This document shows, piece after piece, positions 1 through 64,000 of a stretch of 64,000 nt of DNA. Origin of the DNA: Ferruginibacter sp. GTDB lineage: Bacteria > Bacteroidota > Bacteroidia > Chitinophagales > Chitinophagaceae. The DNA is taken from assembly GCA_044225605.1 (NCBI GenBank), contig JBGAIJ010000005.1, positions 82,704-146,703 on the forward strand, in the 5' to 3' direction. Under the pieces are notes generated by a model. It did not search any database and had not been told where the DNA came from. It worked only from the letters and a program-made list of their open reading frames with translations. Positions within the stretch are counted from its first letter, which is position 1; every line of letters starts with the position of its first letter. The translations under genes were made by a program, and so were the position numbers.

Positions 1-1480
1 TCTTTTCCTGCTGGTCACGGCTAAAGGCAAGGTTCACTTTGTTAAGCACACCAGTTTCGTACCAGTTTTGTATTTCTGTTTGGTATAAGAAATCTGTGGT
101 AAAACGCTGCTCGCCAAAAAACAACCAGTTTCTGCCAGTGGCGCCAGTAGCATCTCTTTCTGCAAGAAAAGAACGGAACGCTGCAATACCAGTACCCGGG
201 CCCACCATAATAATATCTTTATCTTCTGCAGGCAGTTTAAAACGTTTGTTGGGCTGCACAAAAAATTGCTGGGTGCTGTTCAGTTTTATTTTGCTTAAAT
301 AATCTGAGCATAAGCCAAAACGCAGTTTATCATTTGCAGTAAACTGGTCTTTCACCACCACAATATGCACTTCACCATCGTGTGCTGCAGGCGAAGATGC
401 AATGGTGTACAAGCGTGGCGACATTGCATTTAACGTAACCAGTATTTCTTCAAATTGTGCGGCGTTTTTAACAGGATATTGTTTTAATAAGTCCAGTAAA
501 TCGTAACGGCCCGCTGCAATGGTGTGGCCTGTTGCAACTGCATACAACTGCACCAGCCTTTCTGTTAAATGAACAATATTTATTTTACGCTTCAGTAATT
601 CGTAAATAGTAACTTTTTCTTTTTTATACTCCACGCTTTTATTGCCGTCTAAATTTACTTTGGCAATAATATCCGTTACCAGTTGCGAATCATTTTCAGG
701 AACAATGCCAATAGAGTCACCGCATTGGTATTCCACACCTTCGGCTGCAATTTCAATATGCCATGTTTCTTTATTGGAGCCACGGTCATTTAAATTAACA
801 GCATGAACAACTTTACCGGCATATTGCTGCTTGCCTTTTTTAGCCGGTGCAGCAACAGTAACTGCAGGTGCAACTACCGGTGCAGCAGCTGGTGCTTCTA
901 AACTTTTAATAACATTCGAAAACCATTTCTCTGCATCCTCTTCATAATCCAAATCGCATTTTTGTATGGGTGCAATGCGGCTGCCGCCTAACTTCAGTAA
1001 TTGCTCATCCACATCTTCGCCGGTTTTGCAAAACAATGGATACGATGTATCACCCAATGCCAGCACACTGTATTTTAATTTATCTAACTTAAAACCGTTG
1101 TTATGTATATGGTCGTAAAAAGGTTTTGCAGCAGCAGGTGGCTCGCCTTCACCATGTGTGCTGATAACTGCTAACAAATATTCTTCCTTTGTTAAATCGG
1201 TAAGGCGATATTGGTCTAATCCAACAACTTTAGCAGTAATGCGGTTTTGTTTTGCTTTGGCAGCAAATGCTGTAGCCAGGCGTTTTGAGTTGCCGGTTTC
1301 TGTACCATATACAATAGTCATTTTTTTTGCAGCACCTGCAGCAACAGGCGCAGCAACTGTTGTAACGGCTGCCTTATTTTTTACAATACCGTTTAAATAG
1401 CCATTCATCCAAATCAATTCATCATTGTTTGAATTTTTAATCAGCTCATCAAGCACTTTTAATTTTACGTCCGCCAGCAT
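1..1480 (-). CDS. cysJ: Sulfite reductase flavoprotein subunit (flavodoxin + FAD/NADPH domains), 3' end outside the window
   Basis: Translated by hand; absent from the ORF track because there is no stop in the window. ATG at 1480 gives MLADVKLKVLDELIK. Flavodoxin motifs YGTETGNS, STHGEGEPP and LGDTSYPLFC, FAD motif PRLYTIASSP and NADPH motif GPGTGIAAFRSF are present. Lies in the cys operon. Confidence 0.88.
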   Translation of the reverse strand, partial: MLADVKLKVLDELIKNSNNDELIWMNGYLNGIVKNKAAVTTVAAPVAAGAAKKMTIVYGTETGNSKRLATAFAAKAKQNRITAKVVGLDQYRLTDLTKEEYLLAVISTHGEGEPPAAAKPFYDHIHNNGFKLDKLKYSVLALGDTSYPLFCKTGEDVDEQLLKLGGSRIAPIQKCDLDYEEDAEKWFSNVIKSLEAPAAAPVVAPAVTVAAPAKKGKQQYAGKVVHAVNLNDRGSNKETWHIEIAAEGVEYQCGDSIGIVPENDSQLVTDIIAKVNLDGNKSVEYKKEKVTIYELLKRKINIVHLTERLVQLYAVATGHTIAAGRYDLLDLLKQYPVKNAAQFEEILVTLNAMSPRLYTIASSPAAHDGEVHIVVVKDQFTANDKLRFGLCSDYLSKIKLNSTQQFFVQPNKRFKLPAEDKDIIMVGPGTGIAAFRSFLAERDATGATGRNWLFFGEQRFTTDFLYQTEIQNWYETGVLNKVNLAFSRDQQEK

Positions 1481-1493
1481 TTCTGTAATAATT

Positions 1494-1518
1494 AGCCCCT
1501 ATCCCCTAAAGGGGGACA
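1494..1518 (+). repeat. GC-rich palindromic REP-like element (CCCCTATCCCCTAAAGGGGGAC type)
   Basis: agcccctatcccctaaagggggac lies between the cobA stop and the cysJ start. It has the same C-run/G-run architecture as the elements at 2322, 2581 and 28527. Confidence 0.55.
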
Positions 1519-1528
1519 TGGAGACGAT

Positions 1529-2386
1529 TTATAATTGAGATTGTGTTATCGGTTTAAAGTAAAGTTTGTTGTTGGTGATATTATTTTCAAGCCATGCAAA
1601 CTGCTGGTGCAGCGCCACCACTTTTCCAATTATCACCAAGGTGGGAGAAGCAAACTGCTTGCCCTTAATAGTATCATCGTAGTCATACAAACTGCTGGTG
1701 GTAACTGTTTGCAAAGGCGTTGTGGCCTGTTCAATAACTGCCAGTAGTTTTTCTTCGCTGATATTATTTGCCACCAAATTTGATACAACCGCTTCCAGCG
1801 TATCGCTGCTCATATAAAAAACGAGTGTATCGTTTGTTGCAGCCAGTTCTTTCCAATATGCATCACTTACCACATCTGTTTTGTAATAAGTAAGAAAACG
1901 TACTGAAGTAGTGAAACCTCTTGCCGTAAGCGGAATTCCTGCATAGGCCGATGCGCCCGATGCTGCAGTAATACCCGGAATGATTTCATAAGGGATATTA
2001 TTTTGCACCAGTGTTTCCAACTCATCCAGCACATTGCTGAAGAAAGCAATATCGCCGCCTTTTAAACGAACCACCAGTTTGCCCTGCAAGGCATAATGCG
2101 CCAGCAATTGATTAATGGTTTGCTGCGGCACCGATGCTGCTGCATTGTTTTGTTTGCCTACATAAACAATTTCGGCAGCAGGGTTTGCATGCGCTTTTAA
2201 TATTTCTTCGCTTACTAAACGGTCAGTTAATATAACATCAGCCTGTTGCAAATACTTTACAGCTTTAACTGTAATCAGCTCCGGGTCGCCGCAACCGGCG
2301 CCTGCTAATATTACAGTACCGACAGCCCCTCCTAACCTCCCCCGTGGGGAGGAACTATCACGTTTTATGTTTTCAAATTGTTGCAC
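1529..2386 (-). CDS. cobA: Uroporphyrinogen-III C-methyltransferase (siroheme synthesis)
   Basis: Motifs GAGCGDPELIT, VVRLKGGD, IPGITAASGA and GIPLTARG. GTG start at 2386 is uncertain. Confidence 0.9.
   Translation of the reverse strand: MQQFENIKRDSSSPRGRLGGAVGTVILAGAGCGDPELITVKAVKYLQQADVILTDRLVSEEILKAHANPAAEIVYVGKQNNAAASVPQQTINQLLAHYALQGKLVVRLKGGDIAFFSNVLDELETLVQNNIPYEIIPGITAASGASAYAGIPLTARGFTTSVRFLTYYKTDVVSDAYWKELAATNDTLVFYMSSDTLEAVVSNLVANNISEEKLLAVIEQATTPLQTVTTSSLYDYDDTIKGKQFASPTLVIIGKVVALHQQFAWLENNITNNKLYFKPITQSQL
2322..2356 (+). repeat. REP-like palindromic element inserted in frame in the cobA 5' end
   Basis: cagcccctcctaacctcccccgtggggaggaact is read on the minus strand as SSPRGRLGGA. 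Confidence 0.6.
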
Positions 2387-2458
2387 TGTAATATTTTAGT
2401 TTTGCTTAACTGTTAGTAAGCGTCGAATTTAATGTGTCGAACAAAGTTGTTGCCGTAC

Positions 2459-2486
2459 AAGTGAGTGACACAACTATGTTCAATAG
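2459..2486 (+). repeat. AAGTGWGYGACRCAAC-type dispersed repeat copy
   Basis: aagtgagtgacacaactatgttcaatag resembles gaagagtgcgacgcaac (12973) and aagtgtgcgacgc (46459). Confidence 0.5.
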
Positions 2487-2526
2487 AATTAATAATGTTT
2501 GTTACAAAAAATAATTTTCTTCAATT

Positions 2527-2554
2527 TCGATTTCTCCTTTCAGTCGAAATGACA
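2527..2554 (+). repeat. REP-like element gatttctcctttcagtcgaaatgaca
   Basis: Imperfect palindrome (atttc...gaaat) resembling a short repeat type I recall from Bacteroidota intergenic regions. Single copy here, so not provable from the window. Confidence 0.35.
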
Positions 2555-2580
2555 AAATCTTTTTTTACATCAATCTTCTC

Positions 2581-2616
2581 CTTTTCCCTTCCCTCTGGGA
2601 AGGATAGGATGGGCTT
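2581..2616 (-). repeat. GC-rich REP-like element directly after the cysK stop
   Basis: Reverse complement aagcccatcctatccttcccagagggaagggaaaag has the same architecture as the 2322 element, in the opposite orientation. Confidence 0.55.
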
Positions 2617-2617
2617 C

Positions 2618-3529
2618 TTAATACAACCCCTCAATACTCAAATACCTTTCTCCTGTATCATAATTAAACGTCAGCACTTTTGCACCTGCAGGAATTTCTG
2701 CCAGTTTTTTTGCAACCGCTGCTAACGCTGCGCCGGTTGATACACCAACAAAAATGCCTTCTTCTTTTGCAATGCGCTGTGCATAGGAAAATGATTCGTC
2801 TTTACCAACCTGTATAACACCATCTAAAATTTTTGTGTTTAAAATAGATGGCACAAAGCCGGCGCCAAGGCCCTGCAACGGATGTGGTGATGGTGCACCG
2901 CCGCTTAACACCGGCGATAACTCAGGCTCTACCGCCAGCACTTTAAGATTAGGCCATTTTTCTTTTAATACTTCTGCCACGCCGGTGATATGCCCGCCGG
3001 TACCAACACCTGTAATGATATAATCCAACCCTTCCGGAAAATCATTTGCAATTTCCAGTGCAGTTGTTTTACGGTGTATTTCTGTATTGGCAGGATTATC
3101 AAATTGCGAAGGCACCCAACTGTTTGGTGTTTCTTTTGCCAGTTCGTTTGCTTTTTCAATAGCGCCTTTCATACCTTTTTCACGGGGCGTTAATACAAAC
3201 TCTGCACCATACAAACTCATCAGCCTGCGCCTTTCAATACTCATGCTCTCGGGCATTACTAAAATTATTTTGTAACCTTTTACAGCAGCCACCAATGCTA
3301 AACCAATGCCGGTGTTGCCGCTGGTGGGTTCAATAATCACACTGTCTTTTTTTAATAAACCTTTTTGCTCTGCATCTTCAATCATTGATAAAGCAATACG
3401 GTCTTTAATACTGGCACCCGGATTACTTCTTTCCAGTTTAATCCACACGTTGTGATTGTTGCCAAACAAACGGTTAAGTTTTACATGCGGCGTGTTGCCA
3501 ATAGTTTCTAAAATATTATTTGCTTTCAT
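2618..3529 (-). CDS. cysK: Cysteine synthase A
   Basis: PLP lysine motif [28 protein letters not shown] and DTGERYLS. Confidence 0.95.
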
Positions 3530-3539
3530 CTTTACTTAT

Positions 3540-4370
3540 TTAAATAAAATAGTTTAATGGTTCTGTAAACGTTTTTTTATCCTGGATGGTTACACCGGTT
3601 TCGTGGTAAACAATTGAAAATGGTTGTACCGGTTTTGTTAGCCAGACATTTCCACCAATTATACTGTCGTGGCCAACAACTGTTTCTCCACCAAGTATAG
3701 TGGCCCCTGAATAAATCACCACATTATCTTCAATAGTGGGATGGCGCTTTTCACTTGCTTTTTCTTTTAGCACACTTAATGCGCCCAAGGTAACACCCTG
3801 GAATATTTTTACTTTGTTGCCAATTACACTTGTTTCGCCAATTACAATGCCGGTGCCGTGGTCAATGGCAAATGATTCGCCGATTTTTGCACCGGGATGA
3901 ATATCGATACCGGTTTTGCTATGTGCATACTCACTGATAATGCGTGGCAGCAATGTAATTTTTTGAAGGTGCAACTGGTTTGCTATGCGGTGTGCTGCCA
4001 CTGCAAAAAAACCAGGATAAGAAACCAATACTTCATCAATGGTTTTTGCGGCAGGGTCTGCATCAAACAATGATTTAGCATCCAGCAATAATTTTTTGTA
4101 CAATGCAGGAATGCTGTTGAAGAATACAGCAGTTTGTTCAGCGCTTACTTTTTCGCTGTGTAAAACAGGCTCCAGCAATAACTGTAACTGGCGCTCCAGT
4201 TTTTTTAACTGGCTTGCTATTTCAAACTCATTATTGTCAGCTTCATTTTTACAAATGAACAGCACTTCAAATAAACGGCGCACAAAGCGGCGTGCCCTTG
4301 CTGCATCCGGCAAAGAACAGCCCTGCTGCTTTTTAAAATTTACTATGTCTTTATAAAATGCCTGTTCCAT
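3540..4370 (-). CDS. cysE: Serine O-acetyltransferase (EpsC-like)
   Basis: TGIDIHPGAKIG, IDHGTGIVIGET hexapeptide repeats and KRHPTIEDNVVIY. Confidence 0.92.
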   Translation of the reverse strand: MEQAFYKDIVNFKKQQGCSLPDAARARRFVRRLFEVLFICKNEADNNEFEIASQLKKLERQLQLLLEPVLHSEKVSAEQTAVFFNSIPALYKKLLLDAKSLFDADPAAKTIDEVLVSYPGFFAVAAHRIANQLHLQKITLLPRIISEYAHSKTGIDIHPGAKIGESFAIDHGTGIVIGETSVIGNKVKIFQGVTLGALSVLKEKASEKRHPTIEDNVVIYSGATILGGETVVGHDSIIGGNVWLTKPVQPFSIVYHETGVTIQDKKTFTEPLNYFI

Positions 4371-4372
4371 AA

Positions 4373-5614
4373 CTATTGAAATAAAACTGCTGCTACAGTT
4401 GCGTTACTTGTTTCGTCAATTAAAATGGCAGCGCCATTGCTGCGGTTGGCAGCATATGCATCTTTTACCACCGGTGATGCAGTTTTTACCGATGCTTTTA
4501 CAATTTCATTCAGCTTCACCTGTTGCACATCTTCAACATGGTCCAATGTATTTACATCAATTTTGTACGACAGGTTTTTAACCACTGTTTTTACACGGCG
4601 GGTGTTGTGCTGCAAAATATATTTGTTACCGGGCTGCAATGGTTTTTCATCCAGCCAGCACAACAATACTTCTGCTTCATTGGTGGCAGCAATACTGTCT
4701 TCTATTTTAATAATACTGTCGCCGCGGCTTATGTCAATATCATGCTCCAGTAAAATAGTTACGCTTTGTGGTGCAAACGCTTCTGCCACTTCTTTACCGG
4801 CAATTTCAATTTTGTCAATGGTGGTTTCAATACCGGCAGGCAATACTTTTACTTTATCGCCTTTTTTATAAACACCGCTGGTAATTTTTCCGGCGTAGCC
4901 ACGGTAATCATGCAGGTCATCTGTTTGCGGACGAATTACAAACTGCACCTGGAAACGGGCATCTTCATAATTCAGCGCATTATCAATTTGTACTTCTTCT
5001 AAAAATTGTAATAAAGGTTTGCCATCATACCAGGGTGTTTGTGCAGATTTCTCCACAATGTTATCTCCCTTTAATGCACTCAGCGGAATGTAAGTGGCAT
5101 TTTTAATACCGAGTTTTTGCGCCAGCTTGTTGTATTCAATAACAATATTGTTGTACACATCTTCGCTGTAATCCACCAAATCAATTTTATTTATGGCCAC
5201 CACCACTTGAGGTATGCCCAGCAGCGATGCAATAATGCTGTGGCGTTTGGTTTGTTCCACCACGCCATGTCTTGCATCAATTAATACAATGGCTAAATCA
5301 ACATTGCTTGCACCTGTAATCATGTTACGGGTATATTGCACATGGCCGGGAGCATCAGCAATAATAAATTTTCTTTTATCGGTAGTAAAATAGCGGTAGG
5401 CAACATCAATGGTAATGCCCTGTTCTCTTTCTGCACGCAAACCATCCGTCAACAAAGCCAAATCAATTTCACCATTGTCTTTATTCTTGGTGCTTTTTTC
5501 AATAGCTTCCAGTTGGTCCGCCAAAATACTTTTACTGTCGTATAATAAACGTCCAATTAATGTGCTTTTACCATCATCCACACTGCCTGCTGTTATAAAT
5601 CTTAAAATATCCAT
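4373..5614 (-). CDS. cysN: Sulfate adenylyltransferase subunit 1 (GTPase), no APS-kinase domain
   Basis: GSVDDGKSTLIGRLL, REQGITIDVAYRYF, DAPGH and NKID. Confidence 0.95.
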   Translation of the reverse strand: MDILRFITAGSVDDGKSTLIGRLLYDSKSILADQLEAIEKSTKNKDNGEIDLALLTDGLRAEREQGITIDVAYRYFTTDKRKFIIADAPGHVQYTRNMITGASNVDLAIVLIDARHGVVEQTKRHSIIASLLGIPQVVVAINKIDLVDYSEDVYNNIVIEYNKLAQKLGIKNATYIPLSALKGDNIVEKSAQTPWYDGKPLLQFLEEVQIDNALNYEDARFQVQFVIRPQTDDLHDYRGYAGKITSGVYKKGDKVKVLPAGIETTIDKIEIAGKEVAEAFAPQSVTILLEHDIDISRGDSIIKIEDSIAATNEAEVLLCWLDEKPLQPGNKYILQHNTRRVKTVVKNLSYKIDVNTLDHVEDVQQVKLNEIVKASVKTASPVVKDAYAANRSNGAAILIDETSNATVAAVLFQ

Positions 5615-5624
5615 GTTTTAAAAA

Positions 5625-5698
5625 TTATGAGTTATAAGTTATGAGTTCAGAGTTGTGACAAGGAGATGAACTTTCAATTTTCAACTCTCCACTTTCAA
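5625..5698. repeat. Two degenerate heptamer tandem arrays between cysD and cysN
   Basis: TTATGAG TTATAAG TTATGAG TTCAGAG TTGTGAC (5625-5659) and CTTTCAA TTTTCAA CTCTCCA CTTTCAA (5671-5698). Confidence 0.7.
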
Positions 5699-5701
5699 CT
5701 A

Positions 5702-6610
5702 CTAAAAATATCCCCCTTTCTTCCTGTCTTCCATTGCAGCTTCGGTTACTTTATCATCAATACGTGTTTCGCCACGTTCGCTGATACGTGTTTGTTTAAT
5801 TTCATTCACTACTTCATCCAGCGTGGCGGCATAACTTTCAACTGCAGCAGTACAAGTCATATCACCCACCGTTCTGTAACGCACCTGCTTTTTTATAATC
5901 ACATCTTCCGCATCAATGCGAATGAAAGGAGAAACAGCAATCAGTTGCCCGTCGTGTTCTATCACTTCCCTTTCATGCGAAAAATAAATTGAAGGCAAAG
6001 GAATTTCTTCTGCACGTATATAACTCCATACATCCAGCTCCGTCCAGTTACTAATGGGGAACACACGAACGTTTTCACCCTTATTAATTTTACCGTTGTA
6101 AATATTCCATAATTCAGGGCGCTGCAGTTTTGGGTCCCACTGGCCAAAATCATCCCTTACAGAAAATATTCTTTCCTTAGCCCTTGCTTTTTCTTCATCA
6201 CGCCTTGCACCGCCAATGCATGCATCAAAACCAAATTCTTCAATAGTATCTAAAAGCGTATGCGTTTGCAGCCAGTTACGGCTGGCAAATTTTCCTTTAG
6301 GTTCCGTTAAGTTTTTCGCTTTAATTGTGTCTTCCACTTTACGCACAATTAAAGTGGCGCCCACTTCATTTGCCAACCAATCTCTGTACGCCAATGCCTC
6401 AGGAAAATTGTGCCCGGTATCAATATGTACCAATGGAAAAGGTATTTTGCCCGGTGCAAATGCTTTCTTCGCTAATTGTACCAGCGTGATCGAATCTTTA
6501 CCACCGCTAAACAGCAATGCCGGTTTTTCAAACTGTGCAGCCACTTCTCTAAAAATGTGAATGCTCTCGGCTTCTAACTGCTCCAAATAATTTAAACTGT
6601 ACTGACTCAT
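5702..6610 (-). CDS. cysD: Sulfate adenylyltransferase subunit 2
   Basis: LFSGGKDS, GGARRDEEKARAKERIFS, RVFPISNWTE and DRKKGGYF. Confidence 0.95.
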   Translation of the reverse strand: MSQYSLNYLEQLEAESIHIFREVAAQFEKPALLFSGGKDSITLVQLAKKAFAPGKIPFPLVHIDTGHNFPEALAYRDWLANEVGATLIVRKVEDTIKAKNLTEPKGKFASRNWLQTHTLLDTIEEFGFDACIGGARRDEEKARAKERIFSVRDDFGQWDPKLQRPELWNIYNGKINKGENVRVFPISNWTELDVWSYIRAEEIPLPSIYFSHEREVIEHDGQLIAVSPFIRIDAEDVIIKKQVRYRTVGDMTCTAAVESYAATLDEVVNEIKQTRISERGETRIDDKVTEAAMEDRKKGGYF

Positions 6611-6639
6611 ATTATTTTGTTGTATAGATATTTTGATTA

Positions 6640-7374
6640 TTAGCTGCTTACTTTAGTTTCTTCATGCACATGCAGGCCACATTCTTTCTTGCTGGCATCT
6701 TCCCACCACCAGCGGCCGGCCCTAAAATCTTCCCCGGGTTTTACTGCTCTTGTACAAGGTGCACAGCCAATGCTTACAAAACCTTTATCGTGTAAAGGGT
6801 TGTAAGGAATATTGTTTTCACGAATGTGCTTAACTACTTCTTCTGTTGTCCAGTGCAGCAGCGGATGGTATTTAATAATATTATTGCTTTCGTCCCATTC
6901 CAGTATAGGTAAATCATGCCTGTCCGGCGAATGTTCTGCTCTTAAACCTGTAACCCAAACAGCATTACCGGCTAAAGCTCTTTTCAACGGCTCCACTTTT
7001 CTAATGTAACAGCATTGCTTCCTGTTTTCAACAGATTCATAAAAAGCATTGGGGCCGTTGGCAACAATAAAATCCTGCAAAGGCTCTGCCTGCGGATAAT
7101 ACGCTTTTACTGATGTATTGTATTTAGCATTGGTGCTGCTCCATACAGCATAGGTTTCTGCAAAAAGCCTTCCGGTATCCAGTGTAAATATTTTTACGGG
7201 CAGGTTGTTATTCAGTATTTCGTGTGTTATCACCTGGTCTTCGTAACTAAAACTGCTGCTGAATGTAACCTGGCCGGGAAACTGTTTTGTAAGCAGCTGA
7301 ACAGCCTCAAAAACATTTAGTCTACTAATTTGGTGGAGTAATTCTGATATAATATTTTGTTTAGCGGCTGACAT
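6640..7374 (-). CDS. cysH: Adenylylsulfate (APS)/PAPS reductase with [4Fe-4S] motif
   Basis: LDTGRLF, CCYIRKV, SIGCAPC, RAGRWWWE and KKECGLH. Confidence 0.93.
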   Translation of the reverse strand: MSAAKQNIISELLHQISRLNVFEAVQLLTKQFPGQVTFSSSFSYEDQVITHEILNNNLPVKIFTLDTGRLFAETYAVWSSTNAKYNTSVKAYYPQAEPLQDFIVANGPNAFYESVENRKQCCYIRKVEPLKRALAGNAVWVTGLRAEHSPDRHDLPILEWDESNNIIKYHPLLHWTTEEVVKHIRENNIPYNPLHDKGFVSIGCAPCTRAVKPGEDFRAGRWWWEDASKKECGLHVHEETKVSS

Positions 7375-7420
7375 TGTTTTTAAAAAGTTTTATGAAAATT
7401 GGTATGGAAACCGGGCTGCA

Positions 7421-7486
7421 TTAACAGCGGAAGATGGTGCACATACAGTGCATACACAGCCCCTTTATGAAGTTGGTTTTACGCAT
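7421..7486 (-). CDS. Putative Cys/Met-rich leader peptide MRKTNFIKGLCMHCMCTIFRC (21 aa)
   Basis: Translated by hand: ATG at 7486, TAA at 7423-7421. Four Cys and three Met. Sits between the promoter and the first cys gene. Confidence 0.65.
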   Translation of the reverse strand: MRKTNFIKGLCMHCMCTIFRC

Positions 7487-7509
7487 ACAAATCAAACGTG
7501 ACTTAATTA

Positions 7510-7538
7510 GTCTATTAAACAGATGGACAAAAATACAG
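7510..7538 (-). promoter_or_regulatory. cys operon promoter (-7 TATTTTTG) with adjacent palindrome GTCTAT-N7-ATGGAC
   Basis: Minus-strand tgtatttttgtcc near 7527-7538 matches the Bacteroidota TAnnTTTG element. The near-perfect inverted hexamer pair 7510-7528 lies just downstream. Confidence 0.5.
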
Positions 7539-7710
7539 TACTTTTTGTGTTTGCCCTAATTTTTTTATGTTAAAAGCAATATTTTCATAACAGTGCGGTA
7601 TAGTTATGCCGCTTTAAACAAGCTTTCAGTCAGTAATAATAATTAAGGCGGCATGATGCGCTGTATAAAATCTTAAACCGATACATCTGGAATTGGCTTA
7701 AAAAAGGGCA

Positions 7711-8967
7711 TCACAGCACCACACCTGCCAGTTCCAGGCTGCGTTTGCTTATTTTCCGGTAATCAATATTCTCAATTACTGCATCGGGGTAGGCAATTAA
7801 TGATACACCATCCTGTTTCCACCATTGTGTGCTGAATAATTTTTTTGCATGTATAACACCTGTAAGCCAGCTAAACTTAAGTTCATTGTGCCATTCTTCA
7901 ATCCACTCAAAAGCACTTTTATCCAGTTTGGTAATATCGTCAGTGCTTACAAATACTTTTAGGTAAAAATCATCGGTTAACTCAGTATCGGTTTGATGAT
8001 GAATTTTTTTATACTCATATTTATAATCGTACCGCAATGCAGAAACATCACTCAATACAGCAGATGCTGTAGGAAATGCACCAGCGCCTTTGCCTTTAAA
8101 GAAGTGTTTATCAGCAAAAGTGCTTTCGGTAGTAATGGCATTAAATTCATTCTTCACATAGTACAAATCATCTGTATTGGCAACAAACTGTGGTAAAAGG
8201 AATACAGCCAGTTTGCCATTCTGCAGTTTTTGAGCATTAGCCACCAGCTTAATGGAATAATTTTTTTCCTTGGCAACTGTAGCATCATTCAGTGTAATAT
8301 TTTCAATACCATTAAAAATAAAACCGTTTGTTTTTGTAACCACGCCAAAAGAATGTGCCAGTATAATGGCTAATTTATTAGCGGCATCAAAACCACCAAT
8401 ATCCAGTTTGGGATTGCTTTCAGCAAAACCCAATTGCTGCGCCAGCAAAAGGGCTTCACTGAATTCGAGTTTTTCATCAAATATTTTAGTTAAAATAAAA
8501 TTAGTGGAACCGTTAATAATACCTCTTATCGATTGCAGCAAATCATTATCATAATATTCTTCCAGGTTACGGATGATGGGCATACTGGCGCAGCAGGAAG
8601 CTTCATACAAAAAAGGTACATTGTACTGTTCCTGCAACTGCAGCAGTTCTTCAAAATGCTCTGCAATCATTTTTTTATTGGCGCTTACCACCGCTTTACC
8701 ATTTTGCAAAGCAGTTTTTACAATAGCAAAAGCGGCATCGGCATCATCAATTACTTCTACAATTACATTAATGTCTTTATCATTTAAAATTACTGCTGCA
8801 TCGGTAGTAAAATTTTCTGCGGCAATGCTGCGCTTTTTATCAGCACTTTTAATGCATATTTTTTTAATAGAAGATTGCAAAGTAGGCGTGCTGTGCAGTA
8901 CATCATATAATCCTTTACCCACCACACCAAAGCCAAACAGGCCGATTGTTAATTGATTTGTTGCCAT
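7711..8967 (-). CDS. hom: Homoserine dehydrogenase
   Basis: GLFGFGVVGKG, VVSANK, YEASCCASMP, GIINGSTNFIL, GFAESNP and GAGAFPTASAV. SAM-I riboswitch upstream. Confidence 0.9.
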   Translation of the reverse strand: MATNQLTIGLFGFGVVGKGLYDVLHSTPTLQSSIKKICIKSADKKRSIAAENFTTDAAVILNDKDINVIVEVIDDADAAFAIVKTALQNGKAVVSANKKMIAEHFEELLQLQEQYNVPFLYEASCCASMPIIRNLEEYYDNDLLQSIRGIINGSTNFILTKIFDEKLEFSEALLLAQQLGFAESNPKLDIGGFDAANKLAIILAHSFGVVTKTNGFIFNGIENITLNDATVAKEKNYSIKLVANAQKLQNGKLAVFLLPQFVANTDDLYYVKNEFNAITTESTFADKHFFKGKGAGAFPTASAVLSDVSALRYDYKYEYKKIHHQTDTELTDDFYLKVFVSTDDITKLDKSAFEWIEEWHNELKFSWLTGVIHAKKLFSTQWWKQDGVSLIAYPDAVIENIDYRKISKRSLELAGVVL

Positions 8968-9061
8968 TACTGATAATTCTTTTTTTGATTTTTAGTTTTC
9001 AGTAAAACTTATCAGCAAGGTAGATGGGGAAGCAACTGCTTATTTTACGAGAGTGGTAAAA

Positions 9062-9094
9062 TAAAAAAGCTCACCCGTAAATCAGATGAGCTTT
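9062..9094 (-). terminator. Expression-platform terminator of the SAM-I riboswitch
   Basis: Minus strand aaagctcatctg-attta-cgggtgagctttttt. The tcagat directly after the aptamer can pair with atctga in the 5' arm, forming an antiterminator. Confidence 0.75.
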
Positions 9095-9133
9095 AACTAT
9101 GTTGTAACAGTGTTATGCAGCTTTAAAATCTGA

Positions 9134-9263
9134 CTTATCTGTCACGCCGGCGGCGTGATGGAATTGGCACCTTTTCATTTGTCATCCTGAACTTGTCGAA
9201 GGAAAATAAATGATAGGTTGTCAAGGCTTCAACGGGCCATTACCCTCTGCCTTTCTTGATAAG
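9134..9263 (-). ncRNA. SAM-I riboswitch aptamer
   Basis: Minus strand cttatcaagaaaggcagagggtaatggcccgttgaagccttgacaacct...aaggtgccaattcc...gataag matches the SAM-I consensus, upstream of a methionine-pathway gene. Confidence 0.92.
9181..9202 (+). repeat. REP-like element gtcatcctgaacttgtcgaagg inside riboswitch P3
   Basis: Close match to tgtcagcctgagcttgccgaagg (41291) and the inverted copy at 41353. Confidence 0.65.
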
Positions 9264-9282
9264 ATTAACTAAAGAACTGGCG

Positions 9283-9315
9283 CAAAGGTAATGGCATTAC
9301 CGGTAATCTGCCAAA
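9283..9315 (-). promoter_or_regulatory. Housekeeping-type promoter of the riboswitch-hom transcript
   Basis: Minus strand TTTG-N21-TACCTTTG, fitting the Bacteroidota -33/-7 consensus. Confidence 0.7.
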
Positions 9316-9344
9316 TTAAAATGTAATACAATTGTAAATACTTG

Positions 9345-9893
9345 TTAAGCAGTGAGGTTTTTCTCCAACCACTCCTTTTGCGATGATGCATTTTGCTCCA
9401 TCTCCACCATTCCTGCAATTTTATCCTGCCCTTTAATTATTGATTTTGTAACCAGTGAATGTTCTATTACTTCGTCTTCCTTCATACCCAGCAGTTTCAT
9501 CAATCCCAGCATTTTTTCACTGCCAAAATGTATAAACAGGGGTTCGTCCATAGCGCTGTAAACTATAATGGGTTGCTGTTGCCAGTTTTTAACCAGTTCC
9601 AGCTCTTTGGTGTGCAGTGGATGGTGTTCTGTAAAAACAGCTTTTTTATTTTGCAGCATGGCTGTATTAAAACGACGGGCATCTACAACCAGGCTTTCAT
9701 TCAGTCCTTGCTGTATAAAATAATTTGTAAACTTTTTTAAAGTGTCGGCAAACCAGCAAATAAAAAAAGTATCGGGCTGTTGCTGGGCAAGTGCAGCACA
9801 GGCCTTCAGCTTTGCATTGGTGGTTTGGTAACAGCGGTCGGTAAAAATACTTTGGGGTGTTTCTTCTTTTTTACCAAATAAATTAAACAGCAT
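9345..9893 (-). CDS. Hypothetical protein with a SecA-like C-terminal segment
   Basis: Likely start at 9893 (MLFNLFGKK). YSAMDEPLFIHFGSEKMLGLMKLLGMKEDEVIEHSLVTKSIIKGQDKI resembles the SecA segment at the NBD2/scaffold junction. Confidence 0.55.
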   Translation of the reverse strand: MLFNLFGKKEETPQSIFTDRCYQTTNAKLKACAALAQQQPDTFFICWFADTLKKFTNYFIQQGLNESLVVDARRFNTAMLQNKKAVFTEHHPLHTKELELVKNWQQQPIIVYSAMDEPLFIHFGSEKMLGLMKLLGMKEDEVIEHSLVTKSIIKGQDKIAGMVEMEQNASSQKEWLEKNLTA

Positions 9894-10070
9894 AAAACAA
9901 ATTATGCTGCAAATTACAGAAGTTTTACCCGGCTGCGCCGAATGATATTTGCCACAGCTGCATTGAAACACAAAATTTCAGGTATTGTATTTTTCAGTGC
10001 TTCTGTGTAATCGGTGGCAATTGAACCAAACCGCACCTGTTTTGTTTTATCTTTACCACAGTAAGTACTT

Positions 10071-12938
10071 ATGGCAAAGGCAAAAAAGAGTTTACCGCAG
10101 CAGGTAATTAATAATGATATTATTGAAGTAACAGGAGCAAGGGAGCACAACCTTAAAAACCTTGATATTTCCATTCCCAAAAATAAACTGGTGGTGTTTA
10201 CCGGCGTAAGCGGCAGCGGTAAATCATCGCTGGCGTTTGATACTATTTATAACGAAGGCCAGCGCCGTTACATGGAAAGTTTTAGTGCATATGCCCGCCA
10301 GTTTGTGGGTGATATGGAGCGACCCGATGTTGATAAAATCACCGGGCTTTCACCTGTAATTTCTATTGAGCAAAAAACCACCAATAAAAATCCCCGCAGT
10401 ACAGTAGGAACTGTTACCGAGATTTACGATTTCCTGCGTTTGTTATATGCACGGGTGGGTGAAGCATACAGTTATAACACCGGCAAAAAAATGGTGAAGT
10501 TTAGTGAAGAGGAAATTGTGGCATCCATATTTACCCGCTTTTGCAATAAAAAAATAAACTTACTGGCACCGTTGGTAAGAGGAAGAAAGGGGCATTACCG
10601 GGAATTGTTTGAAGAAATGCGTAAGAAAGGTTATTTAAAAGTGAGGGTGGATGGAGAGATAAAAGACCTGGCGCCTAAAATGCAGGTAGACCGTTATAAA
10701 ATTCATGATATAGAACTGGTGGTGGACCGTATGCCGGTGAATGATGACATGAGATTACGGCTGAGCCAGAGTGTGCAAAAAACATTACAGCTTGGCAAAG
10801 ACTTGCTATTTCTGCAAATTGAAGGCGATAATAAAGTAACACAGTTTAGTAAACAACTGATGTGTGAAGACACAGGCATTAGCTACGAAGAACCATCACC
10901 CAATGCATTTTCATTTAACAGCCCTTATGGTGCCTGCCCCACTTGTAAAGGTTTGGGCAATGTATATACCATAAGTATGGATGAAGTGTTGCCTGATAAA
11001 ACACTGAGTGTAAAAGCAGGCGCCATAGTTCCATTGGGCGAAGAACGGGATGCCAGTGTGTACCGGCAGGTGGAAGCCTTTGCAAAAAAATATAAAATCA
11101 ATTTAGATAAACCGGTAAAAGATTTACCACAGGCGCAACTGGATTTATTATTGTACGGCGATAAAGATATTAACCCGGCGCTTGAAATGGACTTAAGTGA
11201 TGAAACAGTGCCGCAGGAATATACCGGCAGTTATGAAGGTATAATACCGATGCTGAAAAGATGGTTTTCATCGCCACAAAGCAATGATGGTTTAAGAGAG
11301 TGGGTGGAAAAATTTACAGAACTGAAAGTATGCGGCACCTGCAATGGCGCCAGGTTGCGTAAAGAAAGCCTTTGGTTTAAAATTGTTGACCGCAATATTG
11401 CCGAACTGGGTGACATGAATTTAGATAATTTGGCGGCATGGTTTGATGGTATTGAACTGCGGCTGGATAAAAAACAAAATGCCATTGCGAAAGATATTTT
11501 AAAAGAAATAAGAGAACGTTTGCAATTTTTATTAGACGTGGGGCTTACTTATCTCACTATAAACCGTCCCAGCAAAACACTCAGTGGCGGCGAAAGCCAG
11601 CGCATACGTTTGGCTACACAAATTGGCAGCCAGTTGCAGGGCATTACTTATGTATTGGATGAACCAAGTATTGGTTTGCACCAAAGAGATAATCATCGTT
11701 TAATAACAGCGCTGCAAAATTTACGTGATATTGGTAATAGTGTATTGGTGGTGGAGCATGATAAAGATATTATGATGGCCAGTGATTATTTAGTTGACAT
11801 TGGCCCCAAAGCAGGTAAACACGGCGGAGCAATTGTTGCCGCAGGCACACCGGATGAAGTAGTAAAATCAAAAAGCGAAACAGCACAATATTTAAGCGGC
11901 AAGAAAAATATTGATGTGCCGAAAGAAAGGAGGAAAGGAAATGCAAAGTTTATTGAGTTGACAGGGGTGAACGGAAATAATTTACAAAACGTAAGTGTGA
12001 AGTTTCCGTTGGGTAAATTGATTTTGGTAACGGGTGTAAGCGGCAGCGGAAAATCAACTTTAATAAATGAAACATTATACCCGCTGCTGAACAAATTTTG
12101 TTACAACAGCAAGGCCAACCCTATGCCGTATAAAAAAATTACGGGCATGGAAAATATTGATAAGGTGATTGAAATTGACCAAAGCCCCATTGGCCGTACA
12201 CCCCGCAGTAACCCTGCAACGTACTGTGGTTTTTTTACTGATATACGTACATTGTTTGCAAGTGTGCCCGAAGCAAAAATTCGTGGGTACAATGCCGGCC
12301 GTTTTAGTTTTAATGTAAAAACAGGAAGATGTGATGTGTGTGAAGGCGGTGGCATGCGTGTGATTGAAATGAATTTTTTACCCGATGTTTATGTGCATTG
12401 CGAAAAATGCAATGGCAGAAGGTATAACAGGGAAACGCTTGAAATACGTTACAAAGGAAAAAGCATCAGCGATGTACTGGATATGACGGTGGATGAAGCC
12501 GTGGAATTTTTTCAACCAGTGCCATTTATATACCGTAAAATAAAAGTGCTGCAGGAAGTTGGCTTAGGTTATATCACACTCGGGCAAAGTGCTGTAACAC
12601 TCAGCGGCGGCGAAGCACAGCGTGTAAAATTGTCAACTGAACTTGGTAAAAAAGATACCGGCAAAACATTTTATATTTTAGATGAACCCACTACTGGTTT
12701 GCACTTTCAGGATATACAGCATTTACTGGATGTGCTGAACAAACTGGTTGACCGTGGTAATACTGTTTTGGTAATTGAACACAATATGGATGTAATAAAA
12801 GTGGCCGACCATATTATTGACATTGGCCCCGAAGGTGGTGATGGTGGCGGCAATGTGTTATTTGAAGGCACGCCGGAAGGTTTGGTAAAAGTAAAAGAAA
12901 GTTTTACCGGTAAGTTTTTGCTGCCGGAACTAAAATAA
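10071..12938 (+). CDS. uvrA: Excinuclease ABC subunit A
   Basis: Two Walker A motifs (GVSGSGKS), two LSGGE signatures and zinc-finger CxxC pairs. Confidence 0.97.
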   Translation: MAKAKKSLPQQVINNDIIEVTGAREHNLKNLDISIPKNKLVVFTGVSGSGKSSLAFDTIYNEGQRRYMESFSAYARQFVGDMERPDVDKITGLSPVISIEQKTTNKNPRSTVGTVTEIYDFLRLLYARVGEAYSYNTGKKMVKFSEEEIVASIFTRFCNKKINLLAPLVRGRKGHYRELFEEMRKKGYLKVRVDGEIKDLAPKMQVDRYKIHDIELVVDRMPVNDDMRLRLSQSVQKTLQLGKDLLFLQIEGDNKVTQFSKQLMCEDTGISYEEPSPNAFSFNSPYGACPTCKGLGNVYTISMDEVLPDKTLSVKAGAIVPLGEERDASVYRQVEAFAKKYKINLDKPVKDLPQAQLDLLLYGDKDINPALEMDLSDETVPQEYTGSYEGIIPMLKRWFSSPQSNDGLREWVEKFTELKVCGTCNGARLRKESLWFKIVDRNIAELGDMNLDNLAAWFDGIELRLDKKQNAIAKDILKEIRERLQFLLDVGLTYLTINRPSKTLSGGESQRIRLATQIGSQLQGITYVLDEPSIGLHQRDNHRLITALQNLRDIGNSVLVVEHDKDIMMASDYLVDIGPKAGKHGGAIVAAGTPDEVVKSKSETAQYLSGKKNIDVPKERRKGNAKFIELTGVNGNNLQNVSVKFPLGKLILVTGVSGSGKSTLINETLYPLLNKFCYNSKANPMPYKKITGMENIDKVIEIDQSPIGRTPRSNPATYCGFFTDIRTLFASVPEAKIRGYNAGRFSFNVKTGRCDVCEGGGMRVIEMNFLPDVYVHCEKCNGRRYNRETLEIRYKGKSISDVLDMTVDEAVEFFQPVPFIYRKIKVLQEVGLGYITLGQSAVTLSGGEAQRVKLSTELGKKDTGKTFYILDEPTTGLHFQDIQHLLDVLNKLVDRGNTVLVIEHNMDVIKVADHIIDIGPEGGDGGGNVLFEGTPEGLVKVKESFTGKFLLPELK

Positions 12939-12969
12939 CTGTTGATAAAAGCCCAATAGTATTTAAACT

Positions 12970-12998
12970 GTTGAAGAGTGCGACGCAACAATGCTGCA
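12970..12998 (+). repeat. Short form of the modular dispersed repeat
   Basis: gttgaagagtgcgacgcaacaatgctgca carries both ends seen in the longer copies at 28650 and 35684. Confidence 0.6.
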
Positions 12999-13034
12999 CC
13001 GGGGAACAACAGCTGATTTTAAAAAGAAATATTT

Positions 13035-14417
13035 TTATTTTGTTTTTACCAGCCGGTATTGCATACCGCCGTTATCCATACATAATATCCTTCCGCCGCG
13101 TATTACTTTAAACCAGCTGTTGAACTCTTCTGTTTTTCCATCCCAGCGGTTAGTGGCAGTAATGCTCCAGTTGGTAACGGTGTATTTGCCTTTATAATTT
13201 TGCTGAAAAGTAGTCATAGCACCCACTGCACCGGTTGCGCCATTGTGAATACTGGTATAATTGCCTCCGGTATTAAAATTGAAAGTTGCACTGCGTGCAG
13301 CCACCGTCATGCCGGCATAACCGCCGGGGTTGCTGGATCCGGCAGAGTAATACCATTGCATGGTGGATGTGTTACCATCCTGCCAGGTGCCTAAAATATC
13401 ATTTTCTCCAATAGCAAATTTGTTATAACCGCTCATGTTTGAAAGATCAGAAGGGCCAAAACCAGTACCATTGGCTTTGGGAAACTGTGCCCATAATGAT
13501 GCCTCATCTTTTGCAGAGCCAATGGTAATATAGGCGGTGTTGGGAGCATTGTCTAAGCGCATTCCAATAAATCTTTTTTCGCCGGTGGCTTTGTCGGTGG
13601 CCCATCCTTCCACATAGTCGGGTTGTAAGCTGCTACTTATTTCACCATTGTCCTTGTATTGTTTTGTTTCAACAGTGTAATATTTTGTTACAAAGTTATC
13701 CCAATAATAATCCCTGGCTCTCAGTCCTGTGCCGGTGAAATCGGAGCCATTAAAAGGTAATGCATAAAACAGGTATACTTTAATATCGCCTTTTGTTACC
13801 AGTACCCAGTCATTTTGTATAGTACTGGTCCAGCCATCATCAAAGTTGGTAGTGCTGTAAGCAAAACCATCTTTTACTGCAGCCTGGTTATTATTTTGTG
13901 CAGTTTGCTGCACTTCGGTTTGTTGCTGTGGAGGAGCAGGGTTTTGCTGTGTTACATCGGTGCTGGTGATTTGTTGCTGAGATGAAGAGTTACTGATGGT
14001 AGTTTCTCCCACATAAAATTCTGACTGCATTTCTTTGGTTGAAAAATAAGATAATACGGAGTGGCCGTCTTTCTTTAACCATAAATATTTTTTGTCTGTT
14101 GCAACAGGTGTGGCAACCCAGCCTGATGCGCCGATTAACAGCATTAATGAATCTTTTGTAAATGTTACCGGCAGGTATAACACTTCTATATTGTTAACCG
14201 TACTGCCCGTTTTTTGCGCTTCTGTTTGCAGTAAACTTTTTGCAGCAGCAGTTACCAGCAGCCTGCTGTCTTTTTTAGAACCTGCAGGTAATGCAACGGC
14301 TGTAACAGCTGATTGCGAAACAGGCACTACTTTTTTTTGTGCATTTGCTGTATTCTGCGTGAGTGCACCTACGCTGCAAACAAAAATTTTTATTAAAATA
14401 AACAGGTGCTTTTTCAT
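13035..14417 (-). CDS. Hypothetical secreted protein (two domains joined by a Gln/Thr-rich linker)
   Basis: Long ORF with signal-peptide-like start MKKHLFIL...ANAQ at 14417 (the ORF track extends it to 14444). Linker SSSQQQ...PPQQQTEVQQ. Confidence 0.75.
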   Translation of the reverse strand: MKKHLFILIKIFVCSVGALTQNTANAQKKVVPVSQSAVTAVALPAGSKKDSRLLVTAAAKSLLQTEAQKTGSTVNNIEVLYLPVTFTKDSLMLLIGASGWVATPVATDKKYLWLKKDGHSVLSYFSTKEMQSEFYVGETTISNSSSQQQITSTDVTQQNPAPPQQQTEVQQTAQNNNQAAVKDGFAYSTTNFDDGWTSTIQNDWVLVTKGDIKVYLFYALPFNGSDFTGTGLRARDYYWDNFVTKYYTVETKQYKDNGEISSSLQPDYVEGWATDKATGEKRFIGMRLDNAPNTAYITIGSAKDEASLWAQFPKANGTGFGPSDLSNMSGYNKFAIGENDILGTWQDGNTSTMQWYYSAGSSNPGGYAGMTVAARSATFNFNTGGNYTSIHNGATGAVGAMTTFQQNYKGKYTVTNWSITATNRWDGKTEEFNSWFKVIRGGRILCMDNGGMQYRLVKTK

Positions 14418-14534
14418 TTTATTTTTTTTGATTGTGGCTTGCAAATGAAGCTGCCGTTATTGTATTGTAAAGATGGAAATTGCCGCTATGCTTTGCAATC
14501 CTGTTTTTACAGGATTTTTAAATTTTAAAATGCT

Positions 14535-16379
14535 CTACAGGTTAGTTACTGCAACATTGCTGATGTACACTTTAATTTCATCTGACTTGTCGGTGATATT
14601 GGTAAAAAAAATACTGTTAATCAGGGTGCCTGCAGGCAGCCCACACACTTTACAAGCGCCATCATACAGCAGCTTAAAGCCTGATGATGAAGTGAGTTCT
14701 TTATTATTAATGAAAATGCCGAGGTTATTGTTTTTTACTTTTACAGCAACATGCACTTTGGTTTGTTCATTGGTAAATTCCTTTAAGGGCTTTACATCAT
14801 AAATTCCTTCAGAATAATTCTGATTGTTTTCTGACGGTGCGGAATTTATTTTAGTGCGTACTTCACCCCGGTAGTTATTATTGTTATAATCAGCTTCATT
14901 GCCCGATGTAATATTTATTTCCACTCTTGTTCCATTGCCTCCTGATACTTCGGCACCATTGTCTGTTGCCTTACGGCTGTTTAAAACCAAACGTACAGCG
15001 CCGCCGGTAGGGGTGGAATAATCACCATCTGTAACTACATCAAACTCCAGTGTAAAATTTTGCGGCAAAGGTTTTTTTAATAATGTGGGAGATAATGGTG
15101 TGTTATAGCCCAGCTGCACCCATTTGCCTTCCACGCCCTTAACACTGGCTATATAACACCTTTTGGAGTATGTGTTAAAGAACCAGTTTGCAGGTTCTTT
15201 ACCAATTATACCGGTTGAAAAATTATCCATAAAGTGAACCCCGGGCGGCAACGTTGTATTGGTAACAACAGTGCTGCTGCCTGCCCTGTATTTATTTCTG
15301 TAAGCAGTAATTCTTGCATTTAACTGTTCTTCATTTGCAGGCCTGTAAGTAATGCCTTTTATTTTTTCAGGGTTATAAAAGTAGTTGTAGATGTAATCGT
15401 AGTTGATGTTTTCAGTAACTGCGGTGTACAGTTCATGCAACTGGTTACCGCTTTCAAGTGTTTCAAATGGTAAAGAAACAGTTAACCATTGCGGCTCTGC
15501 GTTTTTTAATTTTTGCAGCACATCTGCTGTAAGTTTATATAAAGGATAGTAACGTTTCCACTTGCGGTCATTATCAGAAAGCTCAAAAGGGTCGCTGTAA
15601 TCAAAGTTGTACATAGTTGGCTGCATGTTGCTTAAAAGGGCAGCATCCTGCAATGAATTTTTATATTTTTCTTTTAGCTGTGCAATGTTTTTGCGTATGC
15701 GTTCAATAGCTTTTTTATCAAAATCATTTGCTGTAAGAAATTTATTTGCAAGGGCTTCATCCGCCAGTTGCATAAATTCTCCTTTTGTTACCGGCGTAAT
15801 GGGCAGTTTGTTGTTGGGTGCAAGAATGATACTTTGCATTTCGTTACGTACGGTGATATATTTTGAAGCATTTGGATGAATACCTGCAAGGCGTTTATCA
15901 TTTTCAGGCGTGCCGCCAAATTGCTGGTAGCCGTCTAACTGCCAGGTAAAAACAAACAGGTCCGGATTATTTACAAAACTGGCGGGGTATGCGCCAAACA
16001 GTTTATTAACTGACATGTAAAATTTTGTATTTTCTTCCGGTATAGGCCTGAAATTCCCTTTTACATCCGTCCATTCTTTTTTATGGCTTACATTCCATAC
16101 CATAAACTTTACACCATAGCCGCCGTTTTCTAAGTAGCGTGTAACAGTGCCCAGCCCGCCAACAGGCGTATAACTTTTTTTCATCCACTCCACCATGCTG
16201 TTAAGGTTAGCTTCTTTCTTTTTTCCAGTGGGGTCTGTTTGCGCTTTCCAGTTGCGGTCATAATAGTTATCACTCCACCAGCCAATTACACTGTCCTGTA
16301 TACGTTGCTCATTGGTAAGTTGTGCAAATGAAATACAGTAAAAAAAAATAAATGCTGTTGTTAAAACTGGTTGCTTCAT
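14535..16379 (-). CDS. Hypothetical secreted protein with C-terminal lectin/ConA-like beta domain
   Basis: Signal peptide ending ISFAQ. Paralog of 16381-18318. C-terminal FMDNFS...GKWVQLG...LPQNFTLEFDV...YISNV. Confidence 0.75.
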   Translation of the reverse strand: MKQPVLTTAFIFFYCISFAQLTNEQRIQDSVIGWWSDNYYDRNWKAQTDPTGKKKEANLNSMVEWMKKSYTPVGGLGTVTRYLENGGYGVKFMVWNVSHKKEWTDVKGNFRPIPEENTKFYMSVNKLFGAYPASFVNNPDLFVFTWQLDGYQQFGGTPENDKRLAGIHPNASKYITVRNEMQSIILAPNNKLPITPVTKGEFMQLADEALANKFLTANDFDKKAIERIRKNIAQLKEKYKNSLQDAALLSNMQPTMYNFDYSDPFELSDNDRKWKRYYPLYKLTADVLQKLKNAEPQWLTVSLPFETLESGNQLHELYTAVTENINYDYIYNYFYNPEKIKGITYRPANEEQLNARITAYRNKYRAGSSTVVTNTTLPPGVHFMDNFSTGIIGKEPANWFFNTYSKRCYIASVKGVEGKWVQLGYNTPLSPTLLKKPLPQNFTLEFDVVTDGDYSTPTGGAVRLVLNSRKATDNGAEVSGGNGTRVEINITSGNEADYNNNNYRGEVRTKINSAPSENNQNYSEGIYDVKPLKEFTNEQTKVHVAVKVKNNNLGIFINNKELTSSSGFKLLYDGACKVCGLPAGTLINSIFFTNITDKSDEIKVYISNVAVTNL

Positions 16380-16380
16380 T

Positions 16381-18318
16381 TTATTCTTTTGTGATTTTTA
16401 TGTTGCTGATGTACACATTGGGCATTTTTCCGTCAACAGTACGGCTTATTGTGAGGTTGGTAAAAGTAATTTTCCGGAATACGGTATTAGGCGGAATGCC
16501 TTTACAAACACAATCATTGCAATAATCTTTTTTAAACTTGTTTGTAACGGCAATCTCTTTTCCATTAATAAAAAATGAAGCCTGCCCTTTATTCACTTTT
16601 ACAGTGGCATGAATAACCGTTTTTTTATTGGTAAATTCTCTTGGAACATAAGCAGCATTATATTTTCCTTCATAACCTGCAACGGTGGAATTGATAATAG
16701 TTGCTGCTTCGCCTGAATAATTATTGTTGTTGAAATCTGCTTCATTACCTGCCAATAGCTGTAAGTCAAGAATTGTGCCTTTAGAATTGCTGACAATTAA
16801 ACCTTCGGAGGTGGTGGGGTATGAACTCAAACTTAGTTTTAGAGCTCCGCCAGCTCTTGCTTCAAATTCATCGGTAGCCACATCAAACTCCATTGTAAAA
16901 TTTTCGGGTAAAGAATTTTTTATCGAAGGGGATAAATCGGAATGCCCTAACTGCACCCACTTACCGGTTTTATTTTTTAATTCAACAACAGTTGCAGGGT
17001 TGGCTCTTGAATCGCTCCAGCCTGCAGGCCTGTTGCCATTTGCATTGGCGGAAAAATCATCCATAAAAAATACGCCTTGCGGCAATGTTTTATTTTCAGC
17101 AACAGCATAATTTTTGTTCAGCCGCTGTATTTGTGTTTTTTGCTCTTCAGCGTTTGATGGTGTGTAGGCAATGCCTTTCACTTTTTCAGGGTTAAAAAAA
17201 TAATCATACACATAATCGAAATTAAAATAGCGCAGCATGGCTTTATGCACTTCGTAAGATTTTACCCTTGTGCCTTTTTTTTGCAAAGGCCAGGTAACTT
17301 CCACCCAAAGCGGTTTGTCTTTTTTACTGTTCTCAATCGCTTCTTTTGTGTAACGGTAAACAGGATAACCATCAATGTTTTGATACCAGTCTTCCACAAA
17401 CAGAGTGGTATTATTGTTTACAAAATCTGCAAAGGAAGGGCCTGCCCATCCGTATAAAACCGCAGGTTCGTTCAGCCGGTCTTTATATTTTTCTTTTAAC
17501 GTGTTCAGGTTTTTTAGGCACTGTGGATATTGCTTTTCATCCAAATCTTTTATTACTCCGGCATAGTAGGATGGATTGTTAGATGACATGTGCCTGGCTT
17601 CGTTCTTTTTTTCTTCCAGTTCTCTCTGCAAACCTTTTTCACAAAGTGCCAGCACTTCTCCTTTTGTTAATTGCACAATGGGCAGTTTGTTACCCGGAAT
17701 TAGTACAACAGTTACCCAGCTTTGCGATGGAAAATAAACCATGTATTTTGAAAACCTTGGGTCGCTGTGCAGCCCAAAATCTTTTACAGCATTTATTACA
17801 GCCTGGTTAGTAAAAGTGCTGGCATAGTTTTGTTTTGCCATGGTAAAATAAAAACCATCCTGCGAACTTAGCAATGCTGCATTGTTAATACCTGCCAGTG
17901 TGTTGGTGTAAATAAAAATATCATCATGGTCTTCATTCGGTGTCAGCGCATATTTGCCGGTACGTTCATTTTTAAACAAACCATAAATACCGGCTGTCAT
18001 TCCAATGCATTGCGGCACGGGAAATTTATTTTGACGTGATGTGAAATCTTTTTGATAAATATCTCCAAAGCCGCCAATGGGTACATAGCTTTTTTGCATC
18101 CAGGTAATGAATGTATCCCGTAATGATTGCTGGTATGCAGAAAATGTTTGCCCATCTACAGCAAGAGGCTTGTATATTTTGTTTTTAAAATTGTAAGTTG
18201 TCTTCCAGCCAATCACACTGTCTTCAATACGCTGCTGCATGGTTGGTTGAGCAAACATTTTTGCTGATGTAAAGCTTAGCAGTATTCCAATAAAAAAAAC
18301 TTCGAATAAATTTTTCAT
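16381..18318 (-). CDS. Hypothetical secreted protein, tandem paralog of 14535-16379
   Basis: Shared blocks QRIEDSVIGW, KSYVPIGG, KLPIVQLTKGE, YDYFFNPEK and GNEADFNNNNYSGE. ATG start at 18318. Confidence 0.75.
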   Translation of the reverse strand: MKNLFEVFFIGILLSFTSAKMFAQPTMQQRIEDSVIGWKTTYNFKNKIYKPLAVDGQTFSAYQQSLRDTFITWMQKSYVPIGGFGDIYQKDFTSRQNKFPVPQCIGMTAGIYGLFKNERTGKYALTPNEDHDDIFIYTNTLAGINNAALLSSQDGFYFTMAKQNYASTFTNQAVINAVKDFGLHSDPRFSKYMVYFPSQSWVTVVLIPGNKLPIVQLTKGEVLALCEKGLQRELEEKKNEARHMSSNNPSYYAGVIKDLDEKQYPQCLKNLNTLKEKYKDRLNEPAVLYGWAGPSFADFVNNNTTLFVEDWYQNIDGYPVYRYTKEAIENSKKDKPLWVEVTWPLQKKGTRVKSYEVHKAMLRYFNFDYVYDYFFNPEKVKGIAYTPSNAEEQKTQIQRLNKNYAVAENKTLPQGVFFMDDFSANANGNRPAGWSDSRANPATVVELKNKTGKWVQLGHSDLSPSIKNSLPENFTMEFDVATDEFEARAGGALKLSLSSYPTTSEGLIVSNSKGTILDLQLLAGNEADFNNNNYSGEAATIINSTVAGYEGKYNAAYVPREFTNKKTVIHATVKVNKGQASFFINGKEIAVTNKFKKDYCNDCVCKGIPPNTVFRKITFTNLTISRTVDGKMPNVYISNIKITKE

Positions 18319-18357
18319 AACCAATGTTATTTTTCAATCACTAACGGTAAAATAATT

Positions 18358-20604
18358 TTACCACTGCGATAATTTGACTGTGCCCAACGGACCAGAAGCA
18401 GTTACGCTGCCATGCCCGCTTATTAGGCTCACCCTGTCTTCCACACCAACCTGAACTGATTTACCAACAGGTCCCACTTTTACACCAACACTTGCTTCAG
18501 CCTTGGTTACCATCGTTACATCACCAATACCTTTGCTGCCAATTTCCACTTCCACTGCTTCAGAAACTGTGGCGCCTGCTTTTACAGGGCCTTTACTAAT
18601 ACCCACACCAGCTTCAATACCAGCAGTAACGGTGCCACCCCATTCTTTTACCTGGTTATCTTTATCCAGCTCAACAGTAACATCAGCGCCGATAGATCCT
18701 TCTATTTTAATGGGGCCAGCCTGTCCGCCTATACCAACCTTAGGTGTTAGTTTTACAGTGCTGCCAATGTATTCTGTTCCCAGTTCTTTTTCGGTAATCT
18801 TTACCTGCCCCATGTTATAAGTGGTTTTGCTATGGCTGCAATTGGTTTCAATAACTACTGCTTTCAAATCAATTTTACTGTTGTACTGGCAGGCAACATC
18901 ATCAAACTCCTGCAGCTTGGTTTTGCCGGGTTCTTTTTCGTTTTTTTTGCATATATATTGTGTTATGGAAACGAAGGGGAAATTATAAAAAGGAGGTTCG
19001 CCTTCACCCATTCCCTGTTTCAGCGTGCCCAGCCAGCTCATTTGCAAACCGAGTTTAGAAGCTTCGAACATGGGCGGCCACTGAATATATGTATACCAAT
19101 AAGCATTTTCATTAAGGAATTCTTTCTGCAGCTGTAACTGTTCCTGGTAAAACTGGTAGAGCTTAGGATTTACTGCTTTTAAATACTTGTCACTGGTTTC
19201 TTTATACTTCGGGCAATAATCTTTGTTGGGCTTTCCTTCGCCTGTTTGTTCTTCATCTTCCTCATGAAGTTTTTTCATTTCATCTTCATACGCATCCTTC
19301 AGGTTTTTCCATTCGCCTTGCGTAAAGTCGCTTATCTTTTTACCTAACGCAGTCATTTTTTTACTGTACAAATCAGTATATGCACTTAATGTTTTACCCG
19401 CCCTGTCTGCAAACATGGGCACTGATATAAAATCGCCGGTAGTACCAGGGTTAGCCATGGCTGCTTTTACTAAATTTAAATCGGCATTCATTCGCTGCTG
19501 CTGGTCTTTTACCGCCATTTCATCCGCTTCCTTTTTCTGTTTTGACAGTTGCTTCATTTTATCATTAACCTGAATAAAAAATGCTGTCCATTCTTTTTCT
19601 GATTGTACACATTCTTCCACCGATGAAGGGAAACCCGGTGCCTGGAAACCACCAAGATTCATTGGGTCGGCTTTTGTGCGCCTGGGCAGCCTGAAACTTT
19701 TTGTATTCAATTTTTCTCCAAGCTTTGCCAGCTTATCTTCTTTGTCCTTGGTATAAGAATGTAAAATGGATTTTTCCAAAGCTTCTTTTGCCTGTGAAAT
19801 ATTTCCTTTGCTTTCTTCAATGGCAGCCTTTGTATAGTTGGCTTGCGGATGATAGGCATAGATGCGGATAACACTGTCTAAGTATTTTTCTGCTTTACCA
19901 ATTTCTCCCAAACCAAACCATGCCTGACCCAGGTTATTAAGCAGTGTACTGTTTTTAGGAAATTTTGCATTCAGGTTGTTGAGAATGGGTATGGCCAGTT
20001 GTGGTGCATCCAGCATAGAGAGCATGGATGCATAGTTGTTGAGGTTATCTGTATTGGCGGCGTCATCCGTACAAAGTCTTCCTAAAATATGTATGGCAAT
20101 TTGTGATTGGCCTGCCATCCACAGGCCCACAGCCATATTACCTGCTGCACCGGAATTTTTGCTGATGGATTTTATGTAGCCGTACGCTTGATTACCCGTT
20201 GCCACTGCCTCAGGTTTTAAAACTGCTGTAACACTTTTTTGCACCGCTGCTATATAAGCCGGCATGCGGGCATCTGTAACTGCATTGGGTATGGCTGCAA
20301 TACGGGCTGCATCTCTTTTCGGCACAATGCGGTTTTCATCTTCCCAGGCTGTTGCCAGTTGTTTATCGCTAACACCGGAAACATTTTTTGCAGTTTTTTT
20401 TAAGTCGGGCATTTTAATACCCATGCTGTCCATCATCTTTTTATCCTCCGGGCTCATTTCACCCATCATCTTTTCTGCCTCTTTCATCATTTCCTGCATT
20501 TCTTTTTGAGTGGGCGGTTTTTCCTTTTCATTTTTTTTGCCGGGTTGTGCTGTTGCAAACAAACCTGTGGTTAATATAAGCAACAAGCAAAAATGCTTTT
20601 TCAT
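18358..20604 (-). CDS. Secreted TPR-repeat protein with Gly/Val-rich C-terminal beta region
   Basis: Signal peptide. TPR-like NNLGQAWFGLGEIGKAEKYL...ANYTKAAIEESKGNISQA. C-terminus rich in G-x-x-x-G / V-x-V. Confidence 0.75.
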   Translation of the reverse strand: MKKHFCLLLILTTGLFATAQPGKKNEKEKPPTQKEMQEMMKEAEKMMGEMSPEDKKMMDSMGIKMPDLKKTAKNVSGVSDKQLATAWEDENRIVPKRDAARIAAIPNAVTDARMPAYIAAVQKSVTAVLKPEAVATGNQAYGYIKSISKNSGAAGNMAVGLWMAGQSQIAIHILGRLCTDDAANTDNLNNYASMLSMLDAPQLAIPILNNLNAKFPKNSTLLNNLGQAWFGLGEIGKAEKYLDSVIRIYAYHPQANYTKAAIEESKGNISQAKEALEKSILHSYTKDKEDKLAKLGEKLNTKSFRLPRRTKADPMNLGGFQAPGFPSSVEECVQSEKEWTAFFIQVNDKMKQLSKQKKEADEMAVKDQQQRMNADLNLVKAAMANPGTTGDFISVPMFADRAGKTLSAYTDLYSKKMTALGKKISDFTQGEWKNLKDAYEDEMKKLHEEDEEQTGEGKPNKDYCPKYKETSDKYLKAVNPKLYQFYQEQLQLQKEFLNENAYWYTYIQWPPMFEASKLGLQMSWLGTLKQGMGEGEPPFYNFPFVSITQYICKKNEKEPGKTKLQEFDDVACQYNSKIDLKAVVIETNCSHSKTTYNMGQVKITEKELGTEYIGSTVKLTPKVGIGGQAGPIKIEGSIGADVTVELDKDNQVKEWGGTVTAGIEAGVGISKGPVKAGATVSEAVEVEIGSKGIGDVTMVTKAEASVGVKVGPVGKSVQVGVEDRVSLISGHGSVTASGPLGTVKLSQW

Positions 20605-20650
20605 ATTATTTATTTAGTGTGTAAATATTGCATTTGGTTATAGGTTTAGC

Positions 20651-20707
20651 TATCCCTTAAAAGCAGGATATTTATGAGAAAGTAAAAAATCATGGAAAAA
20701 AGGGAGA
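20651..20707. promoter_or_regulatory. Candidate NarL/LuxR-type operator pair in the divergent intergenic region
   Basis: Imperfect 20-bp palindrome TATCCCTTAAAAGCAGGATA (20651-20670) and a similar AATCATGGAAAAAAGGGAGA (20688-20707). Confidence 0.35.
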
Positions 20708-20784
20708 AAAGGACAATGAGAATCATGTTCTTTTGTAAAGCCCAAATTGCCTTTCAATTAACTGGCTAACTAAACCTTCGGCTC

Positions 20785-22752
20785 ATGCAGAAAAAATGTA
20801 TAATTATTTCGGCGTTTTTTATTGCTGTTTCATCTTTGTATGGTCAGCAGCATGTACTTGACAGCATAAAGAACAGAATTAAAACAGAGGCAAATGATTC
20901 TGAAAGGGTACGCTTGCTGGTACAGCTGGGTAATAAAAGCAGGCTGACAGATACTGTGGAGAGCTGGCGTTGTTATGCGTCTGTTGACTCAATTGCAAAG
21001 GCAACCGGCAATGCATTTTTTGCCGCACAGGCAGATTTTTTGCATGGCACAATCTGTATTACTTCCAGGAAATTTGAAGCAATTAGTTTTTTGGATAAAT
21101 CGGCGCAGGGGTTTTCAAAATTCCCCGGAAACAAAAGAGCGCAGGTTTCTTTGGGATCGGCACTTATTAATGCAGGGCTGGTGCATTACATTGGTGGCGA
21201 TTGTGCAACTGCAGTGGATTATTTTTTACGTGCAGAAGAAATTTATCTTAAGTACAACCCGGCCAGCCCTGATCTTGCTGCATTGTACAGTAATATGTCA
21301 ATGGCTTATTCAACATTGAATAAACCGGAAGAAGCACTGGCCATCAGTAAAAAAGGATATGACTTTGCAAAACGAATCAACGATAAGCAAACTTTAACCG
21401 CTGCATATTTTACATATGGCGGTAACCTTGTGGCTGCAAAAAAAGGAAACAGCGGCCTTGCCATTCTTGATTCAGCAAAAGCTTTAGCAAAAGAAGTGGG
21501 CAATCAAAACATAGTTTACATGAGCGATTTTATGAAAGCCATGTATTACTATAACAATAAACTGTACCAGGAAGCCATTGATTATTACACTGCCTGTTTG
21601 AAGCAGGCAACTGCAAATAATTTTGCTGTTGGTATTGGCAGCAACTATCTCAATATTGCTGCCTGTGAGGCAGAGTTGAAAAGGGCAGCACTGGCAGCAG
21701 CACACCTCGATTCGTCTGCAAAATACCTGGATTATACAAATCCTTCTGAAGCCAAAATGCAATATTTTGAAAATTATGCACAGGTGTACAGGCTGATGGG
21801 CAAATATGAAAAAGCATTTTCGTTTAAAGATTCAGTTGGTGTTATAAAAGATTCTTTATACCAGCAGGATAATATGCGTCAAATGGAATTCAGGCAGGCA
21901 AGGTATAATTATGATGCAAAGCAACAAGAAGTAAACGCATTGCAATCGGAACAAAAAATACAGCAACTGGAAATTAGCCGTAAAAGCACACTGAATTATT
22001 TGCTGGGAGGCGGTGCAGTTGCTTTAATACTCATTTCCTTTCTTGGCTTCCGCAACTTTAAACAAAAACAAAAATTACAACAGCAACGCATTAGCGAACT
22101 GGAAACAGAAAAACAATTAGCTGCTACCGAATCTGTTTTAAAAGGAGAGGAGCAGGAACGCACCCGCCTTGCAAAAGATTTACATGATGGCCTGGGAGGA
22201 ATGCTTTCAGGAATAAAATACTCATTAAACACTATGAAAGGAAATTTAGTAATGACCCCCGACAATGCACAGGCGTTTGAACGAAGCATGGATATGCTTG
22301 ACAGTTCAATTAAAGAAATGCGCCGTGTGGCACATAATATGATGCCAGAGGCTTTGGTAAAATTTGGGCTGGATACAGCGCTGAAAGATTTTTGCAATGA
22401 TATAAACCAAAGCGGCGCTTTAAAAATAAACTACCAAAGCATTGGTATGGAAAATGCAGCTATTAATCAAACCACTGCTATAACCATATACCGTATTGTG
22501 CAGGAGCTCATAAACAACACCATTAAACATGCAGCTGCTAAAACTGCCATTGTGCAGCTTGCAAAAACGGAAGGCCGGGTTGCAGTAACTGTGGAAGATG
22601 ACGGGAAAGGATTTGATGCTGTACTTTTACAAAAAGCAAAAGGCATCGGGTGGACGAATATTCAAAGCCGGGTGGAGTTTTTAAAAGGCACTATGGATGT
22701 ACAATCCGGCGAAGGCAAAGGCACATCGGTGCATATTGAATTAACTGTATGA
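20785..22752 (+). CDS. TPR-domain sensor histidine kinase (HisKA_3 / NarX-UhpB class)
   Basis: Signal peptide, TPR-like periplasmic region, one TM, ERTRLAKDLHDGLGG H-box, EDDGKGF and GKGT. Confidence 0.9.
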   Translation: MQKKCIIISAFFIAVSSLYGQQHVLDSIKNRIKTEANDSERVRLLVQLGNKSRLTDTVESWRCYASVDSIAKATGNAFFAAQADFLHGTICITSRKFEAISFLDKSAQGFSKFPGNKRAQVSLGSALINAGLVHYIGGDCATAVDYFLRAEEIYLKYNPASPDLAALYSNMSMAYSTLNKPEEALAISKKGYDFAKRINDKQTLTAAYFTYGGNLVAAKKGNSGLAILDSAKALAKEVGNQNIVYMSDFMKAMYYYNNKLYQEAIDYYTACLKQATANNFAVGIGSNYLNIAACEAELKRAALAAAHLDSSAKYLDYTNPSEAKMQYFENYAQVYRLMGKYEKAFSFKDSVGVIKDSLYQQDNMRQMEFRQARYNYDAKQQEVNALQSEQKIQQLEISRKSTLNYLLGGGAVALILISFLGFRNFKQKQKLQQQRISELETEKQLAATESVLKGEEQERTRLAKDLHDGLGGMLSGIKYSLNTMKGNLVMTPDNAQAFERSMDMLDSSIKEMRRVAHNMMPEALVKFGLDTALKDFCNDINQSGALKINYQSIGMENAAINQTTAITIYRIVQELINNTIKHAAAKTAIVQLAKTEGRVAVTVEDDGKGFDAVLLQKAKGIGWTNIQSRVEFLKGTMDVQSGEGKGTSVHIELTV

Positions 22753-24665
22753 GGCATTATTTACTTGTAATAATTCTGTTTTTTTGTGCAGCCTTGCAAA
22801 CGGCTGCACAAACTATTTCGGGCAGTAACGACACTGCTGCTGCCAACCGCATGAATGAGTATGCGGAAAAAATTCAGTTTACCGACCCATTAAAAGCTAT
22901 TGCCACAATTGAATCATCAATAGCATTGTGCACTAAGATAAATTATGCTTACGGGCTTTCTGTTGCATACGGTTTGCGTGCCGGGCTGTTGTTTTACGAA
23001 ATGAAATTAGACAGCAGCAAACTATTGCTGGACAAAGCGTACACCGTAATACAGGATAAAAAAGACAAAGCAGCCACCACGCAGGCTGCCACCATATTAA
23101 ACCGCTATGCAGCCATTTTTCAACGCAGGAAGAATTATGATTCTGCTGTGGCATATTACCTGCGTGCCATGAATGTTTTTACAGCAAATGGCGATGGACT
23201 GAAAATTATAAACTCCTATTACAACCTTTCGGGCATATACAAATATTTAAATGACACGGCTAAAATGTTTTTTTACGCAAGGGAAACAAACCGCCTGGCA
23301 GCAAACGCAAAAGATACTGGCTTAATAATACGTGGATTAATTACGCTGGCAGATGCATATAATTTTATTAAAGATTACGATAGTGCCGTTTACATTTCTA
23401 AAAAAGGATTGGCACTTGCTCAACCACTGCGTATAACTTTTGCCATTGGTATTTTTAACAATTATACCGGGCAATATTTTGCCAATAAAGCATTGCAGTA
23501 CGACTCTGCTATTAAATACTACAATGCAGCGCTAACATCTTTTAAAGCCATCAACACACAGTATGATATTGCGCTGGCGCTGCAAAACCTGGGGCAGGTT
23601 TACCTTAAAAAGAAAGAATATGCTACTGCACTCAGGTTTTCTAAACAGGCTTTAGCATTGGCACAAGAATATAAGTTTGATGAAGTGCAAACAACCAGCC
23701 TGCTTAATTTGGTATATGCCCAGGAACAATCTGGGAACATTACGGAAAGCTTTAACTATTTAAAAAAATATGTACAGCTGAATGACTCAGTACAGAGCCG
23801 CAACAGCCAGAAAAAAGTTTTTGAGCTGGAAGCAAAATACCAGGCACAAAAAAAGGAACTGGAATTGCAGGCAAAGCAGGATATTATTGCACAAAAAAGT
23901 TCACTGAATTATTTATTGTCTGGCAGTACATTATTGCTGTTGGTTACATTGTCGCTTTTATACCTTAACTACCGTCATAAACAAAAACTGCAACAACAAC
24001 GCATTGCCGATTTGGAAATGCAACAGCAATTAACAGCTACAGCAGCAGTTTTAAAAGGAGAGGAACAGGAACGCACACGCCTTGCAAAAGATTTACATGA
24101 CGGGTTGGGTGGTATGCTCAGCGGCATAAAATATGCTATGGGCGCTATGAAAGATAACTTGATAATGACACTGGAAAACAACCAGTCGTTTGAACGCAGC
24201 ATGGATATGCTGGACAGCTCTATAAAAGAAATGCGCCGTGTGGCGCATAACATGATGCCTGAAATATTGGTAAAATTTGGGCTGGATATTGCTTTGAAAG
24301 ATTTCTGTAACGACATTAATCAAAGTGGCGCATTGAATGTAACCTATCAAAGCATTGGTATGGAAAACGCAGCGGTGGAACAAACAACTGCAATTACTAT
24401 TTACCGTGTAGTACAGGAGCTGGTTAATAATACTATGAAACACGCTGCGGCAAAAAATGCCATTGTGCAAATAACAAAGCTGGATGGACAGATTGCAGTA
24501 ACAGTGGAAGATGACGGTAAAGGTTTTGATGTTGCACAAATGCATAAAGTAAAAGGTATTGGGTGGACAAATATTAAAAGCAGGGTTGAGTTTTTAAAAG
24601 GCAGTTTAGATATTCAGTCAGGGCCGGGAAAAGGCACCTCAGTTCATATTGAAATAAATGCATAA
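22749..24665 (+). CDS. Second TPR-domain sensor histidine kinase (HisKA_3)
   Basis: Same architecture and nearly the same kinase core. ATGA overlap with the upstream gene. Confidence 0.9.
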   Translation: MRHYLLVIILFFCAALQTAAQTISGSNDTAAANRMNEYAEKIQFTDPLKAIATIESSIALCTKINYAYGLSVAYGLRAGLLFYEMKLDSSKLLLDKAYTVIQDKKDKAATTQAATILNRYAAIFQRRKNYDSAVAYYLRAMNVFTANGDGLKIINSYYNLSGIYKYLNDTAKMFFYARETNRLAANAKDTGLIIRGLITLADAYNFIKDYDSAVYISKKGLALAQPLRITFAIGIFNNYTGQYFANKALQYDSAIKYYNAALTSFKAINTQYDIALALQNLGQVYLKKKEYATALRFSKQALALAQEYKFDEVQTTSLLNLVYAQEQSGNITESFNYLKKYVQLNDSVQSRNSQKKVFELEAKYQAQKKELELQAKQDIIAQKSSLNYLLSGSTLLLLVTLSLLYLNYRHKQKLQQQRIADLEMQQQLTATAAVLKGEEQERTRLAKDLHDGLGGMLSGIKYAMGAMKDNLIMTLENNQSFERSMDMLDSSIKEMRRVAHNMMPEILVKFGLDIALKDFCNDINQSGALNVTYQSIGMENAAVEQTTAITIYRVVQELVNNTMKHAAAKNAIVQITKLDGQIAVTVEDDGKGFDVAQMHKVKGIGWTNIKSRVEFLKGSLDIQSGPGKGTSVHIEINA

Positions 24666-24668
24666 ACT

Positions 24669-25286
24669 ATGCGCACAAAAGTATTTATTGTTGACGACCA
24701 TTACATGGTTATAGAGGGCATCCGCTCTTTATTGCAAAACGAAAAAGATATTGAATGGGCAGGCCATGCCTCTAATGCAGCCAGCTGTCTGGCTTTTTTA
24801 CAGCAGCAACAGCCCGATGTTATTTTAATGGACATAAACCTGCCCGATAAAAGTGGTATTGATTTGTGTAAAGAGGTAAGAGAAAAATACCCTGCAGTTT
24901 TTGTAATTGGTTTAAGTACGTTTAACCAGCAGAGTTTTATACAAAAAATGATAGAAAATGGTGCCAGCGGCTATGTGCTTAAAAATGCCACACAGGAAGA
25001 ATTAATGGAAGCAATTGCTGCTGTTGCCGGCGGAAAAACATTTTTAAGTGATGAAGCAGCTCAATCGCTGCGAAAAAATAATGAAGGAGACATACCTGTG
25101 TTAACCCGCCGTGAAAAAGAAGTGCTGGAACTAATTGCTGATGGATTAACCAACAACGAAATTGCAGGCAAACTTTTTATAAGTGTAACAACAGTTGATA
25201 CCCACCGTAAAAATTTATTGGCAAAGTTTGATGCCCGCAATATAGCATCACTTATAAAAGCTGCTATGCAAATGCAGTTGATTTAA
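24669..25286 (+). CDS. NarL/LuxR-family response regulator
   Basis: IVDDH, LMDINLP receiver motifs and LTRREKEVL...TVDTHRKNL HTH. Confidence 0.93.
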   Translation: MRTKVFIVDDHYMVIEGIRSLLQNEKDIEWAGHASNAASCLAFLQQQQPDVILMDINLPDKSGIDLCKEVREKYPAVFVIGLSTFNQQSFIQKMIENGASGYVLKNATQEELMEAIAAVAGGKTFLSDEAAQSLRKNNEGDIPVLTRREKEVLELIADGLTNNEIAGKLFISVTTVDTHRKNLLAKFDARNIASLIKAAMQMQLI

Positions 25287-25295
25287 GGCAGGCTA

Positions 25296-26525
25296 TTATT
25301 CAAAATCATTGTACAGCAGGTATTTTTTGCGTATAGCTTTAAATTTAACCAGGCCCGGTTGCCAGCTTTGTTTAATTTCTTTTTCTGTTTTACCCTTTTT
25401 TACCTGTTGCTGAAAAATACTGTTGCCGGCAAGTTTGTCAATAAAATTATTTTTAAGGAAGAAGCTGTCTTTACCGGGAAAAAGTTTGTAAGCATCTAAA
25501 ATATATTTAAGCTGAATTTTGCCATCCACAATTTTCAAAATTTCTTCATTATTGCCATTAATAAACCAGCCATAACAGGTTTGATAAAAACACTTGCTGC
25601 TTTTTGAGCCCAGGTTGGGTTTGGGTACAAAACTGTACAGGTTTTTGGGTAAGCTGGGGTGGCCAAAAATTTGAAAAGGATAATCGGTGCCGCGGCCTTC
25701 ACTTAAAACAGTACCTTCTATTAAACAGGTGCTGGGGTATAAATAAATGCTTTGCATTGTTTTTAAATTGGGGCTGGGCATTACGGGCAGCACGTATTTG
25801 CTTTTGTGTGTGTAGTTCTGGTTTTTAATAACCATAAAATGAAATGGTGTATCTGCATTGGGTTTGGTGGTAATATTATATGCATTAACAGCAACCGCTT
25901 CTTTCGATATCCATTTTTCACCCAGCAGCATCATGGCATATTCACCCATCGTCATGCCGTAAACAATGGGTACAGGCTGCCAGCCAATACCACTTTTAAA
26001 TTTCAGGTCCAGCACGGGGCCATCTACATAAAAACCATTGGGGTTAGGCCGGTCAAGCAATAATAATGGTTTGTGATTTTCCAATGCTGCTTCTAAAAAA
26101 TCCTGCATAGAATTGATGTAGGTGTAAAACCGGCAGCCTACATCCTGCAGGTCAAATACCAGTACGTCCACACCTTTCAAATCATCTGGAGTGGGTTTGT
26201 GGTGGCTGCCATATAAACTTATTACAGTTATACCTGTTTTTTTATCTTTTGCATCGCTCACGTGTTCGCCTGCATCAGCATCGCCGCGGAAACCATGCTC
26301 CGGCCCAAAAATTTTAACTACGTTAATACCGCTTTTCAATAATGTATCTATAAGGTGTGTATTGCCCACCATACTGGTTTGATTGGCAAAAACTGCTACG
26401 GCCTTGCCTTTCAGCAGCGGAAAATAAACTGCTGTTCTTTCAGCACCGGGAATAATTTTATTTTGCGCCGTGGCAGTGCCGGCAATTACTAAAAACGAAA
26501 TGAAACAGCTAATCAGTTTTTTCAT
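25296..26525 (-). CDS. DUF1343 / exo-beta-N-acetylmuramidase NamZ-family protein
   Basis: FGPEHGFRG, FDLQDVGCRFYTY, LDRPNPNG, PSPNL and SEGRGT. Confidence 0.85.
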   Translation of the reverse strand: MKKLISCFISFLVIAGTATAQNKIIPGAERTAVYFPLLKGKAVAVFANQTSMVGNTHLIDTLLKSGINVVKIFGPEHGFRGDADAGEHVSDAKDKKTGITVISLYGSHHKPTPDDLKGVDVLVFDLQDVGCRFYTYINSMQDFLEAALENHKPLLLLDRPNPNGFYVDGPVLDLKFKSGIGWQPVPIVYGMTMGEYAMMLLGEKWISKEAVAVNAYNITTKPNADTPFHFMVIKNQNYTHKSKYVLPVMPSPNLKTMQSIYLYPSTCLIEGTVLSEGRGTDYPFQIFGHPSLPKNLYSFVPKPNLGSKSSKCFYQTCYGWFINGNNEEILKIVDGKIQLKYILDAYKLFPGKDSFFLKNNFIDKLAGNSIFQQQVKKGKTEKEIKQSWQPGLVKFKAIRKKYLLYNDFE

Positions 26526-26649
26526 GCCTTAAAGGTGCTGAAAAGTTTTTAAATCACTCTCCCTTTTATCAAGTAATTTGCAGCCGGTTTCAATATAAAT
26601 CAATGCTGCTGCGCATTTAGGGCAATGCTGAATAAAGCTGAAAATGTTA

Positions 26650-26678
26650 AAGTGTCCGCCAGCGGCGGAACGATGTTG
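26650..26678 (+). repeat. Variant of the modular repeat with small GC hairpin
   Basis: aagtg-tccgcc agc ggcgga-acgatgttg: conserved ends around a 6-bp hairpin. Confidence 0.45.
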
Positions 26679-26715
26679 AAACAAATTAATTAGTTGACAA
26701 CAAAAAAAATAAAAA

Positions 26716-27144
26716 ATGAGTACAGCAAAAAATGGCGATAATGTAAAAGTACATTATACAGGCAAGTTAACAACCGGTGAAGAATTTGACTCAAGCGCCG
26801 GAAGAGAACCATTGGAATTTACAGTGGGCGCAGGGCAAATGATTAAAGGTTTTGATGCCGCTATTCCGGGTATGGCAATAGGCGATAAAAAAACAATCAA
26901 TATTCCTGCAGCGGAAGGTTATGGGGAAAGAAGTGAAGAAGCGGTTATTCCTTTTCCAAAAGAAAACGTACCAGCCGATATGAAACTGGAACCCGGTATG
27001 CAATTAACCCTGAGCAACCAGATGGGCCAGCCTGTACCTGTTGTGGTGCTGGAAGTAAAAGATGATGTGATTATGCTGGATGCCAATCATTTTTTAGCCG
27101 GTAAAGAGCTGGTGTTTGATATTGAACTGGTTGCTATTAATTGA
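26716..27144 (+). CDS. FKBP-type peptidyl-prolyl cis-trans isomerase (SlyD/FkpB-like)
   Basis: VKVHYTG, FDSS, GQMIKGF and DANHFLAGKELVFDIEL. Confidence 0.92.
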   Translation: MSTAKNGDNVKVHYTGKLTTGEEFDSSAGREPLEFTVGAGQMIKGFDAAIPGMAIGDKKTINIPAAEGYGERSEEAVIPFPKENVPADMKLEPGMQLTLSNQMGQPVPVVVLEVKDDVIMLDANHFLAGKELVFDIELVAIN

Positions 27145-27168
27145 TAATTTATAATTGATAATGAATAT
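27141..27168. repeat. Heptamer tandem array
   Basis: TTGATAA TTTATAA TTGATAA TGAATAT overlapping the FKBP stop. Confidence 0.55.
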
Positions 27169-27282
27169 TGAAGCAGTTTGTAAAAGCAGGCTGCTTTTTT
27201 TTAACTTCGGGTGTTGTATATCGAATGTTCTTAAACCCGGTAACATTTGATATTCACAAATTCGGCATTTATATATTTTACC

Positions 27283-28545
27283 ATGATTCAAATAAGCCCC
27301 GACAACATTGCAGACCGCTTTATGCGATACGTACGCATAGACACACAGAGCGACCCTAACAGCACTGCTCATCCCACAACAGAAAAACAAAAAGACTTAA
27401 GTAAATTATTGCTGAAAGAATTATATGGCATGGGCATTACCGATGCTTCCACTGATGAGTATGGATATGTGTATGCAACCATTCCCGGTAACAGTGATAA
27501 AAAAAATATACCTGCCATTTGTTTTTGTGCGCATGTGGATACAGCGCCTGATTGCAGTGGCACCGATGTAAAACCCATTCATCACCGTTATTATGACGGT
27601 AACGATATTGTATTGCCCGATGATAATACACAAGTGTTGAGTGTAAATAATTCACCTTACTTAAAAGAACATATTGGCTATGGTGTAATTACCGCCAGCG
27701 GTTTAACCTTGTTGGGTGCCGATGATAAAAGCGGTGTGGCTGCAATAATGGAAGCGGCCATGTATTTTATGCAATACCCCAACGTTAAACACGGCGATAT
27801 AAAAATTTTATTTACGCCTGATGAAGAAGTAGGGCAGGGCACCGCAAAAGTGGATATGCAAAAACTGGGCGCTGCTTTTGGTTATACTTTAGATGGTGGC
27901 GAAGCCGGAAGTTTGGAAGATGAAACATTTAGTGCCGATGCCGCAACAATTATTATTAACGGCGTTATTACGCACCCCGGTTATGCAAAAGATAAATTGG
28001 TAAATGCATTAAAAATTGCAGGCGCTGTTTTAGAAGCATTGCCAAAAAATGAATGGAGCCCCGAAACAACAGATAAAATGCAGGGCTTTGTACATCCTGT
28101 GGCGGTAAATGGCATTGCAGAAAAAGCCACCATACAATTTATTGTTCGTGATTTTGATGATGCAACTTTGCAGCAGCATCACGAAAGGTTAAAAGCAATT
28201 GCAGCAGCAGTAGTGGCAAAATTTCCAGGCGCCACCATGGAGTATAAAACACAGGAGCAATACCGCAATATGAAAAATGTGCTGCGTGACTATCCGCAGG
28301 TGGCTGCTTATGCAGACGAAGCCATACAGCGTGCCGGGCTTACTGTAAAAAAAGAAAGCATCCGCGGCGGCACCGACGGCAGCCGCTTTGGTTATTTGGG
28401 TATGCCCTGCCCCAATATTTTTACTGGTATGCAAAACATACACAGCAAGCTGGAGTGGATTGGCACCAAAGACATGGCCAAAGCAGCAGAAACCATTGTG
28501 CATTTAAGTATGATTTGGGAAGAGAAAACCCCCTCCGCCGCCTGA
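27283..28545 (+). CDS. pepT: Peptidase T (tripeptidase, M20B)
   Basis: AHVDTA, LLGADDKSG, FTPDEEVG, GYTLDGG, IRGGTDG and IHSKLEW. Start placed at ATG 27283. Confidence 0.93.
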   Translation: MIQISPDNIADRFMRYVRIDTQSDPNSTAHPTTEKQKDLSKLLLKELYGMGITDASTDEYGYVYATIPGNSDKKNIPAICFCAHVDTAPDCSGTDVKPIHHRYYDGNDIVLPDDNTQVLSVNNSPYLKEHIGYGVITASGLTLLGADDKSGVAAIMEAAMYFMQYPNVKHGDIKILFTPDEEVGQGTAKVDMQKLGAAFGYTLDGGEAGSLEDETFSADAATIIINGVITHPGYAKDKLVNALKIAGAVLEALPKNEWSPETTDKMQGFVHPVAVNGIAEKATIQFIVRDFDDATLQQHHERLKAIAAAVVAKFPGATMEYKTQEQYRNMKNVLRDYPQVAAYADEAIQRAGLTVKKESIRGGTDGSRFGYLGMPCPNIFTGMQNIHSKLEWIGTKDMAKAAETIVHLSMIWEEKTPSAA

Positions 28546-28555
28546 AGGGGAAACC
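28527..28555 (+). repeat. GC-rich REP-like element overlapping the pepT stop
   Basis: aaccccctccgccgcctgaaggggaaacc supplies the last codons (TPSAA) and the TGA. Confidence 0.45.
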
Positions 28556-28587
28556 AGCGAAGATAAAAGCGAAGTGGTGTTTTTCAA

Positions 28588-28622
28588 TTGAATGTTGGGT
28601 GTTGAAAATTGATTGTTGAATA
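28588..28622. repeat. Heptamer tandem array
   Basis: TTGAATG TTGGGTG TTGAAAA TTGATTG TTGAATA. Confidence 0.6.
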
Positions 28623-28649
28623 CTTTGCAACAAGCATTTGCTTTTCATG

Positions 28650-28729
28650 GCAGCATCGTTGTGAACTTGTTCTGTTCTTCTTTTCTTTCAGTGAAAGGAA
28701 AGAAGAATCACACTTCAACGGCATACCTT
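28650..28729 (-). repeat. Long form of the modular dispersed repeat with internal hairpin
   Basis: gcagcatcgttgtgaacttgttctgtt + hairpin cttcttttctttcagtgaaaggaaagaag + aatcacacttcaacggcatacctt. Flanks match the 35684 copy. Confidence 0.75.
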
Positions 28730-28793
28730 TGTTCATTATTACAGAATTTTACTTTTAGAATTTAGGTTTTAATTTTTTAGAATTTTCTTTCCA

Positions 28794-29678
28794 ATGTATT
28801 ACATCATTTATCCATTACTATACCTTGTATCGCTGCTGCCATTTTTTATTTTATATGGCATAAGTGATTTTATAGCTTTTTTACTGTACCATGTAATTGG
28901 TTACCGGAAAAATGTGGTGCTGCATAACTTAAGTATTGCCTTCCCGGAAAAAACGGAACAGGAGCGAAAGCAAATTGCAAAAAAATTCTACCGTTACTTT
29001 ACCGATACGTTTATAGAAACCATCAAATTCATTTCTATTTCAAAAAAGCAAATTGAAAAGCGCAGCACAGGCTCCTTTGAAATTATAAATGCACTCATAG
29101 AAAAAGGGTATAACATAAATATTATGGCGGGGCACCAGTTTAATTGGGAATACGCCAATTTGTTGTACGCTATGAATTTAAAAATTCCCTTTGTAGGTAT
29201 ATATATGCCTATAAAAAATAAAGCGCTGGATAAAATATTTTTTGATTTCCGCAGCCGCTATGGCACCATACTTATAAGCGCCACCGATTTCAAAAATAAA
29301 ATGCATGATGTTTTTAAAAGCCAGTATATGCTGGCACTGGCAGCAGACCAAAACCCCGGTGCACCCACATCAGGCTATTGGCTTAATTTTTTTGGCAGGC
29401 CTACACCATTTGTAACAGGCCCGGAAAAAGGCGCACTAAAAAATAATGCAGCGGTGGTGTATGTAGGCTTTAAAAAAGTAAAACGTGGGCACTATCATTT
29501 TGATGTTACGCTGCTGGCAGAGCGAAGCACTGATTTGCCAACCGGGGAACTTACCCGCCGCTACCGTGATGTTTTAGAACAAACAATAAAACAAGACCCT
29601 GCCAATTATTTATGGAGCCACCGCAGGTTTAAGTTTGAGTGGAAGGAGGAGTACCGGAGTTTGTGGATGGATAAGTAA
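28794..29678 (+). CDS. Lipid A biosynthesis acyltransferase (LpxL/HtrB family)
   Basis: N-terminal TM, HQFNWE acyltransferase motif, AADQNP, FFGRPT and YLWSHRRFK. Confidence 0.85.
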   Translation: MYYIIYPLLYLVSLLPFFILYGISDFIAFLLYHVIGYRKNVVLHNLSIAFPEKTEQERKQIAKKFYRYFTDTFIETIKFISISKKQIEKRSTGSFEIINALIEKGYNINIMAGHQFNWEYANLLYAMNLKIPFVGIYMPIKNKALDKIFFDFRSRYGTILISATDFKNKMHDVFKSQYMLALAADQNPGAPTSGYWLNFFGRPTPFVTGPEKGALKNNAAVVYVGFKKVKRGHYHFDVTLLAERSTDLPTGELTRRYRDVLEQTIKQDPANYLWSHRRFKFEWKEEYRSLWMDK

Positions 29679-29725
29679 AATAGATGTTAGTTAAGCAATC
29701 AAGAATGGTAAAAGTTAAATACTTT

Positions 29726-30322
29726 TCAGAATGGTGATTTGCATCGAAGACAGGTTTTTGAAGGGTTACAATATGAATCCATCACACACCCTCCCAAAGC
29801 GTATTCTCCAGGTTTTAACCCACCGATTTTTCCGTCTTCATTAAATATTGGGAGGCCATAAATAATAGGAACAACTTTGTCTTTTTTTCTACATTTTGGG
29901 CAGAATGCCCAATCCTTTGTTTTATCATAAGGGCATGTTACCATCAAATAAAATACCTTGTAATAATTGATTTGTGTGGCGATATCAGTACTTGAGTCAA
30001 TATCCTGACGTAAGCCATGAAAACCTAAATTCTTTATTTCTGGCATGATAAAATCGGCAATAATGCTACAGGACTTTGGAACTAAATTATTAAAAGAATA
30101 ATAGCCAGTAGAATCTGTTTTTGTTTGAAAAAGTATCTTGTATTTGATAAAGGTAAAATAATAAATATTAACAGTATCATCAGTATTATCCTGAGTAACT
30201 AAGTACACAGAAGAATTTGCTAAAGGCTTTTTAGTTTCTAAGTCACGCACTTTACCGCTGATTATTTGGGAGTAACAGTCCTGCATGAGGAATAATAGTG
30301 GTACAAGAATATGGATTCTCAT
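29726..30322 (-). CDS. Hypothetical secreted protein: carboxypeptidase-regulatory-like domain plus Cys-rich C-terminus
   Basis: ISGKVRD...TKTDSTGYYSF. C-terminal CPKC...PIIYGLP...GGC...CLRC. AT-rich. Confidence 0.65.
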   Translation of the reverse strand: MRIHILVPLLFLMQDCYSQIISGKVRDLETKKPLANSSVYLVTQDNTDDTVNIYYFTFIKYKILFQTKTDSTGYYSFNNLVPKSCSIIADFIMPEIKNLGFHGLRQDIDSSTDIATQINYYKVFYLMVTCPYDKTKDWAFCPKCRKKDKVVPIIYGLPIFNEDGKIGGLKPGEYALGGCVMDSYCNPSKTCLRCKSPF

Positions 30323-30382
30323 ATATGCACAATTGTGTCTTAAAATTAGAAAGCTTCATTAGGCCCAAACACTTAATACAAC

Positions 30383-31786
30383 TCAATTCAACACACTCTT
30401 ATCCTTTTCTGTCTTAATTTTCTTTTGTTCTTTTATTGCACTCCAGCCACCTAAAACATTCCTTAAATTATGTATTCCCTGCCGCTTCATTAAAGATGCA
30501 GCAATTACACTACGGTAACCACCGGCACAATGCACATATAAATTCTGGTTGTCTTCAAAATCTGCAATGCTGGCAACATCTGTCATTTCATTCAGCGGTA
30601 TATTTTGTGCATCTTTAATATGCCCATCGCCATATTCAGTTTCACGGCGTACATCCACTACAACAATATTTGGATCGTGTGGTAAATCCATTGCAAGTTC
30701 ATCAGCTTCCACGTTAATAATCATATCCACTTTTTCACCGGCTTTTTGCCATGATTCAAATCCGCCCTGCAAATAACCTTTCATTTTATCAAATCCCACT
30801 CTTGCCAAACGTATTACGGTTTCTTCTTCCTTACCGGTTTCGGTAACTAAAATCATGGGTTTATCAAATGGCAGCAAAGCGCCTGCCCATTCAGCAAAGC
30901 GGCCTTCCAGCCCAATAAAAATACTGCCCGGTACAAAGCCTTCGGTAAATTGCACAGCAGGCCTTGTATCTAAAAGCAATACATCATCTGCCAGCATTTT
31001 CTTTATATCTGCAACACTTAAAGCTGTTAATGCTTCTTCTTTCACTGCATCCAAACTTTCATAACCCTGCTGGTTTATTTGTGCATTAATGGCAAAGTAT
31101 TTAGGTGCATCACTTAAACCGGTGGTAACTGCTTTTATAAACTCATCACGTGTTTGAGGCTGTAATGCATAATTTGTTTTCTTTTCTTCGCCAATAGTGC
31201 TGAAAGTATTTGGGCCTAAATTTTTACCGCAACTGCTGCCTGCGCCATGTGCAGGGTAAACAATAATATCATCTGCCAATGGCAAAATTTTATTGTGAAT
31301 GGTATCGTACATAATACCTGCCAGTTCTTCGCTGGTTAAATTGCCACTGCTTAAATCGGGGCGGCCCACATCACCAACAAATAAAGTGTCGCCGGTAAAT
31401 ATGGCATAAGGCTTATCGTTTTCGTCACGCAGTAAATAACAGGTGCTTTCAATGGTGTGGCCTGGGGTATGCAGCACTTCAATAGTAACTTTGCCCAGTT
31501 TAAAAATTTCACCATCTTTTGCAATATGGGCTGTAAAACTGGTTACAGCACCGGGCCCGTAAATAATGGGTGCGCCGGTTTGTTTGCTAAGGTCTAAATG
31601 CCCGCTTACAAAATCGGCATGAAAATGTGTTTCAAAAATATATTTAATACCGGCATTGTTTTCTTTAGCCAGTATAATGTATTCATCAGTATCCCTTAGC
31701 GGATCAATAATGGCAGCTTCGCCTTCGCTTTCTATGTAATAAGCGGCTTCGCTTAAACAGCCGGTGTATAATTGTTTTATGAACAT
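30383..31786 (-). CDS. MBL-fold persulfide dioxygenase-like protein fused to two rhodanese domains
   Basis: THFHADF, HTPGHT, FTGDTLF and PAHGAGSSCGK. The second rhodanese domain has active-site HCAGGYRS. Confidence 0.88.
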   Translation of the reverse strand: MFIKQLYTGCLSEAAYYIESEGEAAIIDPLRDTDEYIILAKENNAGIKYIFETHFHADFVSGHLDLSKQTGAPIIYGPGAVTSFTAHIAKDGEIFKLGKVTIEVLHTPGHTIESTCYLLRDENDKPYAIFTGDTLFVGDVGRPDLSSGNLTSEELAGIMYDTIHNKILPLADDIIVYPAHGAGSSCGKNLGPNTFSTIGEEKKTNYALQPQTRDEFIKAVTTGLSDAPKYFAINAQINQQGYESLDAVKEEALTALSVADIKKMLADDVLLLDTRPAVQFTEGFVPGSIFIGLEGRFAEWAGALLPFDKPMILVTETGKEEETVIRLARVGFDKMKGYLQGGFESWQKAGEKVDMIINVEADELAMDLPHDPNIVVVDVRRETEYGDGHIKDAQNIPLNEMTDVASIADFEDNQNLYVHCAGGYRSVIAASLMKRQGIHNLRNVLGGWSAIKEQKKIKTEKDKSVLN

Positions 31787-31814
31787 TTGCGTAGTTTAGT
31801 TTATGCAAAAATAA

Positions 31815-31843
31815 AAAACGTCCCGCAAATAGCAGGACGTTTT
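31815..31843 (-). terminator. Intrinsic terminator after the ArsR gene
   Basis: Minus strand aaaacgtcctgc-tattt-gcgggacgtttttt, followed by a TATTTTTG promoter-like element for the next gene. Confidence 0.65.
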
Positions 31844-31862
31844 AACGCTTCGTAAAAAAAGA

Positions 31863-32210
31863 TTAACCTACCAGTTGCTTTACAAAAGTCTCAATTTCCT
31901 CAAGGCGTTTAAAGTTTACCGAGTAATAAATAAACTTACCATCACGTTGAGTAATTACAATACCGGCTTTACGTAAAATAGCCAGGTGTTGTGATGCTAC
32001 AGACTGCTCCAGGCGCAGACGCACATAGATTTCTGTAACAGTGATCTTTTTTTCTTCTTCAATCAGTTTTAATAACTGCTGACGCAATTTGTGGTTAAGC
32101 GCACGCAATACCATTGCAGCTTTTTTGCTGGCATGATAATCAAACGTGGTTGAAGAAATTGAACTGGTTTTTGCGGATGATGATCCGTGTGATTGTGTTG
32201 CAACCATCAT
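31863..32210 (-). CDS. ArsR/SmtB-family transcriptional regulator
   Basis: LRALNHKLRQQLL and QSVASQHLAILRKAGIV...RDGKFIYYS winged helix. Confidence 0.9.
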   Translation of the reverse strand: MMVATQSHGSSSAKTSSISSTTFDYHASKKAAMVLRALNHKLRQQLLKLIEEEKKITVTEIYVRLRLEQSVASQHLAILRKAGIVITQRDGKFIYYSVNFKRLEEIETFVKQLVG

Positions 32211-32334
32211 AAGGCTTTAAATTTTAATTATGCTTGAACAATATCTGTAACGTAAAAATATACAAACAATTGCTTATGCAACTATTTTTTAATCAAAATT
32301 TTTAAAAATGCCTTTTACAGATAGATATAATCTC

Positions 32335-33006
32335 TTACCCGTTGGCTTTAAACTCTTTAATATAAAAAGGGTCGGTATAAGCCAGGTTAGCAAAGCTTTT
32401 GTTGCTGTAATACTGGTAAGATAATGCAGCAAACGCCACTGGTAATTGTTCCAGTTGAAGAAATAATGCGTTTGCATTATTTATAACAGGTTTCCATTTT
32501 GCTGCACCATTGCCTGTAAATAAAAGTGTATTGTGTTGCAAATAACCGGCAAAAGAATTCTCGTCAAGTATTAACGCACAAGGCGGCATCACTTCTTGTA
32601 AAGCAATATTATAAACTGCTGTAAACACTTCCATTCTTCTTGCATCAATCATGGGGCAGTACAAAATATTTTCGTCACTCATTTGCAGGGTGGCAGCTTT
32701 AGCCATTACTGCCAATGTATTAACAGCAATAAAAGGTTTATTAAGTGCATAGCAAATTCCTTTTGCACTTGCCATGCCAACACGAATGCCTGTATAAGAA
32801 CCCGGTCCGGCAGTTACAGCAACAGCTTTTATATCAGCAAAATTCAGCCCTGTATCCTTTAGCGCCTGTTCTATTGCAGGCTGCACAAATGCAGCATGGT
32901 CTTTTTGTACTTCGTTTACCAGTTTGTACAGCAATGTTCCGTTTGCAGCAATGGATATATGTGCTGTTTCTGTAGCTGTATCAATATTTAAAATATAGTT
33001 CATCAT
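32335..33006 (-). CDS. tsaB: tRNA threonylcarbamoyladenosine biosynthesis protein
   Basis: ILNIDTAT, AGPGSYTGIRVG and DARRMEVF. Confidence 0.93.
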   Translation of the reverse strand: MMNYILNIDTATETAHISIAANGTLLYKLVNEVQKDHAAFVQPAIEQALKDTGLNFADIKAVAVTAGPGSYTGIRVGMASAKGICYALNKPFIAVNTLAVMAKAATLQMSDENILYCPMIDARRMEVFTAVYNIALQEVMPPCALILDENSFAGYLQHNTLLFTGNGAAKWKPVINNANALFLQLEQLPVAFAALSYQYYSNKSFANLAYTDPFYIKEFKANG

Positions 33007-33611
33007 TGTGTAGCTGCTGCTGTTAATGCAGGCGCAGGTGTGTAACGGGTATCAGTTTCGCTCAGTTTTTTCAGTAATTCATACACATTGGTAATACCAA
33101 TTTTGTCTGCCCATTCAAAAGGGCCATAGGGGTAATTAGTGCCCAGTTTCATAGCGGTATCAATAGCAGTCTTATCGCTTATTGCATCCCCTAAAGCAAA
33201 ATAAGCTTCGTTAATAATCATTGCCACAGTGCTGCCTGCAATAAAGCCGGGCTCGTCTTTTACGGCAATAATGCGTTTGTTTATCTGCAGTAAAATATTT
33301 TCAGCAGTTGTTGTTATTTCACCTGCAACTTCCCACAGTGGCCGTTGTAAAAAAGTATGCCAGCCATTTATCCGCAAAACATTTTTTGGCATACGCATAT
33401 ACAGCAGGGTATTTGTTACGCTGTTAATAAAAACAGGTTTGTCCGTTGCTGAAAAATCTGTTGTGATAATATTCTTCAAAATAAAAAAGGCAGCTGCATT
33501 ATCATATGCACTCAATAAAAAAGGATTTGCAGCTCTTACCCATTCCACGCCGGCAGTAACTGTTGCCAGTTCCTTCCATTGTTCATCTTCCGCCAGTACT
33601 ACTAATTGCAT
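33003..33611 (-). CDS. 3-hydroxyacyl-CoA dehydrogenase C-terminal-domain protein
   Basis: DEPGFI...MIINEA...IDTAMKLGTNYPYGPFEW. No GxGxxG Rossmann motif. Confidence 0.7.
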   Translation of the reverse strand: MQLVVLAEDEQWKELATVTAGVEWVRAANPFLLSAYDNAAAFFILKNIITTDFSATDKPVFINSVTNTLLYMRMPKNVLRINGWHTFLQRPLWEVAGEITTTAENILLQINKRIIAVKDEPGFIAGSTVAMIINEAYFALGDAISDKTAIDTAMKLGTNYPYGPFEWADKIGITNVYELLKKLSETDTRYTPAPALTAAATQ

Positions 33612-33679
33612 GAAAAATATTTTTGCAAAAATAGGTGGTTGTAAAAAGATATATTTGCATTTAGCACAAATAAAAAATT

Positions 33680-34060
33680 ATGGCAAAAAAAATTATCAAT
33701 ACAACTAATGCGCCGGCCCCAATTGGCCCTTACAACCAGGCAGTGCAAACAGGCAATTTATTATTCATATCTGGCCAGGTGGCTTTAAAACCCGGCAGCG
33801 GCGAACTGGCTATGGCAGATATTACTGAAGAAACACACCAGGTAATGCAAAACCTGAAAGCTATTTTATCCGAAGCTTCTATGAATTTTGATAATGTAGT
33901 GAAGACAACAATTTTTTTAAGTGATATGGCATTGTTTGGCCAGGTAAATGAAATTTATGGCAAATATTTTAGTGGAGATTTTCCGGCAAGGGAAACGATT
34001 GCGGTAAAAGGACTGCCTAAAAATGTAAATGTTGAAATTAGTATGATTGCAGCAGGATAA
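33680..34060 (+). CDS. ridA: RidA-family imine deaminase
   Basis: [25 protein letters not shown] and LPKNVNVEI. Confidence 0.9.
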
Positions 34061-34074
34061 AATTGCTGAAGAAA

Positions 34075-35016
34075 ATGGCTACTACACAAAATGAAAAACT
34101 GGTAATTGTTACTGCAAAAGTACACAGCTATTTAGTTGAAAGACTTGAAAGCAAACAATACCAGGTTTTATACAGCCCCCAAATTTCTTACAACGAACTA
34201 TTGGCTTTAATTGATAAAGCAGCAGGGCTTATTGTAACCACACGTTTAAAAATTGATAAAGCAATTTTAGATAAGGCCGTTAATTTAAAGTGGATAGGCC
34301 GCCTGGGCAGCGGCATGGAATTAATTGATGTGGAATATGCACAGGCAAAGGGCATTACCTGCGTTAGCAGCCCCGAAGGTAACCGCAATGCAGTGGCTGA
34401 ACATGTATTGGGATTGCTGTTAAACCTGCTGAATAAAATAAACAGCAGTGCTGCACAGGTAAAAAATGGTGAGTGGATAAGAGATGCCAACCGCGGCACA
34501 GAATTAACCGGCAAAACTGTAGGTATTATTGGTTATGGAAATACCGGCGGAGCATTTGCAAAACTGCTTGCAGCTTTTAATGTTACCGTACTGGCTTACG
34601 ATAAATATAAATTTGGTTTTGGCGGTGGTTATATTAAAGAAGCCAGCCTGGAACAAGTGTGCCGCTATGCAGATGCTATAAGTTTTCATGTGCCGCTTAC
34701 AGACGAAACATACCATATGGCCAATGCTGATTTTTTTAATGCTTTGCAACAAAAGCCATACATACTAAATGCATCAAGAGGTAAAGTGGTGAATACAGCT
34801 GCACTAATTACGGCATTGCAGCAAAACCAAGCAGCAGGTGCAGGGCTGGACGTACTTGAAAACGAAAAATTGGAAACATATACCGATACTGAAAAGCAGC
34901 AACTTGCATGGCTTAGCAACCAGCCCAATGTAATTATTACGCCGCATATTGCAGGCTACAGCCACGAAGCTTTTTATAAAATGAGCGAAGTAGTGCTGGA
35001 AAAGCTCGGAATTTAA
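34075..35016 (+). CDS. D-isomer-specific 2-hydroxyacid dehydrogenase (short SerA-like)
   Basis: [15 protein letters not shown]-type motif, LDVLENE and ITPHIAG. ATG at 34075 (the ORF track starts at TTG 34063). Confidence 0.85.
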
Positions 35017-35040
35017 AATTTTCGCTATTTTTGTAATACA

Positions 35041-35079
35041 TGCAACGCCTTGGACATTCCGGGGCGTTGTATTTTTTTT
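35041..35079 (+). terminator. Strong hairpin plus U-tract upstream of greA
   Basis: tgcaacgccttgga-cat-tccggggcgttgta then tttttttt. TATTTTTG at 35026-35033 lies just upstream. Confidence 0.7.
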
Positions 35080-35101
35080 CTCTTTACTAAAAAGAAATTT
35101 T

Positions 35102-35575
35102 ATGAGCGGAACGAATTATGTAACACAGGACACGTTTGAAAAAATGAAGGCAGAGCTGCAGCATATGAAAGGAGTGGACCGTCCGGCTGCCAGTAAAGCC
35201 ATTGCAGAAGCCCGTGAAAAAGGCGACTTAAAAGAAAATGCCGAGTATGATGCAGCCAAAGAAGCACAAGGGATGCTGGAAGCTAAAATAAAATACCTGG
35301 AAGGCGTTATTGCAACTGCACGTATACTGGACGAAAGCAATATTGATACCAGTAAAGTAAGCATACTTACCAAAGTAACATTAACCAATTTAGGCACTAA
35401 AAAGAAGGTTACTTACCAGATAGTATCAGAAAAAGAAGCAGATTTAAAAGCAGGTAAAATTTCTGTTACTTCACCCATTGGCAAAGGATTGCTTGGTAAA
35501 GAAGTGGGTGAAGAAGCAACAATTACTGTACCCGCAGGTGTATTAAAATTTAAAATAGAAGATATTACTGCATAA
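35102..35575 (+). CDS. greA: Transcription elongation factor GreA
   Basis: AREKGDLKENAEYDAAKE and ISVTSPIGKGLLGK. Confidence 0.96.
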   Translation: MSGTNYVTQDTFEKMKAELQHMKGVDRPAASKAIAEAREKGDLKENAEYDAAKEAQGMLEAKIKYLEGVIATARILDESNIDTSKVSILTKVTLTNLGTKKKVTYQIVSEKEADLKAGKISVTSPIGKGLLGKEVGEEATITVPAGVLKFKIEDITA

Positions 35576-35589
35576 AACTTTTAAACAGT

Positions 35590-35623
35590 AAAAAAGCCTG
35601 CCCAAACTGGGCAGGCTTTTTTT
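35590..35623 (+). terminator. Intrinsic terminator after greA
   Basis: aaaaaagcctgccc-aaact-gggcaggcttttttt. Confidence 0.85.
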
Positions 35624-35683
35624 ATTATTCCAGGCGAAGTGACGAAGCTGCTTATTTTTTGTTACCAGCATTTGTTCCTTGAT

Positions 35684-35765
35684 GCAGCATTGTTGCGAAC
35701 TTGTTCTGTTAAAATTTAGTTTTGCGAAAACTTGATTTTAATCAATCACTTCAACTGCATACCTT
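35684..35765 (-). repeat. Long form of the modular dispersed repeat with a different internal hairpin
   Basis: gcagcattgttgcgaacttgttctgtt + hairpin aaaatttagttttgcgaaaacttgatttt + aatcaatcacttcaactgcatacctt. Confidence 0.75.
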
Positions 35766-35835
35766 TTTTCAACTTTTATTGCAGCGTATTTATTTAGTGC
35801 CATGTCTTTTAATTAAATTTATAAAAACATACTGA

Positions 35836-36225
35836 ATGACGATCTTCTCCAAAATAATTGCCGGGCAAATACCCTCTTATAAAATTGCAGAGAACGAACA
35901 GTTTTATGCTTTCCTGGATATTTTTCCTTTAGTGGAGGGCCATGTACTGGTGGTACCCAAAACAGAAACCGATAAGTTTTTTGATTTGGAAGACGCTTAC
36001 TTAAGCCAGTTGCTGCTGTTTGCAAAACCTATTGCACATGCCATTGAAAAAGCATTTGACTGCAACCGCTGCGGCATAAGTGTTGTAGGGCTTGAAGTGC
36101 CACATGCACATTTACACTTGCTGCCCATTAACGAAGCAGATGATTTAAATTTTACACGGGGAAAATTAAAACTGAGTGCAGAAGAATTGAAAAATGTGCA
36201 GGAAACTATTTTGAGGTATTTATAA
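35836..36225 (+). CDS. HIT-family nucleotide hydrolase
   Basis: TIFSKII, FLDIFP...GHVLVVPK and VPHAHLHLLP histidine triad. Confidence 0.92.
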   Translation: MTIFSKIIAGQIPSYKIAENEQFYAFLDIFPLVEGHVLVVPKTETDKFFDLEDAYLSQLLLFAKPIAHAIEKAFDCNRCGISVVGLEVPHAHLHLLPINEADDLNFTRGKLKLSAEELKNVQETILRYL

Positions 36226-36246
36226 TCAATAACCGAATCACCAATC

Positions 36247-36750
36247 ATGCGTATTCTTCTTGTCTTTTCTTTTTGCACACTTTTTTGTTTTCAAGTTTTT
36301 GGTCAAAAAAATATAAAGTTTTCAAAACTTAAATATGACAGTGTGAGAATGTATGATTTTGAGGGAGGTAAAGGAACAGATTTATACATTATTAATGAAA
36401 AGGGAGGCCTTGCGAAAAACATCAAAAAGCAAACTGTATTAAAACAAGCTGAAATTGTAGCACTCAACCAACGCCTTAATAATAAAAAATCATTTGGTTG
36501 GCCAACAGCTGCCTGTTTCGATCCGCATTTAGGGTTTGTGTATTATCGAAAGGGGAAGGTAATAGCTCATGTTACTATTTGTCTGGATTGTAACCGTTTG
36601 CATTCCAGTATAACTATACCCGAACAACAGCAAGGTAAAGTGGGTAAAGGCGAAGCTGCTTATTATATTAGCGATGGATTAAGCAGTGGGTTTAGAAATT
36701 ATTTGAACAAACTTTTAGTGCGATATAAATTTTCACACCAGATTAAATAA
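36247..36750 (+). CDS. Hypothetical secreted protein
   Basis: Signal peptide ending VFGQ, ACFDPHLG and ICLDC. No family recognised. Confidence 0.6.
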   Translation: MRILLVFSFCTLFCFQVFGQKNIKFSKLKYDSVRMYDFEGGKGTDLYIINEKGGLAKNIKKQTVLKQAEIVALNQRLNNKKSFGWPTAACFDPHLGFVYYRKGKVIAHVTICLDCNRLHSSITIPEQQQGKVGKGEAAYYISDGLSSGFRNYLNKLLVRYKFSHQIK

Positions 36751-36753
36751 ATT

Positions 36754-37440
36754 TCATCCCACCACCAATCTGAAACCAACGCCATGTATCGTTTCTAACG
36801 ATATTGAAGGATCGGCTTTTAAATGCTTGCGCAGTTTGGTAATAAAAACATCCATGCTGCGGCCTAAAAAATAATCATCTTTACCCCACACATTTAATAA
36901 TACTTCTTCACGTTTTAAAATTTTATTGGGGTGCAGGGCAAAAAATTTAAGCAGGTCGGCTTCTTTTTGTGTAAGGGAACTGGTGCTGCCGGCACCGGTT
37001 ATTTTTAAATTATGGTATACAAATTTTAAACTGCCTATTGCATATTCTTCTGCAGCATCGCTCTGCAGTTTTTTTGTGCGGCGTAAAAAAACTTCCATAC
37101 GCAGCAGCAGTTCCTGCATGCTAAAGGGTTTTATAATATAATCATCTGCCCCGGTTTGAAAACCTTTTATACGGTCCTCTTCAAGGCTTTTGGCAGTGAT
37201 AAATAAAACTGGTATTACATCGCTTTGCTGCCGTATTTTTTTTGCAAGTGAAAAGCCGTCTCTAACAGGCATATTCACATCCAGCAAACAAATATCAAAA
37301 TCTTTTTTTTGAAACTGCTGCCAGGCGGCTTCGCCATCCGCACAATGTGTTACTTCATAACCGGCATCCTGCAAATTATCTTTAATAACAAAACTCAGGC
37401 TCATGTCATCTTCTGCCAGTAAAACTTTTGCCTTGCTCAT
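36754..37440 (-). CDS. OmpR/PhoB-family response regulator
   Basis: LLAEDD, LLDVNMP, GADDYIIKPF and RSMDVFITKLRK...ETIHGVGF. Confidence 0.93.
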   Translation of the reverse strand: MSKAKVLLAEDDMSLSFVIKDNLQDAGYEVTHCADGEAAWQQFQKKDFDICLLDVNMPVRDGFSLAKKIRQQSDVIPVLFITAKSLEEDRIKGFQTGADDYIIKPFSMQELLLRMEVFLRRTKKLQSDAAEEYAIGSLKFVYHNLKITGAGSTSSLTQKEADLLKFFALHPNKILKREEVLLNVWGKDDYFLGRSMDVFITKLRKHLKADPSISLETIHGVGFRLVVG

Positions 37441-37448
37441 GGTATAAT

Positions 37449-38723
37449 TTATTGCATGGAAATTTTCATGGTAAATGTACTTCCTTTTCCGGGTTCGCTC
37501 TGCACTTCAATTTTGCCGCCATGTGCTTCCACCACTTTTTTTACAAAATTCAGGCCAAGCCCAAAACCTTTTACAGTGTGCAGTTCTCCTTTTGTAATTC
37601 TGAAAAAACGGTCAAATATTTTTTTGTGGTATTCTTCTTTTATGCCAATGCCATTATCGGTAACAGCCACGCAGCAATCATTGCCATCGCTGTATGCTTT
37701 AATGGCTATTTCAGGGTTAGCGATTGTATACTTTACTGCGTTTTCAATTAGGTTAATAAGCGTAAGCAATATGTAATAACGGTCGGCATTTAATAAAACA
37801 TTGCCCTGTGTAAAATCTGTTTTCACAACCGCATTTTTTTGATCAATCAGCGGCTGCAGGCTGGTAATGGCTTCTTTAATAACATCGTTAATAACAAAGG
37901 TGGTTTTTTCAAGCGCCAGTGAGGTACGATCGGTATAAGCAATTTCCAGCAGGCGCTGTACCTGGCTTTGCAGGTGAGTGGTTTGCTCGCCAATAATGCC
38001 GGCATAATTATGCAGGCGCTCCGGTTTTTGAGCAATATCCGGCTGCTGCAATACTTCACTGGCAATTTTAATTACAGCAAGCGGTGTTTTAAACTCATGA
38101 GTAAAATTATTTACAAAGTCTTTTTGTGTTTCATTAAAAAACTTTTGCCGGTATAAATAAAATACACTGGCTCCAAACGCAGTAAGCACCAGCAGCAGCA
38201 TTATGCCCGATGCAATCCAAAAATACATTTGCTTTAAAATGTACTCGCCACGGTGCGGAAAGTAAAGCGACAGATAAGAATACTCTCTTTGTAAAAGCGG
38301 TATGGCTGCTTTCGATGTGGAAGAGTCGTATGCATCCGGCAGGTCAATATATTTTTCTGTGGTAAACAATTTTTTTTCGTGGCTGTAAATACCGGCTTTG
38401 CAATCGGTGTATACATCAAAATCTGTAAACTCTTCTTTCAGGTTTAGCCATAAGCTGTCGGTAAAAGGCGTGCAGTCTATTTTTAATAAATATAAATCGG
38501 GCTGCGGATTATTAATTTCTTTTTGTGCAAAATCACTTACATCGTTTACCAGCTGCATGTCTTTGTATAACGAACGGATGCTTTTAGAAACATTGATGTT
38601 AAACTGCTTTTCCTCGTAACGGTAAACTTTTTGCAGCCAGAATAACTGTATGGCAACAATTACAGCAATAAGCACAGAGCTTATTAGTATTACCAGCCGT
38701 AATGTTTTTGAACGGATAACCAT
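37449..38723 (-). CDS. Sensor histidine kinase (HisKA)
   Basis: Two TMs, NFTHEFKTPL, NLIENAVKY, DNGIGI and GFGLGL. Confidence 0.93.
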   Translation of the reverse strand: MVIRSKTLRLVILISSVLIAVIVAIQLFWLQKVYRYEEKQFNINVSKSIRSLYKDMQLVNDVSDFAQKEINNPQPDLYLLKIDCTPFTDSLWLNLKEEFTDFDVYTDCKAGIYSHEKKLFTTEKYIDLPDAYDSSTSKAAIPLLQREYSYLSLYFPHRGEYILKQMYFWIASGIMLLLVLTAFGASVFYLYRQKFFNETQKDFVNNFTHEFKTPLAVIKIASEVLQQPDIAQKPERLHNYAGIIGEQTTHLQSQVQRLLEIAYTDRTSLALEKTTFVINDVIKEAITSLQPLIDQKNAVVKTDFTQGNVLLNADRYYILLTLINLIENAVKYTIANPEIAIKAYSDGNDCCVAVTDNGIGIKEEYHKKIFDRFFRITKGELHTVKGFGLGLNFVKKVVEAHGGKIEVQSEPGKGSTFTMKISMQ

Positions 38724-38726
38724 TTT

Positions 38727-38754
38727 GAGTTTATAGTTTGTGGCTTACAGCTTG
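38727..38754. repeat. Degenerate heptamer array upstream of the kinase
   Basis: GAGTTTA TAGTTTG TGGCTTA CAGCTTG. Confidence 0.4.
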
Positions 38755-38875
38755 TTGTTATGTAAACCCCGGCAGTTTTGCAAAAGCAGTTTTATTATTT
38801 GCAAAGATGAAACAGAGTTATGTTAATTAAATGTTGTTGCAAAGCAGTTTTATGCCTTTAGTTTTCAGCTTTGCG

Positions 38876-39442
38876 CTATTTCTTCTTCACCCTTTCCGGG
38901 TTTTGTGCAATAAACGCATCCCAGCCTTTTAATTTTTTTGCAGCAGGCTGTAATGTTTTATTTTGAAAATGATGACATACTGCCACTGCCAGTGCATCGG
39001 TGGCATCGTAATGTTTTGGGTTTTCGGTAAACTGTAAAATGCGCTGCAGCATTTTCATCACCTGTTCTTTATCAGCGTTGCCATTACCGGTAACGCTTTG
39101 CTTTACTTTTTTGGGTGAGTATTCTGTAACATCAATACCATGCTGCATGGCAGCAGCAATAGCCACCCCTTGTGCCCGCCCAAGTTTAAGCATGCTCTGT
39201 ACATTCTTGCCAAAAAAGGGCGCTTCAATGGCAAATGTATCGGGTTTGTATTTAACTATAAGACCGCTGACTGTTTCAAAAATCAGCTGCAGTTTTTTAT
39301 AAGTGTCTTTTATATTTCCCGGTTTAAGCACACCCATTTCCAGCAATGTAATATTGCTTTGCCGCACTTCAATTAATCCATAGCCCATTACAATGGTACC
39401 GGGGTCAATTCCTAAAATAACAGTAGCTTTTTGTTTGGGCAC
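38876..39442 (-). CDS. ruvC: Holliday junction resolvase
   Basis: ILGIDPG, FAIEAPF, KLGRAQG and DATDALAVA. GTG start. Confidence 0.95.
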   Translation of the reverse strand: MPKQKATVILGIDPGTIVMGYGLIEVRQSNITLLEMGVLKPGNIKDTYKKLQLIFETVSGLIVKYKPDTFAIEAPFFGKNVQSMLKLGRAQGVAIAAAMQHGIDVTEYSPKKVKQSVTGNGNADKEQVMKMLQRILQFTENPKHYDATDALAVAVCHHFQNKTLQPAAKKLKGWDAFIAQNPERVKKK

Positions 39443-39484
39443 TTAATTGTTTTTTGTGTTTAATAATTGAAGTAACATTGTGTA

Positions 39485-40465
39485 TTGAACAAAAATATTA
39501 AAATATTACTCAACTGGTTTTTAGGGCCGGTGTTGTTTATAATTATCAGTTACAGTTTATACCGGCAGGTAATGCGCCAGCCGGATTTAGCACAGCGCTG
39601 GCAGCAAATTAAACTGGGCTGGCAAAACTGGAAATTTTTATTGGTAATTACACTGTTGTTTATTAATTGGGGTATTGAGGCAGCTAAATGGAAATTGCTT
39701 GTAAACCATGTGCAGCAAATGTCTTTTTTAAAGGCATTTAAATCTGTGCTGGCGGGTTGCAGTGTAACAATGCTTACGCCCAACCGTATAGGAGAATATG
39801 GAGGCCGTATGCTATTTGTGGAGCCGCAGCACCGTATAAAAGCCATTTCGCTTACAATTACAGGCAGCATCAGCCAATTGCTTATTACAATGATAATGGG
39901 CTGTTTGGGCCTGCTCTTTTTAAGATATTTTTCACATAACAGCAGCAACGCTTTAAGCGTTTTGCCGCACTTTTGGGGAGATGTGCTGATATACTTTAGT
40001 GTTGCAGGCACATTAGTGCTCTTTTTATTTTACATACGTTTGGGCTGGCTGGTGCGTTTATTAGAAAAACTGCCGGCATTAAACAAAGCAGTAAAGCATA
40101 TTGCCGTGCTGGATGAGTTTAATACCAGCCAACTGGTACAATTATTGGCTTTGTCCCTGTTACGCTATGGCGTATTTGTGCTGCAATACGTATTATTGCT
40201 GCAGGTAATGCAGGTGCAAATAAGTTTTGGTTTGTGCTTTTGGTTAATTACAGTGTTTTATTTAGTAATGGCTGTTGCACCCACCATTGGTTTTTTAGAG
40301 TTGCCCATACGTGTAAAAGCAAGTTTGCAGTTAATGCAACTGTACAGTGCCAATACGCTGGGCATACAAACTGCGGCGCTGGCAATATGGTTAATTAATT
40401 TAGTGGTGCCCGCTGTAATGGGCAGTATATTAATATTAGGAATTAAAATTGTAAAAGATAAATGA
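39485..40465 (+). CDS. Lysylphosphatidylglycerol-synthase TM-region (flippase-like) membrane protein
   Basis: Multiple TMs and TPNRIGEYGGR. TTG start. Confidence 0.75.
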   Translation: MNKNIKILLNWFLGPVLFIIISYSLYRQVMRQPDLAQRWQQIKLGWQNWKFLLVITLLFINWGIEAAKWKLLVNHVQQMSFLKAFKSVLAGCSVTMLTPNRIGEYGGRMLFVEPQHRIKAISLTITGSISQLLITMIMGCLGLLFLRYFSHNSSNALSVLPHFWGDVLIYFSVAGTLVLFLFYIRLGWLVRLLEKLPALNKAVKHIAVLDEFNTSQLVQLLALSLLRYGVFVLQYVLLLQVMQVQISFGLCFWLITVFYLVMAVAPTIGFLELPIRVKASLQLMQLYSANTLGIQTAALAIWLINLVVPAVMGSILILGIKIVKDK

Positions 40466-41271
40466 TGCTGTTACACATTGCTAAAGTTGGAACTATGGTT
40501 GCTGCACTGTGCTGCGTAAGTTTAAAACCTGCTTACGATGATGAGTTTTGCGGCATAAAAAATACTGCCTTCCAGGCGGATGAAGTGGTAACCATGAAGG
40601 TTTACTACAGTGCTATGGGCGCTTACATTGGCGCTGGTGAGGCAACATTTAGCACCACGCTGGAAAAATACAATGGCAAACCTGTTTATCATTGTGTGGG
40701 TGAAGGAAAAACTTATTCTTTCTTCGATAACTTTTTTAAAGTGCGTGACCGCTACGAAAGTTATATTGACACTTCCAACCTTATTCCCTATAAATTTATA
40801 CGCAATGTGGATGAGGGCGGATATAAAAAATACAATAACGTAACCTTTAACCAAACTGCCGGAACAGCCGTAAGCACCAATGGTGTTTTTAAGGTAACCA
40901 AATGTATACAGGATGTGGTGAGTGCAGTATACTATGCCCGCAATATTGATTGGAGCAAGTATAAAAAGGATGATAAAATTCCCTTTGATATGTTTTTGGA
41001 TGATGAAGTGTTTCACCTCTACATCCGCTATATGGGTAAAGAAAAAATTAAAACCCGTTACGGAAAATTTAATGCTATAAAATTTAAACCGCTGCTGGTT
41101 AAAGGAACTATTTTTGACGGTGGTGAAAAAATGAACGCCTGGGTAAGCGATGATCCCAATCATTTATTGCTGCGTGTAGAAAGCCCTATTGCTGTTGGAA
41201 GCGTTAAAGTAGATATGATGGGATACAAGAATTTGCGCTATCCGTTATCATCGTTGATAAGTGTAAAGTAA
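40462..41271 (+). CDS. DUF3108-domain protein
   Basis: FFKVRDRYESYID, EGGYK and WVSDDPNHLLLR resemble DUF3108. Confidence 0.7.
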   Translation: MMLLHIAKVGTMVAALCCVSLKPAYDDEFCGIKNTAFQADEVVTMKVYYSAMGAYIGAGEATFSTTLEKYNGKPVYHCVGEGKTYSFFDNFFKVRDRYESYIDTSNLIPYKFIRNVDEGGYKKYNNVTFNQTAGTAVSTNGVFKVTKCIQDVVSAVYYARNIDWSKYKKDDKIPFDMFLDDEVFHLYIRYMGKEKIKTRYGKFNAIKFKPLLVKGTIFDGGEKMNAWVSDDPNHLLLRVESPIAVGSVKVDMMGYKNLRYPLSSLISVK

Positions 41272-41290
41272 ATGCCGACGGGATAAATAC

Positions 41291-41375
41291 TGTCAGCCTG
41301 AGCTTGCCGAAGGCGGCTTATTATAAATGTTATTTCTGTTCGTTGCGTCCCGGCTTCGATAAGCTCAGCCTGACA
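41291..41375. repeat. Inverted pair of REP-like elements between convergent genes
   Basis: tgtcagcctgagcttgccgaaggc (41291-41314) and gcttcgataagctcagcctgaca (41353-41375). Confidence 0.75.
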
Positions 41376-41395
41376 CAACCTAAATTAAAGCGCAT

Positions 41396-42253
41396 TTACA
41401 CTTCACTCAGCTTAAGCACATCCTTCACTCTTACACCTTTCTCTGTTTGTTGTAATGTGCAACATTCATTAACGGGGTCGTGTTCAAAAAATAAAATGTA
41501 ATCGTTAGCTAATGCTTCTTCAAAAAATTGTTTCTTTTCATTTAGCGTGGTAAGCGGAAACATATCGTATCCCATAACATAGGGCAAAGGAATATGTGCT
41601 GTTGAAGGCAGCAGGTCTGCCATGTACACAATTGTTTTACCGTTGTATTTAATTACCGGCAGCATCATGGCGCCGGTATGGCCATATACAGTTTTTACAA
41701 AAATATTTTCTGAAACAGTTGTCGGTAATGTATTATTTGCATCATCGGCCACATCAATAAACTTCAGCTTACCGCTTTCTTCAATGGGTAAAATATTTTC
41801 TTTTAAAAAACTGGCTTTTTCCCTTGCATTAGGTTCAACAGCCCATTGCCAGTGTTTTTTATTGCTCCAGTAAGTAGCATTTTTAAAAGCCGGTATTAAC
41901 TTTTCTCCTTCACGTATAATGGCACCGCCGCAATGGTCAAAATGCAGGTGCGTTAAAAATACATCGGTAATATCATCTTTGGTAAAACCATGGGTGGCTA
42001 ATGATTTTTCCAAAGTATCATCGCCATGCATGTAATAATGACTGAAGAATTTTGCATCCTGTTTATCACCCATGCCGGTATCAATCAAAATTAATTTATT
42101 ACCGTCTTCAATAAGCATACAACGGAGTGCCCAGCTGCACATATTATTTTCATCAGCGGGGTTTAATTTATTCCAGATGCTTTTGGGCACCACGCCAAAC
42201 ATGGCGCCGCCATCTAACTTAAAATAACCGGCGTTTATACTGTGTAATTTCAT
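41396..42253 (-). CDS. MBL-fold metallo-hydrolase
   Basis: FKLDGGAMFGVVP, THLHFDHCGG, GHT and FFEHDP. Confidence 0.9.
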   Translation of the reverse strand: MKLHSINAGYFKLDGGAMFGVVPKSIWNKLNPADENNMCSWALRCMLIEDGNKLILIDTGMGDKQDAKFFSHYYMHGDDTLEKSLATHGFTKDDITDVFLTHLHFDHCGGAIIREGEKLIPAFKNATYWSNKKHWQWAVEPNAREKASFLKENILPIEESGKLKFIDVADDANNTLPTTVSENIFVKTVYGHTGAMMLPVIKYNGKTIVYMADLLPSTAHIPLPYVMGYDMFPLTTLNEKKQFFEEALANDYILFFEHDPVNECCTLQQTEKGVRVKDVLKLSEV

Positions 42254-43608
42254 TTAGCTTCTTCCTGTTGTTTTTTTAAAGCACTGTACAAAATTACTAA
42301 GCCAATTACAAAAAATGTCATCAATGCTAAAACAGAACCTCTTTGGGAACCCGTCAATTCTGTAATGTAGCCAAAGCTTAACATGCCAATTACCACTGCA
42401 ATTTTTTCAGTAACATCATAAAAACTAAAAAAAGATGCCGTGTCTTTTGTTTCGGGCATCAGCTTGCTGTAAGTGCTGCGGCTTAGTGATTGTATGCCGC
42501 CCATTACAAAACCCACGCAGGCACCTAAAATATAAAACTGAACAATGGCATGTTTTGGAACAAAGTAGGCAGCAATACATATCAGCACCCAAAAAAACAC
42601 CACCACCATTAATGCCTTAAAGTTGCCAATGCGGCCAGACAGTTTGCTTATTATAAATGCACCGGGTATTGCTACAAGCTGTATCAATAAAATAGCAATA
42701 ATTAAATTTGAAACAGGAATCTCCAGTTCGCTTTTGCCATACAATGTGGCTGCCAGCATTACAGTTTGCACACCCATGTTGTAAAAAAAGAAAGCGCCTA
42801 AATATCTTTTTATTACCGGCATGTGCTTTAGCTGCTGCCAAACTTTTACCAGCTCTTTATAACCGCCGCTTATAAAATTAAGATTTGAATTATTACTGTT
42901 ACCCGCTGCAACAGGCTTGGGCAAACGGCTTAATGAAAAGTAACCAAACACCAGCCACCAAATACCTACTGCTAAAAAAGAAATGCGTGAGCCTTCTCCG
43001 TCATCTTTTATACCAAACCATTCTTTTTTCATGATGAATGCAAAACAGATTACCTGTAAAATAACACTGCCTACATAACCATAAGCAAAACCTTTGGCGC
43101 TTACACGGTCCCTGTCTTTAGGTGCAGCTATTTCCGGTAAAAATGAATTGCTGAAAACATAACTGCTCCAGAAACAAATACATGCCACAATCATGCATAA
43201 AATACCTACCCATAAAGTATTGGCTCCTTTAAAGAAAAATAAGGCTGCACAGGCAATACTGCCCAATGTAAAAAAGAAAGCCATAAAACTTTTTTTACTG
43301 CCCTTATAATCGGCAATAGAAGTAAGCAGGGGTAAAATGAGTGCCACAATAAGCAGGGCAAATGCCAATGTGTAATTATAAAGCGATGTGTTTACAAACT
43401 CCCTGCCCATAAAATGTACATATGCCACATTGCCTTCTGTACGTGTTGCCGTCATACTCTCATAATACGCAGGAAAAATAGTGGAAGTGATAACCAGGTT
43501 GTAAACACTGTTGGCCCAGTCGAACATGGCCCAGCCATTAATTACTTTTTTAGAAGCAGTAACCTGCCCGCCTGTTGTTTCATCTTCATTAAGTAAATCT
43601 TGTTGCAT
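42250..43608 (-). CDS. MFS transporter, UMF1/Atg22 family
   Basis: GWAMFDWANS, about 12 TMs and GGIQSLSRS. Confidence 0.87.
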   Translation of the reverse strand: MQQDLLNEDETTGGQVTASKKVINGWAMFDWANSVYNLVITSTIFPAYYESMTATRTEGNVAYVHFMGREFVNTSLYNYTLAFALLIVALILPLLTSIADYKGSKKSFMAFFFTLGSIACAALFFFKGANTLWVGILCMIVACICFWSSYVFSNSFLPEIAAPKDRDRVSAKGFAYGYVGSVILQVICFAFIMKKEWFGIKDDGEGSRISFLAVGIWWLVFGYFSLSRLPKPVAAGNSNNSNLNFISGGYKELVKVWQQLKHMPVIKRYLGAFFFYNMGVQTVMLAATLYGKSELEIPVSNLIIAILLIQLVAIPGAFIISKLSGRIGNFKALMVVVFFWVLICIAAYFVPKHAIVQFYILGACVGFVMGGIQSLSRSTYSKLMPETKDTASFFSFYDVTEKIAVVIGMLSFGYITELTGSQRGSVLALMTFFVIGLVILYSALKKQQEEAK

Positions 43609-43661
43609 GGTAAAGGGTTGTTGAGTAAATATAAAGCATTTGGCAAATTATTGCGGCAAAC

Positions 43662-43692
43662 AAAAGCCCGTTGTTACACACAACGGGCTTTT
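43662..43692. terminator. Intrinsic terminator
   Basis: aaaagcccgttg-ttacac-acaacgggctttt. Confidence 0.75.
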
Positions 43693-43711
43693 TATTAAAA
43701 TGAAATTATGG

Positions 43712-44128
43712 TTACTGCCCCGGGCTGTTAAAATCCAGTTTTTTATACGGGATTTTTTTAAATGTTTTAAATGTATTGTCTGTCAACTCCACTGTAACAG
43801 GTTTGCCGGAAAAAACACTGTCGCTGATAATAGTGCCTATTGCCTGGAAAGCCATATCATCCACACCTTCCAGTTTATCTTTATTAGCTACCATGCGAAA
43901 AATAACGGTGTCTTTAGCAGCAACCAGTTGCATACTTCTTGTTTCTTTAGAGTTATTGTTTTGCACACTGTCTATTTCAGCTAAAACAGCTGCGGTGCGG
44001 CTGGCTTCGTTTTCGCCAATGCCGTCTTTATAGTACACTTCTACTGTGCCCTTTTTCACTTTTTTACCATAATTGTTACAAGATGCTAAAAGAACTGCTG
44101 CAAATACGAGCACTAATAAATTTTTCAT
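43712..44128 (-). CDS. Hypothetical lipoprotein
   Basis: MKNLLVLVFAAVLLASC lipobox. Start placed at 44128. Confidence 0.7.
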   Translation of the reverse strand: MKNLLVLVFAAVLLASCNNYGKKVKKGTVEVYYKDGIGENEASRTAAVLAEIDSVQNNNSKETRSMQLVAAKDTVIFRMVANKDKLEGVDDMAFQAIGTIISDSVFSGKPVTVELTDNTFKTFKKIPYKKLDFNSPGQ

Positions 44129-44195
44129 GATGTGTTGTTTATGCTGCATAGTTACAGCATCACTCAATTAAATGCAATACCCTTAACAAGGTATT

Positions 44196-44993
44196 TTATT
44201 TAATAACGTTGGTGTAAATAAGCGCCAGCAAAATAATACCTGCAATAATGCGGTACCAGCCCCAAATTTTAAAGCCATGCTTTTTTAAAAAGCCAATAAA
44301 AAATTTAATGGCAAGTAAGGCAACAACAAAAGCTACAATATTGCCAATGGCAAGCTGTTTAATTTCGTTCGATGTAAAACCGCCACTTTTAGTGTAATAG
44401 TCAAGTAGCTTATAACCTGTAGCTGCAAGCATGGTGGGTACTGCTAAAAAGAAAGAAAATTCTGCAGCAGCATTACGGGTTAGTTTTAAACTCATACCAC
44501 CAATAATGGTGGCAGCGCTGCGGCTAAGGCCGGGAAAAAGAATTGCCAGGCACTGAAACAAACCAATTTTAAAAGCAGTGGCAAAATTTACTTTTTCTTC
44601 AGTGTCTATTGTATGCGTTTTAAAAATGTTTTCTATAAATAAAAACAGTATGCCGCCTGCAATCATAATGCCTGCAATAAACAGCGGTGTTTCCAGCAGC
44701 GCATCAATTTTATCGCTGAAGAGTTTGCCAAATATTAATGCCGGTATAACCGCCACCAGCAGCTTTAAATAAAACTGCCAGCGTTTAAAATCAAAAAACT
44801 TTTTCCAGTACAGCACCACTACAGATAGTATAGCACCTAACTGAATGGCTACGGTAAAAGCTTCGGTAAATTTGTCGGTATTGCTTATGCCCAGCAGGTT
44901 TTCGGTAATGCGCATGTGCGCTGTGGATGAGATGGGCAAAAATTCGGTAAGGCCTTCTACTATACCGATAATAATTGATTGTACTGTATTCAT
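44196..44993 (-). CDS. uppP: Undecaprenyl-diphosphate phosphatase
   Basis: GIVEGLTEFLPISSTAH, PGLSRSAATI and FSFFLAVP. Confidence 0.95.
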   Translation of the reverse strand: MNTVQSIIIGIVEGLTEFLPISSTAHMRITENLLGISNTDKFTEAFTVAIQLGAILSVVVLYWKKFFDFKRWQFYLKLLVAVIPALIFGKLFSDKIDALLETPLFIAGIMIAGGILFLFIENIFKTHTIDTEEKVNFATAFKIGLFQCLAILFPGLSRSAATIIGGMSLKLTRNAAAEFSFFLAVPTMLAATGYKLLDYYTKSGGFTSNEIKQLAIGNIVAFVVALLAIKFFIGFLKKHGFKIWGWYRIIAGIILLALIYTNVIK

Positions 44994-45006
44994 ATTGGTG
45001 TTAAAT

Positions 45007-45040
45007 AAAAATTGCGAAGATGCAATCTCCGCAATTTTTT
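45007..45040 (-). terminator. Terminator-like hairpin between the DUF3098 gene and uppP
   Basis: aaaaattgcg...cgcaattttt. Confidence 0.5.
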
Positions 45041-45059
45041 ATTAAAAGTTTACTATTAA

Positions 45060-45320
45060 TTATTCATTAACCTTTGGTTTTTTCATAATGGCAAAAATTT
45101 CAAGCACCAAGCCAGCAATAATAAGCAGCGGCGCAACGGTAATACGGGTGCTGCTGTACACTTCATTGTCGTTAAACACTTTTGGGTCGGTGCTTTTACC
45201 ACCGCTCATTAAAAAAAAGCCCACGGCCATTACTGCAATGCCAATAAGCATCCACATATAATTGTCTTTAGTAAACAAAACGTTGTTGTTGCCGGCAGGT
45301 TGTTTTTTTTCGTTGCTCAT
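45060..45320 (-). CDS. DUF3098-family small membrane protein
   Basis: LFTKDNY...GFFLMSGG...RITVAP. Located downstream of ftsX. Confidence 0.8.
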   Translation of the reverse strand: MSNEKKQPAGNNNVLFTKDNYMWMLIGIAVMAVGFFLMSGGKSTDPKVFNDNEVYSSTRITVAPLLIIAGLVLEIFAIMKKPKVNE

Positions 45321-45343
45321 AATTGCGTTATTAGTGTGCAATA

Positions 45344-46222
45344 TTAATACAAATCATCCAATTTCATCCGCAGGTATTTAATTACCGAACGGTGAGTGCT
45401 CACCAGTGTGATTGAAATTCCAATAAATACCATTATCAGGCTTAGCCAAATCATGTTCTGGCTGTTGTGCAGCAGTTTAAACACCGGTACCGATGATTCC
45501 AGCACCAGTATAAAAATCCACAGCAGGGCAATGGCTATTCCTGCGGCAATAAGCCCGTTAATAATAGCCCTTATGTTCATAGGCTTTGCTATAAAACCAC
45601 GGGTGGCACCCACCATTTGCATGGTTTTTACCAAAAAGCGGTTGCTGTACATAGCCAGCCTTATAGTATTATCAATTAAGAATATAACCAGTATGGTAAG
45701 CAGTGCCGCAACAGACAATACAATTATAGCCGTCCATTTGGCAAAGTAGCCAATTTTAGAAACCGTTTCTGTAGGAAACTGAAACTCCTTTACATACGTG
45801 GGAAAATTGGTTAAAATATTATTGGCCATTTGATCCAGGCTGTCTTTATCAACATAACTGGCTTTTACATAAAAGTCAATACTTTCCGGCAGCGGGTTAT
45901 TATCTAATATTTTTTTCCAGCTGCTGTCGTTTTCTTTATTCCAGTTGGCAGCTGCCATTTCTTTGGTAACATACTCCACCGATTTTGTATAAGGCAGGCT
46001 GCTTACATATGTTTTTACGCTGTCAATTTGCTTTTTGGTAGCCGTTGGCGAAAGCCATGCATGCACCTGTATGCTTTCTTTAAAAAAGATGCCCGTATTT
46101 CTTAAATTAAGAAATACCCAGCCCACAATACCAAACAGAAACAATACCAGCGATACACCAATTATTACATTTACATAACTGGGTTTGCCACGTTTGCTGC
46201 TCGATTTTCCGAATTGAGACAT
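45344..46222 (-). CDS. ftsX: Cell division permease-like protein
   Basis: NPLPESI, IDNTIRLAMYSNRFLVKTMQMVGAT and four TMs. Start placed at 46222. Confidence 0.9.
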   Translation of the reverse strand: MSQFGKSSSKRGKPSYVNVIIGVSLVLFLFGIVGWVFLNLRNTGIFFKESIQVHAWLSPTATKKQIDSVKTYVSSLPYTKSVEYVTKEMAAANWNKENDSSWKKILDNNPLPESIDFYVKASYVDKDSLDQMANNILTNFPTYVKEFQFPTETVSKIGYFAKWTAIIVLSVAALLTILVIFLIDNTIRLAMYSNRFLVKTMQMVGATRGFIAKPMNIRAIINGLIAAGIAIALLWIFILVLESSVPVFKLLHNSQNMIWLSLIMVFIGISITLVSTHRSVIKYLRMKLDDLY

Positions 46223-46454
46223 GATGAAAAAGAATTTATTTAATGGAATGGTTAGTACAGGGCGCAAATTAACTCAATTTGGGTGTATTGCAGTAAATTT
46301 GCCCACTTCAAAACGGCTGCCTGCTGCATTTATTTTTATAAATGGGGCAGATGTGGTGTGAACGGGGTTTAAATAACTTTTCTTTCACAGTTTGATGGAT
46401 GATTTGGCTAAGAGCGTAAAGGAGAAAAAGGAAAAATTTCAATAGAGAGATATT

Positions 46455-46486
46455 GTTGAAGTGTGCGACGCCACCGCAGCTGAATA
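46455..46486 (+). repeat. Dispersed repeat copy upstream of leuS
   Basis: gttgaagtgtgcgacgccaccgcagctgaata shares its left end with 12970, 28650 and 35684. Confidence 0.55.
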
Positions 46487-46536
46487 AAGAAATATTGCTG
46501 ATAACAAAATAAAAATACGCCGCAGGCGAACGAACA

Positions 46537-49437
46537 ATGGAATACCAATTTAACGAGATTGAAAAAAAGTGGCAGGATTACTGGAAAGAAAAAAGAGTTT
46601 ACAGTGTAAGCAACGAAAGTGATAAGCCAAAATATTATGTGCTGGATATGTTTCCGTACCCAAGCGGTGCAGGTTTGCATGTGGGGCACCCATTAGGCTA
46701 TATTGCCAGCGATATTTATGCCCGCTATAAGAGGCTGAAGGGTTTTAATGTGCTGCACCCAATGGGGTTTGACAGTTTTGGTTTACCGGCGGAACAATAC
46801 GCCATTGAAACCGGCCAGCACCCGGCAGAAACCACCAAAAAAAATATTGCCACATTCAAATCTCAATTAGATAAAATTGGTTTTTGTTACGATTGGGAAC
46901 GTGAAGTGCAAACCAGCGACCCTAATTATTATAAATGGACGCAGTGGATTTTTTTGCAACTGTACAACAGCTATTTCTGTAATAGCTGCAAGCAGGCAAA
47001 GCCGATAACTGAGTTAATTAAAAAATACGAAACCAAAGGCAGCAGTAAATTTTCTGCGGAGCAATGGAATAATTTTTCTGTTGCGGAAAAAGAAGAATGG
47101 CTGATGTTGCGCCGCCTTGCCTTTAGTAAATACGGCGAGGTAAACTGGTGTGAAGCATTGGGCACTGTATTGGCAAATGATGAAGTTGTAAACGGTGTAA
47201 GTGAGCGTGGTGGTTTTCCGGTGGTGAAAAAGAAAATGCGCCAATGGTATTTGCGCATTACGGCGTATGCCGACCGTTTACTGGAAGGTTTGGAAACGGT
47301 TGACTTTAGCGACAGCATGAAAGACATGCAGCGCAACTGGATTGGAAGAAGTGAAGGAGCGGAGATAGAGTTTGAAGTCAAAAGTCAAAAGTCAAAATTA
47401 AAAGTATACACCACAAGGCCTGATACGATTTTTGGAGTGGATTTTATGGTTGTTGCTCCCGAATCAGACATTATTAATGAGATTACAACTGAAGCACAAA
47501 AAAACGCCGTGGATGAATACGTGGCTTATGTAAAAAGCCGCAGCGATGTGGACCGCATGGCGGAGAAAAAAATTACCGGCTGCTTTACGGGTGCGTATGC
47601 CATTAATCCTTTTAATGGAAGAGAAATTCCCATCTGGATTAGTGAATATGTTTTGGCCGGTTATGGCACCGGTGCAATTATGGCGGTGCCCTGCGGCGAT
47701 GAACGGGATTTTAAATTCGCCAAGCATTTTAATATTCCCATTACCAATATTATTGGCAGCCATTACAATGGTGAGGAAGCTAACCCTACTAAAGAAGCCA
47801 TTTTGGAAAACAGTGGTTTTTTAAACGGCCTGCTGATGAAAGATGCCATTGCTGTTGCCAATAACAAAATTGAAGAACTGGGCATTGGCAAACGCAAAGT
47901 AAATTATAAAATGAGGGATGCCGGTTTCAGCCGCCAGCGTTATTGGGGCGAACCTTTCCCCATTGTGTGGAATGGTGAAACACCCATGATTGCAAAAGAT
48001 GCATTGCCTTTACAACTGCCGCATGTAGATAAATACGGCCCCGGCCCCGAAGGCGAAGGCCCACTGGCAAATATTACCGAATGGGTAAACACGCCGGAGG
48101 GCAGGAGAGAAACCAGCACCATGCCGGGTTACGCAGGTTCATCCTGGTATTTTTTACGCTACATGGACCCAAAGAACAATGAAACTTTTTGCAACCGCAA
48201 AGCCAGCGATTACTGGAACCAGGTGGATTTATACATTGGCGGCACAGAACATGCCGTGGGCCATTTGCTGTACAGCCGCATGTGGACGAAAGTGTTATTT
48301 GATTTAGGATTGATTGGTTATGATGAGCCGTTTAAGAGATTAGTGAACCAAGGGATGATACAGGGGAGTAGCAGGTTTGTATATTTAATTCAATTTTCTT
48401 TTAGTCATGGTACTAATGCAAAAATGTACAATGATATTTTATCACAACACCAAATTTTCATTTCTGCTAATAGATATAATGAAGTAATTGACAAAACTGC
48501 TTCAAGTGATAAAGAAACTTTACTTTATAGAGATTTATTTAGTGCAGTACCTGAATTAAAAAGGTTTGATATAACAAATGATGACGTAACTAGTAGCGGT
48601 TGGGCAGTATATAATTTAAACGTAGACGTTAATTTTGTTGATGGTGTTATATTAGATACTAATGAATTCAAAAAATGGAAAAATGGTGTATATGCTAATG
48701 CAAAATTTATATCGGAAAAAGATGGTAAGTACATCTGCGGCGTAGAAACCGAAAAGATGTCCAAATCAAAATACAACACGGTTAACCCAAATGATTTGTG
48801 TGATAAATACGGCGCCGATACCTTCCGTATGTATGAAATGTTCCTCGGCCCGGTGGAAGCCAGCAAACCGTGGGACACAAAAGGCATTGAAGGGGTACAC
48901 CGCTTCTTAAAAAAATTGTGGCGATTGTTTAATGATGAACTAAAAGGCAAAGTTTGGAACAACGATAAAGCAACCGATGCTGAATTAAAAATTCTGCACC
49001 GCACCATTAAAAAAATTGAAGAAGATACCGAGCGCTTTAGCTTTAACACCGCCGTAAGTACGTTTATGATTTGTGTAAACGAACTGGCCGATGCTAAATG
49101 CCACAAAAAAGAAGTGCTGGAGCAATTACTGATTTTATTAACACCCTACGCACCGCATATTGCAGAAGAATTGTGGAGCCAGTTAGGTAATGAGGGAACG
49201 GTGTTAGATGCAGCCTATCCAAAATTTAATGCAGCATTGTTAGTAGAGAGCAGTAAAGAATATCCTGTTTCTATTAATGGTAAAGTGCGTACCAACTTAA
49301 ACCTTGCTTTGGATATTGACCCGAAAGAAGTAGAAGCGCTGGTGTTGCAAAACGAAGTGGTGCAAAAATGGCTGGAAGGCAAAGCGCCTAAAAAAATCAT
49401 TTATGTAAAAAACAAGATGATTAACGTGGTGATATAA
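46537..49437 (+). CDS. leuS: Leucine--tRNA ligase
   Basis: MFPYPSG...HVGH, YTTRPDT, GTGAIMAVP and KMSKS. Confidence 0.97.
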   Translation: MEYQFNEIEKKWQDYWKEKRVYSVSNESDKPKYYVLDMFPYPSGAGLHVGHPLGYIASDIYARYKRLKGFNVLHPMGFDSFGLPAEQYAIETGQHPAETTKKNIATFKSQLDKIGFCYDWEREVQTSDPNYYKWTQWIFLQLYNSYFCNSCKQAKPITELIKKYETKGSSKFSAEQWNNFSVAEKEEWLMLRRLAFSKYGEVNWCEALGTVLANDEVVNGVSERGGFPVVKKKMRQWYLRITAYADRLLEGLETVDFSDSMKDMQRNWIGRSEGAEIEFEVKSQKSKLKVYTTRPDTIFGVDFMVVAPESDIINEITTEAQKNAVDEYVAYVKSRSDVDRMAEKKITGCFTGAYAINPFNGREIPIWISEYVLAGYGTGAIMAVPCGDERDFKFAKHFNIPITNIIGSHYNGEEANPTKEAILENSGFLNGLLMKDAIAVANNKIEELGIGKRKVNYKMRDAGFSRQRYWGEPFPIVWNGETPMIAKDALPLQLPHVDKYGPGPEGEGPLANITEWVNTPEGRRETSTMPGYAGSSWYFLRYMDPKNNETFCNRKASDYWNQVDLYIGGTEHAVGHLLYSRMWTKVLFDLGLIGYDEPFKRLVNQGMIQGSSRFVYLIQFSFSHGTNAKMYNDILSQHQIFISANRYNEVIDKTASSDKETLLYRDLFSAVPELKRFDITNDDVTSSGWAVYNLNVDVNFVDGVILDTNEFKKWKNGVYANAKFISEKDGKYICGVETEKMSKSKYNTVNPNDLCDKYGADTFRMYEMFLGPVEASKPWDTKGIEGVHRFLKKLWRLFNDELKGKVWNNDKATDAELKILHRTIKKIEEDTERFSFNTAVSTFMICVNELADAKCHKKEVLEQLLILLTPYAPHIAEELWSQLGNEGTVLDAAYPKFNAALLVESSKEYPVSINGKVRTNLNLALDIDPKEVEALVLQNEVVQKWLEGKAPKKIIYVKNKMINVVI
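47376..47396 (+). repeat. (AGTCAAA)x3 in-frame microsatellite inside leuS
   Basis: Three perfect 7-nt units (21 nt) encoding VKSQKSK. Confidence 0.8.
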
Positions 49438-49465
49438 ATATTGATTACACTAACTTTTACGAATT

Positions 49466-49495
49466 ACACGAATGAAGCAATTCATTCGTGTTTTT
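49466..49495 (+). terminator. Intrinsic terminator after leuS
   Basis: acacgaatgaa-gcaa-ttcattcgtgt followed by a T-run. Confidence 0.8.
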
Positions 49496-49557
49496 ATTTA
49501 TGCCTGTTGCATTAAACAAAGTTTTGCAGGAATAGTGGTTTCTGTTATTTTCATGCC

Positions 49558-50766
49558 ATGCTTTTTAGTTTTAACCGCTACAGTTCTTTACTGCTTATTT
49601 TTTTTGTGCATATAACGGTATATGCAGTTATGCTGTGGCGGCGTGGCATAAAGCAGGACAGCACTGCCGATAAACTCCTGGCCACTTTTTTATTACTGGC
49701 AGCTTTATATGTTATTCCATGGATGACGGGTTTTGCCGGCTGGTACGATAACCAGCCGTACAGGGATATATTATTTTACATTCCATTTACACAGGGGTTG
49801 TTTATTGGCCCTGTTCTCTATCTCTACGTTAAAGCCATCACTAATTTTAATTTCAGCATTACAAAAAAGGACTGGCTGCATTTTGTTCCAGGGTTGTTGT
49901 ATTTGCTGTGGTGTGTTGTGGTGGCAATAACAGACTGGCTGGTGGTGCATCCTTATTATTTAAACAACGAGCAAACAGACCCGGATTTTGCCCTGTGGTA
50001 CCAGTGGCTGCAAAAAATTGCCACTATTAGTTATCTTATTTTAAGTGTGAGGTATTACCAGCAGTATAAAAAATATGTTGATTTAGAAACCAGTTTTGCC
50101 GATGCAGCAAGCATGCGCTGGTTGCGTAATTTTATTTTTGCATTTGGCGCATTAACGGTGCTGCCTTTATTGATGGATGCTGCTTCTTTTATTCCTGCTG
50201 TAAAAAAACTGAATGAATACATTACTTCGTGGTATTACTTTTTAGCTTTTGCCGTGGTGGTGTACTATATAGCCATCAATGGGTACAGTGCTGTAAATAT
50301 TCCCCTGCACCGGCTGCATTTTGAGCCGCAGTTGTTATTGCAATACCAGCCTGTTAAACAATTGCAGGCACCGGCCGTTACTGAAGATGCAGTGTATGAA
50401 CTATTAGAAACCGGCAAAGAAGATGCATTGCTGGAACAATGGAAACAAAAAGTAAAAGAGCTGGTAGAAAAAGAAGAATTATATACCCAGCCGGAATTAA
50501 CACTGTCGCTGCTGGCAAAAAAATTAGCCACCAATACCTCCGTTTTAAGTCGCATAATTAACCAGGGTTTTAATACCAGCTTTAACGATTTTGTAAATGA
50601 ATACCGGGTTAATGCTGTAAAAGAAAAATTGCTGGCAGGTGAGCAGCAAACACAAACACTCTTGGGTATTGCCTTCGATTGCGGCTTTAACAGCAAAGCC
50701 ACTTTTAACCGGGCATTTAAAAAAGCAACGGGTTGTACGCCGCAGCAGTGGCTCAGCCGGCAATAA
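49558..50766 (+). CDS. Membrane-anchored AraC-family regulator (about 7 TM plus C-terminal HTH)
   Basis: Hydrophobic N-terminal half. PELTLSLLAKKL...SFNDFVNEYRV...IAFDCGFNSKATFNRAFKK. Confidence 0.9.
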   Translation: MLFSFNRYSSLLLIFFVHITVYAVMLWRRGIKQDSTADKLLATFLLLAALYVIPWMTGFAGWYDNQPYRDILFYIPFTQGLFIGPVLYLYVKAITNFNFSITKKDWLHFVPGLLYLLWCVVVAITDWLVVHPYYLNNEQTDPDFALWYQWLQKIATISYLILSVRYYQQYKKYVDLETSFADAASMRWLRNFIFAFGALTVLPLLMDAASFIPAVKKLNEYITSWYYFLAFAVVVYYIAINGYSAVNIPLHRLHFEPQLLLQYQPVKQLQAPAVTEDAVYELLETGKEDALLEQWKQKVKELVEKEELYTQPELTLSLLAKKLATNTSVLSRIINQGFNTSFNDFVNEYRVNAVKEKLLAGEQQTQTLLGIAFDCGFNSKATFNRAFKKATGCTPQQWLSRQ

Positions 50767-50771
50767 TTATC

Positions 50772-50820
50772 ATTTGATACTTCTTGTTACAATTTGATAC
50801 CTGTTTAACTGGTGTCAAAT
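50772..50820. promoter_or_regulatory. Candidate AraC-type operator
   Basis: ATTTGATAC at 50772 and 50792 (20-bp period), with an inverted copy GTGTCAAAT at 50812-50820, upstream of the DoxX gene. Confidence 0.5.
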
Positions 50821-50890
50821 CATCATTTGCAGCGACAACCCCTGCCGCCTGCCCACATCTTTGCTGTATCATCAAAAAAAAATTAAAAAA

Positions 50891-51373
50891 ATGAAATGGC
50901 TTAAAAAACAAGTAAAACCCATTTGCATGCCATATTGGTGGCAAGATTTGTTATTGACGATACCAAGAGTTGTATGCGGCTATTTAATGGCATTTGATTT
51001 TGGCTGCTCCAAATTTGGCATGCCCTGGAGCCCGGATGAAAATAATTTAAAACTATTTGAAGTAGCCTTTTGGTTTCCGGAAGATGTAGCTTCTTATGGC
51101 GGCATTTTTAAAATGATGCCGGCTTTTTTTGCATGGATGGGTGCTTTTAGCGAAGCTGTTGGCGGTATGTTTTTAATACTGGGTTTATGCACCAGGCCTT
51201 TTTCTTATTTATTGGTAACTACCATGATGGTGGCCGTTTTTTTACAACAGTGGGATAATGGCTTGTGGAGTATGCTGGCCGGTATGGGTTTTATGTGGGT
51301 GTTTTTATATACTGCTGTTATTGGCAGCGGCCGCTTTGGAATTGATTACATCATCTCAAAAAAACTAAAATAA
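50891..51373 (+). CDS. DoxX-family membrane protein
   Basis: AFSEAVGG...LGLCTR, GSGRFGID and four TMs. Start at 50891. Confidence 0.8.
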   Translation: MKWLKKQVKPICMPYWWQDLLLTIPRVVCGYLMAFDFGCSKFGMPWSPDENNLKLFEVAFWFPEDVASYGGIFKMMPAFFAWMGAFSEAVGGMFLILGLCTRPFSYLLVTTMMVAVFLQQWDNGLWSMLAGMGFMWVFLYTAVIGSGRFGIDYIISKKLK

Positions 51374-51723
51374 TGAAAAGGATAATTCTTTCAATAAGCC
51401 TTGCCGCATGTTTGTATTCATGCGTGCAAAAAACATATAAAAAAACAGTGGTGTACACCTTAATTGTAAGCAATCAAAAAAATATTGAAACAGCAGGTAT
51501 AAGAGGTTACAATCCTCTTAAGTGGGATGCTGATTCATTAATGACTGAAATTGTAAAAGACAGTATGTACCGTCTTGCAATTACTTATAACACGGGTTAT
51601 AAAGGTGCCCGTGCAATATTTACTATTAACGGCAAAGAGGAAACAGAAATTAAACCTAACCGGAGCATTGCATTTGCTGCCGGCGACACTACATTTTATA
51701 AAGCGGTATTTAATAAACAATAA
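51373..51723 (+). CDS. Hypothetical lipoprotein
   Basis: MKRIILSISLAACLYSC lipobox. TAATG overlap with the DoxX gene. Confidence 0.7.
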   Translation: MKRIILSISLAACLYSCVQKTYKKTVVYTLIVSNQKNIETAGIRGYNPLKWDADSLMTEIVKDSMYRLAITYNTGYKGARAIFTINGKEETEIKPNRSIAFAAGDTTFYKAVFNKQ

Positions 51724-51816
51724 AAACTATAGCCATGAAATAATGCGGACTGGTACCAGTCCGCATTATAATTTATACCACTGCCGTTTAGTAACTTTAG
51801 TTTCTAAACTGGAATA

Positions 51817-52548
51817 ATGGATTCACTGCTGCAGCTTTTACAACAATACCGGAAGAGTTTTCATAAAGTGGTTGATTTTACCGAAAAGGATGTTATCACA
51901 TTACTTGACCTTACCAAAAACAACACTGCCCTCACCGAATTTATTTTTAATGATACAGCAGCATTTAGTGAATACATACAACAGGAATTAAATAAAACAA
52001 ACTCCCGCTACTTAATTGGCGGCTATAACGAACTGAGGGAAATGTACAAACGCAGCGCATTGTTCAATTTTGAAAAAACACAATTACGCACAGCAGATAT
52101 TTCTTTTAATAATACAGAACCCCGCCGCCTGCATTTAGGTATTGATATTTGGGGTGCGGCAGGAACGGAAGTGTATGCACCACTGGGCGGTATGGTGCAT
52201 AGTTTTGCCAACAACAATAATTACGGCGATTATGGTGCCACCATTATTCTGCAACATCAAATAGACATGGTGCCTTTTTATACTTTATACGGCCACTTAA
52301 GCTTGAAGGATATAAGTGCACTAAGGCACGGGCAGGTAATTACCCGTGGGCAATGCTTTGCACATTTTGGTACACCAATAGAAAACGGCAACTGGCCACC
52401 GCACCTGCACTTCCAGGTAATAGAAGATATGCAACTGAAAGAAGGTGATTATCCCGGTGTATGCAAAGCTTCTGAAGCTGTAAAGTATTTGGCAAACTGC
52501 CCCAATCCCAACTTAATATTAAATATGCTGCCCAATGAAAATGCTTAA
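51817..52548 (+). CDS. M23-family metalloendopeptidase
   Basis: HLGIDIW (HxxxD), YTLYGHL and HLHFQ (HxH). Confidence 0.85.
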   Translation: MDSLLQLLQQYRKSFHKVVDFTEKDVITLLDLTKNNTALTEFIFNDTAAFSEYIQQELNKTNSRYLIGGYNELREMYKRSALFNFEKTQLRTADISFNNTEPRRLHLGIDIWGAAGTEVYAPLGGMVHSFANNNNYGDYGATIILQHQIDMVPFYTLYGHLSLKDISALRHGQVITRGQCFAHFGTPIENGNWPPHLHFQVIEDMQLKEGDYPGVCKASEAVKYLANCPNPNLILNMLPNENA

Positions 52549-53479
52549 ATACATTTTTATTGTATGTTTTTTAATGTTGGCAATTGTTTGCCATTCGCAA
52601 TCCCTTACCGGCATCTGGAGTGGAAAAATAAGCAGGAAAGCCCCAGGATACAGCGGTGTGGAAAGTATTGAAATGCAGGTGCTGCAGTCGGGCAAACATT
52701 TACGGGGTTATACATTTGCATTTAAAGATACCAGCCGTTTTGTATTGTTTGATATGGCCGGTAACAGAAATAAACGTACCCAGGCTATTTATATTCGTGA
52801 AGTGGGGAATGGTTTTTTTTCATTGCCACAGGGTTTTTTGCCCTGCGAAAAAATTTTCAGCCTGAAGTATTATAAAATCGGCAAAACACAATACCTCTCC
52901 GGCACATGGACGGGGCAGGGCCGTGACACTTCCTGTTTTCCCGGTGAAGATTTACTGGTGGTGCTGCAGAAAATTAAAAAGCCGGAATACCCGATTGAAC
53001 AGTTTGTACAAAAAAAAATAACGGATTACATTATAAAAAGAACCACCCCAAAAACTAATACGGATTTGCCTGAACAGGAAATAGCTGAAGTGACGGAGCC
53101 TGTAATAAAAACTATTGCAGACAGTTTGCCTGCCGACCGCAAGCTGGATATACAGGAAATTATAAAACTGCCCGATACTTCTGTACATATTACCCTGTAT
53201 GATAACGCTGTTGTGGATGATGATACCGTATCGGTATTTGTAAACAAAAAACCGGTTTTACTGCGGCAGCGCATCAGCGACAAGGCCTTAAGTTTTGATG
53301 TAAAGCTGACAGAACCCGATAAACCCATGGAAATACTGATGCAGGCGGAAAACCTTGGTTCTATTCCCCCAAATACCGCAGTTATGATAATAGAAACCTC
53401 CCGGAAACGTTATGAAGTACGGTTAAGCGCCGGCTTCGAAAAACATGCAGTGGTCATTATTACCTACAATACAGATTAA
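52535..53479 (+). CDS. Hypothetical secreted protein
   Basis: Signal peptide. C-terminal LYDNAVVDDDTVS...AENLGSIPPNTA domain. Function unknown. Confidence 0.7.
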   Translation: MKMLKYIFIVCFLMLAIVCHSQSLTGIWSGKISRKAPGYSGVESIEMQVLQSGKHLRGYTFAFKDTSRFVLFDMAGNRNKRTQAIYIREVGNGFFSLPQGFLPCEKIFSLKYYKIGKTQYLSGTWTGQGRDTSCFPGEDLLVVLQKIKKPEYPIEQFVQKKITDYIIKRTTPKTNTDLPEQEIAEVTEPVIKTIADSLPADRKLDIQEIIKLPDTSVHITLYDNAVVDDDTVSVFVNKKPVLLRQRISDKALSFDVKLTEPDKPMEILMQAENLGSIPPNTAVMIIETSRKRYEVRLSAGFEKHAVVIITYNTD

Positions 53480-53549
53480 CAGCCCGATACCAGCCCGAAC
53501 CTTTGCCGTTAAAAATTGTTTAATCTCCCTTTAGGCAGTATAAAAAATG

Positions 53550-53557
53550 TACCTTTG
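53550..53557 (+). promoter_or_regulatory. -7 promoter element of dxs
   Basis: TACCTTTG ending 18 nt before the ATG. Confidence 0.55.
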
Positions 53558-53574
53558 CCACGTAATTTAAAACT

Positions 53575-55527
53575 ATGGAAATAAAGCCAGGCCCGCTTTT
53601 AAGTACTATAAATTCCCCAGCAGATTTAAAAAAAATAAGCCGGGAAGATTTGCATAAAGTGTGCGACGAACTGCGCCAGTATATTATTGATGTGGTGAGT
53701 GTGCACGGCGGCCACTTTGGCGCAAGCCTTGGTGTGGTGGAATTAAGCACTGCATTGCATTATGTGTACGATACGCCCTACGACCAATTGGTGTGGGATG
53801 TAGGCCACCAGGCTTATGGCCATAAAATTCTTACCGGCCGCAGAGATGTTTTTCCTACCAACAGAAAATACAAAGGCATTAGCGGTTTTCCCAAACGCAG
53901 CGAAAGTGAATACGACACTTTTGGTGTAGGCCATTCATCTACTTCAATAAGTGCAGCATTAGGTATGGCAATGGCTGCAAAATATAAAGGCGAAAAAAGA
54001 AAGAGCATTGCCGTGATAGGTGATGGCGCCATGACAGCTGGTTTGCCTTTTGAAGCCATGAACCATGCTGGTGTGGCCGATGCAGATGTGCTCATTATTT
54101 TGAATGATAACTGCATGAGCATTGACCCGAATGTGGGAGCGCTGAAGGAATATTTAACCGACATTACCACTTCTCAAACTTATAATAAAGTAAAAGACGA
54201 AGTGTGGAAGCTGTTAGGAAAATTACCCGTGGGTAAAACTTTCAGCCGTTCTATGGCGCATAAATTAACCGAAGGTGTAAAAGGTATGGTAAGCGGCAGC
54301 GCTAATTTATTTGAATCATTAAAGCTGCGTTACTTTGGCCCAATTGACGGGCACAATATTACCAAGCTGGTAGATACACTCAATGATTTAAAAAATATTC
54401 CCGGTCCAAAAATTTTGCACATACTTACTGTAAAAGGTAAAGGATATGATTTAGCAGAAAAAGACCAAACCCTTTGGCATGCACCCGGTTTGTTCGATAA
54501 AGTAACCGGCGAAATACAAAAAAAGAAATTCGATATTCCGCAGCCCATGAAATACCAGGATGTATTTGGTTACACCATGATAGAGCTGGCGGAACAAAAC
54601 GAAAAAATATTTGGCATCACGCCAGCCATGCCAAGCGGCTCTTCTTTAAAATACATGATGGAAAAAATGCCCCACCGTGCTTTTGATGTGGGCATTGCAG
54701 AGCAACACGCCGTAACATTAAGCGCCGGTATGGCAACGCAGGGTATGAAGGTGTTCTGCAATATCTACTCATCATTTATGCAAAGGGCCTACGATATGGT
54801 GGTGCATGATGTGGCCATACAAAAACTGCCCGTGGTATTTTGTTTAGACAGGGCAGGCCTTGTGGGTGAAGACGGTCCCACACACCACGGCTGTTACGAT
54901 ATTGCTTACATGCGCTGCATACCCAACATGGTGGTGTGTGCACCCATGAACGAACGGGAACTGCGTAACATGATGTACACTGCACAACTGGAAAGCAAGA
55001 AACTGCCCATAAGCATACGCTACCCACGTGGCGAAGGTGTAATGCCTGATTTGCAAAAAGATACCATGGCAGAAAAATACCCGTTTGAAGAAATACAAAT
55101 TGGTAAAGGCCGTAAAATAAAAGACGGTGCTGAAGTAGCAATACTAAGCTTTGGCCACCCCGGCAATTTTGCTGCCGCCGCCATACGTGATGTAAAGCCC
55201 GAGGGCATTAACCCGGCGCATTACGATATGCGTTTTGCAAAACCCATTGATGAGGAACTGCTGCATGAAGTGTTTACTAAATTCAATAAAATAATTACGG
55301 TGGAAGATGGTACGGTAGTGGGCGGCTTTGGTACTGCTGTGTTAGAGTTTATGAATGCACACGGTTACAAAGCAGCCGTAAAAATTATGGGCATACCAGA
55401 TGAACTGATTGAGCACGGCACACCCAAACAACTGTACAGCGAAATTGGTATTGATGCCAATGGTATTGCGGAAGCGGTGAGAGAAATTGTAAGTATTAAT
55501 GTAAATAAATTAGTGAGTAGTAGATAA
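53575..55527 (+). CDS. dxs: 1-deoxy-D-xylulose-5-phosphate synthase
   Basis: GGHFGASLG, WDVGHQAY, GDGAMTAG...NDN, GIAEQHAV and DGPTHHG. Confidence 0.96.
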   Translation: MEIKPGPLLSTINSPADLKKISREDLHKVCDELRQYIIDVVSVHGGHFGASLGVVELSTALHYVYDTPYDQLVWDVGHQAYGHKILTGRRDVFPTNRKYKGISGFPKRSESEYDTFGVGHSSTSISAALGMAMAAKYKGEKRKSIAVIGDGAMTAGLPFEAMNHAGVADADVLIILNDNCMSIDPNVGALKEYLTDITTSQTYNKVKDEVWKLLGKLPVGKTFSRSMAHKLTEGVKGMVSGSANLFESLKLRYFGPIDGHNITKLVDTLNDLKNIPGPKILHILTVKGKGYDLAEKDQTLWHAPGLFDKVTGEIQKKKFDIPQPMKYQDVFGYTMIELAEQNEKIFGITPAMPSGSSLKYMMEKMPHRAFDVGIAEQHAVTLSAGMATQGMKVFCNIYSSFMQRAYDMVVHDVAIQKLPVVFCLDRAGLVGEDGPTHHGCYDIAYMRCIPNMVVCAPMNERELRNMMYTAQLESKKLPISIRYPRGEGVMPDLQKDTMAEKYPFEEIQIGKGRKIKDGAEVAILSFGHPGNFAAAAIRDVKPEGINPAHYDMRFAKPIDEELLHEVFTKFNKIITVEDGTVVGGFGTAVLEFMNAHGYKAAVKIMGIPDELIEHGTPKQLYSEIGIDANGIAEAVREIVSINVNKLVSSR

Positions 55528-55629
55528 TTAGTAGAAAATTTAATTTATTTTTTAAAAAGGTAGAAATTAAGTTATTAGAACATATCTTTATGAAATAACA
55601 AAACCTTAAGATTTCCCTATTTCATAAAG

Positions 55630-56058
55630 ATGAATGAAATTCTTGCAAATTCTTATTTTAAGGATTTTATAATACCATTACTTGCTGTTTTTATAACGAT
55701 TGGTGTGAAAGTTGTTAGTAGACGTGATACATTCATGCAAATGAGCAGGGATGATTTCGCAATTGGTTTTGACCTTGTTGTGAGTTCATTGATATTATTA
55801 GCAACTTATTCATCAAAAATTGCTATAGAATTACATGAAAACAAAGCTGTTAATCCTGAACTCTGTAAATCAAAGCTTGAATATTTACCATGGATACTTT
55901 TCTTTGCCGTTCTAGGTTTATGGGGTTTATCAACCTTTGTGCGAAAATATGGATGGATAAATAATAGTAGTCAAACTCTTAGAATGTGGCCAGGAGTTAT
56001 AATTCCTCTTATTTTAGGGTTAGTAGCATTATTATTAACTGTTAATTTTATTGAATAA
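55630..56058 (+). CDS. Hypothetical membrane protein, about 4 TM helices
   Basis: Four hydrophobic stretches. AT-rich. TAATG stop/start overlap with the TIR gene. Confidence 0.75.
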   Translation: MNEILANSYFKDFIIPLLAVFITIGVKVVSRRDTFMQMSRDDFAIGFDLVVSSLILLATYSSKIAIELHENKAVNPELCKSKLEYLPWILFFAVLGLWGLSTFVRKYGWINNSSQTLRMWPGVIIPLILGLVALLLTVNFIE

Positions 56059-56624
56059 TGTTAGAAGTCATTAATAGATATTTTTCGATTATTGCAATAG
56101 CAGTATCAACGCTTGGATTATTTATACTTAGTTATAAATCCGAAACGGATATCTCTATCCTTAAATTCTTTTTGGGATTTCTTGGCGGGATTGCTGGAAT
56201 AGGGATATCATATTTTGCTGGTAAAATAATTTTAACTAAGCCTAAATCTACAGTATTCATAGTGCATTCACTTCATGATAAAGCGTTTGCTATGAAGTTG
56301 TCAAGCACACTGGAAAAGAAAAAAATAAAAGTTATTGATGAAGATGAGATTATTCAAGTCGGAGATAATATTGTTACAGAATCGAAGAAGGCAATTGAAG
56401 AAAGTGATTATGTGATTTTTATTTTATCGAATGATTCAAAAAAAGATAAGATTATTCATAAATTAATAGTTCAAAGCAAATCAAAAGCAAAAAAAATAGT
56501 GCCTGTTATTATTGAAAAAGGTGAAGAAGTGCCTAATCTAATTTCTTCATATAAGGCAATTGATACCACAGAAAATTATGAAAAGGCTACTAACGAGTTA
56601 GCCAATCGATTAATTGGAGCATAA
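56058..56624 (+). CDS. TIR-domain protein with two N-terminal TM helices
   Basis: VFIVHS..DKAFAMKL...L....IKV......IQVGDN......AIEESDYVIFILS...KIVPVII follows the TIR_2 pattern. Confidence 0.8.
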   Translation: MLEVINRYFSIIAIAVSTLGLFILSYKSETDISILKFFLGFLGGIAGIGISYFAGKIILTKPKSTVFIVHSLHDKAFAMKLSSTLEKKKIKVIDEDEIIQVGDNIVTESKKAIEESDYVIFILSNDSKKDKIIHKLIVQSKSKAKKIVPVIIEKGEEVPNLISSYKAIDTTENYEKATNELANRLIGA

Positions 56625-56653
56625 CTATAACTGGGTTACCACATAGCTCCGCC

Positions 56654-56677
56654 GTAGTTGGTCGCCTTACCAACTAC
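56654..56677. other. Perfect 9-bp hairpin between the TIR gene and the convergent LytTR gene
   Basis: gtagttggt-cgcctt-accaactac. No U-tract on either side. Confidence 0.6.
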
Positions 56678-56691
56678 ACTACTCAAACTGC

Positions 56692-57450
56692 TTAGTCCTT
56701 CAACCAATTCAAAAACGCCGTAATCTTCGTTTTGTTAATCACAATCTCTGCATTGGTTTGTACAGTAAGCACTACAAATAGTTTACGCAGGCCGTAATGC
56801 ATTACTTCTTTAACAGCAGTTTTATTTACAAGGTACTGGCGGCTGGCACGGTAAAATTGTGCGCCGCATATATCTTCCAGCTCATCCAACGCATAGTTAA
56901 CATTATACTTTTCGTTGTTAAAAGTTATAATGCTGGTGCCTTTAGCTTCGGTGCTAAAAAAAGCAATATCGCTTGTTTTTACGGGTATAATTTTATTGGC
57001 AGCATTTACCAGCAGTGTAGCAGGTTTGGGTGTTTTACCTGTAACCGCATCCAGCAATTGTGTATAGTTAATATTTACGGCAGGTGTAAATGCTTTTTCC
57101 AGCAACTGGTATTTCTGTAAAGCTTTTTTAATTGTGTCTTTACTGTATGGTTTTAATACATAAGCAATACCATTGTTGTCAAAAGCTTCCAGTGCATGCT
57201 GGTTAAAAGCAGTACAGTAAATTACAGGTGCCGTGCTTTTAACTTCGTTAAACACTTCAAAGCTGTAACCATCGCCTAATTGTATATCACTAAAAATTAA
57301 ATGCGGTGTTTGTGCTGTACGCATATAACTCACCGCTTCTTTAACCGAACGCAGCGTACTGCTGATGGTGATATCGCTGTTTATTTCATGCAACAATCCT
57401 GCAAGGTCGTCGGCCACCATTTTTTCATCTTCTATAATTACAACATTCAT
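56692..57450 (-). CDS. LytTR-family response regulator
   Basis: VIIEDE, FSDIQL, FCTAF-like motif and FYRASRQYLVN LytTR domain. Confidence 0.92.
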   Translation of the reverse strand: MNVVIIEDEKMVADDLAGLLHEINSDITISSTLRSVKEAVSYMRTAQTPHLIFSDIQLGDGYSFEVFNEVKSTAPVIYCTAFNQHALEAFDNNGIAYVLKPYSKDTIKKALQKYQLLEKAFTPAVNINYTQLLDAVTGKTPKPATLLVNAANKIIPVKTSDIAFFSTEAKGTSIITFNNEKYNVNYALDELEDICGAQFYRASRQYLVNKTAVKEVMHYGLRKLFVVLTVQTNAEIVINKTKITAFLNWLKD

Positions 57451-57465
57451 AAGCTTAGGTTTTGG

Positions 57466-58620
57466 TTATATAATTTTTATGCTCACAGCAAATTCATCGT
57501 CGTTGTTATTTACAGTAATGGGCTGGTTGCTTAACAGGCGGTAACGTTCATCTAAATTTTTTAAACCGGTTTGTGTGGTTACCTCCGTTAATTTTTTTGG
57601 CCGTAGTTTATTGCGAATAGTTATCAGTTGCCGCTCAGCTTCATAATCAATAAAAATATGCAACGGCTGCTCGTAAGTAAATGCATTGTGTTTAATGGCG
57701 TTTTCGGCAAGCAGCTGTAAAGCAAACACGGGCAGTTTGCCTTTTGCAGTAAGCAGTTGTTTGTTGGTTACATCGTACAGCAGCATATCGCCAAAACGCA
57801 CTTCCTGCATTTGTAAATACGATAAGCAAAGATTCAATTCATCAGTTACGTCCGTAACACTATTGGCAGCAGATGTAGTGCTTACCCGTAAGATTTCCGA
57901 CAGCTTCAGTAAATAGGTTTCAGCTTTGTCAGCATCTTTTTTCAACAACAGCCGCAGTGTGTTTAATGAGTTAAATAAAAAGTGCGGGTGCAATTGATTT
58001 CTCAGCTGGCTGTTACGGGCTTCTAAATTAGTTTGACGCAGTCGTGCATTTTCAATTTCAGTTTTTTGCTGCCGGTAATGCAGCATTACCAGCGCACATA
58101 AAATAAGAATGATAACATTAATGGTAAGTGCATGCATCAGCTGCGGAAAAGGGAAGAAATTTTTAGTGAATATTTTTTCTTTAGGTGGAGGCGGTATCAG
58201 CTTTAGCAGCGAGTCAGCAGGGCCGGAAACGCTGGCTGTTTTATTATTTTCAAAAAACACCACGTTAAACATGGGCTTGCCTTCTTTTACTGCAAAATGT
58301 GGCCCCGGCGGGTAAGCTTTATGAAATGCATTTATAACAATAACTGAAATAGAAAGGCAGGCAACTACACTAAATGCAGAGCGGATGAAAATATTTTTTA
58401 ACCAGGTAATTTTTTCAGCAGTTGCCAGCAATAAAATATTTATTATCCAGCAAATAAAAGTAATGGATGCTATCAACCATATAAAACGAAAAAAGAAACG
58501 GAATTCATCCAGTTTAAAATTTAATACCGGCACGCCACCCAGCAGCCCAAACAGCGGTGTGGTAATAAGCGCCAAAAGCAACAGCCGCCAAAAAATCTTT
58601 TTGTTTAAGCCCAAAATCAT
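57466..58620 (-). CDS. LytS/YehU-type sensor histidine kinase
   Basis: Four TMs, QLHPHFLFNSLN, LAENAIKHN and GLKNLDERY. Confidence 0.9.
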   Translation of the reverse strand: MILGLNKKIFWRLLLLALITTPLFGLLGGVPVLNFKLDEFRFFFRFIWLIASITFICWIINILLLATAEKITWLKNIFIRSAFSVVACLSISVIVINAFHKAYPPGPHFAVKEGKPMFNVVFFENNKTASVSGPADSLLKLIPPPPKEKIFTKNFFPFPQLMHALTINVIILILCALVMLHYRQQKTEIENARLRQTNLEARNSQLRNQLHPHFLFNSLNTLRLLLKKDADKAETYLLKLSEILRVSTTSAANSVTDVTDELNLCLSYLQMQEVRFGDMLLYDVTNKQLLTAKGKLPVFALQLLAENAIKHNAFTYEQPLHIFIDYEAERQLITIRNKLRPKKLTEVTTQTGLKNLDERYRLLSNQPITVNNNDDEFAVSIKII

Positions 58621-58760
58621 AAGCAGTTTTTATTGTGCCGCAAAAATCTATACGGGGTTGATGCCTGCCAAATACAAACAGTTGGTTTAACATTTTATAC
58701 TGTTAAAGCATTAACATAATTTTTAGAACCCTTTTACGTCAATTATTTTTTAAACAGTTT

Positions 58761-58792
58761 TTTGTCCGCTTCACAATTGTATTTGTCCTGTT
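58761..58792 (+). promoter_or_regulatory. Candidate LytTR direct-repeat operator
   Basis: TTTGTCCGCTT (58761) and TTTGTCCTGTT (58782), 21-bp period, upstream of the Kelch gene. Confidence 0.45.
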
Positions 58793-58858
58793 TAGTGTCT
58801 TTAACATTTTGTTGCGTTGCTGCTTATAAAAATTTGCACAAAAGAAAAACTAAGGCAT

Positions 58859-59887
58859 ATGCAATTATCAACACCTAAACTGATTTTAAATTTTTTTGCA
58901 GCTACAGTGCTGCTGAGTTTTACAGCCTGTACAAAATCATCTTCGTCATCTGATGAAGATATTATCGGTAACTGGAAACGCAGTTCTGAATTTGAAGGTG
59001 TGGGGCGAACTGAAGCCGTAACATTTACTATTGGGGACAAAGTTTATGTGGGCGGCGGCTTTGATGGTACTAACCGGTTGAATGATTTTTGGGAGTTTAA
59101 CCAAACTACCGGCACCTGGGTGCGTAAAACAGATTTTCCCGGCACGGCACGTAACAGCGCAGTGGCTTTTGCTGTAAATGGTAAAGGCTATGTGGGCAGT
59201 GGTTACGATGGGTTAAACAAACTGAAAGATTTTTGGGAATACAATCCCACCACCAACACATGGAAACAAGTTGCTGATTTTGGTGGTACGGCACGTTATG
59301 GCGCTGTAGCATTTTCCATTGGAAGCAAAGGGTATGTTACCACGGGCTATGATGGTAATTACTTAAAAGATTTATGGGAGTACAACCCAACAACCAATGC
59401 ATGGACACAACTGGCCAGCTTAACAGGCAGCAAACGCAGCGATGCGGTGGCTTTTGTTTACAACAGCAAAGCGTATGTGGTTACCGGTGTAAACAACGGC
59501 AGTTATTTAAATGATTTTTGGGTGTATGATCCCACATCCAACTCATGGGAAGAAAAAAGAAAAATAAGCAGCAGCAGCGATGATTCTTATGATGATGATT
59601 ACGGTGATTATATTACCCGTAGCAATGCCGCTGTATTTATAATGAACAACAAAGCTTATGTAAGCACGGGTTACCGCAGTGGTGTAATTAACACTACCTG
59701 GGAATATGATATAGCCAATGATTTATGGAAACAAAAAACCGGCTTTGAAGGTACGGCAAGGGAAGGTGCGCTGGGTTTTAGTTTAAACAACCGTGGATAC
59801 ATTACCACCGGTGCCAACAGCAGCAGCCGTTTTGATGATTTATGGGAGTTCTTTCCTGATGCCGACCAAAGCGACAGCGATAACTAA
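58859..59887 (+). CDS. Kelch-repeat beta-propeller lipoprotein
   Basis: Lipobox FTAC. Six repeats of type R...vaF.ig.K.YV.tG......DfWEynp..n.W. Confidence 0.9.
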   Translation: MQLSTPKLILNFFAATVLLSFTACTKSSSSSDEDIIGNWKRSSEFEGVGRTEAVTFTIGDKVYVGGGFDGTNRLNDFWEFNQTTGTWVRKTDFPGTARNSAVAFAVNGKGYVGSGYDGLNKLKDFWEYNPTTNTWKQVADFGGTARYGAVAFSIGSKGYVTTGYDGNYLKDLWEYNPTTNAWTQLASLTGSKRSDAVAFVYNSKAYVVTGVNNGSYLNDFWVYDPTSNSWEEKRKISSSSDDSYDDDYGDYITRSNAAVFIMNNKAYVSTGYRSGVINTTWEYDIANDLWKQKTGFEGTAREGALGFSLNNRGYITTGANSSSRFDDLWEFFPDADQSDSDN

Positions 59888-59922
59888 TAATCTTTCAACA
59901 CGTGTTACAGTTTAGGTTAAGT

Positions 59923-59966
59923 AAAGGGTGTTGCATAAAGGCAACTTCATTGCAATGCCCTTTTTT
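59923..59966 (+). terminator. Hairpin with T-run between the Kelch and lipoprotein genes
   Basis: aaagggtgttgca...tgcaatgccctttttt. Confidence 0.5.
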
Positions 59967-59976
59967 AAAATCTTAT

Positions 59977-61314
59977 ATGGGTTTACAAATAAATAATTTA
60001 AAGGGCAGTGTGTTTGCCGCTGTTATAATAACCTTGTTTTTTTTATCTTCCTGCGATAAGGCAGATATAACATTTGGAGCAACTGATGCTGCATCGGATC
60101 CCAATATTACTTACTACGATAACTTTACTGTTGATCTTGCCACTTATAAACCTGATTCATTTATTACTTCGGGTCATAATGTTATTGCGGCCGGTTATCA
60201 TACAGATACAGCGTTGGGTGTAATGAAAGCAGGGGCATACATGCAAATTGCGCTGCCTTCCACAAATGCTGTTTTAAATGAAAATGCAGCTTTCGATTCG
60301 CTGGAGCTGATATTAAAACCTTCCGGAGAATTTTATGGCGACAGCACTTTGCCTGTTACCATTAAAGTGCACCAGCTTACAAAAAATATTTATAATGAAA
60401 ACGGGGACACTTATTACAACACATCGGCATTTGCATACAACCCTGTTGTGCTTGCGCAAAAAACAGTTTCATTATATGGAAAGGCGGGCACAGAAATAAA
60501 AATCCGCCTTGCAAATGCAACAGGGCAGGAGTTGTTTGATAAATTCCGCACTGGAGATGATGCAGTAGCCTCTGCGGAAAAATTTATTGATTACTTCAAA
60601 GGCCTGTTTATTACAACCGACTCTGCACAAACCAAAGCAGTTACTTTTTTTAACCTCACTGCAGATTCACCTGTTGTACGCCTGCATTATCACCTCCGTG
60701 ATTTGTATGGAACTGCAAAGCAACTTGATTTTTTATATACCGCTGCAAGGCAGTTCAGTAATATGAACTACCGCTTTACAAATGCAAAATATACCGCTTT
60801 AAATACCAATACAAGTAAACTGCTGCCCAGTACAGAAAGCGGCAACCAGGCTGTGTTAAATACCGGTTTTGTCAGCAGTATAAAAATGACTTTTTCCGGC
60901 CTGCTGGATTTAAAAGAAAAACATCCTTATGTAAAAATTGTAAAAGCAATATTGGTAATAAGGCCCGATGCAGCAACATACAGCTTTCCTTACCAGTTGC
61001 CGCAAACCCTGTATTTATATCAAACAGACGATGGCAATTTACCGGGGCTGGGTATTTTTAATGGAGGCAGTTCTACTGCAGGGCTGCAAACAGGCAGCCT
61101 GTCTGTTGATTACCTCTATGGAGAAAACACCACATACAGTTATGATATTACCAGTTTTATTAATAGCAAAATTGCAGAAGGGGAGTTTTCAAAATCTGCA
61201 CTGTTGTTAACCAATACCCTCACTAATTATGATGGGGCAATGCAACGGATTTTTGTAAATAATCAAAAAGGCACACGCCCCATACAATTAAAATTATTTG
61301 TACTGGGCTTATAA
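59977..61314 (+). CDS. DUF4270-like lipoprotein
   Basis: Lipobox LSSC, FDSLELIL, FIDYFKGL and YSYDITSFI. Start at 59977. Confidence 0.65.
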   Translation: MGLQINNLKGSVFAAVIITLFFLSSCDKADITFGATDAASDPNITYYDNFTVDLATYKPDSFITSGHNVIAAGYHTDTALGVMKAGAYMQIALPSTNAVLNENAAFDSLELILKPSGEFYGDSTLPVTIKVHQLTKNIYNENGDTYYNTSAFAYNPVVLAQKTVSLYGKAGTEIKIRLANATGQELFDKFRTGDDAVASAEKFIDYFKGLFITTDSAQTKAVTFFNLTADSPVVRLHYHLRDLYGTAKQLDFLYTAARQFSNMNYRFTNAKYTALNTNTSKLLPSTESGNQAVLNTGFVSSIKMTFSGLLDLKEKHPYVKIVKAILVIRPDAATYSFPYQLPQTLYLYQTDDGNLPGLGIFNGGSSTAGLQTGSLSVDYLYGENTTYSYDITSFINSKIAEGEFSKSALLLTNTLTNYDGAMQRIFVNNQKGTRPIQLKLFVLGL

Positions 61315-61319
61315 ACACC

Positions 61320-62558
61320 ATGAAAAATTCAGCTGTTTTTATTTTTATCTTATTGTGCCTCCGCGGTAATGCACAAAACACATCATCGCCTTATTCTGTT
61401 TTAGGAATAGGCGATATTGAAAACGATGATTATGGACGTTACAGTTCAACGGGCAGCGCCGCAGTATCACGAAGGGAAAATGGGTATTATAATTTTTCCA
61501 ATCCGGCATCATTAACAATAATGAATTATAAAGCCATTAATCTCGACTTTGGATTCAGGGGCCGGGTAAGCCGCTTTAAAGTGCCCGGTGCAGACACATT
61601 TACTGCTGCAACAAAAGATTTTATTGTAAAGCGGGTAACATTGGCTTTTAAAGTAACGCCTTCCACAGCAATAGCTTTTGGCATAAAGCCATACAGCAGT
61701 GTTAACTACCAGTATAACGTTATTTCATCTGTTGCAGATGGCAGCGCACAGTACATCCGGTACACGGATGGTAACGGTGGTATTTATCAATCTTATTTTT
61801 CTGCTGCTAAACAACTGAATAAACACTTATCTGTCGGTGCTACTGCATCCTGGTTATTTGGCTCTTTACAAAACAGTACAGAATACTATAATCCAAATAT
61901 TGGGCTGGATGTTGTTAAAAATGAAAACAAATTTTATTACGGAGCCGGCTTGCAGGCAGGGTTACAATATTATACTGCTGCAGAAAAAAAATGGAAGCAT
62001 ACTGTTGGTATTACCGGCACAGCATATACCCAACTTAAAGGGCAAAACACGGTTGATTATACAGAAAGCAGCACCACTATAAAAACATTGAATCCGGAAG
62101 ATATCAGCTTTAAACTGCCACTGGCTGTTACTGCCGGTTATTCTGCAAAACATATTAGCGGGCTGGGTTTTCATGTACAGGGAAATTATCAAAAATGGCC
62201 GGTGCAGAAACTGGCTTACAAAGGCAGTTTTGTAAACAATGCTTACAATTTTAATACAGGGCTTGAATACAGCCATAACCTGAAAGATGTACCCGTGGAA
62301 AGCTATTATTTTGGAGCAGGGTTTAAAATGGAACAGTCTTATTTACTGGTAAATAACCGGCAATTAAATACCTATGCTTTTACATTTGGCGGCGGTAAAA
62401 ATATTTCACGGCTTATAAGCGTAAATGGCAGTTTTGAAGCAGGTAAAAAAGGCAGTGCTGTCATTAATCAAATTCAGGAAAACTATTTTCAATTTTCAAT
62501 TGGCCTTACGCTAAAAGATTTTTGGCTGGGTACAAAACGTTTTGGAAGATTTAATTAA
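61320..62558 (+). CDS. Outer-membrane beta-barrel protein (FadL-like)
   Basis: SSPYSVLGIGD N-terminal motif, FSNPAS and amphipathic strands ending in ...IGLTL. Confidence 0.7.
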   Translation: MKNSAVFIFILLCLRGNAQNTSSPYSVLGIGDIENDDYGRYSSTGSAAVSRRENGYYNFSNPASLTIMNYKAINLDFGFRGRVSRFKVPGADTFTAATKDFIVKRVTLAFKVTPSTAIAFGIKPYSSVNYQYNVISSVADGSAQYIRYTDGNGGIYQSYFSAAKQLNKHLSVGATASWLFGSLQNSTEYYNPNIGLDVVKNENKFYYGAGLQAGLQYYTAAEKKWKHTVGITGTAYTQLKGQNTVDYTESSTTIKTLNPEDISFKLPLAVTAGYSAKHISGLGFHVQGNYQKWPVQKLAYKGSFVNNAYNFNTGLEYSHNLKDVPVESYYFGAGFKMEQSYLLVNNRQLNTYAFTFGGGKNISRLISVNGSFEAGKKGSAVINQIQENYFQFSIGLTLKDFWLGTKRFGRFN

Positions 62559-62562
62559 TACA

Positions 62563-62946
62563 ATGAAAGTATTTATAAGTTTACTCTTATTACTTACAAT
62601 AACACAGCACTCAAAAGCGCAGGAAATAACAGGTTATTGGTTTTCGGCCGACAGCAGCCGGGTATATGCAATAAAGCAAACGGGCAATAATTTGTATGAA
62701 GCAGTTATTAAAACATCTTCCCGTAATACCGACAGTATTGGATTTGCAGTTATTAAAAACCTGCACTATAATGCCAATAAAAAAAGATACGAAGGCATTA
62801 TGTATGCTATTAGTGATAACCAGGCCTGCTTTGTAAAAATTACCTGTGCAAATAACCGGTTGCAATTAAAGCTGCGCCGTATGTTTTTGTTTGATGCAGT
62901 GTTGCAATGGAACAGGGCTGGTGATAATACAGTTGCTGCACATTAG
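62563..62946 (+). CDS. DUF2147-like small secreted protein
   Basis: Signal peptide, ITGYW, YEGIMY and LKLRRMF...QWNR. Confidence 0.55.
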   Translation: MKVFISLLLLLTITQHSKAQEITGYWFSADSSRVYAIKQTGNNLYEAVIKTSSRNTDSIGFAVIKNLHYNANKKRYEGIMYAISDNQACFVKITCANNRLQLKLRRMFLFDAVLQWNRAGDNTVAAH

Positions 62947-63024
62947 TTTTCAGTTTTCTTTAACAGCCTTCATAATAATTTTATGGAAATGCTTCCGTTA
63001 GGCATCAAAGCCCGGTAAAACTCC

Positions 63025-63681
63025 ATGCAATTTTTTATGAAACTCTTTTTTACAGCATTGCTGTTTTGCGCCAGCTTATCTGCACTGGCATATTTTTTTT
63101 GGTACAAGCCAAAATTTAATAAACATGCTGCCGCCAAAACATTTGCAGTAACAAAAAGTAAAACTGATAATGAAGTAAAAGAAAGAATTACAAGCCATGC
63201 AGCTTCTATTAATAAGTATGCAAAAGCAAATGGCTGCAATACGCAATATTGCTTTTTGGTGGATATGAAAGTGGCTTCGGGCAAAAACAGGTTTTTTGTT
63301 TATAACCTGGCTAAAGATTCTGTAGAAATTGAAGGGCTTGTAACACATGGCAGCGGTAAAACCAGCAGCAGCGGCATTCAGTTTTCAAATGCAGCAGGAA
63401 GCCTTTGCACTTCATTGGGCAAATACAAAATTGGTAATTCATATACGGGCAAATTTGGCCTTGCTTATAAACTGTATGGCTTAGATGCTACCAACAGTAA
63501 TGCCTTTAATCGTTTTGTAGTGCTGCATTCGCACAGCTGCGTGCCCAATGAAGAAACAGCGCCATTTCCTATTTGCGAAAGCTGGGGCTGCCCAACTGTA
63601 GCGCCTTCATTTTTAACCGCCTTAACAAAATACATTGACAAAGCTGATAAACCTGTTTTGCTAAGTATTTATAACGAATAA
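63025..63681 (+). CDS. Murein L,D-transpeptidase catalytic-domain family protein
   Basis: VDMKVASGKNRFFVYNL, VTHGSG, VVLHS and SWGC (HxxxxxSxGC-type). Confidence 0.82.
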   Translation: MQFFMKLFFTALLFCASLSALAYFFWYKPKFNKHAAAKTFAVTKSKTDNEVKERITSHAASINKYAKANGCNTQYCFLVDMKVASGKNRFFVYNLAKDSVEIEGLVTHGSGKTSSSGIQFSNAAGSLCTSLGKYKIGNSYTGKFGLAYKLYGLDATNSNAFNRFVVLHSHSCVPNEETAPFPICESWGCPTVAPSFLTALTKYIDKADKPVLLSIYNE

Positions 63682-63708
63682 GGTTTCCGGCTTTGCCGGA
63701 AACCTTAT
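63678..63708. terminator. Bidirectional terminator between convergent genes
   Basis: ataaggtttccggc-ttt-gccggaaaccttat, 14-bp perfect stem. Confidence 0.75.
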
Positions 63709-63728
63709 AAGCAAAATCAATAAGCATA

Positions 63729-64000
63729 TTAATACATTGGAACTTCAATTGCCAGTAACTCTGTATCTTCTGTTGCAGTTACAGTAAACTTGTCTGTTTC
63801 AGATATACCAACAGCATCTCTTTTGCCCAGCACAACATCTGCCACGGATGCATTACCACTAATGTTAACCAGGAATACGCCATTGTTTTTAAAAGCATTG
63901 GTGTAATCAATTGTTTTACCTGCTTCTAATTTGGTTAATGAAAATTTAGCATTTTGGTTTATCCATAAAGCATTATCTGCTTCAACGGGAGAAACAACGG
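63729..64000 (-). CDS. Pirin-family protein, C-terminal part (5' end outside the window)
   Basis: Hand translation VVSPVEADNALWINQNAKFS...NGVFLVNISG...LGKRDAVGI...ELLAIEVPMY* resembles the pirin/YhhW C-terminal cupin. Confidence 0.75.
   Translation of the reverse strand, partial: VVSPVEADNALWINQNAKFSLTKLEAGKTIDYTNAFKNNGVFLVNISGNASVADVVLGKRDAVGISETDKFTVTATEDTELLAIEVPMY

Follow-up and report, generated by a model that had tools for sequence, protein, structure and literature searches.

What does a very short open reading frame that ends in cysteine codons do in front of a sulfate-assimilation operon? The regulation of sulfate assimilation is poorly known in Bacteroidota, for which we know of no equivalent of the CysB paradigm. 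The question is raised by a 64,000-nt stretch of Ferruginibacter sp. DNA, analysed here at its full length and referred to as the window, in which a Cys- and Met-rich leader peptide had been predicted upstream of cysH from the letters alone. This original prediction held that ribosomes stalling at the Cys (and Met) codons of the peptide control the operon, possibly through Rho-dependent termination or translation initiation rather than through classical intrinsic attenuation.

The leader ORF and its locus

The cys operon runs on the minus strand and consists of seven co-directional genes in the order cysH-cysD-cysN-cysE-cysK-cobA-CysJ-like (Table 1); the nearest CysH proteins to that of the window come from Ferruginibacter-like Chitinophagaceae. 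Between cysH and the homoserine dehydrogenase gene (7711-8967) lies a gap of 336 nt (7375-7710). Here the 66-nt upstream ORF (uORF) is present exactly as claimed, on the minus strand before cysH and downstream of a promoter box, with all four Cys and two of the three Met codons in its final 11 residues. The complementary hexamers pointed out in the original prediction, GGGCTG (7462-7457) and CAGCCC (7418-7413), are likewise in place. From the promoter box to the uORF ATG there are 41 nt; transcription is predicted to start a few nucleotides past the box, near 7521, leaving a 5' UTR of ~35 nt before the uORF, which itself is presumably translated. The window leader is a weak variant of its kind, with four scattered Cys codons (CMHCMC...RC) and no consecutive Cys. 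The enzymes of the operon contain few sulfur amino acids (Met 0.5%, Cys 0.7%); the corresponding values for the leader are 22% Cys and 6% Met.

Table 1. Features of the leader and the cys operon, in window positions
Feature	Position	Strand	Basis or remark
-7 promoter box TAttTTTG, Bacteroidota type	7528-7535	-	By eye from sequence
Leader ORF, 21 codons + TAA, 66 nt with stop, MRKTNFIKGLCMHCMCTIFRC	7421-7486	-	ATG 7486-7484, TAA 7423-7421
Putative sensor cluster: Cys codons 7456-7454, 7447-7445, 7441-7439, 7426-7424; Met codons 7453-7451, 7444-7442	7424-7456	-	Sequence
Helix of the original prediction: GGGCUG (7462-7457) with CAGCCC (7418-7413)	7457-7462	-	5' arm
Internal hairpin in Cys/Met cluster: UGUGUAUGC (7458-7450) with GUAUGUGCA (7446-7438)	7438-7458	-	Folds; weak evidence
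P1 hairpin: CCGCUGU (7430-7424, last Arg-Cys codons) with GCAGCCCGG (7419-7411), UAA in loop	7411-7430	-	
Spacer from uORF stop to cysH ATG, 46 nt; C-rich/G-poor, then A-rich, without SD at start codon	7375-7420	-	Candidate Rho-loading zone
cysH (PAPS/APS reductase)	6640-7374	-	Pfam PF01507, E 5e-44; first structural gene behind leader
cysD	5702-6610	-	Pfam, ORF list
cysN	4373-5614	-	Pfam, ORF list
cysE	3540-4370	-	Pfam, ORF list
cysK	2618-3529	-	Pfam, ORF list
cobA (uroporphyrinogen-III methyltransferase)	1529-2386	-	Pfam, ORF list
CysJ-like ORF, partial, at least 499 aa, extends past window start	Beyond cobA	-	ORF reading

Known regulatory RNAs do not account for the leader. A permissive scan of 7200-7900 with Rfam covariance models gave a best E of 0.58, with all matches far under the gathering scores, and we therefore rejected a known riboswitch, a T-box or a curated leader as its identity. 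The sole above-threshold Rfam match in the window is a SAM-I riboswitch at 9132-9265, before the hom gene that adjoins the cys locus. The canonical terminator of this riboswitch, a 12-bp stem followed by a U-tract, was recovered by the same terminator scan that we used on the leaders.

The 64-kb window was also searched for further Cys-terminal uORFs that could form a regulon, and none was retained: the remaining candidates lie inside coding ORFs or beside unrelated genes. One of them (32896-32991) falls within a gene, and another (38820-38861) has ruvC on one side and a histidine kinase gene on the other, both unrelated. A scan of the genome contigs for the pattern promoter-ATG-polyCys-stop returned mainly chance matches or out-of-frame runs in genes such as mnmG.

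Recurrence and reading frame in related loci

We retrieved 80 genomic loci with close CysH relatives and computed the rate of uORFs on 79 of them, counting ORFs of 10-60 aa that begin with ATG, carry at least three Cys in their last 10 residues and lie no more than 250 nt upstream of cysH. A uORF of this kind precedes cysH in 75% of the 79 loci, compared to 1.3% for the reverse strand and 0.13% for shuffled sequences. An independent metagenome replicate, for which 80 loci were again retrieved, gave 60/78 with 2/78 on the reverse strand. Of the Cys-terminal small ORFs in 770 kb of related loci, 66 lie in the 125-nt slot that precedes cysH and 6 elsewhere. A chance origin of the leader uORF is excluded on these sequence counts, and the Cys-enriched short ORFs of divergent sequence that had been anticipated upstream of cysH in relatives were thus recovered from genomes and then from metagenomes.

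The design of the leader is constant while its peptide is not. The uORF has 20-23 codons in 47 of the 59 family leaders, its final residue is Cys in 52 and its ending is CC in 39, and its stop codon lies 40-85 nt (median 62) from cysH. Cys makes up 22% of residues across the family peptides, and D, E, A, G, V and W are depleted. Outside the Cys run the peptides are almost wholly divergent, so that frame, length, position and the terminal Cys run are what is kept; the leader of Niastella populi CCTCC AB 208238 (L016) reads MFRSSTIKIMYISTCNKYCCCC and that of Rufibacter MVYSSHIKRMRFCCCSSCCCCC. Further candidate carriers in culture are Parasediminibacterium paludis CECT 8010 (L018) and Paraflavitalea sp. 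CAU 1676 (L027), and the loci retrieved include that of CysH in Ferruginibacter sp. SUN002 (L314).

The leader is present in most Chitinophagaceae and in 11/11 of the Rufibacter/Sabulibacter genomes sampled, and was not found in the 6 Saprospiraceae or 33 Weeksellaceae sampled; in Weeksellaceae, cysH is an internal gene in a longer cluster. This type of CysH was retrieved from these four groups only, Flavobacterium proper not being among them. Judged from this sampling, the leader occurs only in Chitinophagaceae and in the Rufibacter/Sabulibacter clade and is not a property of Bacteroidota at large.

About a quarter of the relatives' cysH loci have no uORF. In five such loci of Chitinophagaceae type, a divergent gene for an Rrf2-family regulator stands beside cysH, indicating that the lineage also has control by protein regulators. 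In one genome the Rrf2 gene and the uORF occur together, and the mutual exclusivity of the two is suggestive and not a rule. The Rrf2 genes speak for a reading in which the uORF is no sensor: it would encode a functional Cys-rich micropeptide, or its run of TGY codons would be a DNA or RNA binding site, and a transcription factor would control the operon. Nucleotides 24-63 of the Rufibacter uORF, which are invariant at third positions too and thereby point to a constraint beyond coding, can be counted on the same side. Against it stand the genome with both elements, the near-complete divergence of the peptides outside the Cys run, and the almost exclusive occurrence of the Cys-terminal uORF before cysH.

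The reading frame also bears on this alternative. Because the ORFs had been chosen by their Cys content, a frame-blind test was run in which TGY runs of at least three were found irrespective of frame. In the Cys frame, an in-frame ATG lies 8-25 codons upstream in 60 of the 65 runs and a stop follows within one codon in 45; in the other two frames, an upstream ATG was found 3 times and once, and a near stop once and 9 times. The Cys run is therefore bound to the one frame in which an ATG precedes it and a stop comes directly after it, which shows that the TGY run is read as codons. In-frame ATGs number 99 compared to 8 and 21 in the other frames, and in-frame TGY counts likewise far exceed those out of frame. 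Taken with the divergence of the peptides, these counts leave the non-sensor reading very improbable.

The same count extends to the whole family the Met enrichment first seen in the window leader, and shows that it is specific to the frame. The 99 internal Met codons compare with 33.9 +/- 5.4 expected, a roughly threefold excess, and they adjoin the Cys positions. This enrichment is compatible with the two sulfur amino acids being sensed together, and the leader probably senses Met-tRNA as well as Cys-tRNA. Other sources of the Met codons are possible, namely in-frame alternative starts or the self-complementary GCAUGC hairpin of the window's subfamily.

The promoter box recurs together with the uORF. 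In 82 of 89 leaders (10% in shuffles), TAnnTTTG precedes the uORF ATG by no more than 60 nt, mostly by 20-32 nt, and in 4 of the 89 it lies within the spacer between uORF and cysH. A transcription start downstream of 7486, which would have left the uORF outside the transcript, is thus unlikely. The start codons of both the uORF and cysH have A/U-rich, G-poor surroundings without a Shine-Dalgarno (SD) sequence. The recurrence of this design in most Chitinophagaceae and in Rufibacter suggests that the leader most likely reports a shortage of Cys through stalled ribosomes. This sensor part, in which the terminal Cys codons would make ribosome transit depend on Cys-tRNA, is well supported by the comparison of leaders.

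RNA structure and base composition between the Cys run and cysH

How a stall would be passed on to cysH was considered from the structure and composition of the RNA. A hairpin-plus-U-tract terminator is absent from 7200-7900, as had been noticed originally, and also from the related leaders: between the Cys run and position +25 of cysH, no terminator-like site was found in any of 89 non-identical leaders, with 2.1 expected from shuffles. Classical intrinsic attenuation was therefore rejected for the window and family-wide, which bears out the earlier view that the leader would not act in this way.

Structure in the leaders is weak overall (mean z -0.36 against dinucleotide shuffles across the family). 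An internal hairpin in the Cys/Met cluster has its best version in the window, UGCAC...GUGCA in single-sequence folds, and shows one-sided changes only in the consensus fold of the window's subfamily. The P1 hairpin stands out from this background: family-wide, its 5' arm consists of the final Cys codons together with the stop, and its 3' arm comes immediately after. Pairing of the Cys run and stop with the next ~32 nt exceeds that in shuffles (z -0.59, p 2e-5) while three positional controls are flat, and it persists after de-replication to 62 clusters (z -0.48, p about 0.001). In Rufibacter, a change of the last codon from TGC to CTC or TTC is matched by a change in the 3' arm, so that two pairs are compensatory; 94.5% of cells are paired compared to 20-62% in slid controls, and the covariation score was reached by 1 of 500 shuffles. 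In the window's subfamily, the CCG:CGG pairs of P1 are invariant in 7/7 members.

The hairpin singled out in the original prediction exists in the sequence and is kept in 6/7 members of the subfamily, and relatives have it in shifted registers (GGCUUU:AAAGCC in L002, CCGGCU:AGCCGG in L360). It is lost in L096 and is limited to the subfamily, and P1 is the better conserved of the two. The two draw on one 3' segment, which makes them alternatives; in the window they compete for 7411-7419, and neither is a terminator.

The P1-type pairing also speaks for a different output of the same sensor, in which RNA structure that involves the 3' end of the uORF, as P1 or as helices to the cysH start region, would limit initiation at cysH and the stalled ribosome would remove that structure, in the style of erm/cat and Ms5788A. 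Effects of Rho would then be secondary to poor translation of cysH, as at toiL/topAI. Such a translational output has been demonstrated as a mechanism in mycobacteria, and it fits a significant pairing with flat controls that covaries in Rufibacter and is invariant in the window's subfamily. According to PMC6847099, initiation in Bacteroidota needs unstructured, A-rich start regions, which also agrees with it. In six leaders (L046, L055, L069, L077, L093 and L099), imposing a stall makes the cysH start region easier to open, by a predicted 2.8-6.3 kcal/mol.

Several results weigh against it as a general mechanism. First, a duplex test for pairing of the 3' end of the uORF with the cysH start region showed no family-wide excess over shuffles (mean z 0.09). 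Second, when a ribosome footprint was imposed on the Cys run in a constrained partition function, the opening energy of the start region fell by 0.55 kcal/mol compared to 0.17-0.30 kcal/mol in controls, a non-significant gain in accessibility; the corresponding values for the window itself are 0.94 and 0.73 kcal/mol. Third, P1 is clear of the cysH start region. Lastly, the spacer and the start region are G-poor, so they offer little to pair with. In the MKSFF...GCC subfamily, too, the consensus fold is weak and without covariation. Sequestration of the cysH start by the 3' end of the uORF was accordingly rejected as the general mechanism, and a translational output seems to us unlikely, if still the strongest competitor of a Rho-based one.

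No shared motif stood out in the spacers; a k-mer enrichment search gave weak signals only, partly reflecting kinship (CCGGT, TTTCCC). Base composition, rather than a motif, distinguishes them. Family spacers have a C fraction of 0.24 and a G fraction of 0.10, and C exceeds G in 100% of them compared to 60% of other 5' regions. A C/G ratio of at least 2 occurs in 72% of spacers and in 26% of the other 5' regions of the same genomes (p 6.5e-17). The zone in which C exceeds G extends from about -60 to +60 around the cysH ATG, ~120 nt reaching from the uORF stop into cysH, and it tracks the uORF: C-G is 0.147 where a uORF is present (n=83) and 0.042 where it is absent (n=40; p 1e-7). We infer a candidate Rho-loading zone from this composition, which is a weak predictor of Rho loading and could be due in part to the C/A-rich 3' arm of P1.

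The composition also bears on a further output of the same sensor, at the level of mRNA stability. Ribosomes stalled by erythromycin are known to stabilise ermC mRNA, and ribosomes queued near the 5' end of the present transcript could similarly shield it from 5'-end-dependent decay. The uORF keeps a short, constant distance to the promoter box and starts 15-35 nt from the 5' end, its conserved length of 60-70 nt would correspond to about two ribosome footprints, and neither a terminator nor sequestration of the start codon would be required. A shielding role leaves the uORF-linked C>G zone and P1 unexplained, and we consider it improbable.

A proposed Rho-based model and the place of the leader among leader peptides

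With these alternatives judged less likely, and with the composition data pointing the same way, we favour an output through Rho. In this model the leader would be an attenuator operated by the ribosome, which would sense charged tRNA-Cys and act by relieving Rho-dependent termination, a reading of the sequence to which we give about an even chance of being correct as a whole. Transcription would start directly past the TAttTTTG box, and a ribosome would translate the 21-codon leader while RNA polymerase crosses the 46-nt spacer into cysH. With ample cysteine, the ribosome would pass the terminal Cys codons, terminate at UAA and depart, leaving more than 100 nt bare, from the vacated leader through the C-rich, G-poor spacer to the initial cysH codons; Rho would load there and end transcription early in cysH. 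Under a shortage of Cys-tRNA, the ribosome would stall on the terminal Cys codons and followers would queue behind it. The stalled ribosome would melt the stop-codon hairpin and cover the leader to ~10 nt beyond the stop, and the bare RNA would be reduced to the 40-85-nt spacer in front of the ribosome initiating at cysH. That stretch would be too short for Rho, and the operon would therefore be transcribed.

The cysteine response, the involvement of Rho and the logic of a length ruler are thus proposed on the architecture of the leader. Against this reading count the weak form of the window leader and the quarter of relatives that lack a uORF, and, for Rho in particular, a spacer far below the length seen in known Rho-dependent leaders (tna, for instance). 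The conservation of P1 is not explained by the Rho model either, and P1 may be a pause or timing element or a sign of translational output. More specifically, in the SD-less leader of Chitinophagaceae and Rufibacter the queue of ribosomes itself might serve as the length ruler, denying C-rich RNA to Rho without a terminator or sequestration of a ribosome-binding site. We put this forward tentatively, as a possible and somewhat doubtful form of the mechanism.

Cysteine leaders have been described in other phyla. In Actinobacteria, Cys-run leaders without obvious terminators were predicted upstream of cys operons, with the proposal that they act through Rho in the manner of tna (PMC1262725). Polycysteine leaderless small ORFs (sORFs) of mycobacteria are experimentally cysteine-responsive translational attenuators (10.1101/834739). 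In Rhodobacterales, the uORFC-8-2 motif upstream of cysS has tandem Cys codons in a stem and was read as a Cys-tRNA sensor (Brewer et al. 2021, PMC8632094). The original prediction had listed amino-acid leader peptides and knew of no characterised cysteine leader for cysHDN in Bacteroidota; our full-text literature search, which had incomplete coverage, found no description of one for the phylum, and the list itself had overlooked the Cys-run leaders of Actinobacteria and Rhodobacterales.

The mycobacterial sORFs (Ms5788A, the 'Cys ribulon'; Canestrari et al.) are similar in having Cys codons near the stop and in their position upstream of genes for cysteine and sulfur assimilation. Both they and the present leader have no obvious intrinsic terminator, would sense Cys-tRNA by stalling (here predicted), and depend little on the peptide sequence. 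They belong to another phylum and are clearly of independent origin. Whereas the mycobacterial sORFs are leaderless, the present uORF has a promoter box 20-41 nt before its ATG (the TSS being predicted). No RNA duplex over the cysH start is supported by our predictions, a few leaders excepted, and nothing would need to be sequestered here because initiation in Bacteroidota is SD-less. The present uORF is fixed at 20-23 codons, usually with Cys as the very last, and it adds the C-rich, G-poor zone and the in-frame enrichment of Met. The mycobacterial sORFs have at least two consecutive Cys codons; among the relatives studied here 39/59 end in CC, and the Cys codons of the window are separated.

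A second comparison is with leaders that act on Rho. In E. coli tnaC, free tryptophan is sensed through a conserved nascent peptide, the ribosome stalls at the stop codon and Rho is blocked. The present peptide is unconserved, unlike that of tnaC, and the stall would occur at hungry Cys codons; the spacer of 40-85 nt in the present leaders contrasts with about 220 nt in tna. At toiL/topAI, stalling in a uORF has been tied to Rho (PMC12121999). With tnaC-tnaA and toiL-topAI, the present leader has in common a ribosome that halts at the end of the uORF or close to it (predicted here), the absence of an intrinsic terminator, C-rich RNA right past the stop (here a matter of composition only) and a predicted relief of premature termination. 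The use by toiL of structure over the ribosome-binding site is a difference, as such structure is unsupported in the present leader.

Finally, trpL, hisL, leuL, thrL, pheL and ilvL resemble the present leader in being short ORFs rich in codons for the product of the pathway and in lying between the promoter and the first gene, and these classical attenuators also have a small hairpin overlapping the regulatory codons. Leaders of the trpL type differ by their hairpin and U-tract, which none of the 89 leaders has, and a conserved terminator/antiterminator pair is not apparent in the present family. The uORFC-8-2 motif differs in controlling a cysteinyl-tRNA synthetase, in belonging to Alphaproteobacteria, and in its two conserved stems and its terminal run of U, as found in intrinsic terminators. 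On these sequence features, the present leader is assigned to the amino-acid-sensing leader peptides as a variant, since in each class a defining feature fails: it has no terminator, is not leaderless, has no SD to sequester and has no conserved arrest peptide.

The leader poses a mechanistic puzzle, in that a stalled ribosome would activate the downstream gene where there is neither an SD to unmask nor a terminator hairpin to prevent. If true, the ribosome-queue ruler would stand apart within ribosome-mediated attenuation as an architecture of its own, and the phylum would have its first described amino-acid leader of this kind. The leader would also mean that uORFs sensing Cys-tRNA have arisen independently in at least three phyla. 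At 66 nt, the gene is one that annotation pipelines have overlooked, and it may be of use as a compact cysteine-responsive part for engineering Bacteroidota. For the many soil and freshwater bacteria that carry it, the leader is a concrete and testable candidate for a cis-acting regulator of sulfate assimilation.

Promoter region and intra-operon elements

The region upstream of the Cys leader, the 21-codon ORF that precedes cysH and ends in Cys codons, carries a conserved AATTAGGRNARA block in the window's subfamily (see table); its AATTAGG core is invariant, and the -7 box follows about 15 nt further downstream. A -33 element would be expected at this position, or else a site for a regulator; the canonical -33 TTTG was present in only 19 of 82 leaders. 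Further into the operon, the 231-nt gap between cysK and cobA contains a perfect hairpin followed on its 3' side by purines, with no U-tract; its role within the operon may lie in processing, in stabilisation or in partial termination. At three related loci, the cysH 3' end is overlapped in a different frame by a second short ORF, which also ends in ...CC* and stops immediately ahead of cysD; this ORF is probably a side effect of coding-sequence conservation at WWWEDASKKECGLH.

Coordinates of features in the window and at related cysH loci (L-numbers)
Feature	Location	Strand	Remark
AATTAGGRNARA block	window 7549-7560	-	same position in L001, L002, L096, L360
Hairpin CCTTCCC-AGA-GGGAAGG	window 2587-2603	-	15 nt past cysK stop
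SAM-I riboswitch (RF00162)	window 9132-9265	-	73.8 bits
Riboswitch terminator	window 9094-9066	-	canonical 12-bp stem + U-tract
Homoserine dehydrogenase gene	window 7711-8967	-	
Rrf2-family gene	L031:2346-2759	-	
Rrf2-family gene	L048:2289-2699	-	
Rrf2-family gene	L062:2348-2758	-	
Rrf2-family gene	L037:2260-2724	-	
Rrf2-family gene	L102		
Second ...CC* ORF	L050:3594-3704		
Second ...CC* ORF	L055:3648-3704		
Second ...CC* ORF	L061:3594-3704		

Distribution of the leader among relatives

In five relatives without the Cys-uORF, a divergent gene for an Rrf2-family regulator (PF02082) with a cysteine cluster of the C-x-C-x-x-C type lies 240-380 nt upstream of cysH, and the leader may have been replaced there by this transcription factor. 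The regulator gene and the Cys-uORF occur together in one genome (L025, on a contig shared with L109). In Weeksellaceae (L281-L311, L318, L336), cysH is the fourth or a later gene of a co-directional cluster, with a gene for a DAO-family FAD oxidoreductase 85-94 nt upstream, and no Cys-terminal uORF was found in the 3.5 kb upstream of cysH.

Outside Chitinophagaceae, CysH of Rufibacter (Cytophagales; L081-L090 and L154, including Sabulibacter) is closest to Chitinophagaceae CysH (about 68-71% identity), its leader peptide resembles those of that family, and other Hymenobacteraceae were absent from the CysH matches. Horizontal transfer of the cys operon, leader included, is a possibility. Within the Rufibacter/Sabulibacter clade, uORF nucleotides 24-63 are invariant, synonymous positions included.

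Sulfur economy and neighbouring RNA devices

Sulfur-assimilation enzymes are known for economy in sulfur. Consistent with this, Met and Cys are very scarce in the six enzymes CysH, CysD, CysN, CysE, CysK and Hom (window 1529-8967, minus strand), at 0.5% and 0.7% with the start codon excluded, and CysH has no internal Met. By comparison, the Cys share of the leader is 22%. The homoserine dehydrogenase gene is preceded by a SAM-I riboswitch and its terminator; the two adjacent sulfur-amino-acid units thus differ in RNA device, the methionine branch having a SAM riboswitch and assimilation a Cys leader.

Follow-up and report, generated by a model that had tools for sequence, protein, structure and literature searches.

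Kiwa consists of a small four-TM protein, KwaA, encoded beside a cytosolic protein, KwaB (DUF4868), and the two form a membrane-associated defence complex. Thoeris systems combine a TIR protein, ThsB, with an effector, and some of these effectors are membrane proteins, namely Macro-TM in type II, a DUF2270 protein (ThsF) in type V, and SLATT in type VII (Yirmiya et al., bioRxiv 10.64898/2025.12.03.692087). The 2025 expansion of Thoeris contains many effectors made up of TM segments only, for example the three-TM DUF2270 protein of type V, a type that is enriched in Bacteroidota (10.64898/2025.12.03.692087). Effectors described for types I-XI include SIR2-SLOG, Macro-TM, SLOG, caspase-like, DUF2270, DUF6650, SLATT, CMP hydrolase, ion channel, and HIT hydrolase proteins, among others. 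The accessible part of Table S1 uses "4TM" solely in the term "4TM SLOG" (10.64898/2025.12.03.692087). Another combination, Rst_2TM_1TM_TIR, comes from a hotspot of the P2-like phage AC1 and consists of a TIR protein and two TM proteins, which were shown experimentally to act against the phages lambda, LF82_P8, and P2 (Rousset et al., 2022, PMC9122126). In the bacterial TIR defence systems that were found described, the active site is used or needed, either for NAD+ depletion or for making a signal. An E. coli survey in which conserved TIR NADase active-site residues were mutated found that defence was lost in 12 of 12 active systems.

The locus reported here lies within a 64-kb stretch of DNA, the whole of which is referred to as the window. 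It consists of two genes on the forward strand. Gene 1 (55630-56058) encodes a 142-aa four-TM (4TM) protein of an unnamed family, and gene 2 (56058-56624) encodes a 188-aa protein with an N-terminal 2TM hairpin followed by a cytosolic TIR domain. The pair resembles Thoeris in being a two-gene operon of a TIR_2/ThsB-like protein and a small multi-pass membrane protein that is horizontally mobile and sometimes found in defence islands. A TIR gene adjacent to an effector-type gene is one mark of a Thoeris operon; here the genes overlap and the adjacency is kept in all loci. Unlike in Thoeris, the TIR is itself anchored by the 2TM hairpin, the clade to which the window copy belongs lacks the Glu that ThsB-type TIRs require for synthesis of an ADPR-derived signal, the 4TM protein falls outside the described effectors (no DUF2270, SLATT, Macro, or SLOG), and the partner TIR can be replaced in relatives by TPR-like or other domains. 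The pair shares with Rst_2TM_1TM_TIR the combination of a TIR protein with small TM protein(s) and carriage on mobile elements. However, the latter has three genes with a separate TIR and is from Enterobacteria, whereas the pair is a 4TM protein plus a 2TM-TIR fusion in Bacteroidota-type genomes. When both proteins of the window were searched by tblastn in 50,697 phage records, a collection that may lack AC1, no match was obtained. The likeness to Kiwa is a small four-TM protein encoded beside its partner, but no sequence relationship appeared in the PADLOC search of 117 family members, and the partner is a 2TM-TIR protein instead of DUF4868. In contrast to CBASS and Pycsar, there is no oligonucleotide or cNMP cyclase among the ten flanking proteins and gene 2 has no nucleotide-sensing domain. 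The initial annotation had considered the layout to be outside the known ones. This was too broad, given the TM-only effectors of the Thoeris expansion and the TIR with two TM proteins of phage AC1.

Gene layout and base composition

The stop codon of gene 1 and the start codon of gene 2 form a TAATG overlap (56056-56060, forward strand), in which TAA (56056-56058) and ATG (56058-56060) have one base in common. The two genes are thereby translationally coupled, as the initial annotation had noted. Both reading frames are exactly where the initial annotation had put them, as are the flanking genes that it had named. On the 5' side is dxs (53575-55527, forward strand; DXP_synthase_N, E = 2e-117). 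On the 3' side, convergent to gene 2, is a response regulator with a LytTR domain (56692-57450, reverse strand), which is followed by a His_kinase gene. The 1-nt overlap is found in seven of the eight loci of the window clade (the window and six homologues), and the remaining locus, L008, has a 2-nt gap. In most distant loci the spacing is from -4 to +12 nt.

The pair is AT-rich, as had been noted from a few sampled lines. Gene 1 and gene 2 have GC contents of 0.303 and 0.295, versus 0.438 for dxs and 0.381 for the LytTR gene. Taken as a unit, the pair has a GC content of 0.298 versus 0.394 for the whole window and is its lowest-GC 995-nt stretch (mean 0.394, sd 0.022). Equally low values occur in 0.3% of the 995-nt stretches, every one of which overlaps the pair. 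In every homologous locus the GC content of the pair is also below that of the locus. Thus, the pair is horizontally acquired. No integrase, tRNA, or flanking direct repeats were found to mark its insertion. An empty insertion site was not found either; contigs with an identical LytTR or gene 1 protein all carry the pair in the same place.

The leader between dxs and gene 1 (55528-55629, forward strand) has a GC content of 0.186 and is the presumed promoter region of the pair. No terminator-like site was found between the two genes. The leader holds most of an inverted repeat (55584-55631, forward strand) with a perfect 14-bp stem (55584-55597 and 55618-55631) and a 20-nt loop. Its 3' arm spans the gene 1 start codon, and the RNA fold is -12.9 kcal/mol. 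It is possibly an operator or a translational hairpin specific to this locus. It was rejected as a component of the system, as there was no such conservation upstream of gene 1 in 14 homologous loci. The spacer between gene 2 and the LytTR gene has a host-like GC content of 0.49 and contains a hairpin (56654-56677, assigned to neither strand) with a 9-bp stem, GTAGTTGGT/ACCAACTAC. This could be a terminator common to both genes; a scan for the canonical consensus made no call there.

The neighbourhood in the window is a housekeeping one, with dxs, the two-component system, BamH, and others. None of the ten flanking proteins had a PADLOC match, and cyclase, SIR2, Macro, and Argonaute genes are absent among them, in agreement with the initial annotation.

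A four-TM protein and an anchored TIR without the catalytic Glu

Gene 1 had been described as almost all membrane. An AlphaFold2 model built with 117 homologues bears this out, with helices at residues 8-30, 46-69, 76-107, and 119-141 (mean pLDDT 88.9, pTM 0.78). The distribution of positive charges indicates that loops 1 and 3 are cytoplasmic and that the termini face outward. Across the 117 members, loops 1 and 3 together have 6.95 K+R per sequence versus 2.29 for the N-terminus and loop 2. Residues conserved in at least 70% of the family are nearly all on the cytoplasmic face. Loop 1 (residues 30-45; 55717-55764, forward strand), which is assigned by the positive-inside rule and the 117-member conservation, carries the motifs S30-R31-x-D33 and D42-x-A44-x-G46. 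Loop 3 (residues 105-119; 55942-55986, forward strand) forms a small beta-hairpin in the model, and its R105, G108, and W109 are 91-97% conserved. TM4 carries G122-xxx-P126-xxx-G130 (55993-56019, forward strand), a motif of the helix-packing type that is 93-97% conserved. The window protein has all four family motifs (S-R-x-D, D-x-A-x-G, R-x-x-G-W, and G-xxx-P-xxx-G).

Gene 1 gave no match in Pfam, NCBIfam, or PADLOC. Among the 117 members there was no match to DUF2270 or SLATT, no other Pfam family was hit consistently, and no PADLOC model matched more than one member, the strays being PycTM and PDC-M18B with one each. Structural analogues were not found in PDB (best E 0.23, TM <0.5) or BFVD, and the profile had one match among PDB sequences, which was at chance level. 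Gene 1 thus defines an unnamed four-TM family with a fixed genomic partner. The family has approximately 272 clusters at 50% identity. It is rare, as a motif scan with a motif-selected alignment identified it in 5 of 185,579 species genomes.

In gene 2, the TM hairpin (about residues 8-57; 56079-56228, forward strand) has helices at about residues 8-26 and 32-57, and the small residues S17, G20, G43, and G47 are invariant in the clade. The TIR_2 domain (PF13676) covers residues 66-181 (56253-56600, forward strand) with 66.2 bits, well above the cut-off of 28 (E = 5e-18), so the protein is a membrane-anchored TIR, as had been proposed. The AF2 model (TIR pLDDT 80-88) resembles the TIR domains of SARM1, SPARTA, and MyD88 (Foldseek E about 1e-6), and MyD88 TIR assemblies are among the matches. 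PADLOC matches were partial and limited to the TIR core. The best was PDC-S66 (3e-8 over 65 residues), and the others were bSEFIR, RT-TIR, PycTIR, and ThsB, the last being weak (3e-4). All of these models leave the 2TM region uncovered, and gene 1 is matched by none of them. The matches to PycTIR and CAP12 are likewise confined to the TIR core, and Pfam identified no SAVED or cNMP-binding domain. As the initial annotation had expected, PADLOC, NCBIfam, Pfam, and the searchable literature gave no full-system match for either protein or for the pair.

The catalytic Glu of TIR enzymes, for example E642 in SARM1 and E208 in AbTIR, is in helix alphaC. In the family alignment this column is Glu in 10 of 10 distant 2TM-TIR partners and in P0013 and P0014. 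All eight members of the window clade are substituted (K, K, Q, K, R, N, K, S). The window protein has K135 (codon AAA, 56460-56462, forward strand) where related 2TM-TIR partners and canonical TIR NADases have the catalytic Glu. The initial annotation had implicitly treated gene 2 as an ordinary NAD+-cleaving TIR, and this does not hold for the clade. No conserved acidic column was found in residues 130-139 of the clade alignment, and in a profile alignment with AbTIR, the AbTIR Glu faces a hydrophobic column. The catalytic acid may have been relocated to the BB-loop region, where the clade conserves E95 and an acidic residue at 97, although the Glu-bearing sister L019 has both as well. Because the catalytic Glu has been lost, the TIR of the window clade most likely serves as a scaffold or sensor with no enzymatic activity. 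For this clade, signalling in the manner of Thoeris and depletion of NAD+ are both unlikely, and an NAD+ assay on the window TIR would probably be negative.

Pairing, evolution, and genomic contexts

Co-occurrence of the two genes elsewhere, on which the initial annotation had made its reading depend, was found in every informative locus. A 4TM gene with a downstream gene anchored by 2TM was present at 22 distinct loci, a count that covers all seven close homologues and every distant locus with downstream DNA. The gap to the partner is from -23 to +12 nt, except in L030, where it is 178 nt. The partner is a 2TM-TIR protein in 18 loci, so that the proposed TM/TIR unit stands for these; it is TPR-like in two, unknown in one, and a hairpin only in one, and for these four loci the proposed unit is too narrow. 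The constant unit is therefore a 4TM protein and a 2TM-anchored partner, the cytosolic domain of which is TIR, TPR-like, other, or absent. Domain swapping on one anchor can be spoken of in an architectural sense only, because the 2TM hairpins of TIR and non-TIR partners have no detectable homology (E 0.17 and 1.7).

The two genes diverge together, with a correlation of r = 0.90 between their pairwise identities (105 pairs). Within the clade, the mean identity is 61% for gene 1 and 36% for gene 2. The Glu-bearing sister L019, from a Flavipsychrobacter MAG, has a gene 1 that is 58% identical. Both genes are under purifying selection. Since synonymous sites are saturated (pS 0.71-0.83), selection is given as pN and pS in place of dN/dS, with pN at 0.14-0.24 in gene 1 versus 0.31-0.39 in gene 2. 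Sixteen gene 2 residues are invariant across the clade, and both frames are intact in all eight loci. A degenerate copy of gene 1 is present at L038.

The contexts of the homologous loci are varied. T4 gp36-type tail fibres, an integrase, and an extra TIR gene make the L001 region prophage-like, and TraG, an integrase, and RadC make that of L002 ICE-like. L005 adjoins PDC-M01A/B with a PtuA-like ATPase (3e-135), L008 adjoins a ThsB-like TIR (1e-48), and L030 adjoins a type I REase. L007, L022, and L027 have ordinary neighbourhoods. A link to defence islands, which the initial annotation had proposed to test, holds for some loci, which are prophage-, ICE-, or defence-adjacent, and not for the window and other loci; this evidence comes from a small sample of loci without a formal background control. 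The housekeeping neighbourhood of the window and the ordinary ones of L007, L022, and L027 count against a defence reading.

An extra TIR gene is found within 5 kb of the pair in four loci, two of them Glu-less (L001 and L008) and two Glu-bearing (L029 and L034), and is absent around the window and four other clade loci. A dependence of Glu-less pairs on a catalytic TIR supplied in trans from a neighbouring gene found no support, as these genes lie beside both kinds of pairs alike. In L008, the small TM protein next to the ThsB-like TIR was rejected as a relative of the 4TM family (hhalign probability 0.2%). Phage, plasmid, and viral-contig collections, among them the 50,697 phage genomes and the IMG/VR contigs, contained no member of the family. 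This absence was also counted against a defence module.

A possible membrane-embedded conflict module

The pair is tentatively interpreted as a conflict module of two subunits embedded in the membrane, whose most likely purpose is anti-phage defence or abortive infection; this reading is given a probability of roughly 40%. Gene 1 would be a four-helix inner-membrane subunit with its conserved basic loops toward the cytoplasm. Gene 2, produced from the overlapping frame, would insert its two-helix hairpin beside gene 1 in a physical complex, and the TIR would be held against the cytoplasmic face. The slow-evolving 4TM subunit could be the constant output part, possibly permeabilising the membrane as an ion leak or pore with the help of the G122xxxP126xxxG130 packing motif. 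The input part would then be the cytosolic domain of the partner, which evolves fast, can be exchanged, and is mostly TIR and in some cases TPR-like or other. A trigger may cause this domain to self-associate or to change conformation, and the tether would relay the change straight to the membrane subunits. Most relatives have a TIR that retains the catalytic Glu and may additionally cleave NAD+. In the window clade, which has lost it, growth arrest or death would originate at the membrane. Direct coupling is favoured as the family-wide mechanism because no TIR-type signal derived from NAD+ can come from the TPR-like, unknown, and hairpin-only partners.

The same partners bear on a Thoeris-like arrangement, in which the TIR would sense infection, make an ADPR-derived molecule from NAD+, open the 4TM protein through its basic loops, and kill the cell, as in types II, V, and VII. 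Thoeris is now recognised to include layouts with a TIR gene beside a small all-TM protein, the 4TM protein has a conserved positive face (R31, R105, and others) similar to the basic signal-binding pockets proposed for type V ThsF, and the catalytic Glu is kept in the distant 2TM-TIR partners. Such signalling may well be true for the Glu-bearing relatives. It is quite improbable for the window pair, where the Glu is replaced in all eight clade members; in the E. coli survey, none of the 12 active systems kept its defence after active-site mutation. In addition, a diffusible signal leaves the membrane tether of the TIR in every member unexplained, the 4TM protein matches no described effector family (0 of 117 for DUF2270, SLATT, and other consistent Pfam families), and extra catalytic TIR genes are not preferentially near Glu-less pairs. 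The missing Glu also bears on the reverse polarity, according to which the 4TM/2TM part senses phage attachment, DNA injection, or envelope perturbation and the tethered TIR depletes NAD+. Kiwa, with its 4-TM KwaA and KwaB, and Zorya are precedents for membrane-embedded sensors, both subunits are located in the membrane, and the distant Glu-bearing TIRs could be NADase effectors. This order of events is nevertheless very doubtful. There would be no NADase output in the window clade, TPR-like or absent cytosolic domains are implausible as effectors, PADLOC models match at most one of the 117 members, and the 4TM protein is the slow component, whereas sensors usually outpace effectors in evolution.

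It could also be that the pair has no role in immunity and is a toxin-antitoxin or addiction membrane module, a holin-like or superinfection exclusion protein pair, or an accessory function that travels with mobile DNA. The pair is small, coupled, and horizontally mobile, occurring on a prophage-like region and an ICE-like element. The window copy is alone among housekeeping genes, and the family is rare. Bacterial TIR domains are overwhelmingly tied to immunity, however, and some neighbours are known or candidate defence genes. The absence of the family from phage genomes and IMG/VR contigs argues against a core phage lysis function. A role outside immunity is considered unlikely. That the pair is a decaying remnant, with the Glu-less TIR as a pseudo-enzyme nearing loss and no current function in this genome, is hardly credible. 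The loss of the canonical catalytic residue and the degenerate gene 1 copy at L038 would agree with decay. Against it, eight independent and deeply diverged loci keep both frames, seven of them with the 1-nt overlap, the invariant gene 2 residues are kept with pN well below pS, and all contigs with the flanking genes also have the identical pair.

The conflict module reading places the pair, probably, as a new variant of TIR-based anti-phage immunity, as far as its sequences suggest. A stronger and more speculative version, which we hold to be unlikely at present, is that the window clade represents an adaptor-type non-catalytic TIR in bacterial immunity that signals by assembly and gates a 4TM effector, with "4TM + 2TM-X" as a modular platform exchanging sensor domains. 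Like the animal TLR/MyD88 adaptor TIRs, gene 2 has a TIR fold without the NADase Glu at the membrane, and its non-catalytic role would follow from the missing Glu only. The animal adaptors act by assembly and not by catalysis; common descent of the architecture is unsupported. If the stronger version is true, assembly-only gating would be closer to animal TLR/MyD88 scaffolding than to Thoeris. Glu-bearing sisters such as L019 are a natural comparison for the Glu-less clade. Should no defence phenotype appear, the pair would remain a clean case of a conserved membrane hetero-pair. If validated, the 4TM family would be a candidate addition to defence-system catalogues. A Glu-less TIR that is under selection together with a conserved membrane partner would then mean that bacteria, like animals, also use TIR domains as scaffolds or sensors.

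The gene pair and its surroundings in the window

The two open reading frames were called exactly where the initial annotation had placed them. Gene 1 (55630-56058, + strand) encodes a 142-aa protein with four transmembrane helices (4TM), and gene 2 (56058-56624, + strand) encodes a 188-aa TIR protein with two (2TM-TIR). The genes are coupled through TAATG, as described, and overlap by one base. They lie between dxs (53575-55527, + strand) and a convergent LytTR response regulator gene (56692-57450, - strand) that has a histidine kinase gene alongside. The initial annotation had also described the pair as more AT-rich than dxs, and its GC content is indeed 0.298 versus 0.438 for dxs, 0.381 for the LytTR gene, and 0.394 for the whole window. 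The pair is the lowest-GC kilobase in the 64 kb and is more than 4 standard deviations under the window mean. Upstream, the spacer (0.186) is more AT-rich than the pair itself; downstream, it is host-like (0.493).

The insertion is not marked by an integrase, a tRNA, or direct repeats on its flanks. All contigs with identical flanking genes also have the pair; thus, an empty site was not found. None of the ten flanking proteins has a PADLOC match, so the window copy stands alone amid housekeeping genes. At 55584-55631 there is a perfect inverted repeat of 14 bp (ATCTTTATGAAATA / TATTTCATAAAGAT); its loop is 20 nt long, and its 3' arm lies over the gene 1 start codon. The repeat is not conserved upstream of gene 1 homologues and is therefore probably a local regulatory feature or chance. 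The convergent gene 2 and LytTR gene are separated by 67 nt of host-like GC (0.49), which contain a 9-bp GC-containing hairpin (56654-56677). A consensus scan did not call this hairpin as a terminator.

The 4TM family and its membrane-tethered partners

Gene 1 has no match in Pfam, NCBIfam, or PADLOC. The AlphaFold2 model, made with 117 homologues, is a confident four-helix structure (pLDDT 88.9, pTM 0.78) with helices at residues 8-30, 46-69, 76-107, and 119-141 and a small hairpin at 109-117, in agreement with the earlier description of gene 1 as almost all membrane helices. No structural analogue was found in PDB (best E 0.23) or BFVD, and the gene 1 profile found nothing similar among PDB sequences. 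In a word-indexed search of 5.8 billion proteins, gene 1 had just eight relatives, which share 60-72% identity with it (83% in the case of a fragment), and gene 2 had none. When 1.84 billion representatives were searched exhaustively by profile, the gene 1 family proved wider, with 272 clusters passing E<=1e-3 and 123 passing E<=1e-10. Members rarely fall outside 135-165 aa, and those with names, such as in Larkinella knui and Flectobacillus, are labelled just "hypothetical protein". No consistent Pfam or PADLOC family was found across 117 members. A few members carry long insertions or extensions, P0141 (327 aa), P0128 (232 aa), and P0098, P0109, and P0029 (214-239 aa). P0141 has about 90 charged, coiled-coil-like residues between TM2 and TM3 and a second insertion of about 125 residues between TM3 and TM4; several of the others are extended at the N-terminus.

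The 117 members have 6.95 lysines plus arginines per sequence in loops 1 and 3 versus 2.29 in the N-terminus and loop 2. By the positive-inside rule, loops 1 and 3 are predicted to be cytoplasmic and both termini to face outward. Positions conserved in at least 70% of members are nearly all on the cytoplasmic face or its membrane boundary (K27, S30, R31, D33, D42, A44, G46, R105, G108, and W109), and TM4 holds a G122xxxP126xxxG130 motif. Since the partner's hairpin puts the TIR domain in the cytoplasm, the conserved face of gene 1 would look at it.

A 2TM-TIR gene of 186-191 aa directly follows gene 1 in 7/7 loci of close relatives, and six keep the one-base overlap (L008 has a 2-nt gap). Distant family members were sampled by exact look-up and by scanning reference genomes and metagenomes with a motif. 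The scan gave 5 loci in 185,579 species (Flavipsychrobacter, a Bacteroidetes MAG, Calditrichaceae, Thermoanaerobaculia, and Planctomycetota) and 15 loci in metagenomes. Wherever a locus includes downstream DNA, gene 1 is followed by a gene whose product has a two-helix hairpin at its N-terminus; co-occurrence of the two genes, proposed earlier as a check, is thus the rule. The gap is -23 to +12 nt everywhere except L030 (178 nt).

Counted as distinct loci, the partner is a 2TM-TIR protein in 18 (two with extra C-terminal domains), a hairpin with a TPR-like domain in two (L021 and L035), a hairpin with an unknown domain in one (L017), and a bare hairpin in one (L030, beside a type I restriction gene). 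One locus (L038) has a degenerate gene 1 without a partner. What stays constant across the family is the 4TM protein and the membrane hairpin, and what varies is the partner's cytosolic domain. The extended 2TM-TIR partners are L037:338-1243 and L028:990-2135; one extra domain is LprI-like (PF07007, 5e-9) and the other, about 180 aa long, matches nothing in Pfam. The L030 partner (L030:4599-4901, 100 aa) consists of the hairpin and a short tail rich in Lys and Glu, and lacks a cytosolic domain. The degenerate gene (L038:987-1358) keeps the first two TM helices and the SRND and EDFAIG motifs, then diverges and stops. Four scan loci (L020, L023, L034, and L036) are cut off by a contig end within the 4TM gene or shortly past it, perhaps because assemblies break at a variable or mobile region.

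Across 105 locus pairs, the pairwise identities of one protein track those of the other (r=0.90); thus, the genes are inherited and transferred together. In the window clade (the window and its seven closest loci), mean identity is 61% for gene 1 and only 36% for gene 2. Synonymous sites are saturated (pS 0.71-0.83). At non-synonymous sites, gene 1 differs by 0.14-0.24 and gene 2 by 0.31-0.39. Both genes are therefore under purifying selection, with the TIR partner less constrained.

The TIR domain and its missing glutamate

Gene 2 was confirmed as a membrane-anchored TIR protein. Residues 66-181 match TIR_2 (66.2 bits versus a cut-off of 28), and two N-terminal helices (about residues 8-26 and 32-57) form a hydrophobic hairpin. 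The TIR part of the AlphaFold2 model (pLDDT 80-88) matches SARM1, SPARTA TIR-APAZ, and MyD88 TIR structures in Foldseek (E about 1e-6). In PADLOC and NCBIfam, gene 2 has only partial TIR-core matches, the best being PDC-S66 (3e-8 over 65 residues). As had been anticipated, PADLOC gave no full system, with nothing for gene 1 and the TIR core only for gene 2.

A catalytic Glu is needed for NAD+ cleavage in TIR enzymes, including SARM1 (E642), AbTIR (E208), ThsB, and plant TIRs. In an E. coli survey, mutation of conserved TIR NADase active-site residues led to loss of defence in 12/12 active TIR systems. In an alignment of 18 2TM-TIR partners, the alphaC catalytic-Glu column is E in 10/10 distant partners (YFNEI in L019, NTEL, FEREL, WQSKEL, VKEEL, FVSEEL, VQLEI, AFEV, WVNFEL, and FQLEEI), and two more relatives have SEWCLKEF at the site. 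The eight members of the window clade have K, K, Q, K, R, N, K, and S, the window residue being K135 of gene 2 (codon 56460-56462, + strand). No column of residues 130-139 has a conserved acidic residue. In a profile alignment with AbTIR, the Glu of NYEL is opposite a hydrophobic column, and there is a four-residue deletion at the usual Trp.

The nearest Glu-bearing system is L019, whose gene 1 is 58% identical to that of the window, so the loss of Glu looks like a single event at the base of the window clade. Two positions of the BB-loop region, E95 and an acidic residue at 97, are conserved in the clade. L019 has both as well, so neither is an obvious replacement. Going by sequence alone, a relocated catalytic acid is still conceivable. 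The window TIR is probably not an NADase.

Genomic context, possible mechanism, and described systems

In every locus the pair is more AT-rich than its surroundings. In Flectobacillus sp. BAB-3569 (L001, NJFZ01000003.1), it lies downstream of T4 gp36-like tail-fibre genes and before an integrase. At the end of the tail-fibre block, 57 nt before the 4TM gene, a gene (L001:5167-5943) encodes a soluble TIR protein of 258 aa that retains its catalytic Glu. Such a placement is prophage-like, of the "moron" kind, and puts three TIR-related genes one after another. L002 resembles an ICE, its genes including TraG, YWFCY, RadC, and an integrase. Adjoining the pair in L005 (L005:3075-7238) are a gene for a trypsin-like protease and a candidate defence system, PDC-M01A/PDC-M01B, whose PtuA-like AAA_15/21 ATPase has an AbiJ_NTD3 N-terminus (3e-135). 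In L030 the neighbours are an HsdR gene for type I restriction and what may be a toxin-antitoxin pair. An extra TIR gene is found within 5 kb in four loci. L008 has a different pair (L008:438-1417), a small TM protein (138 aa) and a TIR protein (185 aa), about 2 kb upstream. Its TIR matches PADLOC ThsB (about 1e-48) and keeps the SKWCNWEL catalytic motif. The 138-aa protein belongs to no Pfam family and has no relationship to the 4TM family (hhalign probability 0.2%). This pair is possibly another Thoeris variant with a TM effector. No prophage-like, ICE-like, or defence neighbours were found at the window, L007, L022, or L027, and the gene 1 family was not found in 50,697 phage genomes, 72,556 plasmids, or IMG/VR contigs at the sensitivity used. 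As an uncontrolled count of about 15 loci, these contexts are suggestive of a link with mobile and defence DNA. A role in defence is plausible.

The favoured reading, with a probability of about 0.4 as a whole, is that the 4TM protein and its partner form a hetero-oligomeric membrane complex. The cytosolic domain would serve as sensor or scaffold, with the 4TM subunit as output, presumably by way of an ion leak or pore that arrests growth. In Glu-bearing relatives, NAD+ cleavage would perhaps be added. Direct physical coupling is favoured over a diffusible signal because the membrane tether is universal in the partners, because TPR-like, unknown, or absent domains cannot make an NAD+-derived messenger, because the 4TM protein is the slow-evolving component, and because the window clade lacks the catalytic Glu. 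It is a more speculative and rather unlikely idea that a bacterial adaptor-type TIR gates a membrane effector on a modular "4TM + 2TM-X" platform, X being the partner's cytosolic domain.

Thoeris-type signalling could plausibly operate in the Glu-bearing relatives but fits the window clade poorly, and it is unlikely. A reversed polarity like that of Kiwa or Zorya, in which the TIR would be the NADase effector, is likewise plausible for the Glu-bearing relatives but fits the window clade poorly, and it is quite unlikely. A non-immune accessory or addiction role is conceivable, if doubtful. That the pair is a decaying remnant is very improbable, as selection on both genes and the conserved frame overlap contradict it.

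Among described systems, Thoeris types with membrane effectors come closest. A 2025 preprint describes 29 putative types, including type V (TIR with a 3-TM DUF2270, Bacteroidota-enriched) and type VII (TIR with SLATT); among the Table S1 rows listed, the only "4TM" entry is "4TM SLOG", an effector larger than and different from the 4TM protein of gene 1 (Yirmiya et al., bioRxiv 10.64898/2025.12.03.692087). The system of phage AC1 (Rst_2TM_1TM_TIR) is made up of three genes, and its TIR protein is described apart from the two TM proteins (Rousset et al., 2022, PMC9122126). Full-text literature searches found no bacterial description of a TM-TIR-type protein, and a 2026 domain-centric screen does not mention a 4TM + 2TM-TIR-like pair. 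The pair lacks what defines each known system: a catalytic ThsB and a known effector family for Thoeris, a cyclase for CBASS and Pycsar, the gene layout of AC1, and, among the PADLOC matches, KwaA for Kiwa. Yet it is similar to all of these in logic, and it is therefore classed among TIR and membrane-protein conflict modules. The initial interpretation holds in part: this is a real, undescribed unit, for which a defence role is plausible and whose TIR is probably no NADase in the window clade. What appears to be new in the pair is an undescribed 4TM family together with a membrane-tethered, unusual TIR that is probably non-catalytic.
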